DNA of 64,000 nt, from assembly GCA_964016885.1 (NCBI GenBank), contig OZ024740.1, forward strand, positions 268,212,001 to 268,276,000. Reading direction: 5' to 3'. Below are positions 1 to 64,000 of the stretch, piece after piece (position 1 is the stretch's first letter; each line of letters begins with the position of its first letter). A program made the translations under genes and the position numbers. Source of the stretch: Eledone cirrhosa (lineage: Eukaryota). The notes under the pieces are model-generated. The model saw only the letters and a program-made list of their open reading frames with translations, was not told the DNA's origin and did no database searches.

Positions 1-229
1 AGACACTTAACATAATTCTCAGGGTGATTCAACATGACGCTATGTGTGCCAGAGCTGGTTACTTGAAATACATGTACAATTCATGTATGAGAATTGAGTG
101 GAATGCAGTGGAGCAACAGGAAATAAAGTATTTTGCTCAAAGTCACAACACGCAGCTCAGTCCTGCTATCGAACGCCCGACCTTAGACTACTGAGCTGAA
201 CAATCTAACCACTAAGCCACACACATCCA
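1..229 (-). mobile_element. tRNA-derived SINE (diverged; head family shared with 5778-6068 and 38992-39262)
   Basis: Reverse complement begins TGGATGTGTGTGGCTTAGTGGTTAG (A box)...GTTCGATAGC (B box-like), then GTGTTGTGACTTTGAGCAAAATAC, resembling the head and centre of 38992-39262. Confidence 0.6.
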
Positions 230-420
230 CAAGAAGTAGTAGATAATGCAAGAAAACCAACCAGACAATATCAAAGTGAATATTCTTAATTTAAATTTAC
301 AGAATTCTGTTTTGATTTTTTTCAAGTATTTAATTCAACTCGCTTTCTCTTCTCATGATATACATTGTTTACTTAGGCACTTTTATTAATACTATTACTT
401 TCCTTATTAATGGTTTAAGA

Positions 421-640
421 GTACGGTGGATTGGCAGTATCGGTAGAGGGTTGGACGCTATGCTTTGCAGCATAGAGTTACGGTCCTTTATGATCTGAGG
501 TCAAATCCCACCGAGGTTAACTTTGGCTTTCATCCTTAGGTTGGTCGATAAAATAAAGTACTAGTTACGCACTAGGGTCGATTTAATTGACTTTCCCCTC
601 CCAAGAAAATTGCTGGCCTTGTGCCTATATAAGAAACCAT
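421..640 (+). mobile_element. tRNA-derived SINE, octopus OR-like family
   Basis: GGTGGATTGGCAGTATCGGTAGAG...GGTCAAATCCCACCGAGGTTAACTTTGGCTTTCATCC...GTCGATAAAATAAAGTAC...AATTGCTGGCCTTGTGCC; same family at 36324, 40627, 47066, 51437. Confidence 0.8.
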
Positions 641-1669
641 TATTTTATTAGGCACTTTTGTCAATGTGATGTTTCTCTATATTCTTAGTTCATTTCTCTT
701 CACCCTCTCCTTAAAAGAAAAGGACAGGTACACAAATATTTTGGCGATCATTTAGTAGAAAGTGAGTTAAAAGAATGTTAATAATATCTTTAATAACGTC
801 CGAAAAAATAATATACTAATTGATAGTGTCTTACTTTATGATCCGTTGTGATGCTTGACATCTCAAGGGGAAATAGTTAAGTCTACGGAATTGGAACATA
901 CGAATTGATGACTCAAGCACCCGTGACTCCCATTTGTTGTTTCACAATAACACCATTTCTCACGAGGGAAACTATTTGGTTAAGAGCGATAGTGAGATTA
1001 TTTCACAAAGCGAGAGCTGGCATTTGGTTATTTAGCGCCCTAGACTAAACCTACTATGTGCGTCCCCTACTTCCAATTTTGCGCCCTATTCCCTCAAATA
1101 GATAATTTCAACTTACAGTTTGGCAGACTGACACAGATACTTCTTGCTCTAAATATGCCCTCAAAATTATTGAGCTTGCTCCTGGCCACAGTCACCTACG
1201 CTATATCATGTTACAGGTTATAAACAACTATACGAGGTTTTCCGCCATATTGAATATTTCCACAATTCTGCTAAACGATAAAGATGTTAAAATGATTATT
1301 TATTGATCGTATGAATTTATTATATATTTAAGTTAATGATACATAAGTGTATCAAATTGCGATCCTTTAAAATTCTCTAATGCGCCTCTCTGAGGTCTGT
1401 AACTGAGGCGGAAGCCTAGCTACCCAAATGTTAGCGCTGGTCCTGCATAGAGCACGGTTGTGTCTTACACGTCATTCAAAGAGAATTATCAAACCACTTA
1501 AAAACCTAATTTGTAAGTTTGTTATCATAGCGAATTGTATAAATATAATATCAAATTTCATGTAGCTATACTGTACTTATTAATTTTTGCCGATTTTACA
1601 ATCTCATAAGTTCATTTTTATTTTCCTTAAAGGAAGATGAATGTTGTGGTTCTATCTTCCTTAGAATAT

Positions 1670-2010
1670 CTTCTTCTTCTTCTTCTTCTTCTTCTTCTTC
1701 TTCTTCTTCTTCTTCTTCTTCTTCTTCTGTTTTTTGGGACAGACTCGTCTAACACGCCTTCTAGACACAACCGTCTCCAGTTGATCCGGCTGGATCGCCA
1801 AGCGAGAACAGCCAAGACCATGGATATTATCTGTCCATCTTTCTAAGGGTCTATTTTTGTGTCTCCTGCCAGGTTGGTTTTTCTAACCACATGCTCCTAA
1901 TGTTGGAGCTCTGCTATCTGTTAGGCGAATACTCTCCCATATTTAAACTGTATATTGCACTGTAACTAAATTAAATAAAGCCTGAGTATACGTTTCCTAT
2001 TTCTTACGAC
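1670..2010 (-). mobile_element. Decayed RTE-type LINE 3' end with (AAG)n tail
   Basis: Minus-strand remnants HVVRKTNLA / RWTDNI / RINWRRL resemble RTE C-termini and run into (CTT)n at about 1670-1727 on the plus strand. Confidence 0.45.
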
Positions 2011-2360
2011 AGTCATACCATATCTTTTCCCCAAATATATTCCCTTTAAAATGGAAGGTTTCTGCTTAAGAAAAGTAAAGAAAACAATCATTATTATTTA
2101 TGTCCACAAACTTCGAGCTTATCGATTGATTCTATTTCAGCTGTCATTGCAATTATTTCAATCAAAGCGGATGTCTAAAGTGAAACAAATATACAGAAAA
2201 AAAAATGACAAAAACACGAAGTGGACAATCAATACGGTTAATTATTAACTGACACAGATATATGAGTGTCTGATCATATACATACATATATACATATAAG
2301 TATGGGTGTGTGTGTATATACATATCATATATATATACACACTCATATATACACACACGC

Positions 2361-2397
<37 letters not shown>

Positions 2398-2613
2398 CAA
2401 CCGGAAGTAAAGTATAGTAGATACTTTAACTCGGTTAGCTGAAACCAATTCGCTTATATACTGGCTTTAGTTAACCGAATTAATCTCTCTTTCTCTCTCT
2501 CCTTCCCCTTCTCTCTCTCTCTATATATAATATATATATATATATATGAGTGTGTATGTATATATATGTATATATGAGTGTGTATATGTGTGTGTGTGTG
2601 TACGAATATGTGA

Positions 2614-2654
<41 letters not shown>

Positions 2655-3269
2655 GACACAGACATATGTATATAAGAAGATGAAGCTACTTAAATCGTTA
2701 CTCAATAATGGATCAATGGGTTTTAGAATTGGTGATATTATCATTCCTTAAACACCAAACTTTGGATACCGAAATGACATGGCGTCTCGATGTATACCCA
2801 TATCCGGGGAAACAATTTTTAATAGGATTTTCAATAATCTTAATATCAAATTTATTTGATGGTTATTTGTAAGAGAAGTGTTAAATCGATAATGTAATGC
2901 TTTAAAAAGGTACATACCGCTGAATAGGCAGATATTAGTGTTGCTACAATTACATTAAAAACAAGACCCTTCTGTGATTCTACTGAAATGTTTTCTTTTG
3001 TCTATACTGGTTAAGGAAGCAATGAATAATTTGGTGCAACTTTAACTCACCATAGCTTTTTTTATATTATAGAAAAATGCTTATATATATAAGGTTTAGA
3101 AAAATCCCCAAATGTACGTTTAAGCTATACGGTGGATTATACCACAACATATTTTGTTTTCTAATTTTGTCCTGATATATTTCTGTTGCCTCTAACATTG
3201 CTGACACGCAGAATCAGCTTAAGATCCCACATCCTATACATACACACACACACGCACACATATATATAT

Positions 3270-3555
3270 CAGGATGTAGGCGGTAAAAAACAATTAGACC
3301 ATTACTCACCAGAGTACTCGATACTCGGGGTAGTAGAGTGGATAATATGAAAATGCATTTTTCATATAAATATATATATATATATACGAAGGAATTGTGG
3401 TAAGGAACTAGACTACACAATACTTAGGGTAGTAGAGTGGGTAATAGGAAAAGGTAAGACTCCGACGGCAGAACTCAAGCCGTTTCGACGGCTATTTCTA
3501 GACTAGAAATACCCGTCGAAACGGCTTGCGCTCTGCCGTCGGGGTCTTACCTTTT

Positions 3556-3560
<5 letters not shown>
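3270..3560. mobile_element. TA-flanked palindromic (foldback/MITE-like) element fragments; near-perfect hairpin at 3444-3560
   Basis: ATAGGAAAAGGTAAGACTCCGACGGCAGA...CTAG-A-CTAG...TCTGCCGTCGGGGTCTTACCTTTTCCTAT; the motif CCAGAGTACTCGATACT..GGGT.GTAGA.TGG.TAATA.GAAAA is shared with 13014-13256. Confidence 0.65.
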
Positions 3561-3617
<57 letters not shown>

Positions 3618-3861
3618 TCGTCGGTTTCTGGGTCCCAATTAATTCAGCCTGTCATGAGAAAAATATAAAAACAAAGATGGCCGCTGTTGTCACTGGAATA
3701 GGTATTCCGATTGTTTTTTTTTACTAAACAGACAAACGATTTAAACTTGCGAAGTATTATCAATACGTCAAGCTCGTACTATATGAAATGATTCTCTCCA
3801 GCAGATATTTGATCAGCAAAATACATATAAACTATAGCTTAGACTTGTCTCAATACCGAAT

Positions 3862-3923
3862 AAATAGACGTCACTGAAGATGGATAAAAATCCCGAAACT
3901 ACTAATTTAGTCCGTGACCTATT
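3862..3923 (+). ncRNA. Hammerhead ribozyme-like motif (type I, degenerate)
   Basis: GTCA-CTGAAGA-TGGAT-AAAA-ATCC-C-GAAACTA-ctaatt-TAGTC-cg-TGAC; core boxes, stem II and stem III with a GUC triplet; stem I register imperfect. Confidence 0.5.
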
Positions 3924-4095
3924 GGAACCTGTATCATACTCGAGGATTTAACATCTGAAATATTGTATCACACGATTCTATTAAACACGCTGAGAAAAAA
4001 ATTTGGTAAGCTGTAATTTCACTAATATCTGTATAATCATTCTACGTGTTTGATTTAACCAACACAAAGGAAAAAGTGAAATCTCTTATATTCTG

Positions 4096-4234
<139 letters not shown>

Positions 4235-4809
4235 TAGATATATATATACAAAATTTAGTACAGCATCAACGAAGCTCTGGTTGCAGCCAAGCTAACGAAT
4301 GCAGTCCCGGTGTGCAGCTAAGCACTCAATAGGATATATAACCGTAGAGTTTTAACATTACGTTTAGACAGCTTTGCAAATTGAAGACGGCGACCGATAG
4401 ACGAGCCGCATTGACCATAGCGATGAAAAAGACTGAACTCAGGAAAATATGTTTGACTAACCTGGACAGTAACGTCGACATCATACACAACACATAATAT
4501 ATACCATATAATATACATCACATATAATCCGCTAGGTTTCTGTAAATCCGAAATCGACAAAATCCATTTGCAGGGGTCTGCAAGTTAATGGTTTTTGAAG
4601 ATTGAACAATGGAGTTTACTTCGTCAACAAGTTTTTCCTTCTCGTCCGCTCGGTGTGAATGCTAGAGTAAGCGCTGCTAGCAAGCACATGGTTTCCCCAA
4701 AGGAAGGTAACCCCCGATTTTGGCGGTCAATTCAAATTTGGAACAAAGGAATAAAATTCCTTTACACAAACCAAATTAAGCACTCAACTAAAAGTTATCA
4801 AAGAAACAT

Positions 4810-4929
<120 letters not shown>

Positions 4930-5201
4930 CAAATTATAAAATAAGAAGAAATAGTAGACACAGATATATACCTATTTTTTTCTTCAATGTCGCGACTGTA
5001 CGGTTTCGCTGGTCAGTATGCAACAATCTTATACCATAGAGATGCAAAATTGTTGTGAGGTAAGTCAGCTTTTCAAGGGAACACCTCGGGAAAAGAGCGC
5101 TTCCAGACGCGAGAAAATCTCAAAAAGGCGGAGGGAGATATTGATATGATACCGAGCGAGGCTACAGAGGGGTGGTAAGGTTGACTGAAAGTGTTTATAG
5201 T

Positions 5202-5280
<79 letters not shown>

Positions 5281-5777
5281 CATATGTACATATATGCTAG
5301 TTTTCCCGTTGTTTGCTAGTGATACTGATCATTATAAAAATAAAATAAAATATGGTACAACTCTGCAAATTCATTAGCGTTTTGTTATTTTCCTTTTTAT
5401 TTTAGTTGCTATATTTTCTTTTTCGTCTATTGTCTCGTTGTATTCTCGTTTGTCATTGTGTCTCTGAAGACAATCACCACTCCTACGTTAATTAACACAG
5501 TAACTGAGGCAATTTCTCATATAAATAAGAAAACAAGATTTTTGTTTAAACAAATGCACTACAACTATAGGCATAATAAACGCTAGAAATACGTTTTATT
5601 ATTAGTTTTGTATACTCGATTAGAATTGGAGCGACTTTACAAATATTTTACGTCCATTGTCACTTTATATTATCCTCCGTTTTTTTTTTCAGCTGTGATT
5701 AGTTTCTAATAATATTTCTAACGATTGGGTTTCACTATCTAATAATAACAATACTAACAAGGAAAATTGTCAGTGTT

Positions 5778-6068
5778 TAAGTCTTTCTGGAGCCCTAGGG
5801 CTCATCAGGCTGGTGGTTATCTCGATTTTCGTCGAGTTAAGCAACTGAGAGTACAAAAATTCCCCCGAGCAGAACGCAAGTCCATCACAGGGTTATACTC
5901 CTAGATATTGCTGATATTCATCTTCAGCTGAGTATATTGGATCAATGTGAAATGATGAGTTTTACTCAAGAACACAACTCATAAACAAGTCCAGGAATTG
6001 AACCCATGAGTTGAACGTACATTATGATCGTAAGTCTAACAACCTTGCCACTAGACCACGCGCCTCCA
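5778..6068 (-). mobile_element. tRNA-derived SINE, reverse copy of the 38992-39262 family
   Basis: Reverse complement begins TGGAGGCGCGTGGTCTAGTGGCAAGG (A box), GGGTTCAATTCCTGG (B box) and ends ...CCTGATGAGCCCTAGGGCTCCAGAAAGACTT. Confidence 0.75.
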
Positions 6069-7412
6069 CAGTGTTATTTGAGCCTCGGTAAAATATCTTG
6101 CAGTATTTGCGCTATATGTTAAAATTTCACCGCGATCAGCTTTGTCTGCCATCCTTTCGAAACCAATAAATGAAATAAAAGTCCAGGGCTGTGGATTGGT
6201 AGAATTGGGAGAACGTTGGACTGGATTCCTTGTGGTACGTTTTCTTGGTTTTGTCTAAATTCTGAATTCAAATCCAACCTACTTTTGTCTGGAATATAGT
6301 TGTATGATAAATCTGATAAACATGTTAAACATTCAAGATCAAGACATTTTCTATGAAATGTAATCTAATAGACAACTGACAAAGCTTATGCCAGTGTGAG
6401 CCTAATTGATTGTATTGGGCAAAACGCCGAGTTGGTAAAAGGATAGCTGCTCGTTTCAAGAAACATTTAGAATATGACTTTCTCCACCTTCTCCGTCATT
6501 TTAGAGACTGTGAATCTTGTTGCACTTGTTGCTTCTCCAGAGACACGCCGCTGGAAAGTGTCGTTCACTTTCATTTTCCCCCTTTTGAATGCCCGTGTAT
6601 TCTGTGTAACTCTATTGTTCTTTTCGTTGGAGAACAGTGACATTCTGTCCAGTCAAATTCTTTGGGGGAGAATCTGGCTATTAATAAAAAAAAAATTAAA
6701 AAAATTGTCCGAGACGACGAAACTTTCACGTCTGTAACAAAATCTGACAGATCCAAAATTCTAAGGGGTGTCCATCTATATATCTATATATTAATTTCAA
6801 CAATGTCAGTATTCCGTGTGTCATAATTCTCGATTATCATTGGTTCATAGGTTTCAAACGACTCCGCCCACCTCAACGACGCCAAACTTAAATTAATATG
6901 CATAATGCCAATGAGGGAGTGAGAGGGGAGAGTAAGATACAGAGAGGCAAAGTGTTGGATACACTATGTATATGTGTCAGTGTAGAGACATGTGTGTGTG
7001 TGATGTGTGTGGAAATAAGAGGGGAAGGAAAGCAAGAACTATTAACATGTGTGTGTGTATGTACGTGCGCGTATGTTTATGTGTGTGTGTGTGTGCGTGC
7101 AGCGTTCCACAGAAAGTAAAACCTATCAACATGTGTGAGTGTGTGCGTGTGTGTAAGTGCACGGGAGCGTGTGTAAGTTTGCGTGCGTGTGCGCGTTTCC
7201 ATGCGTGTATGTGTGTGTACGTGCGGCGTTCCACAATTGCCACGCAGTTTATCTGTCTGTGTGCCTGTCTGTCAGTCTAATATACACAGAGTTGTGAAGG
7301 GAGTAAATTAGATAAGTATGTTATCCATATCCATAATAAGTTGGAATTTGCATAAACCATTTCAAGTAAATAGGGATCTTTTTTACATTGACAGACATCT
7401 TTTATATTAATT

Positions 7413-7774
7413 ATCTATATCTATATCTACATATAATATAAAAGATTGGAACGTCCATCATCCTTTTGATAAACATCGAACAACCACATCTATGCAATGA
7501 TACACGTTTTACAGTCAGGCAGAAACTGAACCATCTCCTAGAGGTCACTATTCTAAGTGGGAGCACCTAGAATTGTTCATATACTATGCACAAAAGGTAC
7601 AACGAAGAATCTGGTATATCTGGAAGATTTTTTTAAACTGTTTTCTTTAATCACACAGACACCACGGACTCGCCTCATACTGTAATCAGACAAACATCTA
7701 ATACAGTCATTTTTTCTTTTACCTCTCTTCTCTTATCATCTGTTTACCCGGGCGAAGCTGGGTACGTCAGCTAG
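7413..7774 (+). mobile_element. Non-autonomous Helitron-like element
   Basis: Starts TCTATATC...ATAAAAG; ends with GC hairpin TACCCGGGCGAAGCTGGGTA followed by CTAG|T. Confidence 0.5.
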
Positions 7775-8362
7775 TATATATAAAAGCGAGGATGTGTGTG
7801 TGTCTGTGGACAAATTTCGACACCTAAGGCTTTTACAATTCCCAACCGAATTTGACCAAATTTTCTGTGCACGTTGCACCTGTTTCTAAGATGGTCACAT
7901 CACAAATTCTTTTCAAATGGACCCATGTTGAGCAATAAAAATCGATAGCAAAATTATCGATAGCAAAATTATTTTTTCTAAAGTGCATGATGTAAGGGAG
8001 ATAACAATGAAGACAAAATCCTTATGGGATTTTCCATGCAAATTAAAAGTTGCAGTTACTTTTACATTTTTCGAGCTTTTTTTTACCAAATGTCAGGCAG
8101 GCATTATCTATGCTTCCAGGATATTGTGAATTTATTAAAAAAACTATTATTACAATGAAGAAATCCGTTAAAACAAAATTTTCCTTCATTATCAGCATAG
8201 TTTTATGTGTACAAAGATTGCAATAAATATTCGTTTGCATTAATTATTGAAGACTTCTGCTTATTTTGACAGGTTGGGTCAAATAATTTTCTTCTTTTAC
8301 TTTCTAGCTGTATATTCTTAGCATAATTTCAAACCCCGGGCAACGCCGGGTAAATCTGCTAG
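7775..8362 (+). mobile_element. Non-autonomous Helitron-like element (abuts the previous one)
   Basis: 5' TATATATAAAAGCGAGGATGTGTGTGTGTCTG; 3' hairpin CCCGGGCAACGCCGGG followed by CTAG|T. Confidence 0.55.
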
Positions 8363-8469
8363 TTGTTTATGAAATAATCCAAATGTTTCAGAAAAAAACC
8401 CTTTCATTTACACGTGAATAAATCCAAATCATCAGAACTCGAGAGAATACGTCTCATTAATTCGGCAAC

Positions 8470-8660
8470 AATTTGTGGAGAGGGGTAAGTCAATTAAATC
8501 GAGCTCAGTGCTCTATTGGTACTTTATATCATTGACTCTGGAAGGATAAAAAATATATCGACTTTGACGAGAATTGAACTCAGAATGTAGACGGTCGTAA
8601 TCAAATAACGCAAGGCATTTTGTCCTATGTTCTAACAGTTCTACCAATTCACCATCCTAA
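8470..8660 (-). mobile_element. Diverged OR-like SINE
   Basis: GGTACTTTATATCATTGACTCTGGAAGGATAAAA...GAATTGAACTCAGAA...CTACCAATTCACC matches the family in reverse orientation. Confidence 0.55.
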
Positions 8661-8834
8661 TGGTACTGACGATGATGATGATGATAATGATAATTCAGTC
8701 ATCCATGCTTAAAATGTCCTACGGTTTATAATTTCCTTATTTTTCCATTTGGTTATTTATTCTTATTAGTTTTATTCAATATTATTACTGTTGGTCTTAT
8801 TTTTACTATTGTTATTATTTATAATAAGACAAAC

Positions 8835-8933
8835 TGACGTCAGAGTCGCCAAGGAAGCAAGCAACCGAGCTATATGATACGGTGTTTGTTTATTGTCGCA
8901 ATTTCACAGGTAACAGGACGTCTACTGACGTCA
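8835..8933. promoter_or_regulatory. Pair of perfect CRE palindromes (TGACGTCA)
   Basis: TGACGTCA at 8835-8842 and 8926-8933 in non-repetitive-looking sequence. Confidence 0.3.
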
Positions 8934-9445
8934 TACAAACACAAAAGTACGATCGCTCAAGGTGATAAGCCTTTCCGGTGACGGCCATCAACTCTTTCAC
9001 ATCAAAGCTCTAGATGTTATTAAGTATCCCAGCACTATGTTAGGCACTCGTTTTGCTGCAGTTAATTTTCCTTCTTTTCGTTTTCCTCTCTCACTCTTTT
9101 CACCACTCTTGATTTAGTAATTTGTTCTGAATTGATTTATTATTTATTTTGTTTATTTATTGTTTTCATTATATTTAGTAATCAATCTAACTGAATAATA
9201 ATGATAGGTTTCTAGTGTTCAATGTTATTTAACCGAGACAAGTTGTATTCTGAAAACAAATCGGGAAATCGGGAAAAAAAATCAAGAAATCGAGAAATCT
9301 GATCAAGATTATATTATAGTAACTGTTTTATTTATAGACAATTATATTCGGTTGGTTATTTTCTTTCTCTGTTAGTCTTTACATGGTTTAGTGAGTGTAA
9401 CGAGTTACATTTGTATTTGTAACATTTTTTCCTACTTCACATGAA

Positions 9446-9508
<63 letters not shown>

Positions 9509-9531
9509 ATATATATATATATATATATGTG

Positions 9532-9686
<155 letters not shown>

Positions 9687-9896
9687 GTATATATATATAT
9701 ATACATTCATGTATACGTCGTTAGTTCAGACCACCAATTCTAATATATATATATATATATATTGGAATTGGTGCTCTGAAATAGCGACGTATACATGAAT
9801 GTATGTACAGTGTATTTGGCAACACACTGTATGCTTAATTAAAAGCATTTTGAAGACCTTACGCAATTGTTTTGAAGTAGTGACTATATCACTATA

Positions 9897-10057
9897 GAAG
9901 AAGAAGAAGAAGAAGAAGAAGAAGAAGAAGAAGAAGAAGAAGAAGAAGAAGAAGAAGAAGAAGAAGAAGAAGAAGAAGAAGAAGAAGAAGAAGAAGAAGA
10001 AGAAGAAGAAGAAGAAGAAGAAGAAGAAGAAGAAGAAGAAGAAGAAGAAGAAGAAGA
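9897..10057. repeat. (AAG)n microsatellite, about 160 bp uninterrupted
   Basis: Directly visible. Confidence 0.95.
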
Positions 10058-10509
10058 ATGTTTCATAGATTTTGAAGAACAACTAATTTAGGTAGCACTC
10101 AATTGTCTTTATGAAAATTAATGAAGCGAAAGAAGAAAACTAAAACTCCGAAAGCAAAAATATGAGAAGTAGATCTTAAATATAAAAAAAGGAAAATATA
10201 CCAGAAAGTAGAAGCGAGAAAAAAATAATACTAAAGTATGATTTAATAGTTAAAATATGAATTAATAGTTAAAGTATGACTTAATAGTTAAATATTGCAA
10301 TTAAGATGTTTAGTGAGACTGATAATAGAGAATGGCTTGTAATTTAAACAGAAAAAGATAAATTGTGGTAGAATATATATATATAAAGCTCCAGATTGAA
10401 TAAGGATAAATATGTATCAAATATATAAGAACCCTAGAGCAAATATGAGTTTCAGAAGATCCCGTTAAGGGTGAAAGCAGCGATTCTTTACTTAAACTTT
10501 AATCTGTTA

Positions 10510-10564
<55 letters not shown>

Positions 10565-11389
10565 TAATAAAAATAATGAATAAAAACAAAGAAACAGTTC
10601 CTTATATTAAAAAATTCAACATTTTACGATCGTTTCTAGGATATATATGCTGTCTTCAGAAATAATGATATTTGTTTATTGAAAAAAAACAACAAAGATT
10701 TAATATAATAGGTCTGTTTGGGAACAGGTTTTAAATTGACCAATAGATAGGTAGTAAGTGGTCAAGTTGATAGAATAGTAGTAGTAGAAATTTAATTTAG
10801 GGGTAGAGGAATGCAGACTTCAGTTTTGAATGGAAAGAGTATTTTGAATGAAAAGATTACTTTGGGGATGAAAATAACCGGTGAAAGGTACACGAAAAAT
10901 TGATGTTATTAAAGAATAATGCTAATGTTAAAATCTAAGGAGAATAAAATTTTACGATAAATGTGTTAGTGAAAAATATCAATCTTATTTAAAACATAAG
11001 GAATTTAGATCTATAAAAAGAAAATAAATTAATTTAATTGATAGGTATATTTATATGGATAAATTTATATTAATTCATATAGATATGATAAATAAGAGTT
11101 AGATGTAATTAAAGAATGTTGTTAAAAACGAAGGAAAAATATTTTTTTGGTGGGGATAAATGTATTAGTGAAAAATAACAAACTTATATAGATTACAAGG
11201 AATATAGATTCATAACCTGAAATTAAAATAGTTTATATGTATACTTAATGGTATAAATTTTAGGAAAAGATAGCTGTAAAAGGGAAATAAAATGATGCAG
11301 TTCATTAGTAGTAGAATATTAATTATAGGTTAACTAATTTAAAAAAAAATTTTATTATAATAATTTGTAAAATATAAGTGTATATTAAT

Positions 11390-12268
11390 TAGGTTTATAA
11401 TATTTAAAAGTTTTTCTAATTCTATGATTACATGATATAATTAATTCTTGTCGCTTATTTAATAGGATATCCTCAGATTTCATTATTTCAAAAAGTTCCT
11501 GGGAACATAATCTACATTCCTACCTATTATTTTGATAAGGGGTGGCCCTTTTGAGCACACTCCAGGTCAGGTTATAATCGATATTCTTTTTTCTATAATT
11601 ATTAATTATTTCAGCTAAGGACGTTGTATTAGCTAATGCAGCATTTTTAAAACTGTGTTTGTGGGTATTAAATCTTACTTTAAATTGGTTAGAAGTAGCT
11701 CCTATATATAAATAAGTTGAGTCCTTAGTGTTAATTTTACATTTATATACTATGTTATTAATAAGGCAATTTCCTTTTAATGGGAAATTTGCTTTGTTTC
11801 TACAGTTACAACCTTTCGCGAATGTTATATCAGGGGAGTTAGTCAAATTAGGTGTGGAACTTTCTCGACTTGTTGTATGTGAATGAGATGGTGGTTTGCT
11901 GTGGTTTATTTTAGTATTATGGTTAGTTTGATGTATTGGTGGTATGTTTATGTTTTTCTTTTACATTTATATGAATTAAAGGCACTTATATTTTGTTGTA
12001 TATTTTTGGTTGTTGAGTAGGAGAATTTGACCGTTGATCTATTTAAAATTTGATGGTATTTATGGTTTGGCCGGAAGTTTTTCTCTAGGATAGTAACAAA
12101 TTTTTTAGGTATATTATCTTTAATTTGTAGATTAAATGGAGCATTATACCAAGTAACTCGTCTATTACGGTTTCGATGTTGTTTTTTATTTTTATACGAT
12201 GTATCCTGATGTTTACTAAGAGAATTAGTATTAGTGATTTTATTACACATATTTTTAGTTAGATTCAC
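11390..12268 (-). pseudogene. PLE linker plus GIY-YIG endonuclease, disrupted
   Basis: ORFs 11948-12268 and 11520-11846: CNCRNKANFPLKGNCLINNIVYKCKI...YLYIGATSNQFKVRFNTHKHSF...W; continues after a TAG as ECRLC...LLNKRQELIISCNH. Confidence 0.85.
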
Positions 12269-12655
12269 TGATTTAGGTGTTTTAGCCTGATTATTAGAAA
12301 TTTTGTTAGTAATGTTATTAACATATATTGGAATATTAGGATGAATGGTTTTTTGAAAGTTATTATATTGTATTTTAGAAGAGATAGAGAAATTAAGTTT
12401 TAAGTTGGTATTTTGGGGTATAGTGTTAGTGGCATTTAGGTGTGTATATTTTATTTGGTGTTTGTTGGTAATATTGGGTTGTATGTTTGTAGTATTATTG
12501 GTACAAGGTATATATACTAATTTGTTTTTGTGGCCGCTTCTAGCTAAAGCTTCGTTATAAAATACTTACTACCTTTCTATTGGTCAATTCAAAACCTGTT
12601 CCCAAACAGACCTTTTATATTAAATCTTTGTTGGTTTTTTTCAATAAACAAATAT

Positions 12656-12792
12656 CATTATTTCTGAAGACAGCATATATATGTGTAGGTATGTATATTC
12701 CCTCTGATAGTTTGTAAAAAAATTTACATAGATCTATATGATATACATACCAACACACACATATATATCCTAGAAACGATCGTAAAATGATG
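12656..12792 (+). ncRNA. Type I hammerhead ribozyme in PLE pseudo-LTR (mirror copy 10617-10667 on minus strand)
   Basis: Stem I CATTATTT/AAATGATG, CTGAAGA, long stem II hairpin, GAAACGATCGTA (palindromic stem III ACGATCGT, GUA cleavage triplet). Confidence 0.75.
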
Positions 12793-12980
12793 AATTTTTA
12801 ATATAAGGAACTGTTTCTTTGTTTTTATTCATTATTTTTATTAATTTATCTTGACTCTGTTTTCCTGTGTTTTTCATCGAAAAAAAAATTTTTGAATACA
12901 TCTTCTCTTTTCATGATATTTGGATTACATTGACTTCTTCATACGGATTGGACACTACCGTATATTTTGGTAGATTTATC

Positions 12981-13013
<33 letters not shown>

Positions 13014-13015
<2 letters not shown>

Positions 13016-13256
13016 AAGATGGGGTGGTAAGATACCAGGTGGATCATAATGAACCAGAGTACTCGATACTTTGGGTCGTAGATTGGGTAATATGAAAAGA
13101 TTCAGGACCCCGACGACCGTTCGGATCTAGCTGTTGAAACGGCCGGAGGTCATCCATCCGGGTGCTGAATCTTTTCATATTACCCACTCTATTACCCCAA
13201 GTATCGAATACTCTGGTGTGTTATGTTCCATCTGGTATCTTACCACACCCTCTTTG
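13014..13256. mobile_element. TA-flanked palindromic MITE/foldback element (arms about 95 bp)
   Basis: CAAAGATGGGGTGGTAAGATACCAGGTGGA...GAAAAGATTCAG is inverted by CTGAATCTTTTC...TCCATCTGGTATCTTACCACACCCTCTTTG. Confidence 0.7.
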
Positions 13257-13259
13257 TTT

Positions 13260-13275
<16 letters not shown>

Positions 13276-13323
<48 letters not shown>

Positions 13324-13380
13324 TGTGTGAGTGTGTGAGTGTGTATGTGTGTGTGTGTGTGTGTGAGTGAGTGTGAGTGA

Positions 13381-13414
<34 letters not shown>

Positions 13415-13470
13415 GTGTGAGTGTGTGTGTGTGTGTGTGTATGTGTGTGTGTGTGTGTGTGAGTGTGTGT

Positions 13471-13517
<47 letters not shown>

Positions 13518-13524
13518 TGTGTGT

Positions 13525-13575
<51 letters not shown>

Positions 13576-13654
13576 TGTGTGTGTGTGTGTGAGTGTGTGT
13601 GTGTGTGTGTGTGTGTCTGTGTCTGTGTGTGTCTGTGTCTGTGTGTGTGTGTGT
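13276..13654. repeat. Interrupted (GT)n microsatellite
   Basis: Directly visible. Confidence 0.95.
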
Positions 13655-13866
13655 CGGTGCTCTGAGATAGCGATGTATACTTCCGATCTGGGCATATCAG
13701 TGAATTAAAAAGGTAAACTCTGTTCCACCATTACGTTTTCCTATTTTTTCTGTTCAAAAAACGCCTGATGAAGTCATAGCTGTTGAATAATGTTTATCAC
13801 TGAAATATATATTGCAGCATATATGATTAAACGAAGTTAATTTTAACCTGTTGACTTAGACTTCTT

Positions 13867-13870
<4 letters not shown>
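13655..13870 (+). mobile_element. PLE-type 3' end with degenerate hammerhead motif (13765-13812), followed by (TA)n
   Basis: CTGATGA-AGTCATAGC...GTTTATCACT-GAAATATATAT; start GGTGCTCTGAGATAGCGATGTATAC also matches 9770-9796. Confidence 0.45.
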
Positions 13871-13901
<31 letters not shown>

Positions 13902-14046
13902 CAAAGAGTTATTTAATTTGTTGGTTATTCAACAAATTCAATTATAACACATTCGAAGATTTGAAATTTTTTTCACTATCCAAACTGGACTTAAAACGAT
14001 TAGGTCTTGTTTTTTGGAAATGTCAATATTTATAAAACAACTTTAG

Positions 14047-14107
14047 TATTTTATCTGATGAGAGCGTACCAAAATGTTGGTACCCTTGAAATATATATAA
14101 TAAAATA
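14047..14107 (+). ncRNA. Type I hammerhead ribozyme in an ORF-less PLE end (about 13900-14151)
   Basis: Stem I TATTTTAT/ATAAAATA, CTGATGA, stem II core GTACCAA-aatg-TTGGTAC, GAAATATATATA; the downstream ~55 bp match the 59161-59220 family. Confidence 0.75.
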
Positions 14108-14168
14108 AATATGGTTTTATAAAGTATAGTTTCCATTTATTAATATCATTGATATATATTTATATATT

Positions 14169-14363
14169 CGAGGATCGGGTGAAATGTTCATAGGCTGACT
14201 AAGACCCTCTTATGAAATAAGCAAGTGATGGTAGTATTCAACATACTCAGTGGAAAGAATCAATGCAGTTATTAATAAGGAGATTTGAAATTAATGCATA
14301 CAAGAGTTCACAGCACTAGCATAACTCTTTCATAGTCTGCCTAAGAACGTTTCAGCCTACTCG
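14169..14363. mobile_element. Mariner-type MITE
   Basis: Imperfect TIRs CGAGGATCGGGTGAAATGTTCATAGGCTGACT / AGTCTGCCTAAGAACGTTTCAGCCTACTCG-TA; related copy at 55678-55851. Confidence 0.6.
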
Positions 14364-14484
14364 TACACACACCCCCACACACAAAATGTGAAAAAGAGAA
14401 TTACTAGCGTATGTATGCATGTCTGTCTGACTGTCTGTTTGCATGTGTGTATGGGTGTATGTATAAATATATGTATGTATGTAT

Positions 14485-17298
14485 GTTCCTCTGGTTTTAT
14501 AATTTCACAAATTGTTGCCAATAGAGAGAGAGAGACTCGGTTTCTAACATAGTTATAAGACTCTCTCATTGGAATTTACACAACATCAACTAGGTAGATT
14601 TGTATGCATGTCTGCATGCATTCATGTGTAGGTATGGATGTTATTGTATGTGTGGATGTGGATGTTTTGAGTTCTATGTGTGCTTTGTATCTGTACATGT
14701 GTATATGCAGTTATTAGATGCAAAGTTTTTGGAATGTTTTACATATTTTTACTGTTCCATTAATGATTGTACTTGTAATTTCCTAACTAGTTGTGTTCTT
14801 TCTGTTCCTGTGAAGCCTAGCTTCTCAAGATTTGTATTGAGACAGTTACTAACACATCCCAGTGCCCCAATAATCACAGGCATAAATCTGAAGGTGTAAT
14901 CAGGGTGGAGTATCTGCAGATTTCTCATCAGTTCTGCATAAATATTCTCCTTTTCGCTAATCTTTGATATTATATTGGCATCTGCTGGGCAGCTAACTTC
15001 CGCTACTGTGCATTCCTTATTTACCCTGTCCCATATCATAATATCTGGTCTGTTATGTCTGCATTTTATTGCGGTTTATACTGAAACATTCCACCAGTAC
15101 TCTTTCATATTATGTATATGGATGTCTTCCACATCGCTGTAGCCTTTAATGTGTTAATTATCCAGGCTTTTCTACCGATTGCATTGTACAGTGTTTTGAA
15201 CACTACATCATGCCTCATAGGTAGATAGTACCGCGATGACATCTTTGGACAGCTGGTTATGACATGGGTGACATTTTCGATGTTAATTCTGCAGAGTCTG
15301 CACTTGTTATCATATCTAGCAACATATCCATGCATGCTTTTTTGCTGATAAGCATGCAGCTTTTCATGCATGAATTCACTGCTATACTGCTGAGAAACTT
15401 CCCTGGTTGTGAGTTTTTGATTATCACACAGGGAATATCTTTCGAGGAGTTCCTTCCCAACTCTCATGATCTTATCTGTTTCATGCAGATAGACTTGTTC
15501 GAGAGACGGGCTCCTACGCTTCGAGGTTTGTAGATGTTGTCGGAGGGATATGATGTGACATTCAAATGTTGTCTGGACTGATGTTAGGCCTCTGCCTCCC
15601 TGCTTACGTTTCAAGAAAAAGTGGTCTATGTCACTGTTGATGTGGAAGTTTCCGGTGTTGTTCAGTATTTTTCGAGTTCTAATTTTGCTCGGATTTCGTC
15701 TATCGTCCAATTGAGTATTCCAAACGTTGTTGTTAGGACAGGCACAGCAAACACATTGTGAGCCACTGTTTTTTTTTTGTGCGCAGAGTGTTCCCATGAC
15801 CATATCTTTCTTAATCGGGTGTTGTATTCCCTGGTTACGCGTTCCTTATTACCGATACCATTATAGGATATGTTCTCATCTATCCCCAGGTATCTGTAGC
15901 AGTCCTCATCAGATATCGGTGAAACCGTTAGACCATTGATGACAATGTTGCTATATTGGGTTGTTTTTTTTCCCCGCTTTACATTGAAAACGTTGTAACC
16001 AGGTCAAGATTTTTCTTCATCCCATCCATGTTCTTCGCATAGAGTTTTAAATCATCCACAAAGAAATTATGGGTTAAGTTCGTATTTCTGTCCTCCTGTG
16101 AGCCAATGATGTATCATTCATATGTCTTGAGCAGAAAGGATAAGGGGTTTATTGACAGGATAAATAATATCACAGAGAGACTGTCTCCCTGAAATATACC
16201 CCTCCGATATTTTATTTTATCAGTGAAAATAGAGTCCCCGTTCTCTGTCTTTAACTTTTGGATAGTAGCCCAAGAAGAAGACAGCTTCTCTATGGCTTTG
16301 ATAATAATGTCTGGGACTTTAGCAAGTCGGAGGGCCTCTATCATTCAAGAGTGGGGAACAGAGTTGAAAGCTTTCCTGTAGTCCAGCCAGACTATAGCCA
16401 TATTTCTCCTAAGTTGTCGCACCCCCGACATCGCAGTTTTGTTGATTAGGAGTTGTTCAGCACATCACCAAACCCCTTTCTTTCCAGCTGCTTGTTCATC
16501 TGTGATGATGTTATTATTTTCACAGTAATCTTGGAGGAATAGGTTCAGGCAGGCTGTATACATCTTATACATCAGGTTCTGGCATGCAATGGGTCGGTAG
16601 TTTTTTGCCAAGTGGGTGTCTTTGTTCTTGGGGACCAGTAATGTTTGTGGTAATATCAACCGTTCTGGTATAAGTGTATCTCCCTTAAGAATTTGTTGGT
16701 AGAGGTCAGTAAGATACCTCCGATAGAATATCAGTTTTTCGTACTAGTAGCCGACAATCATGTCTCTTCCTGGTGTTTTCTTATCTTGGAGTTTTCCTAT
16801 CACAGTCTCAAGGGTACCCTTACTTATTTCGTATGTTTTTGTTGAGTGTAGGAACAATAGTTCTTTGGGATTTCTTTTATCCACACTGCATTTGAGTTGA
16901 AATTCTTTTCACCCCATATTTTTCTCCCAAAGGAATCTATGTCTTTCTGAGATGGGGCCTCAGTGACACTTATTATTTTGCCCTTCATATATCTATAGAC
17001 TGATGTTTGGTTTCGTCTGAATCTTTTATTAAGCACTTTTCTCTCATCTACCTTCTTCAGGTATCGGCGTTTTTCGCCGACAGCTCTCAATTCCTATGGT
17101 TTTTCGTAGGTCAGCAATCTTTTTTTCTTTTAGTGATATATGATAATATTTTTGGTGGCGGTTCTTGTTAATATCTCTGCTATCACCAAGATAATGCTTC
17201 ACTGTCGTTACTGAGGCATATAAACAGGTGTTGATTTGGGGTTTTCATCCGTCGTAAATATTCATCCCCTATTTTGTCAATAACACGTAATATTTCAT
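14485..17298 (-). mobile_element. R4/Dong-like non-LTR retrotransposon (RT plus restriction-like endonuclease), 5'-truncated, family A copy 1
   Basis: NYRPIAC, RGIFQGDSLS, FVDDLK, GGRGL, CRLC...HVITSC (CCHC), RPDIMIWD...EVSCP; frameshifted; (ATGT)n at both junctions. Confidence 0.9.
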
Positions 17299-17371
17299 AT
17301 GTATGTATATATGTATGTATTATGTATGTATGTACGAATGTATGTATGTGTATACATATTTATATTTATAT

Positions 17372-17932
17372 ACTAGCCGAATTACCCGCTTTTGTAAGAA
17401 AATGATGATTGATTTTAAATCAGTGAAATAATTTGGGGAGAAAAACTCTGCATTTCAATATTACTCAATGTAAAATGTAATGCATTAAAAATTGGAAAAC
17501 ATTATTTTTTGTAATATATCAAATCAAAATTACATTATTAAATCTTATTTTTATTTTGTTTCTTGTAAATAATTTTTTTTAAAATATCAATTCAAAACTT
17601 TTGTGAATAGGCATCATATCTTGTCATTTACCTATGGTTTAAATTTCATATAAATCGAAGGGAAAGCATTTTCAGCGGGAGTTTGTGCCTCCGGGGAACC
17701 CTAATAAGGGGTTTAACCCCCATTAGGGTGTCTTAATAAATCGAAGGGAAAACTTTTCAGCGGGGATTTTGTGCCACCGGGGAACCCTTTGATTAAAATG
17801 AAATATACTTATCCAAGTACCCGGGCAATGTAGTTTCAGAATATATATGTTTATGAGGGTCTATCTCCAAAACCAAAAGAGGAGTTCGTGAACAAACAAA
17901 CAAACAGACAGGAATACAACTTTATATATATA
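17372..17932 (-). mobile_element. Non-autonomous Helitron-like element with an internal ~52-bp direct duplication (17650-17702 / 17737-17788)
   Basis: Reverse complement starts TCTATATATATAAAGTTG...GTCTGTTTGTTTG and ends ...GCGGGTAATTCGGCTAG|T. Confidence 0.45.
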
Positions 17933-18051
17933 GATGAGCGGGAAAAATGTGGTTAATGATTTCTGAAATGAAGATTCTTTATTCAATACAAAAAAGACAC
18001 ACACACACACATACACACACACACATATATATATACACACACACACATATA

Positions 18052-18112
<61 letters not shown>

Positions 18113-18204
18113 CGGCGAGTGTGTATATATATATATATATAACAGTGAGTGTGTTCTGTTATTAATTCTGGGAATATTACACAAATATGACCCTTCCCAA
18201 GTAT

Positions 18205-18245
<41 letters not shown>

Positions 18246-18293
18246 TATATATACACATATATATATATATATATCATATATATATATATATAT

Positions 18294-18373
<80 letters not shown>

Positions 18374-18467
18374 AAATATTTGTGTGTTTGTGTGTGTGTG
18401 AGTGTCAATTTGATGTGATATTTCGTATTTGAATGTACTTTCAAAGGGAAGTCATACATACAGTGAT

Positions 18468-18538
<71 letters not shown>

Positions 18539-18542
<4 letters not shown>

Positions 18543-19710
18543 TGGATTCACTCGTCGCGTACAACAAATGAGGGTTCAGCAACGATTATATTTTAAATAG
18601 AAAGAAAGAAAATTTCTTTTTTTTTCCCACTTTTTAGTGTGTCTAGAATCCATATGTCTCTGCAGACCTTTTGACAGATGCAGCATGCCACAGACTCACT
18701 ATGGCCGAGACTCTGAGGATCACCCACCACATGCTTTCTTGAGTGAACTACCATGCCTGCTTTGCGATAAAACCCAAGTGGCAAGTATTGTTGTCATTTT
18801 GAGGAGCAGATGCTGCCAGCACGCCTTGATATTAACACGTTGTTGGTCACAATGTTCAAGTCGACCCCGCTCAAACCTTTCAATAGATGAGAAGCAGCAC
18901 TGCTACCAGCTTTTGTGGTCTGATGCTTTCTGCTCCCACGAAGAGAAGAGGATGCTTCCTAGTTGTCTGTTCTTCAATCTGGCCTGCTTGTCGGAAATTG
19001 ACCAAAAATATAACACCTGTTTAGGAAGTCTGCTATCGCTCATATGAGAAAGATGCCCTGCGCACCTGAGCTGGATTTTCATAAGGCTAGCTGCTATGCC
19101 TGACATGTTGAATTTATTTCTGACCCTCTTGAACTTATTGCACTCTTCGATATTATTCATGTCTGACATCCACTGGCGGTGGCATTTGTGCATGTTATCC
19201 AAAAGAGGAGAAAAGTTTGGATCATTTGAATCAAACCAGTCTTGATGTTTTCTCTTTATATGCCAAACATTTCTTGGGATGATTCATAGAAAGCACTTTT
19301 GAAAGCAGACCATCTGATACAATATCTTTGCTGTCAGGGATAACAGCAAGCCTACTATCATAGAGAGTTTGAAAGGCACATTGTCAGTGTTATTGAGATT
19401 TTTCACGTCTACTGCTGGAGTTCATTGAGTGTGATTTTCACGAGCTGGAATACGGATAGTGAAGCTAACCTTGGATTGTATTAGTCAATGGTCAGACCAA
19501 CACTCACCAATTGAGTAGGAACGTTTCATTTTTATATCTTTCTTGAAAGTGGACCTTACAATCACATAATCAATAAGATTATAGTGATTGGATCGGAGAT
19601 GTTTCCAACTAATGTTGTGGTGGTTAATAAGCTAGAAGACTGGGTTAGCAACCCAGACCGTACTCGCTACAAAGGGATAACAGCATGCGGCCATTGGAGT
19701 TGGCCTTGCC
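18539..19710 (-). mobile_element. Internally deleted RTE LINE relic
   Basis: Minus strand: APE end LIDYVIVR...ECWSDH, then KHQDWFDSND, then RT C-terminus QLRCAGHLSHMSDSRLPKQVLY and Cys-pair zinc-finger remnants; 3' end CGACGAGTGAATCCACCAT. Confidence 0.7.
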
Positions 19711-20414
19711 AACTCCATGCCCCCCCTCCAACAAAAAACTTTTTAGAAAAAATAAGGTTCTTTCGTGTCACCATATCTACGAAGGCTGTTGATGCTGGCG
19801 TTCTGTATAAGGTAATCTTGTTTTAAAAAGTGGTGATTGAGCGCGTCTATCTGAAAGGAAAAAGAAACGTTTTGTAGATAGAGATGTACGGGTGCACATG
19901 CGTATACGTATGTGTGTGTGTGTGTGTGTTCGTACGTTTCCGTGTGTGTGTTGTATATATATATATATATTATATAAGGTGAGATAAAAGGAGAGAGAAT
20001 TAAGGTAAGAAAGAACGAGGGCTAGATAGATAGATAATAGATAGATAGATAAGGAAGGAGGAAGACAGAAAACATCATTAGATATCACTAGATGAAAAAA
20101 AAAAAAAAACTGAATGAAGGGCAAATAAAGAGAAAGGAAAATAAAGTAAACAAAATGAAAAAATAATAGTTGGTTAATTAACCATATAATGGTTTACGTG
20201 ATATAAAGTGAAGGGAAAAGTTTTCGTCAAAGTAACCTGCCTCCATTGATAATTATATTTATCTTTAACAACACACATACACAGACACGCACTCTCAGAC
20301 ACACGCTCGCTTACAGACTCTCACATATATTGGTGAGTAGGTTCATATTTGTATAATAAATATCTTCCTAACACACTCTAATTGACTCTGTCTGTCTGTT
20401 TGTCTGCCCACACC

Positions 20415-20780
<366 letters not shown>

Positions 20781-20861
20781 GTTGTGTATAATGGTAGCTA
20801 AGGTGCTTCCATAGGCGGTATGCCAAAATTAGCACTCGGTATTCATCAGAGTAGAGTGTAG

Positions 20862-20945
20862 ATATTATAAAGAAAACGAAAAATCAGTGATGCATCAGGA
20901 CTTAAGTCCAGATGCATCACTGATTTTTCGTTTTCTTTATAATAT
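20862..20945. repeat. Near-perfect 84-bp palindrome
   Basis: ATATTATAAAGAAAACGAAAAATCAGTGATGCATCAGGACT|TAAGTCCAGATGCATCACTGATTTTTCGTTTTCTTTATAATAT. Confidence 0.85.
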
Positions 20946-20959
20946 ATATATATATATAT

Positions 20960-21543
20960 AAATATCTTTAAGTCGTTTGGAAGCCTCGACAATGCAAGTG
21001 GGTAAATCTCCGGGTAACAAGATCCGGTGGTGGAGAGAGTGATGTAAGTGGGTGTACGTTGAGATGCGTAGTGTGTATGAGATGTGTAGAAGAATGAAGG
21101 AAAGAGTATAAAGGATAAAATAAAAAATAACAACACGAGAGAGAGTTACCTTGGGAGAGATTTAATAGTCCCTATATATTTCGGATTCACATCCATCAAC
21201 TGGGGGACGCGTTTCGCACCTGTCCGACAGACAACCTTTCCCCCACCCCGGAAAACCCCCAGTTGATGGATGTGAATCCGAAATATATGGGGACTATTAA
21301 ATCTCTTCCAAGGTAACTCCCTCTCGTGTTGTTATTTTTATTTTATCCTTTATACTCTTTCCTTCATTCTTCTACACATCTCATACACACCACGCATCTC
21401 AACGTACACCCACTTACATCTCTCTCTCCACCACCGGATCTTGTTACCCGGAGATTTACCCACTTGCATTGTCGAGGCTTCCAAACGACTTAAAGATATT
21501 TACTTATTATTCCACAATGCTTCAAGCAAACTTCAATACTCTC
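20960..21543. mobile_element. ORF-less inverted-arm plus tail element (PLE-type) in (TA)n
   Basis: Arms about 20960-21206 and 21256-21502, spacer about 50 bp, unpaired tail about 40 bp; arms contain hammerhead-like CCCCAGTTGA-TGGAT-GTGA-ATCC-GAAATATAT(A/G)GGG; spacer has GAAACGCGTC on the minus strand. Confidence 0.75.
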
Positions 21544-21561
21544 ATATATATATATATATAT

Positions 21562-21970
21562 ATGGTGGCTGCCAACTCGTTTTCGAGTACGGCCACTACT
21601 TTATATTCATGTAGGAGAACCCCTACCGATGCGCTGAACGAGTGTGACTTTTTAGTCCAGCCAGCGACTTGAAAACTCTGGTACAAAAACTACACTTGTG
21701 ACAATTATTGACACATAGTGCTGGGCCAATGGTACCACGTGATGACAAGTGCAGAGAGATCTCCAGATATAAAGCAATGCCTGTGCCGTGAAGCTTTTAT
21801 AGTGAGCAAAGGCACTGTACAAAGCCAGTCCCACTCTCTTAACCAAGATGATATTTACCAAAAAGAAGAACAAGTCAACATCATTGGATACCATCAGGGT
21901 TGCAGGTGTTATATCAGAGTTTTCCTTCTACTAGAATTCTGCCTTGACAAACGCTAAGGGGTCATCTCTC

Positions 21971-21972
<2 letters not shown>
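21562..21972 (-). mobile_element. Bipartite RTE-derived non-autonomous retroposon (SINE-like)
   Basis: Near-identical to 27281-27692, 35912-36240 and 43115-43495; 3' end GGCCGTACTCGAAAACGAGTTGGCAGCCACCAT. Confidence 0.8.
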
Positions 21973-22020
<48 letters not shown>

Positions 22021-22027
<7 letters not shown>

Positions 22028-22540
22028 TATATTACACAAAGAGAAGTGTGTTACACAGTGAGATGTGTGTAAAGAATTATTACAAGTGAGTTTTACCGTT
22101 ACTGTATAGAGAACAATATCTACAGGTTTAGCAATTAAATAGAAAAAAACTAAGTCAGAATCAAATCTCTGAAGTAGAGTTTTAAATTACCAACCTTATA
22201 ACTATAAGTTTGCTGATACGAATCTAGTTCGTTTCCCCACAGAAATGTGCAGTTTAACAGCCCACAGGTTCATCAGTCACCAAATGTGGACAGAATTTGA
22301 TTCTGACTTAGTTTTTTTCTATTTAATTGCTAAACCTGTAGATATTGTTCTCTATACAGTAACGGTAAAACTCACTTGTAATAATTCTTTACACACATCT
22401 CACTGTATAACACACTTCTCTTTGTGTAATATATCTGTATTTGAGCTCAGAAGAAAATTCTCTATTCTTCTTTCAGCTATTATTATTATTATTACTGTGA
22501 ACTGCGGAATACTCTTAATTCCGATCCTCGTATACTTATA
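22021..22540. mobile_element. ORF-less inverted-arm plus tail element (PLE-type) in (TA)n
   Basis: Arms about 22021-22168 and 22291-22440, spacer containing a hammerhead, tail about 100 bp. Confidence 0.75.
22209..22284 (-). ncRNA. Type I hammerhead ribozyme
   Basis: Reverse complement: TTTGGTGA-CTGATGA-(stem II, weak)-GAAACGAA-ctaga-TTCGTA-TCAGCAAA; stem I 7 of 8 pairs, 5-bp stem III, GUA triplet. Confidence 0.7.
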
Positions 22541-22551
22541 TATATGAATAT

Positions 22552-23340
22552 GTATATAGAATTCACAAGAATCAAAGCTATGTTCAAAGCATTTATTCAC
22601 TTACAGTTGTTTCATCCAAACCTAGGCTTGGAATCTTCGGACCATTTTTCAATGTTGTACATATAATTGACCTCCTTTCCAACGCAAGAGACATACAGAT
22701 ACATATACATATATTGATGTACAGTGGAGTGACATATATTATACTATACTATTTTTGTACAGCAATTCAAATTCAAAATCAAAATCAAAATCAAAATCAA
22801 AATTAAAATTAAAATAAAAATTAAAATACATTCGGCAGATAACACAGATAATGCAGGAGGTTAGTTCGATAGTCTAACCTCCTGTATTATCTGTGTTATC
22901 TGCCGAATGTATTTTAATTTTTATTTTTATTTTAATTTTGATTTTGATTTTGATCTTGAATTTGAATTGCTGTACAAAAATAGTATAGTGTAATATATGT
23001 CACTCCACTGTACATCAATATATATATATGTATCTGTATGTCTCTTGCGTTGGAAAGGAGGTCAATTATATGTACAAACATTGAAAAATAGTCCGAAGAT
23101 TTCAAGCCTAGGTTTGGATGAAACAATTGTAAGTGAATAAATGGTTTGAACAAAGCTTTAATTCTTGTGAATTCTATATAACTGCTCTGTAGAACAACTG
23201 ATGTTATTACATTGAGCTATTTATCTTACTGGTAATAAGGTAGTAATAAATTACTGACCTTCACTGTTTAAGGTTTAAAATATACATAACTATAAAAAGT
23301 TTAATATATACATAACCATAAATAGTATCCTTAATATTAT
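22552..23340. mobile_element. ORF-less long palindrome (arms about 310 bp, 9-nt loop at about 22865-22873) plus 160-bp tail, PLE-type
   Basis: Arms visible as reverse complements; hammerhead-like CCGAAGA-TTTCAAGCCTAGGTTTGGAT-GAAACAATTGTA followed by AATAAA at 23093-23141; same family at 43555-43838. Confidence 0.8.
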
Positions 23341-23354
23341 GTGTATATATATAG

Positions 23355-23578
23355 GGAGTGTAACTCAGCGTTACTGCAAGTTCACCCGGGTGAGCACTCG
23401 ATGTCTAGGTTCACTTCTGTGTTGAGGTGTAGAGCTATACAGAGTGTAATATATTGAAAGGATAACAAGGACGATTGGTTACTCTGTCATTACATTTATT
23501 GGTAGGTGACGCGCGTTTCGCCACTGATCAGCTCAAGGTTCGATCTGTATCGATCTTACTCGACTCTATAATCGGCAG
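23355..23578 (-). mobile_element. Probable PLE 3' end with hammerhead 3' half
   Basis: Reverse complement ...GTGGC-GAAACGCGCGTC-ACCTACC-AATAAA; palindromic stem III ACGCGCGT; 5' core not clearly present. Confidence 0.4.
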
Positions 23579-23580
23579 TA

Positions 23581-23656
23581 CAGGGTGTCCCCTAAAATAA
23601 TATACACATTTCAACAGCATTCTAATAAAAGTGTGTATACATTTTTGAAGACACCT

Positions 23657-23658
<2 letters not shown>
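23581..23658. mobile_element. Very short Tc1/mariner MITE
   Basis: TA-CAGGGTGTCCCCTAAAA...TTTTGAAGACACCTTG-TA; related copy at 44559-44658. Confidence 0.7.
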
Positions 23659-23740
<82 letters not shown>

Positions 23741-24624
23741 TGGCATATGGATTGGTACATCTGAAGTAATTGGCTGGTTCAATGACCTGAATAATAAAAA
23801 CAAACACAAATTTATTCAGTTTGACATTGCCAGTTACTATTCTTCCATTTCGCCTTCACTCCTCAACAACACTCTATATTTCGCATTTAAATATTCTGAC
23901 ATTACCACAGATGAACTTTACATCATTCTCACTGCAAGAAAAACTATCTTGGAATTCAACAATGAATATTGGACAATTTTGATATCACAATGGGTGCTTC
24001 GGATTCATCGCAATTGACGGATTTGATTGGTATCTTTATTCTGAATTCTTTAAATCGGAAAATTCCTCAACTTCGCGTGGAATTTATCGTGACGATGCCC
24101 TTTTTACTATCTTGAACTGTAAATTAGTCAACCTTAATATTATTAAGTACAATATACTTGATCTATTTAAGCACGATAACCTTAAAATTGAATTTGATAA
24201 CAACGTCAAACTAGCTAACTTCTTGGATATATCCCTTAATCTTGAGACTGGCCTATATTACCCTTACCATAAAAACAACGAGAATCTAAATTATGTTAAT
24301 TTTAAATCTAACCACCCTACTAACGTTAAAAATGCTATAGTCAGTAATATTGAAAAAAGAATCTCAAATATATCCTCTAATAAAGTTACCTTCGACGCTA
24401 ATGCCAATTACTATAATAATGCGCTTTCCAAAGCCGGCTATCCTGATAAAATTAAATACAGTAAAGAAACCAATCATCGAAGGACTTATAGTAAAATAGT
24501 TAATTATGAACACTCCAATAACTTAAATAAAAGACCTAGATACAACAATATGATTCGGTATAATGCTCCTTTTTTTATCTATCACTGATAATATTCCTAA
24601 ACTATTCTTTAGGGCCTTAGATAA

Positions 24625-25410
24625 ATGCATATCTATAGTAAAATATTTAACAAACATACAATCAAATTTTCTTATTCCACCACTTCCAACATCTCTAACA
24701 TTATCTCTAAACACAATAATAAAATATTAAGTAATAAATTACATCCACCCAACACTGAGCGTCATAATAATAGCAGTAGTAATCCCGACGTCAATATTAA
24801 CTCTAGGCTAGATTCAGAAAATTTAAATGCAACGTCAAACGTAACTTCGTTGAATGTTCATAATACCAATCTAAATCAGGAAACTATAGCTCCTATCGTA
24901 AATAAATTCTCCAATCCAATTCCTTCTATAAATAATACTAGATCACTTGTTAATAACTCTGTTAATTTCTCTAATCGTAATTGTAATTGCCCTGTTAGAA
25001 CTAAATGTCCTCTTTATAACCAATGTCTTGATAAAAACTTAGTGTATGAATGTAAGGTTATAACTGGTACTAATTATTTTACCTATTTCGGTTCCACTTC
25101 CACTTCCTTTAAAGCAAGATTTTATAATCACAAATCGTCTTTTAAATACCTATTTAAAAGAACTAACACGGCACTCTCAGAACTCATATGGTCCTTAAAA
25201 GAAAAAAATATTAACTATAACATCTCTTGGAGCAAGGTTTGCTACGCCTTTCCTTACCTGAATTCCTCCCCATCCAGAACATGTAATCTCTGCCTAGCCT
25301 AGTAATTTACCATTATATCTAATTTTAATTCTATAATAAATAGACGTACGGATTTATTTTTGCTCTGCTTGCATAAATCCCATAGAACATTCTATGAAGT
25401 ATATAGCTAA
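24625..25410 (+). pseudogene. PLE linker plus GIY-YIG endonuclease, premature TAG-TAA after CNLCLA
   Basis: ORF 24625-25302 in the track; homology continues as IINRRTDLFLLCLH. Confidence 0.8.
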
Positions 25411-26410
25411 TATCTCAATACCTAAGTAGTTTAAAATCTTCTTTTCTCAAAGGCTTTTATATCTTTTACAAATATACCCATCTTTCTACTTCATTTCAGT
25501 ATATTATATTATACAATACTCACTCTATATCGTTATGATCCCCTATCTTTCTTTTTTTATCCTTTTTCCTTTCCTCCTTTTTTTCTTTTTTAATTCCTAA
25601 TCTTTAATCTGTAACCTTTACTTCTCAATTCATATTATTACGCACTACAGCATTTTCCATTTTCCATTTTCCATTTTTCCTCATATTATTGGTCATAGAA
25701 ACTATATATGTTTTAATATATAATAATATTACCATTAGAAAACTTTTGTAAACATATATACTTTTTGACGTTAGATATTTTTTCTTCCATAAATTCTCTT
25801 TTTTCTTCTCTCCTTCCGTGCTTGTTTTAAACCTATTATTTACTTTTACCTATTACAATACATAAAAACAAACTTAAACCCTAAATAATTCCTCTAAGTT
25901 CATAACTCATTTATTCTTCTCCTTCTTTCACATTATATCATTAATATCATTAATATTTTTATTTTAATAATACATATTAATAAATTCTCTTTTTTTCGCA
26001 CATATTATTAAACCCTTCAATACATAAACCTAAATTAATACTATTCCTAATTCCTTTTTCTTCAATCATAAACATCAACATCCATAAACCTCATTAACTC
26101 TTAATTTCAAAATCTTTTTAAATTATCTATTATCTTCCAACGGTTTTTTTTATTTCTCTCAGACAATGTTTTCTCAATTGTACAGCCTATTTCTCTCTCT
26201 ATATCACTCATTTCTCCTCCTCTCTCATCCTTCCTTCTTATACTCCTCCCTCACCATCCTTTATTTTCTTTCTTCCTCTTCCTTACGTTTTCCTACCCCC
26301 CCCCCCTCATTTTTTCCCAATCTCATATATCCATCTTACTTTATTTTTTCATGTTGATTTTAAAATTCACTGCTCACAAGTGTTTTTTAAGCTTCATATC
26401 ATGTCTCCCC

Positions 26411-26479
26411 ATTTTATCTGATGAGAACGCAGATATCATCCCATGATGATATTTGTTTTTGAAATGCGCATAATAAAAT
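26411..26479 (+). ncRNA. Type I hammerhead ribozyme at PLE 3' end
   Basis: ATTTTAT-CTGATGA-GAAC-GCAGATATCATC-ccat-GATGATATTTGT-TTTT-GAAATGCGCATA-ATAAAAT; perfect stem I, palindromic stem III ATGCGCAT, AUA triplet overlapping AATAAA. Confidence 0.85.
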
Positions 26480-26515
26480 ACTTGGAACTCTTTTAACCAT
26501 CTTTTGATCTTATAT

Positions 26516-26621
<106 letters not shown>

Positions 26622-27236
26622 ATGTTCGTGTGTGCGTATATGAGTATGTGTTTGTGTGAGTGTGCGGATGTGAGTATGTATTTATTTGATATAAATGAAA
26701 TTTCATGAATACAGATAGAATATTTAGTACGATTTTAGATTAGAAAATATGTACTGGTATAATCAATATATGAATTATATAAGCATTAGGCGACAATTCT
26801 GTTAGAGCTTTCTTGCCTGATATTTGTAGTTTTCTTGAGATTGACAACATTCAAACAGAGGTATTATAATCCTTAAAAAGGATTAATATCTGGGATTATT
26901 CTTATTTCGTATCAAAAATAACATGGATGTACTGAAAAAGGACACATGGAGGAGTATAGGTTATTGTGAACCCTATCTTCCATAATTCCAATGTAGTATT
27001 TACATTCTCCTGAGATGCCTTCTGCATTATATATTATTTATTACCTCTGCAGTTATAACCACGCATGCTCTCTTCACCAGAAATGCTTTGCGTACATACA
27101 TATATACATATATACACATACATACATATATACATACATACATTACATACATACATGCGTATATACGTAATCAAATGTAGTCATATATACATAAATGCAT
27201 GTATATACATACATGCATGTATGTATGTATGTATGT

Positions 27237-27692
27237 AAGGGCAAAGGAGCTCTTAAGAGTCAATGGCCATCCAAATTCACCGGGAGAGATGACCCCTTAG
27301 CCTTTGTCAAGGCAGAATTCTAGGAGAAGGAAAACTCTGATATAACACCTGCAACCCTGATGGTATCCAATGATGTTGACTTGTTCTTCTTTTTGGTAAA
27401 TATCATCTTGGTTAAGAGAGTGGGACTGGCTTTGTGCAGTGCCTTTGCTCACTATAAAAGGTTCACGGCACAGGCATTGCTTTATATCTGGAGATCTCTC
27501 TGCACTTGTCGTCACATGGAACCATGGGCCCAGCACTATGTGTCAATAATTGTCACAAGTGTAGTGTTTGTACCAGAGTTTTCAAGTCGCTGGCGGGACT
27601 GAAAAGTCACACTCGTTCAGCGCATCGGTAGGGGTTCTCCTACATGGATATAAAGTAGTGGCCGTACTCGAAAACGAGTTGGCAGCCACCAT
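27237..27692 (+). mobile_element. Bipartite RTE-derived non-autonomous retroposon
   Basis: Head resembling RTE 5' UTRs (CTAGGAGAAGGAAAACTCTGA); 27554-27631 translates as HKCSVCTRVFKSLAGLKSHTRSAHR*; 3' stem-loop and ATGT-like tail. Confidence 0.85.
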
Positions 27693-27773
27693 GTAAGTAT
27701 ATATATACTTACATACATACATACATGCATAAATAAATGTATACATACATATTTACACACATACATACATACT

Positions 27774-27815
<42 letters not shown>

Positions 27816-27889
27816 AATGCATGTATACATGCATACACACACACATACATACATACTTACATACATATATACATACATAATCATCCGTA

Positions 27890-28020
27890 GGAGCAAGATA
27901 TGGTCACCTGCCCTGGCATTGCCCACAACAGGACAACCCGTCTAACCCATGCTAGTTTGGAAGAATGGACGTAAACCGGTTATGATGATGATGATGATGA
28001 TGATGATGATTATGATGAGT
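27890..28020 (+). mobile_element. RTE/SINE 3' end with (ATG)n tail
   Basis: CCCGTCTAACCCATGCTAGTTTGGAAGAATGGACGTAAA followed by (TGA)n. Confidence 0.5.
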
Positions 28021-28239
28021 CATAATAGGACGAAAATCATCAGCGTTGATAGCAGTATTTATCAAGGAACGTCAGTGAGAGAGCTCTGACATATATATAT
28101 TGATATTAAATTTAATGCAGATATGCAGTTGGCGTCAAATTTAGTATGTTGTATGTACTATGAGAACTACTGATATCTTTTAGTCCCTTTTGACCCCTTT
28201 GGTGTACTATAATTACATTTTCATGGATATGTTTCTTTA

Positions 28240-28712
28240 TTATCTAATTTTCTATAAAGGTGTTAGTTTCTAAATAAGAATCAAAGCCCCACCCTTCATA
28301 TTTAGACAGCATTAATAGTACAGAGTTACATCCGTAATCGCAGAAAAGTCTTGAATTTTTCGTTCTTTTGTTCACTTTCAGATTGAATTTTAAAAAAAGA
28401 ATTAGAGTGTTTTTGTATTTGACTGAATACCCCAACCTTTTCAGAATTTTACTTAAATATTTAATGACATGTTTGAGCTCAGATGCAAATTTTAAACTGG
28501 GTATTTGTCTAATTGTGTTCAACAAAAATTCTCAAATATATATATCAAGTAATGTGTAGAAATATTGATGGGAATGTTCCACCAATATTCCTTCTGTTAG
28601 AAAGTCTGGTTATACTGAATTTCAGGGATATTTGTTAAAATTGCCTCCAGCTACGCCTTCCTACTAATGGCATTGTGTAATGTCTTATCAACGATGTCAT
28701 ATTCTGCATAAG
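28240..28712 (-). mobile_element. Old R4/Dong-like RLE-region fragment
   Basis: Minus strand YDIVDKTLHNAISRKA*...QKEYWWNIPI aligns to HDAVDKTLYNAVRKK...KEYWWNVPV of 32291-32824; (ATGT)n at the 5' junction. Confidence 0.65.
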
Positions 28713-30126
28713 AAGTATGTATGTATGTATGTATGTATGTATGTATGTATGTATGTATGTATGTACGTATGTACAAATGTATGAACATAAATGTTTATAC
28801 ATCAGTGCAAATATATTTGATTATTTTTGTGCAAATATCGTTGCATATACAAATATGAGATTATTTCAATGACGCATATTCTAATAAAAAGAATAAATAT
28901 ATCTAGTCGTATAGGCGCAGGAATGGCAGGATGGTTAACATGTGTTTCGTGTGACAAAATATCGCCAGCTTAAAAAATGATTTATCAGTCAATCGATAAA
29001 ATATGTACCGTATTGAAGTAAATCGTGTAGTCACTATACTCTTCGGAAGATTCAGAAGGCGGTGCTCCAGTATTATCAGTAAATTATAGAGAAATCTGAC
29101 AAATGCCTTTGGCTGTATAATTAGGACGAATTTGAGGGAATAATTACGCCTTTAGTTCCTTTTTAATTCGTTTATCTAAACAGAAACATTTTTCTTGGTT
29201 TAGATACTAGTTGTTTATAACAAATGAAACATTTCTATGTGAATCTAATTTTACTTTCTTATTCGACAACAAAGCACTCAGAATCTAACTAGAACAAAGC
29301 TCTATTGAAACTGATTGTCTTCATGCATATTTAGAATCCACAATTTCGACAATTGTTTTCAGTGTTTGATTTTGTATTATTTCTGATTAAAACATTAGTT
29401 ATTATCGCGTGTTGACTGATTTATAGTCCTTATAGTTCATCGTGATATTGTTATGCGTTTGCCGCGTACCTGTGCCCAAAGAGAGAAGTTAAAATTCTTA
29501 TGAGAGATCTGCAGTTGAAATTAGAAACAAAATAACTGCAGCGAGCTATTCAAACCAAAAAACCAACATCATAGCAAATTTCTCATCTATACTTTAAGTA
29601 ATAATTGTCCCCGAAGGGAATATATCTCTCACAATAAAATGTATAATAATTCGATGTAGCTCCAATGTGATTTACAAGAATAAATGAACAATAAAAAATA
29701 GTTTTCCCTGAAGACTAAGCTTTAGGAATTAAAATATGATAAGAAGAGAAATGAAATTTATCAAAAACAGTAGAAATAAGGATTGAGTTAGGACGACGGG
29801 TGGATATAAATAAGTATCCAAAACTAGAAAATAATCAGACAGAAATGGGATTAAGACAGCTGTACTCACAATATTGATAGATTATTCAATACACTGAGTG
29901 ATTGTTTTTCGCACTAAGAAGAGAAATAAAACTTAACACATGAGTAGAGTGATAGAGATGTGAAGCTAGGCCAGTGACACTTCAAATTAGTCCAAAGCAG
30001 TATGAAGAGTGGCCTTAGGTACGAAACTTCTGGCTCTTAAGCGATTGGTACGGCTACGCGTATACTACACACCCAAACCTGCACACACATATATATGTAT
30101 TTATGTATATATGTATGTATGTATGT

Positions 30127-30660
30127 CGGCTCACTCTTGAGTGCTACTGGTAACATGTAACCCAGTACAACCTGTCGCATGGTCGGGTCGTCGGCGACTA
30201 AACCGGCAAACCCACCAAGTTTACTTGGTGAAGAGGGTGATTTTGGACACCCTGCAGGACAAAAAACAAAACCTGACAAAGGGCGGAAGAACTCATAGGA
30301 GTCAACGTCCATCCAAAAGTGTGTAAATATGTACACATGTACCGCGTGATTAAACCACTGGGAGTGAAGGACCCCTAGCCTTTGTCAGGGCATTCTTCTT
30401 GAAGAAGGCAACTCAGGAAACTGGGATAACTCCGATATAAAAACTGCGGCTCAGTAGTTACCGATGATATTGATCTTTTCTTCTTTTCGGATTATATCTA
30501 CTGTCGCTCAGAGAGTGGGATTGGCTTAGTGCACAGTCTTTCCTCACTTTAAAAAATATCTTCACGCACAGGCATTGCACGATAGAATTAATTAATAATT
30601 ATTAATAATGGTATATCGTGCAATGGCCATACTCGATAACGAGGTGGCAGCCATCATCAT
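30127..30660 (+). mobile_element. Longer diverged relative of the bipartite RTE-derived element, lacking the zinc-finger segment
   Basis: Shares CCCCTAGCCTTTGTCA, GAGAGTGGGA.TGGCTT.GTGCA and GCACAGGCATTGC, and ends GGCCATACTCGATAACGAGGTGGCAGCCATCAT plus (ATGT)n; head also present at 44716-44908 on the minus strand. Confidence 0.7.
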
Positions 30661-30677
30661 GTATGTATGTATGTATG

Positions 30678-32027
30678 TTATCACTTTCTCTTAATTTCGT
30701 GTATATTTTTTTGACCGGCCACCTTCCTGGTGACAAGGTTGTAAAAGAAAAGAAATTGTCATCCCTTGAATCGCAAGGATGTTTTGCAAATTTTGAAGGT
30801 GCCAGCTATCGCAGCCATTTGTAGAATATGAATTAGGGAGCTGCTCTCTTTGTCCGCAAATCCAAGTTCAGTCATACTTTGGTCCAAGCGGGTTGGTATA
30901 TAACAGGTAGCTACAATAATGATGGGTATGAAGCTAAAGGTGTATCTTGGATACTGGATTTGTAAACTCCTCATCAATGGCCGTAGATGTCCTCCTTCTC
31001 CTGTATGTTTCTGACAAAGTTTACATCAAGTGGGCAGCTGATCTCCACAACAGAACACGTTTTCAATGTGTGGTCCCAAACAACAGTATCAGGCCGGTTG
31101 TGCTTTAATTTGGTGGCAGTTTTTATTTTCAGGTTCCACCAGTATTCCTTAGTGCCATCTGTCTCAATATATTCTTCCTCGTTTGTTGTTAATTTTGTTT
31201 TCCGAAGTGCGTTCCAGATGGTTCTAGCTATCCCATCGTGTTTCATGGGGAGGTAGTAGCGAGATGACATTCTTTCACAGCTGGCAACAATGTGGCTTAC
31301 ATCCTCGATCTTTGTTTTACATAGCCTACATTTATTGTCAGCTGATGGCCCTCCCCTTTTGTGCAGCAGATATTTGGTAGGGAGTTCTTGTTCCTGTATT
31401 GGATAGAGATATCCCTCAAGGTGTGATGTGATAAACTTGTCGAAACTCCATGCCAGACTTTTTGAGTGGTTAATCCCCTCTATGGTCTGTGTTTTACGCC
31501 TCAAGTATCCATGCACAACTTTTGTTGGAAATTGGTCAATTTTTTCATCTTCTTTGAACATTGAATAGGATCTTCCGATTTCTCTGGGTGAGAGATTTAT
31601 ATCAGGCTTTATTCCATATTTCTCCTCCAGATCAGTGGCTATTCTAATGATATTTTTTTTTATGCTCATAAACCTGGGCCAGATGGTTGCCAACCTTTTT
31701 CCTCTGTTGAAGATGTTGCTTCAGTGTTACTATCCGGGTCTCATATGATGTTAATATGGATTTTAGACCCCGGCCACCTTCCTTGCGTGAGAAGTATAAC
31801 CTATCCACAGACCATTGATGTTAAAGTTTCCAGTAACACTGAGTAGTTTGCGAGTTCTAACATCCATCTCACTTAGTTCTTGCAATGGCCAGTTTAGCAG
31901 GCCATATGTTGGCGTTAGAATTGGCACAGCATAAGTATTGTGGGCAATGTATTTGTTGTACGCTGACAGTTCTGATGACCATATTTTCTTTACTCTTCTG
32001 AGGTATTCAGTTTTAGTTCTCTCCTTA
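30678..32027 (-). mobile_element. R4/Dong-like LINE family B, 5'-truncated
   Basis: EGGRGLK, IQEQELPTKY, CRLCKTKIEDVSHIVASC, HNRPDTVVWD...VEISCP; (ATGT)n on both sides. Confidence 0.85.
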
Positions 32028-32080
32028 TGTATGTATGTATGTATGTATGTATGTATGTATGTATGTATGTATGTATGTAT

Positions 32081-35000
32081 GTTCTTCTGGTTTTATAATT
32101 TCACAAATTTTTTCCCAATAGAGAGAGAGTCGGTTTCTAACATAGACACTCATTGGAATTTACACATCAACTATGTATGCATGCATGCATGTGTAGATAT
32201 GGCTGTTATTGTATGTGTGGATGTGGATGTTTTGAGTTGTATGTGTGCATGTGTATATGCTTTGTATCTGTATATGTGTATATGCAGTTATTAGATGCAA
32301 CATTTTTGGAATGTTTTACATATTTTTACTGTTCCATTAATGGATTGTACTTGTAATTTCCTAACTAGTTGTGTTCTTTCTGTTCCTGTGAAGCCTAGCT
32401 GCTCAAGATTTGTATTGAGGCAATTATTAACGTACCCTAGTGCCCCAATAATCAGAGGCATAAATCTGAAAGTGTAATCAGGGTGGAGTATCTGCAGATT
32501 TCTCACCAGTTCTGCATAAATATTCTCCTTTGCGCTAATCTTTGATATTATATTGGCATCTGCTGGGCAGCTAATTTCCACTAATGTGCATGCCTTCTTT
32601 TCCCTGTCCCATATCATAATATCTGGTCTGTTATGCCTGCATTTTATTGGGGTTTTTACTGGAACATTCCACCAGTACTCTTTCATATTATGTACATGGA
32701 TGTCTTCCACATTGCTGTAGCCTTTAATGTGTTTATTATCGGGGCTATCTTTTTTACGAACTGCATTGTACAGTGTTTTGTCCACTGCATCATGCCTCAT
32801 AGGTAGATAACCCCGTGATGACATCTTTGGACAGCTGCTGATGACATGGGTGACATCTTCGATGTTAATTCTGCAGAGTCTGCACTTGTTATCACATCTA
32901 GGTGTTTTGCCTGCATCCCTATCTCTTTTATGAATCAGGTATTTCGTGTTAATCTCCTGTTCTTGGATTGCAAAAGCGTATCCTTCAAAGTGGGGGCCAA
33001 TATAGCGGTTGTTGGTCCAAGATAGACTACTTTCCTTATCTATATTACTCTCAATCTGGAGCTTCCTGGCAACATATCAATGCATGATTTTTACTGATAA
33101 GCATTCAATTTTCATCCATTGATTCACTGCGATACTGAGCGACTTCCCTGGGTATGATTTTTTGATTATCACACAGGGAATATCTCTCGAGGAGTTCCTT
33201 CCAAACTCTCATGATCTGTTTCATGCCGATAGACTTGCTCGAGAGACGGGCTCCTACGCTTCAAGCTTCGTAGATATTGTCGGAGAGATATGATGCGACA
33301 TTCAAATGCTGTCTGGACTGATGTTAGGTCTCTGCCTCCCTGTTTACGTTTCAAGTAAAGGCGGTCTATGTCACTGTTGATGTGGAAGTTTCCGGTGTTG
33401 TTTAGTATTTTTCGTGTTCCAACGTCAACTGCTCGGATTTCGTCTATCGTCCAATTGAGTATTCCAAACGTTGGTGTTAAGACAGGCACGGCAAACACAT
33501 TGTGAGTCACTGTATTTTTTTGCGCAGAAAATTCCGATGACCGAATCTTTCTTAATCGGGTGTTGTATACCCTGGTTACGCGTTCCTTATTACATATACC
33601 ATTATAGGTATATGTAACAGGTATCTGTAACAGTCCTCATCAGATATCGGTGAAACAGTTAGGCCATTGATGACAATGTTGCTAGATTGGGTTGTTGTTT
33701 TTCCTCGCTTTACAGTCATGTATGAACATTTATCTTGGCCAAACTCCATTCCTATATCCTTTGAGAACCTTGTAACCAGGTCAAGATTTTTCTTCATTCT
33801 ATCCATGTTCTTGGCATAGAGTTTCAGATCGTCCACAAAGAAATTACGCGTTAGGTTCGTATTTCTGTCCTCCTGTGAGCCAATGATGTATCCCTCACAT
33901 TTCTTGAGCAGAAAGGACAAGGGGTTTAATGACAAGATGAATAATATCACAGAGAGACTGTCCCCCTGAAATATACGCCTGCAATATTTTATTTTATCAG
34001 TGAAAATAAAGTCCTCACTCCCTGTCTTTAACCTTAGGATAGTAGCCCAAGAAGAAGACAGCCTCTCTATAGCTCAGACAATAATTTCTGGGACTTTAGC
34101 AAGTTGAAGGGCCTCTATTATCCAAGGGTGGGGAACAGAATTGAAAGCTTTCATGTAGTCCAGCCAGACTGTAGCCATATTCCTCCTAAGTTGTCGCACC
34201 TCCGACATCGCAGTTTTGTTGATTAGGTGTTGTTCAGCACATCCCCAAACCCCTTTCTTTCCAGCTGCTTGTTCATCTGCGATGATGTTATTATTTTCAG
34301 TGATATTGGAGGAATAGTTTCAGGCAGGATGTATACATCTTATACATCAGGTTCTGGCATGCAATGGGTCGGTAGTTTTTTTTGCCAAGTGGGTGTCTTT
34401 GTTCTTGGGGACCAGTAATGTTTGTACTAATGTCAACCATTCTGGTATAAGTGTATCTCCCTTAAGTAGACGATAATCATGTCTCTTCCTGGTGTTTTCT
34501 TATCTTGGAGTTTTCCTATCACAGTCTCAAGGGTAGCCGCACTTATTTCGTATGTTTTTGTTGTAGTGTAGGAGCAATAGTTCTTTCGGATTTCTCTTAG
34601 CTACACTGCATCTTGGTTGAAATTTTTCTTTTCACCCCATATTTTGCTCCAAAAGGAATCTATGACTTTCTTGGATGGGGCTTCTTTGTTGGTGAGGAAT
34701 GAGGTTTTTTTGTGTTTGTTGGCATGTAAGGAGCATTGTCACATATCCTATGGTTTATCGTATGTCAGCAGTCTTTTTTTCTATTTTAGTTATATATGAT
34801 GGTATTTTTGGTAGTGTTCTGTTCTTGTTAATATCTCTGCTATCACCAAGATAATGCTTCACTGTCATTGCTAAGGCATATAAACAGGCGTTGATTTGCC
34901 AAAATGTTGGGGTTTTTACCCGTCGTAAATATTCATCCCCTATTTCGTCAATAACACGTAATATTTCATTATTTGGTTTTTTATTAAACATTCTCATTGT

Positions 35001-35883
35001 TCACCAAAAGAGATATTTATACATAAATTAATTTCACTCTGGAAGATTTCGTTGAGGGAAATTTTCAATTGTTTTTACATTTGATTATCGATAGTATTTT
35101 CCACAACAGTCGAGGTAGACTCGGATGGTACACGTGGTGTCAAATTTCTTCGATTATTATTATTGTTATTATTTCTTCGATTATTATTATTATCGATAGT
35201 GTTTTCCCCAGAATTCGTGGTAGACTTAGATGGTACAGGTGGTGTCAAGTTTCTTACAGGCATAGTTGTTTCAAGGCGCTGTTCGACTTGGCTGCTAGGA
35301 AGTCTAGTAGCATGGCGACCTGTAGCACGTGTTGTTGATAACATGTTTGTTGTGTGGGACTTACAATTAATACTATTTATCTTACTTTTACGTTCAACAA
35401 ACGTCGCTTGTTGGCGTAATTGTTTCGCTGTGAAATAATTTAGCCCTGGGTGCATTTCGTCCCAGTGTAGTTCATTGTGTTCATATAGCCAATGGAGGAA
35501 TTGTTTTTTGCCAATTTATAACAATTAAATAAATCATTAAGTTCGCAACTCGAAGAGAAATGCGATTTATAATTTCGGTTTCTTTTGTAGCTACAACTGA
35601 ATAAAGTTTGTTTACCTTTCTTGTTGTTTGTCTTCGATACTTCCTTAATTTTGTTGTTGATGTTGTGTTCAGCCATGATGTTTGTAGCAAATACTTGTAA
35701 AATGAGTTATGTATTTAGTCGGATATCTCTACGAATTCGAATAAAAGGTTTCTTCAGAAGATATAGTTAGAAGAATAACCAGTTATTCAACATGACTGTA
35801 GTTGTAGCATTACTGTCGGAGAAAGTATTCATCTTAAATTTAATAAATAGTCTCCCACGCCAAAATATGCGACTGTTCGCGTT
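32081..35883 (-). mobile_element. R4/Dong-like LINE family A copy 2, near full length, decayed
   Basis: N-terminal LFNCYKLAK...GY...HPGLNYFTAKQLRQQA, RT (FVDDLKLYA, IGMEFGQDKC), CCHC and RLE (RPDIMIWD, EISCP); same 3' UTR as copy 1; (ATGT)n on both sides. Confidence 0.9.
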
Positions 35884-35911
35884 GTATGTATGTATATATA
35901 TATGTATGTAT

Positions 35912-36240
35912 CCCTGATGGTATCCAATGATGTTGACTTGTTCTTCTTTTTGATAAATATCATCTTGGTTAAGAGAGTGGGACTGGCTTTGTGCAGTCAC
36001 TATAAAAGCTTCACGGCACAGGCATTGTTTTATATCTGGAAATCTCTCTGCACTTGTCATCACGTGGTACCATTGGCCCATCACTTTGTGTCAATAATTG
36101 TCATAAGTGTAGTGTTTGTACTAGAGTTTTCAAGTCGCTGGCTGGACTAAAAAGTCACACTCGTTCAGCGCATCGGTAGGGGTTTTCCTACATGGATATA
36201 AAGTAGTGGCCGTACTCGAAAACGAGTTGGCAGCCACCAT
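35912..36240 (+). mobile_element. Bipartite RTE-derived retroposon, 5'-truncated, long (ATGT)n tail
   Basis: Matches 27354-27692. Confidence 0.8.
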
Positions 36241-36323
36241 GTATGTATGTATGTATGTATGTATGTATGTATGTATGTATGTATGTATGTATGTATGTAT
36301 GTGTGTGTGTATGTATGTATTAA

Positions 36324-36511
36324 TTGTTTCTACTTTAGGCACAAGGCCAGCAATTACCCAGTGCATTACTGGTACTTTATTTTATCGACCCCGTAAGGAT
36401 GAAAGGCAAAGTCAACCTCGGCGGGATTTGAACTCAGATGGTAAAAGGATGTAACTATGCTGGAAAGCATGGCGTCCGACCCTCTACCGATACTGCCAAT
36501 CCACCGCCCCT
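36324..36511 (-). mobile_element. OR-like tRNA-derived SINE
   Basis: TGTTTCTACTTTAGGCACAAGGCCAGC...GGATTTGAACTCAG...TGCCAATCCACCGCC. Confidence 0.85.
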
Positions 36512-36639
36512 TAATAATACATACATACACACATACATACATTATTATGCATGTATGTATGTATGTATGTATGTATGTACAAACGTACAGATGTATGTAT
36601 GTGCATTGAACAGAGAATGAATTTGAATAACGCTTCGTA

Positions 36640-38200
36640 GAATTGACAAAGGGTTTGATACGGTGAATAGAAATGGCTTATGGAAGATTCTGATTAAGCT
36701 GGTGGTCCTGACAAGTTCGTATCAGTTCTGAAAGGCTTTTCGTGAAGGTATGCAAGTTTTTGTCAATATAAGTTGAAAGGTGCCAGATCCCATCATTGTT
36801 GAAAACAGGATAACACGGAGTGCTATAAAATCTCCTACACCGTTTACATTGTATTACTCTATGGTTCTCCTTATGGCATTTGAGCACTGCACACATGGAC
36901 ATTATATCAAGTATCGTTCGACACGCAAGTTATTTAACACCAGATAATATGCTGCCAAAACAAAGGTGTTCACTTCTTAAATACGTATATTTTGGTATGC
37001 AGATTATTGTGATTTATTGCTCACTCTCAGAGCAACATGCAAAAACTGATGGATTCTTTTTCGGGGGTTTGCATTGCCTCTGACAACCAGTTTGGCCAAG
37101 ACAGTTGTCATGTATCAGTCTGCTCCGGGCAAGGATTTCACTGAGCCTAGCATTTATGTGTATAGAAAAATATTGAAAGTTGTGAATATATTTGTGCAGC
37201 ACAATTAACATGACAAACACCCTTGATGATAAAATATTTTTACAACTGCAGAAAGCAAGTGATCCTTTTGGTAAATTAGATCCGTGTCTCTCGTTGCAAC
37301 GTCAGGTTTCCATTGATAAAAGGCTAAAGCTGTACAGAACATGTGTATTGTCTTCATTATTGTATGCATGTGAAACCTGGGTCACATACCAGTGAAATAT
37401 AAAAATGCTTGAATATTTTTTTATCAACAGTGTCTTCGCCGAATACTCGGTATCCTTTGGTGATCACATATGAGTGAATTGAAGTGCTGGAACGAAGTCA
37501 TTCTGAAAATTTTGAATCTCTCATAATTCAATATAGATTGAGCTGGAGCGGCCATGTCAGAATTCCAGATAGTCGTATTCCTAAGCAGTTACTGTATGGG
37601 GAGTTAGTCAAAGGCAAACGGCCAAGACATAAATAAAAACTCAGTTATAAAGACTATATCAAAAGAGATTTAATAAAGTAAAAAAATCAGAGAAGATAAA
37701 TGAGAAAGCACTGCCTTAGATCGATTATCGTTTATGAACATAGTGTTTAATGGAAAATAGGAATTAGAAAACTCTCGTGTGGAACATGAACAATTAAAGA
37801 GGGGTTTGCGTAAAGGTCTACACGATATTACTTTACCTGGAGTTTTAGATGTCCAAAATAACTTTATGTGCAATGACTGTGGCCAGATTTGCCTCAGCAA
37901 AGCTGGTCTTAGAAGTCATCATAGAAGCCATGTAGAATATGTTGCCGATTATGGTCTCTTTGGTATTTCTACCCGTCATATGTGTGGAAAACAATGTGCG
38001 TTGGTCGGTGAACTCCAGCTTTATTTGAAAATTCACCAAAACAAAACAACGAACCAAAGTGTAAGTAAGGTTCATCAATGCAGTACCTGCAGAAAGGAAT
38101 GGAGATCATTGGCAGGGCTAAAGGGCCATGTTCGAGCCATCCATGTGTGAGAGTTGGATCAGGTGGTAACAATTTTTGAAATCGAGATGTATCCATCATG
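36640..38200 (+). mobile_element. Decayed RTE LINE with three C-terminal C2H2 zinc fingers
   Basis: LTKGFDTVNRNGLWKIL, YRTCVLSSLLYACETW, RLSWSGHVRIPDSRIPKQLLYGEL; ORF 37779-38150 has CNDC...HHRSH, a degenerate middle finger and CSTC...HVRAIH; ATGT tail. Confidence 0.85.
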
Positions 38201-38220
38201 TATGTATTATGTATATATAT

Positions 38221-38286
38221 ATAGGAGAAAGTATGACCCCAATGTCAGAGCTCAAGCCGTTTCGACGGCTATTTCTGGACTAAATA
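38221..38286. mobile_element. Single arm of the 3444-3560 palindrome family
   Basis: CAGAGCTCAAGCCGTTTCGACGGCTATTTCTGGACTA versus CAGAACTCAAGCCGTTTCGACGGCTATTTCTAGACTA. Confidence 0.7.
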
Positions 38287-38299
38287 GGATTCATGGTTA

Positions 38300-38725
38300 A
38301 TATCTGTATACAACAACTGCAACGGTACGCGATTGGGCCCACCCACAGCCCCGGCGGACAGAATGGAGAAGGCGTTTCCCCGGAGGACGGCAAGGGAGAC
38401 GCGCTGCAAAAGCCACTCCAGCTCAGCGCCTATGGTGGTGAGTAAGGAGGTAGCCCTGGGGCCGAGGACACCAGAGGTCTCCACTGCCAGGGGTACGACC
38501 GCAAACCTGTCGGAGAGCGACCGGTATTTGAGGAGTTTGGCCCCCTCAGCCTGACGTGCAGTAGAACCTGGGTCAGTCGCAGACTGCACAAGGTTGCGGC
38601 TGCAGAAAGTGTCGGTGCAAGTGGCATCCCAGACGAGGGGTTTGTCACCGCGGAACGGGAAGATGGTCATGCCATCTGGCATTTTGCCGTCCCCTCGATC
38701 CAGCCCCACCGGCTCGAACTGCAAT
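38300..38725 (-). mobile_element. CRE-clade-like non-LTR retrotransposon 3' fragment (restriction-like endonuclease)
   Basis: EPVGLDRGDGKMPDGMTIFPF...LVWDATCTDTF...AEGAKLLKY...VPLAVETSGVLGP...LQRVSLAVLRGNA; GC-rich relative to flanks. Confidence 0.75.
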
Positions 38726-38991
38726 TTAAGTTGGATTTGTTAAATATTTTATGACGTTAGAAATAATCCAGGTTTCTTAAATAACCAGCATATGTGTTAA
38801 ATCCATTTCTGATATGCCTAGTTATTCGGTTATATTTTTATATAAGCCATAACTTTTGTTGTATGTACGTTTTGTTATATAAACTTAGTTTATTATATAA
38901 TCCATATTTGTTTGTTTCATAAGGTTACAAATAATTAACGCTTGTTAAATAGTTCGGTTCTTTTAAAATATGTAATCTATAGTTCTTATGG

Positions 38992-39262
38992 TGGAGGCGC
39001 GTGGCATAATGGTAAGGGTGTTGGACTTACGATCACGATATCACGGGTTCGATTCCTGGCTTGAGTTGCTCTTGAACAAATCACTCCATTTCATGTTGTT
39101 CCAGTATACTCAGTTGGAAATGGGTACCAGAAATAGCTGGATATGTAATCCTGAGATGGACTGGTGTCCTGTCCAGGAGGAGTCTTGTACTCTCAGTCTC
39201 TTCACGCCACGAAACTGGGATAAGCACCGGCTTGACGAGCCTCCTGGCTTGAGAAAGACTTT
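38992..39262 (+). mobile_element. tRNA-derived SINE with conserved-looking central domain
   Basis: A box TGGCATAATGG, B box GGTTCGATTCC, central CCTGAGATGGACTGGTGTCCTGTCCAGG, 3' GAAACTGGGATAAGCACCGG...AGACTTT. Confidence 0.8.
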
Positions 39263-40117
39263 AAATAGTTTTAATAGATCATGTTTTGTTATATGACCTA
39301 AGTTTCTTATATAATCCAGCATTTCTGTAATCTGAGTATGTTATGCAATCGCAGTTATGATTTCTTCAATATGTTTATGTCATTAGAAATAATTCAGATT
39401 TGTTAAATAATCAATGTTTGTTAAGTTACACATATTGATGACATTACATATAAATTAGGACCGAGGTTTGCTAGATTTATAAATTTTTGTGAGTAATGCC
39501 AATTTTCCTTTATTTGTATCTTCCTTAAACCTTGACAACGTATTCCAAACCTATTTAATATGATGTAAAATTTACAAAATGGTTTTTATTTCTTTCCGGT
39601 CTCTGAATTCTGATTTTAAATCCCACCGAAGTAAATTTAGCATTTCAACATTACGTGGTCGATAAATGAAGTACCAGTACAGTATCTCTCATTATCACAC
39701 ACACATACACACACTTTCTCTCTCACTGTCCTCCTCCCCCTATCTCCTTCTATGGAAGAAATCAACTGTGTTCGGGACTTCTATGACTTCATCGAGAGTT
39801 AAGGGCCAATGTTTTGCTCTTTCTTTCTCTCTTTCATTTAATGTTATATCTAACGATTATTTCGTCTCTAGGCATCTTTAATCTTGCTGTAAGCACTGTA
39901 AGCAATCTCCTTCACATTGGTTGTGAACTGTCAATAGGTCGATTATATATTCTGTCGCAATGCAAGCTTGATTTAATTTGCTAAGCCAGAGAAAAGGAAA
40001 TGTTTAATGTAATATATTTATATACATAAATGTTTAATATAGATAAACACACATACAAAGATACTCACATACACACACACACACGGATATATATATATAT
40101 AATAAGGAGAGAGACAA

Positions 40118-40149
<32 letters not shown>

Positions 40150-40193
40150 ATATATATATAATAAGGAGAGAGACAAATATATATATATAAATG

Positions 40194-40225
<32 letters not shown>

Positions 40226-40255
40226 AATGATATAATATATATATAAAATGATATA

Positions 40256-40286
<31 letters not shown>

Positions 40287-40626
40287 AATACTTGCATACT
40301 TACATACGTATATATGAAAACATGGGAAAGCGGACTGAAAACGATTATATATATATATATATTTATATATAATGATAAACGTGGGAGAATTAACAGAAAG
40401 GACAAGACAACGAACGAAAACAAGGCAAAACGAAAGACAATATTTTAAGGGAAACCTTAAAAAATTATTTTTTTAAAGAAATAAAACGAAGACATAGAAC
40501 TTCTGGGTAATCACCCCGTTGAGGTGGTTGTGGCAATTTCGATTACTACCAACGGGATCACAGCGTCTGACACAAGTCTAATGCTGTCCAGTTGAGTAAG
40601 AGACGAAAGATAAGACATTGGCATAG

Positions 40627-40810
40627 GGACGGTGGATTAGCAGTGTCGGTAGAGGGTCGGACGCCATACTTTGACGCATAGCGTTACGCCCTATTCTGAG
40701 TTCAAATCCCGCCGAGGTTAACTTTGCCTTTCATCCTTAAGGGGTCGATAAAATTAAGTACCAGTAATGCACTGGGTAATTGCTGGCCTTGTGTCAAAAG
40801 TAGAAACAAT
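40627..40810 (+). mobile_element. OR-like tRNA-derived SINE
   Basis: GGTGGATTAGCAGTGTCGGTAGAG...GAGTTCAAATCCCGCCGAGG...AGTAGAAACA. Confidence 0.85.
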
Positions 40811-42251
40811 TAGTTTACAGCAATTAAGCTACAATTACACATAGAAAGTTATGTAGAAAATGAGGTCCCGAAAATTATGTAGAAAATGAGGTCCCGACGG
40901 TTGAGCACTTGCCGTTTCAATAGCAAAGAGGTGGGTAGACAGAGAGAATGAGAGAGACAGAGACATAAGCTTTGTACTCAATACTTTTGGAACGATGTAT
41001 AAGCCAGTAATAGTATATTGCACTCTTTTGTTCGATATTTTATGATTGTTTACTTCAGGTTACACACATTAACTCTGGTTAAATTTCATTCTCATATCCC
41101 TGGAGAAAATCGTGATTATGTCGATATATTTCTTTTGGCAAGGTGATTCTTATTAAGCATTAATGTATAGGTTATGCACAATAACCTTGCTATCTCATCC
41201 ACTATTTGACTAAGCATGTAACAATTTGGGTCTCTTTAGCCTACAGCAATAGTAGTTTAAAGCTAGAATACATTATACTAAACAGGTAAAGTCCTCCCTC
41301 TTGTAATATTCTTGACGTCTGTCCAATTATGTCGATGATTTTTGTTGCTATGTTTTTCCTTGCTTTCTTTCGTTTGTTCATGTGTGGTTTTTCGTGACTG
41401 CTCAGTTAACTTGAATTTTGTTAGTTTTCCGATGTTATCGATTATATTTACTGTAAATTTGGTGAAGTGGCGTAATATTGATTGCTTGTGTATAGTTAGG
41501 GTAAATTACATCTAAAGTTGTCTTCGTTATATACAAGTAATCGATGCAAAGTTGTTCCCTAGTCTTTCATATGGATATCTATAGATTCCGATACACTTCC
41601 TTACATTAGGTTATTAAAGATTTTGATTGAAGCAATAACAGACTCTTGTCTTTCTGATTAGTCATCTTTCTTTTAAGTAGTATTCCAAGTGGTGCGTTTT
41701 ATTACTCATAACTAGAGTCAGGATCCTTAACCAAAATGGGTTTTAGATATTATTCTACTCATATGTTTCTATTTGTTTCATTCGCCGGATTTCAGTCATG
41801 CTGGGTGATGTCGTCAAGTGTTTTAGTCGATTATATCGCTCAGAATTTATATCAGTCTGATATTAGTTTCACCAATCTCTGTTTATCGAACCGCTGTGTT
41901 ACGAGACATAACACATTCAACGTAAAGACGACACCGGTGTTTAGGAAAGTATAAATATAAACATAGACAAAGTCACACACACACAAATACACACACAGAT
42001 TCACGCATCTCTCTATGTATCTACATATCCATCGATCCATCTATCTTAATGAAATGCTTAATGACATAATCATCTTGTCATTTATATGTGTGTATGTATA
42101 TAGGCATATGAACCCTGATGGAGTCTTAGGGACTCCGTAGTGACATTTAAATCTGGTGGAGAGTGTCCCCTCTCTAGGTTTGAAAGCAGGTGGGGTTTTT
42201 TCTAGAGAAGGAGAGAGAGAAAAAGAGAATGAGAGGGGGGATAGATATATA

Positions 42252-42290
<39 letters not shown>

Positions 42291-42973
42291 AATTGACAAA
42301 ATATTGGACCCGTACTTTTTATCAGCTATAGCAATGAGATGCGACGTCATTGGAGCCAAGCTTTTCCCTTAGACATCATAGGTGGCGTGAATGTTTATGC
42401 AAGTGTGACGAGCCACAAATATCCTCGCTATTAGAAAAAGCAACCATGAATGATTCACATTCAAAAGTGGGATGACTGAAGTAGAAAAAAAAAGAGACTT
42501 TTTATCGGCAATGAAAGAATGAAAGAAAAATTTGATCTGAACGCAGAGAGTCGCAGCAAATAACGGAAAGCATTCTATTCGACGTTCTCACGAATCTGCT
42601 AATTCCTCAAAATATCTATTATATAGATATTTTAAATGTCACCAGTTACTTGGTTGTCTGATTAAACGTCAAATCTATTGAGAATGCCATTCAGGAAAAT
42701 ATTATGAAGAGTCCACTCTATTCACATAATTCACTTAATGTTATTGGTTTATTGTTATTGATTAGCAGCAAGCCAGCTCTGATTAAGCAGACCTATGATA
42801 AAAAAAAAAAAAAATTCTCCAACTTAATTATACCATCTTTGTTTCATTTATAATGTACTTAAAGTATATATAAATCTTCCTCTGTTTTACGAGGGTAGGC
42901 TATAATTTAAGACAGATTTGGCAAGCATTTCTAGCAGATAGAGCCACCGCATAGAAGTTTCCATACAATCATT

Positions 42974-43010
<37 letters not shown>

Positions 43011-43017
43011 ACGTACG

Positions 43018-43049
<32 letters not shown>

Positions 43050-43114
43050 CATACATATACATACATGTACAAGCATACATATTTACATAAGGATTTCCAC
43101 ACATACATATTAAT

Positions 43115-43495
43115 ATGGTGGCTGCCAACTCGTTTTCGAGTACGGCCACTACTTTATATGTAGGAGAACCCCTACCGACAGCGACTTGAAAACTCTGGTA
43201 GGTACAAACGCTACACTTGTGACAATTATTGACACATAGTGCTGGGTGCATGGTACCATGTGATGACAAGTGCAGAGAGATCTCCAGATATAAAGCAATG
43301 CCTGTGCCGTGAAGTTTTTATAGTGAGCAAAGGCACTGCACAAAGCCAGTCCCACTCTCTTAACCAAGATAATATTTACCAAAAAGAAGAACAAGTCAAC
43401 ATCATTGGATACCATCAGGGTTGCAGGTGTTATATCAGAGTTTTCCTTCTCCTAGAATTCTGCCTTGACAAAGGCTAAGGAGTCATCTCTCCCGG
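43115..43495 (-). mobile_element. Bipartite RTE-derived retroposon with small deletions in the zinc-finger end; 3' stub also at 44066-44116
   Basis: Matches 21562-21972. Confidence 0.8.
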
Positions 43496-43554
43496 AATGA
43501 ATATACATACCTACATACCTACATACCTACATACATACATGCATATATATATAT

Positions 43555-43937
<383 letters not shown>

Positions 43938-44507
43938 ATAATTTGGGAGGGTGTAAACAAAACTAAACAAATTCAGAAACGAAATATATATATATATATA
44001 TATACATATATATATACATATATATATATAAATAAATATATATACATACATCTATACATGCATACATGGTGGTAGCTGCCAACTCGTTTTCGAGTACGGC
44101 CACTACTTTATACCCATGGTATAAGGGTTGCTTAGATACAGAGTATCCCATCTAATTCAGCTACTGTCGAATCACTGAAAGCGATTTTAGGATAGACTCC
44201 TGCCGCCATATTGTCGACTTATGACTAAGAGCCTTCATCATGTCTTGTCTACTCCCATCACTACTCCCTCTATCACAATAGGACCTAAGACACAAAGTTT
44301 GTAAGTACGAAAATTACCTACACATTATTTGATTTAAGTGACATGTGAATGTGCAACACACATACCACCCTCTGAGTATTAGTCATAGTAATCCAGTGAA
44401 AAGATATAAAACAAGATGGCTGGCCTATAACTGCAACCGAATGCTTTATTATCTCGGAGTTTGACTTCTCCGGGTTAGATACGACACTCTAGCAAGTGTG
44501 GAGTCGA

Positions 44508-44558
<51 letters not shown>

Positions 44559-44559
<1 letters not shown>

Positions 44560-44658
44560 TGGGTGTCCCCAAATATGTATACACACTTCAACAGAATTCT
44601 AATAAATATTGCCTGTACAGGTAATTATACTGTGTATACATTTTTGAGGGACACCCTA
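44559..44658. mobile_element. Short Tc1/mariner MITE
   Basis: TA-CTGGGTGTCCCCAAA...TTTGAGGGACACCCTA-TA; same family as 23581-23658. Confidence 0.7.
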
Positions 44659-44715
44659 TATTCACTTTGCATATAGATAAAAATATATAAAAACATATAT
44701 ATACATTTATACATT

Positions 44716-44908
44716 ATTGGATGGCCGTTAACTCTCCTGATTTCGTCTGCCTTTTGGTGGGTTTTGTTTTACATGCTTGCAGGGTTTTCAAGATCATACT
44801 CCTCATCAAGCAAGTTTGTTAGAGTTGCCAGTTTCATCACACCGACGACCCGACCATGTGACAGGTTGTACTGTGTTATATGTTACTAGCAACGTGCTAA
44901 AGCGACCT
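44716..44908 (-). mobile_element. 5' head fragment of the 30127-30660 element
   Basis: CCGACGACCCGACCATGTGACAGGTTGTACTGTGTTATATGTTACTAG is a close reverse complement of 30145-30196. Confidence 0.65.
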
Positions 44909-44936
44909 GGCATGAATACATTTTCAAAACCGTATA

Positions 44937-46185
44937 CAGTAATCCCCCGCTATATCGCGGTTCACTTTTCGCGGTCCCGCTACATCGCGGATTTTTCTTT
45001 GGAACGTATCTAATTTCCTATTGTAGTAATCCTCGCTACATCGCGGATTTTTCTTTGGAACGTATCTAATTTCCTATTGTAGTAATCCTCGCTACATCGC
45101 GGATTTTTCTTTGGAACGTATCTAATTTCCTATTGTAGTAATCCTCGCTACATCGCGGATTTTTCTTTGGAACGTATCTAATTTCCTATTGTAGTAATCC
45201 TCGCTACATCGCGGATTTTTCTTTGGAACGTATCTAATTTCCTATTGTAGTAATCCTCGCTACATCGCGGATTTTTCTTTGGAACGTATCTAATTTCCTA
45301 TTGTAGTAATCCTCGCTACATCGCGGATTTTTCTTTGGAACGTATCTAATTTCCTATTGTAGTAATCCTCGCTACATCGCGGATTTTTCTTTGGAACGTA
45401 TCTAATTTCCTATTGTAGTAATCCTCGCTACATCGCGGATTTTTCTTTGGAACGTATCTAATTTCCTATTGTAGTAATCCTCGCTACATCGCGGATTTTT
45501 CTTTGGAACGTATCTAATTTCCTATTGTAGTAATCCTCGCTACATCGCGGATTTTTCTTTGGAACGTATCTAATTTCCTATTGTAGTAATCCTCGCTACA
45601 TCGCGGATTTTTCTTTGGAACGTATCTAATTTCCTATTGTAGTAATCCTCGCTACATCGCGGATTTTTCGTTAAAACATATCTATTTTCTTATAGTGGTA
45701 CGTACGTCTGAATAGAAAGTATTTAAAATTTAAACTTATTAAATAAGTTTCGATGTGATTGAAGTGTATAGCGTAAGAAAGGGGCAGCTTAAAGCTTTAA
45801 CTATTAAAAAAATGTTTATATTTTTCATTCCATTACTGTTTTACTGATTGTGTTTCTCTTTAATATACTACAAATCCTTCATAGATTGACGGGAGATGTG
45901 CAGTATATTGCCAAGTAGCTAACGTGGCTAGTAATGGTCGTCATTGGTAACACGTGGTACGATGGTTGGTGGTAGTTTCTATATGATCGTTACTGGCTGT
46001 TTTTGGTGTTTAAATACAAAAGTGTGTTTTAATGAGTTTATATGTACTTAAAGCGTGTAGGAGATTTATTTTAAGGCTTAAACTATGAAAACAACGGTTG
46101 TCTTTAGGGTCACTCTATAACGCGGATTTTCATTTATCCAGGTTGGTTCTGGAACGTATCCCCCGCGATAAACGGGGGATTACTG
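44937..46185. mobile_element. pogo/Tigger-like non-autonomous DNA transposon with TA target duplication
   Basis: TA|CAGTAATCCCCCGCTATATCGCGG ... CCGCGATAAACGGGGGATTACTG|TA. Confidence 0.85.
44978..45690. repeat. 56-bp tandem array, about 12.5 units, apparently identical
   Basis: Unit GTAGTAATCCTCGCTACATCGCGGATTTTTCTTTGGAACGTATCTAATTTCCTATT; GGAACGTATC recurs at 45001, 45057 ... 45617. Confidence 0.95.
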
Positions 46186-47065
46186 TATATATAAGTTGTG
46201 GTATTACGCATTGCTTTTCAAAATGTAAATATCTGTATGTAATGTCAGTATACACATTGTGACACTCATAATGCCTGTTGCACTGTACTCGTTTGGAAAT
46301 CCCAGGGCTTTAGATATTTACGATTATCATTGATCTTTGTGAATAATGAAAGTATTAATATCTTTCCAGTAAATTATCAAAGAGAAAACTATTGGATTCA
46401 CTTAAACGGAAACTTGAATATAAATCTTTTTATGTAAATCTTTTTATGTAAATATTTTATGTAAATATTTTATGTAAATGTTTAAACCAATATAATATTC
46501 AGCTAATCATCTTTCAAATAACTACTATCAACACTTAATATAAGAAGATATCTGAAAACAAAGGAGTACTCTAAATCCATTTAAGAACTTCGCAATTGTT
46601 CCAGTCTATTGCCAGTTCGCTTATACATATATTATCCTCATTTTCTGGTTTAAATTCAACAAAATAACTTGACAGATTTTTCATTTCAACAGTTGTTATT
46701 TTTTTTAATATTTAAACCGAATTAATTCAGATGAACTAAGCGATCGAACTGTTCCTGATTAAAATTATGTCAATGCAATTAGATATAAGAGGATTCTGAA
46801 ATGTTAAATAGAATAACATATTAAATGATTAATGCTAATTATTGATTCCTAATGTTGGCAAAGGATTACAAATTTCAGTGAAATTAAAGTCGATTTATCG
46901 ATTTTAGTGTATTTTATAAATACGTATTTTATTGACACTTCGGAATGATGAAAGGTAATGTCAACTCCGGCATGGTTTGAACACAGAATGAAAAAGAAAT
47001 ATACCATAAGACAATTTTCCCAGGGATCCACCGATTTTACAACACTTTATTTAGAATCTAATATT

Positions 47066-47248
47066 TGTTTCTACTTTAGGCACAAGGCCAGCAATTACCC
47101 AGTTCATTACTGGTACTTTATTTTATCGACCCCCGTAAGGATGAAAGGCAAAGTCAACCTCGGCGGGATTTGAACTCAGATCGTAAAGGGACGTAACTAT
47201 GCTGGAAAGCATGGCGTCCGACCCTCTACCGATACTGCCAATCCACCG
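47066..47248 (-). mobile_element. OR-like SINE with 12-bp target-site duplication
   Basis: TSD GAATCTAATATT at 47054-47065 and 47249-47260. Confidence 0.9.
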
Positions 47249-48231
47249 GAATCTAATATTGATTATTTATCAACTCTGTCAAATTACCTCCCTGCAAAGC
47301 TTTCTGACTTTGACACGAGTGCACACGATGCTGTAAATATGAAGTTTAGGCTATCGAATTGATCTTAATGTATCACTGAAAGTTATTTTATCTATCTCAG
47401 AGGTATGGAAGGTAAAATCTGCAATGTGATTTGAGCTCAGAATTCACCTAAACAGCGAAAGTCTAGAATCAAACGCGGTTTGGTGGTTTAACATTAATAT
47501 TTGATTCTTTTCTGCATTTAGTGGAATTCACCCTTTTCGAAATATTCTGAGTAGATCTTTGGTTCCGATAACACCAGTACTTTTCCTGCAAATGCTGAAA
47601 CTAGGCGTCGGCTGTATCAATTTTATTAGGCTAGGACGGCGTGATCAGTTTCTTCCACACAGAATAATTCATTTCAAATAGAAATTTTAATATAATAATT
47701 ATTTCTTACATTACCCCAGGTACACATATCTGAAACCGTTGCGCTGTCAAATGAAATGTTCAAAGAATATTACTGATGCATATTTCATACATTGGGTGGA
47801 AATATGTATTCATACATTGGGTGGAAATATTTGTAATGTTCAAATTTAGTACCCAAATTCATATATTTGGTGGAAATGTGCAGTGGATTAAATCGACTAT
47901 CCGAACTGGAATAAATTCCACCATTTTTCATATAAAGATATAAAACGGTGACAATAACAAATATACAGATTTGTAAATAGAGATGAAGATAATGTAAGGA
48001 TTAAAAATAAACAATCCCTATAATTGATAGGGGTCTTGAGAATAATTTGCAGAAAAATACATAAACGAATCCCCAGAATGTACGAATATACATAACGAAT
48101 AATAAATATTATTACTATGCAGTGTACACAAGTTACGTAGAGAATTGTCAATAGAACAGATAAAACAAAATCTCACATGTACGCAAGGCGCACAGATGAA
48201 TGCACAGCAGCAGCAGTGCAATGAAAACATT

Positions 48232-48278
<47 letters not shown>

Positions 48279-48329
48279 ATAATAATAATAATAATAATAA
48301 TAAGAAGAAGAAGAAGAATAAGAAGAATA

Positions 48330-64000: not shown

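Follow-up and report, generated by a model that had tools for sequence, protein, structure and literature searches.

The closest described systems are the EN+ Penelope-like elements (PLEs; Penelope/Poseidon, Neptune and Hydra). The available portions of three papers already describe a one-tailed head-to-head PLE layout and a (TA)n target (PMC8557442, PMC3846280, PMC8969392). According to the accessible text of PMC11167929, the purified protein of an Anolis PLE cuts each strand and extends it, starts reverse transcription at two internal sites bounding the tail and is modelled as a dimer. The same excerpt, like that of PMC8557442, treats the origin of PLE inverted repeats and of the one-sided tail as an open question. 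Non-autonomous Chlamys is presented as a PLE derivative (excerpted text of PMC8557442), and for retrozymes no motif pointing to a partner element is known (PMC7761336).

The elements analyzed here lie in one stretch of 64,000 nucleotides of the Eledone cirrhosa genome, referred to as the window. With the EN+ PLEs, as portrayed in those excerpts, they share 5' truncation, partial tandems and an inverted 5'-truncated copy, together with a tail often at one end only, head-to-head orientation and, as in Hydra, (TA)n targets. Their Hydra-type tails measure 79-165 nt, compared with 30-40 bp described for EN+ PLEs, and the pairing of one tailed with one tail-less end is near-strict, where the PLE text seen places the tail "often" or "optionally" at one end.

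Hairpin elements of the window

The features are as follows, with unit positions counted back from the tail end.

9696-9893, no strand assigned: family G, a 317-bp monomer represented by two pieces lying tail-to-tail on either side of a TA run
10561-12985, minus strand: truncated Hydra-type PLE, tail-less end at 10561 (end assignment read from sequence alone)
10659, minus strand: hammerhead motif of this PLE
12564-12985: inverted arm of this PLE, with a tail of ~135 nt
20775-20948, minus strand: family Z, Hydra-type PLE 3' end with a 79-nt tail, overlooked earlier
20775-20904, minus strand: family Z tailed arm
20903-20948, plus strand: family Z tail-less arm
20959-21206, minus strand: family A tail-less arm, unit -41 to -287
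21202-21547, plus strand: family A tailed arm, unit -342 to tail end, the last ~41 nt being the tail
21564-21972, minus strand: putative LINE-like 3' end, 5'-truncated and unrelated, C2H2-type finger in translation, no hairpin
22021-22290, minus strand: family B tail-less arm, unit -96 to -365, the longer of the two arms
22209-22284, minus strand: family B type I hammerhead motif, predicted cleavage between 22217 and 22216
22292-22538, plus strand: family B tailed arm, unit -243 to tail end, tail 22441-22536
22446-22476: family B hairpin 3' of the tail-less end, GAG reading CAG in this copy
22553-22874, minus strand: family C tail-less arm, unit -161 to -464
22874-23340, plus strand: family C tailed arm, unit -454 to tail end, tail 23181-23340
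23089-23135, plus strand: family C hammerhead-like motif, variant core CCGAAGA, weak stem I
23185-23216, plus strand: family C CTC-loop-TTGAG hairpin just 3' of the tail-less end, candidate RT start signal
43553-43839, minus strand: second copy of family C (also called D), tailed arm 43553-43774 (minus), tail-less arm 43774-43839 (plus)
58858-59310, plus strand: family E, Hydra-type PLE 3' end, arms 58858-59035 (minus) and 59031-59310 (plus), 81-nt tail
59115-59180: family E canonical minimal hammerhead, with a mirror copy
60686-61349, plus strand: family F, Neptune-like PLE 3' end, arms 60686-60805 (minus) and 60787-61349 (plus), 33-nt tail
61681-61953, plus strand: second copy of family E, tailed, one orientation only

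A sequence-only reading had described A, B and C as three unrelated elements of one design, and that description holds in part. The inverted arms pair far above chance (A: 248 identities, 7 mismatches, 2 gaps; B: 149 identities, 1 mismatch, 1 gap; C: 295 identities, 11 mismatches, 7 gaps, self-BLAST E 2e-92). Each tail lies on one side only (~41, ~96 and ~160 nt), BLAST finds no homology among the three in the window, and TA runs flank all of them, short or degenerate around C. Arm likeness is 94-99% in these three elements; the hairpins, earlier proposed as a source of perfect dsRNA, have arms with a likeness of 90-99% and are not perfect repeats. The separate spacer between the arms is only the surplus of the longer one, which is tailed in A and tail-less in B.

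The further occurrences proposed for the design fared unevenly. The PLE at 10561-12985 does have an inverted arm with a tail, opposite a tail-less end. The hairpin with tail near 43555 is present but is a second copy of C and not a new family. Those near 58864 and 60690 have arms and tails, yet they are 3' ends of a Hydra-type and a Neptune-like PLE, respectively. Near 9701 lies family G, which is similar to B, as two tail-to-tail pieces round TA that lack the hammerhead.

Autonomous parents of five families

Copies of families A, C, E, F and Z derive from autonomous PLEs, of which they retain the 3' end after 5' truncation. Parents with an RT and GIY-YIG ORF (the GIY-YIG part presumed for Z) were located elsewhere in the genome, and in all these families variable 5' truncation, an inverted 5' copy and a partial tandem (pLTR), with the tail continuing into the ORF start, are present. 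The tail ran on into the parent ORF in 7/59 loci of A, 5/54 of C, 2/30 of F, 1/30 of Z and 0/30 of E; the E tail-ORF junction was found in locus L197, and the Z tail enters the ORF in loci L181/L193. The A parent is a 3333-bp unit with RT and GIY-YIG, the C parent a Hydra-type PLE with a unit of 3.7-4.2 kb, and the ORF pieces of Z are 42% identical to C. Pfam RVT_1 scored above cutoff in A and F, and GIY-YIG above cutoff in F and below it in A; in C and E, which had no Pfam match, the RT and GIY-YIG motifs were recognised by alignment. No Pfam family was returned for six of the nine proteins tested, Hydra-type proteins going unrecognised.

Families C and E carry the complete Hydra motif set (RW(R/H), DKT, a CxCX5C linker, terminal CxxC plus CxH, no CCHH). 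The N-terminal RW and DKT are invariant across C, E, Z and K, and all four of these Hydra-type families are inserted in (TA)n. On these motifs and this target, they can be assigned to the Hydra clade. Relative to that clade as the consulted sections of PMC8557442 present it, C, E and Z share the motif set and TA insertion, whereas units here reach 3.6-5.6 kb against under 3 kb described. The genome also holds a young Hydra family in which many ~785-aa ORFs are intact, a natural enzyme source.

The inner ends are scattered in B, C and F (densest 11-bp bin: 6/93, 4/60 and 2/36) and recurrent in A, E and Z (13/75, 13/36 and 16/52 in one 11-bp bin), the E hotspot at -275 being weaker than those of Z (-253) and A (-363) because it falls on the query start. 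Several A hotspot copies could also come from microhomology with TA. A C hotspot at -775 was an artefact of the first reference and disappeared with the second.

These results divide the choice originally posed, between extreme truncation products and a non-autonomous class: both kinds occur. The former are A, C, E, F and Z, which match the 3' ends of autonomous PLEs and whose breakpoints are mostly scattered, the outcome set beforehand as the test for ordinary truncation products; the latter are B and G. The copies themselves have no ORF, as first read, but the reading frame of the A tail continues into the beginning of the parent ORF, and the count of at least five ORF-less families in 64 kb falls to two, B and G. 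A single new class of non-autonomous foldback retroposons, with the hairpin as a fixed family feature, is largely refuted and very unlikely. It would account for the ORF-less B and G with their hammerhead motifs and for the near-identical short hairpins that recur through the inner ends of A, E and Z, but it is contradicted by ORF-bearing parents for 5/7 families, by the scatter in B, C and F and by 19/56 B loci with no inverted arm.

Pairing of outer ends and asymmetry of arms

The outer ends are of two fixed kinds in every family, tailed or tail-less. Among 260 distinct loci, 127 were whole head-to-head copies: 106 combined a tailed with a tail-less end, 2 combined two tailed ends, none two tail-less ends, and 19 had an end elsewhere. 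The ends were therefore mixed in 106/108 classifiable copies, most samples being top-scoring matches to tail-containing queries, where tail-less pairs could not appear. Only family K, sampled on the ORF start, and a second set of B loci are without this tail-query bias. In K (40 loci), 13/13 resolved head-to-head copies were mixed (P=1.2e-4 against 0.5), and the second B set (new loci, n=12) comprised 8 mixed, 1 tailed plus tailed and 3 other. TA was found on both sides in 83/106 copies and on one side in 21/106. A MITE or DNA foldback transposon, with fixed symmetric TIRs and fixed length, fails to describe these copies because the ends are offset by the tail, lengths vary and many copies have a single orientation. 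PLE stubs of this kind can nonetheless be misannotated as MITEs or microRNA hairpins.

The arms were compared in 76 two-piece copies that do not extend beyond one unit. In 14 of the 76, including the window copy of B, the tail-less arm reaches >30 nt further in than the tailed arm. Neither arm of these 14 can be a copy of the other, which points to RNA as the source of both. At polymorphic sites in six families, the arms were discordant in 10-24% within an element and in 43-52% between elements; the two arms of one element thus share alleles and have the same source. Alleles in family E are uninformative (one site, 9/9 discordant). The shared alleles could also stem from later gene conversion between arms. 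Arm asymmetry combined with shared alleles was not found in the literature searched. At the center, the 99 junctions comprised 54 with overlap, 11 blunt and 34 with extra bases, approximate figures taken from BLAST ends.

In a single-cDNA route, the inverted arm would arise when the RT folds back on, or switches to, the cDNA it has just made, and the tail would remain after trimming of one end by the endonuclease; self-priming and resolution ideas are discussed in the available text of PMC3846280 and PMC8557442. This route accounts naturally for shared alleles and mixed ends, 27/99 junctions are near-symmetric, and long arms that cross the tandem junction, as in many K copies, hold both sites, making copying between arms possible. 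We nevertheless consider it unlikely, since each arm of the 14 asymmetric one-unit copies has sequence missing from the other, and a secondary deletion would be needed each time.

An origin of the palindromes as long-read foldback or assembly artefacts is extremely improbable. Reads on 22033-23336 left the locus-specific junctions unbridged, the C center was skipped as a repeat, and one locus (L191) is a palindrome of >9 kb, flanks included. Against this, arms are 1-6% apart, junctions lack symmetry, each family has its fixed outer ends, flanks are unmirrored and the same layout is already published for PLEs. Furthermore, families B and C are both present in raw Illumina DNA reads from another study.

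Two-site priming as the proposed mechanism

The reading we favor, at a probability of roughly 0.7, is that the hairpins are head-to-head PLE insertions in (TA)n in which each cut strand primes its own cDNA from a different RNA start site. Nearly every hairpin has one long and one short end, and so a separate start spot for each cut strand is likely. The RT/GIY-YIG protein, probably as a dimer, would cut a TA run on both strands; the tail-less site would serve as the start for one of the two 3' ends, and the tail site for the other. Synthesis of each cDNA would end early or at the RNA 5' end, the two would then be joined, often via microhomology, and the tail would represent the distance separating the two start sites. 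The inner ends of the copies vary, and they abut with a few bases of overlap or filler.

In L1 twin priming, two target ends prime two cDNAs that are joined head-to-head with microhomology; the internal annealing site of the second primer varies, and there is little overlap between the arms. Two-site priming would share the two cDNAs, the two target ends and the joining, but the second site is fixed here and the arms overlap almost fully, and this overlap yields the hairpin. The in vitro work on PAc (Poseidon), in the portions seen of PMC11167929, has in common a pair of internal RT start sites that delimit the tail, a start-site stem-loop, cutting and extension of both strands and an AT-rich target; in those portions, the two sites are not paired within one insertion and the inverted arm is left unexplained.

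A candidate start-site hairpin and the ORF-less families B and G

A CTC-loop-GAG hairpin lies 3' of both ends in the four Hydra-type families (C, E, Z and K) and in B. It was found at 10/10 start sites of these families, with a background of 0.8-1.8% of positions in autonomous units, 9.5% in B and 1.3% in the window, under a post hoc definition whose loop limit was widened to take in the K tail-less site. Families A, F and G are without it. A similar hairpin after both ends suits two start sites and speaks against the fold-back of a single cDNA. The hairpin reads CUC-loop-U(U/C/A)GAG in the RNA of Hydra-type families, and by lying just 3' of each site it would likely place the enzyme there. 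No statement of the pairing rule or of the shared hairpin was found in the literature searched. The end-pairing rule, arm asymmetry and shared hairpin lend themselves to direct tests in the existing in vitro system.

Family B is a 545-bp ORF-less monomer (window copy 22021-22538) with stops in all six frames, and G is a 317-bp ORF-less monomer. Both are short and low in GC, form partial tandems and carry one type I hammerhead motif per unit. The tail crosses into the unit start in 41/56 B loci (30/60 fetched were selected on that region) and in 17/20 G loci; the longest arms measure 888 bp (1.6 units) in B and 489 bp in G. Up to two hammerheads occur per B arm, and B loci L050/L051 have two. 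As closed ORF-less monomers with hammerhead motifs, B and G indicate that non-autonomous elements exist. They are not foldback elements as families, because the hairpin arises at insertion and varies from copy to copy.

These features appear to fit the described non-LTR retrozymes (PMC7229834, PMC7761336, bioRxiv 10.64898/2026.07.22.740005) or non-autonomous PLEs of the Chlamys kind. B and G share with retrozymes the ORF-less, AT-rich tandem monomers, the type I hammerhead motif and a genome with active PLEs. B differs in its dispersed partial tandems of <=1.6 units of 545 bp, and in having a PLE-type inverted arm, a tail, two fixed ends and a start-site hairpin in common with Hydra PLEs. It may thus be classed as retrozyme-like with PLE insertion anatomy, and G as similar.

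B could alternatively be the stub of an unsampled autonomous PLE with a long 3' region, and only the top-scoring 40/1137 and 40/494 B candidates were scored. This is improbable: copies longer than one unit re-enter the same 545 bp, and beyond the tail lies a non-coding unit start in the place that the ORF takes in other families. No family-linked PLE ORF was found among 60 fetched B loci and no weaker relative of B among about 330 fetched loci. In the search for an autonomous partner, the sole match was 20 nt to C, with none in K.

Because B has the hairpin at both of its sites, the hairpin likely lets a Hydra-type PLE mobilize it; mobilization of B in trans by such an element is the best reading of its anatomy, with copying perhaps from tandem or circular RNA. 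B would then be genomic evidence for a retrozyme-like RNA inserted by PLE machinery, and the hairpin a candidate recognition signal. A wider proposal stands, in our judgment, at even odds: PLE insertion would be obligate two-site priming at two RNA hairpins, inverted copies would be fossils of the dimer's two reactions, and the CUC/GAG hairpin would license ribozyme-bearing monomers like B to hijack Hydra-clade enzymes, supplying the missing retrozyme-PLE cis link.

Hammerhead motifs

A hammerhead had been claimed for each element, and the claim is borne out in part. A descriptor search of the window found the canonical motif in both arms of E and in the PLE at 10659; the focal copies of A, B and C all lacked it. 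The B family motif has canonical topology; its window copy has one stem I mismatch and an A.G at the stem II base, and at minimum energy it does not adopt a hammerhead fold (z -0.62). Family C has the variant core and a 4-bp stem I, A only the 3' half of a hammerhead, and F and Z yielded none that was convincing. This sparse occurrence of the canonical motif appears to set C and Z apart from the Hydra clade as far as the accessible description goes. A CTGATGA in Z at 20849 was rejected, its matching second half being missing. Rfam gave no match at gathering score in 14 sources, and the best 150 of 294 matches in the window scan were mostly sub-threshold microRNA-type hairpins.

Across B copies, divergence from the commonest letter is 2.4-2.5% in the core, stem I and stem III and 3.4% in the rest of the unit. 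Loops II and III are 8-12% off the commonest letter, and base pair 10.1/11.1 is 39% off. Locus L191 contains a 12-unit array, which was given no weight in the question of rolling-circle copying, and a G-related 8-mer sits in its suspect palindrome.

Hairpin + tail elements of the window

The feature read from this window (G000:C1:268212001-268276000; genome size, 3.0 Gb) is real, and it consists mostly of ordinary stubs of Penelope-like elements (PLEs); one of the three focal elements, B, is a non-autonomous family bearing a hammerhead motif. The two arms align in A (248 identities, 7 mismatches, 2 gaps), B (149, 1 and 1) and C (295, 11 and 7). The elements had been proposed as a major source of perfect dsRNA; arms are 90-99% alike. 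As the sequence-only reading had described, A, B and C are unrelated, with no mutual homology within the window, and all three have an extension on one side only and TA flanks. The stretch 43555-43838, listed there as a further instance of the design, is family C again.

Features of the window
9696-9893: pieces of family G, whose 317-bp unit lacks an ORF and holds a canonical type I hammerhead motif, absent from these pieces
20775-20948: family Z, a fourth hairpin + tail element, a Hydra-type PLE 3' end
20960-21543: focal element A
21564-21972: LINE-like 3' end, unrelated to the hairpins, inside the range of the sequence-only reading
22021-22540: focal element B
22552-23340: focal element C
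43553-43839: second copy of family C, mapped on the C unit
58858-59310: family E
60686-61349: family F
61681-61953: second copy of family E, mapped on the E unit

Family identity and hammerhead motifs

Genome searches were run for each element, with 40 candidates scored in every DNA search and 20-30 loci then fetched. First-look candidates, which are not copy numbers, amounted to 2894 (A), 1137 (B), 2513 (C), 916 (E), 1503 (F), 1776 (Z) and 776 (G). Families A, C, E, F and Z trace to the 3' ends of autonomous, ORF-bearing PLEs, and B and G do not; instead of at least five ORF-less families, two of seven are ORF-less. A 3333-bp unit bearing an RT + GIY-YIG ORF has element A as its 3' end, and the tail of A continues in frame into that ORF. 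The ORFs reached from C, E and Z show the Hydra-clade marks set out in section 11 of PMC8557442; the one reached from F has a CX4CxxC linker and is Neptune-like according to the consulted parts of that paper.

Beyond the tail of B, the sequence is non-coding and re-enters the same arm after 545 bp. This tail/unit-start junction, on which half of the fetched loci had been selected, is crossed in 41 of 56 loci. B arms measure at most 888 bp, and PLE protein matches occur in 3/30 and 4/30 B loci, all outside the element. G is a unit of the same kind (junction crossed in 17 of 20 loci; examples L296 and L309), with diverged relatives (about 78-85%) at other loci. At L191 4162-7906 (G000:C4:332938000-332947900), near-identical copies of a G-related 309-bp hammerhead-motif unit stand head-to-head, 4 against 8, in the middle of a >9-kb palindrome, flanks included, that is either a real inverted duplication or an artefact.

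Hammerheads were searched with our own type I descriptor and with Rfam at the gathering score, the latter without a match in 14 sources. A motif had been attributed to every element; canonical ones are present in the window copies of E and of the truncated Hydra-type PLE at 10659 (10561-12985), and none in the focal copies. At the level of family units, B and G pass the descriptor, C passes given a U4-to-C core change, and A holds the 3' half only. Two further canonical minimal motifs lie on the + strand at 14040-14107 and 26411-26479, outside the named elements.

Pairing of the outer ends

All loci were mapped on the natural unit of each family and duplicates were removed, leaving 260 distinct loci. 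Whole head-to-head copies account for 127; the remainder are single-orientation, other, or run beyond the edge of the fetched stretch. In every family the outer ends are fixed at two positions, a tail end (position 0, negative values running inward) and a tail-less end, the latter at -36/-41 in A, -96 in B, -160/-165 in C, -81 in E, -33 in F, -79 in Z and -29 in G. A tailed end is combined with a tail-less end in 106 of the 127 whole copies. Two tailed ends occur in 2, two tail-less ends in none, and in 19 an end lies elsewhere. TA stands on both sides in 83 of the 106 mixed copies.

Most locus sets came from tail-containing queries, which is a bias, and family K, a young Hydra-type PLE (L330-L399, e.g. 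L370), was taken as a set free of it. K came from a protein search with 9223 candidates, of which 150 were scored; many of these had open frames of ~785 aa, and 40 of the 150 were hand-picked among the long open frames. It has a 3603-bp unit, a 107-118-nt tail, many intact ~785-aa ORFs at 96-100% identity, and outer ends placed at -107 and around +5 to +11. In this hand-picked sample, all 13 head-to-head copies with both ends resolved are mixed (P=1.2e-4 against 0.5); in 11 further copies an end is masked, lies elsewhere or falls outside the fetched stretch, and the other 16 loci have a single orientation. In a further B set, chosen through an internal stretch, the new loci comprise, out of 12, 8 mixed copies, 1 with two tailed ends and 3 of other kinds.

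Proposed origin of the hairpins

The reading we favour, with a probability of roughly 0.7, is two-site priming: each of the two target ends would prime reverse transcription, one at each of two start sites, and the two truncated cDNAs would then be joined into a hairpin + tail. For a purified Anolis PLE, modelled as a dimer, the consulted parts of PMC11167929 describe cutting and extension of both strands and RT starts at two internal sites bounding the tail, with the RNA used uncleaved; but start-site use in vitro showed no strand difference, which counts against two-site priming.

The main rival, foldback on the first cDNA followed by endonuclease trimming, appears rather improbable. Among 76 copies with arms inside one unit, 14, window B included, have >30 nt in the tail-less arm that are absent from the tailed arm, and the tail is confined to the tailed arm. 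Each arm thus has sequence missing in the other, so neither was copied from the other unless a deletion followed, and foldback would need such a deletion in all 14. The 99 two-piece mixed copies overlap by 1-10 nt in 50 cases and by more in 4, are blunt in 11 and carry extra bases in 34; the longer reach inward belongs to the tailed arm in 44 and to the tail-less arm in 28, with 27 near-symmetric. The two arms still have alleles in common: they disagree at 10-24% of polymorphic sites within an element, versus 43-52% between elements (A, B, C, F, G, Z); the E comparison has one polymorphic site, discordant in 9/9.

That the palindromes are themselves foldback artefacts is argued against by arm mismatches, asymmetric junctions and family-fixed ends. 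Families B and C are present in DNA reads of four runs, some of them raw Illumina reads from a second study; among the pieces listed from these runs, none bridges the junctions of the window locus.

A candidate start signal and putative helpers

A motif of CTC, a 9-26-nt stem-loop and GAG lies directly 3' of both fixed ends in B, C, E and Z (8/8 sites). Allowing a bulge of two bases, T-(T/C/A), and a longer loop extends the motif to 10/10 sites including K; the background is 0.8-1.8% in autonomous units and 9.5% in B. The definition is post hoc, and the bulge and longer loop came in once K had been seen. The motif is absent from A, F and G. The copy at the tail end of B equals that of C at 18/20 nt, the sole homology found between B and a parent. 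B and G would likely be mobilised in trans by a helper PLE. The hairpins of B point to a Hydra-type helper; because G lacks them, its helper may differ. In two further Hydra-type families, a CTC...GAG (L124) or CTC...GAA (L029) hairpin lies about 30-45 nt upstream of the PLE ORF start.

Inner ends

Tabulated by family, as had been suggested, the 5' breakpoints are spread out in B, C and F (at most 6/93, 4/60 and 2/36 in any 11-bp bin) and clustered in A (-363, 13/75), Z (-253, 16/52 arms) and E (-275, 13/36, a query-biased position). The three hotspots coincide with YCANW words, which we take to resemble an initiator; given this likeness, they may mark the RNA 5' end, TA microhomology being an alternative source.

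Relation to known elements

The element class is known. Inverted 5'-truncated PLE copies in (TA)n targets, often with a tail at one end (PMC8557442, PMC3846280, PMC8969392), Schistosoma minimal hammerhead pairs 100-700 bp apart on opposite strands, attributed to truncated PLEs (PMC4209133), non-LTR retrozymes with a proposed PLE dependence (PMC7229834, PMC7761336, bioRxiv 10.64898/2026.07.22.740005) and non-autonomous Chlamys are all described in the consulted parts of these sources. B is a retrozyme-like monomer that differs from the retrozymes described there in its PLE-type anatomy. Four points were absent from the literature searched: the end-pairing rule, tails of 79-165 nt, the duplication of the hairpin, and a retrozyme-like monomer with PLE-type anatomy; the supplements, among them those of PMC8557442 and PMC11167929, may bear on their novelty. 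What the analysis adds is the pairing rule together with the candidate cis signal.

Other repeats in the window

A degraded Hydra-type PLE (RT + GIY-YIG frames) at 23347-25302 directly adjoins element C. The LINE-like 3' end is abundant and 5'-truncated (1513 first-look candidates), ends at a fixed point within (TA)n or (TACA)n, and recurs at 27282-27707, 35912-36243, 43115-43502 and 44063-44118. MITE-like tail-less hairpins in TA runs at 13005-13265 and 3444-3560 show weak kinship to pieces at 3261-3494 and 38221-38287. A ~190-bp dispersed repeat has five copies at 83-97% identity (418-576, 36321-36509, 40625-40812, 47062-47248, 51433-51621), and a 56-bp unit is repeated 12.9 times in tandem, 98% alike, at 44978-45700.
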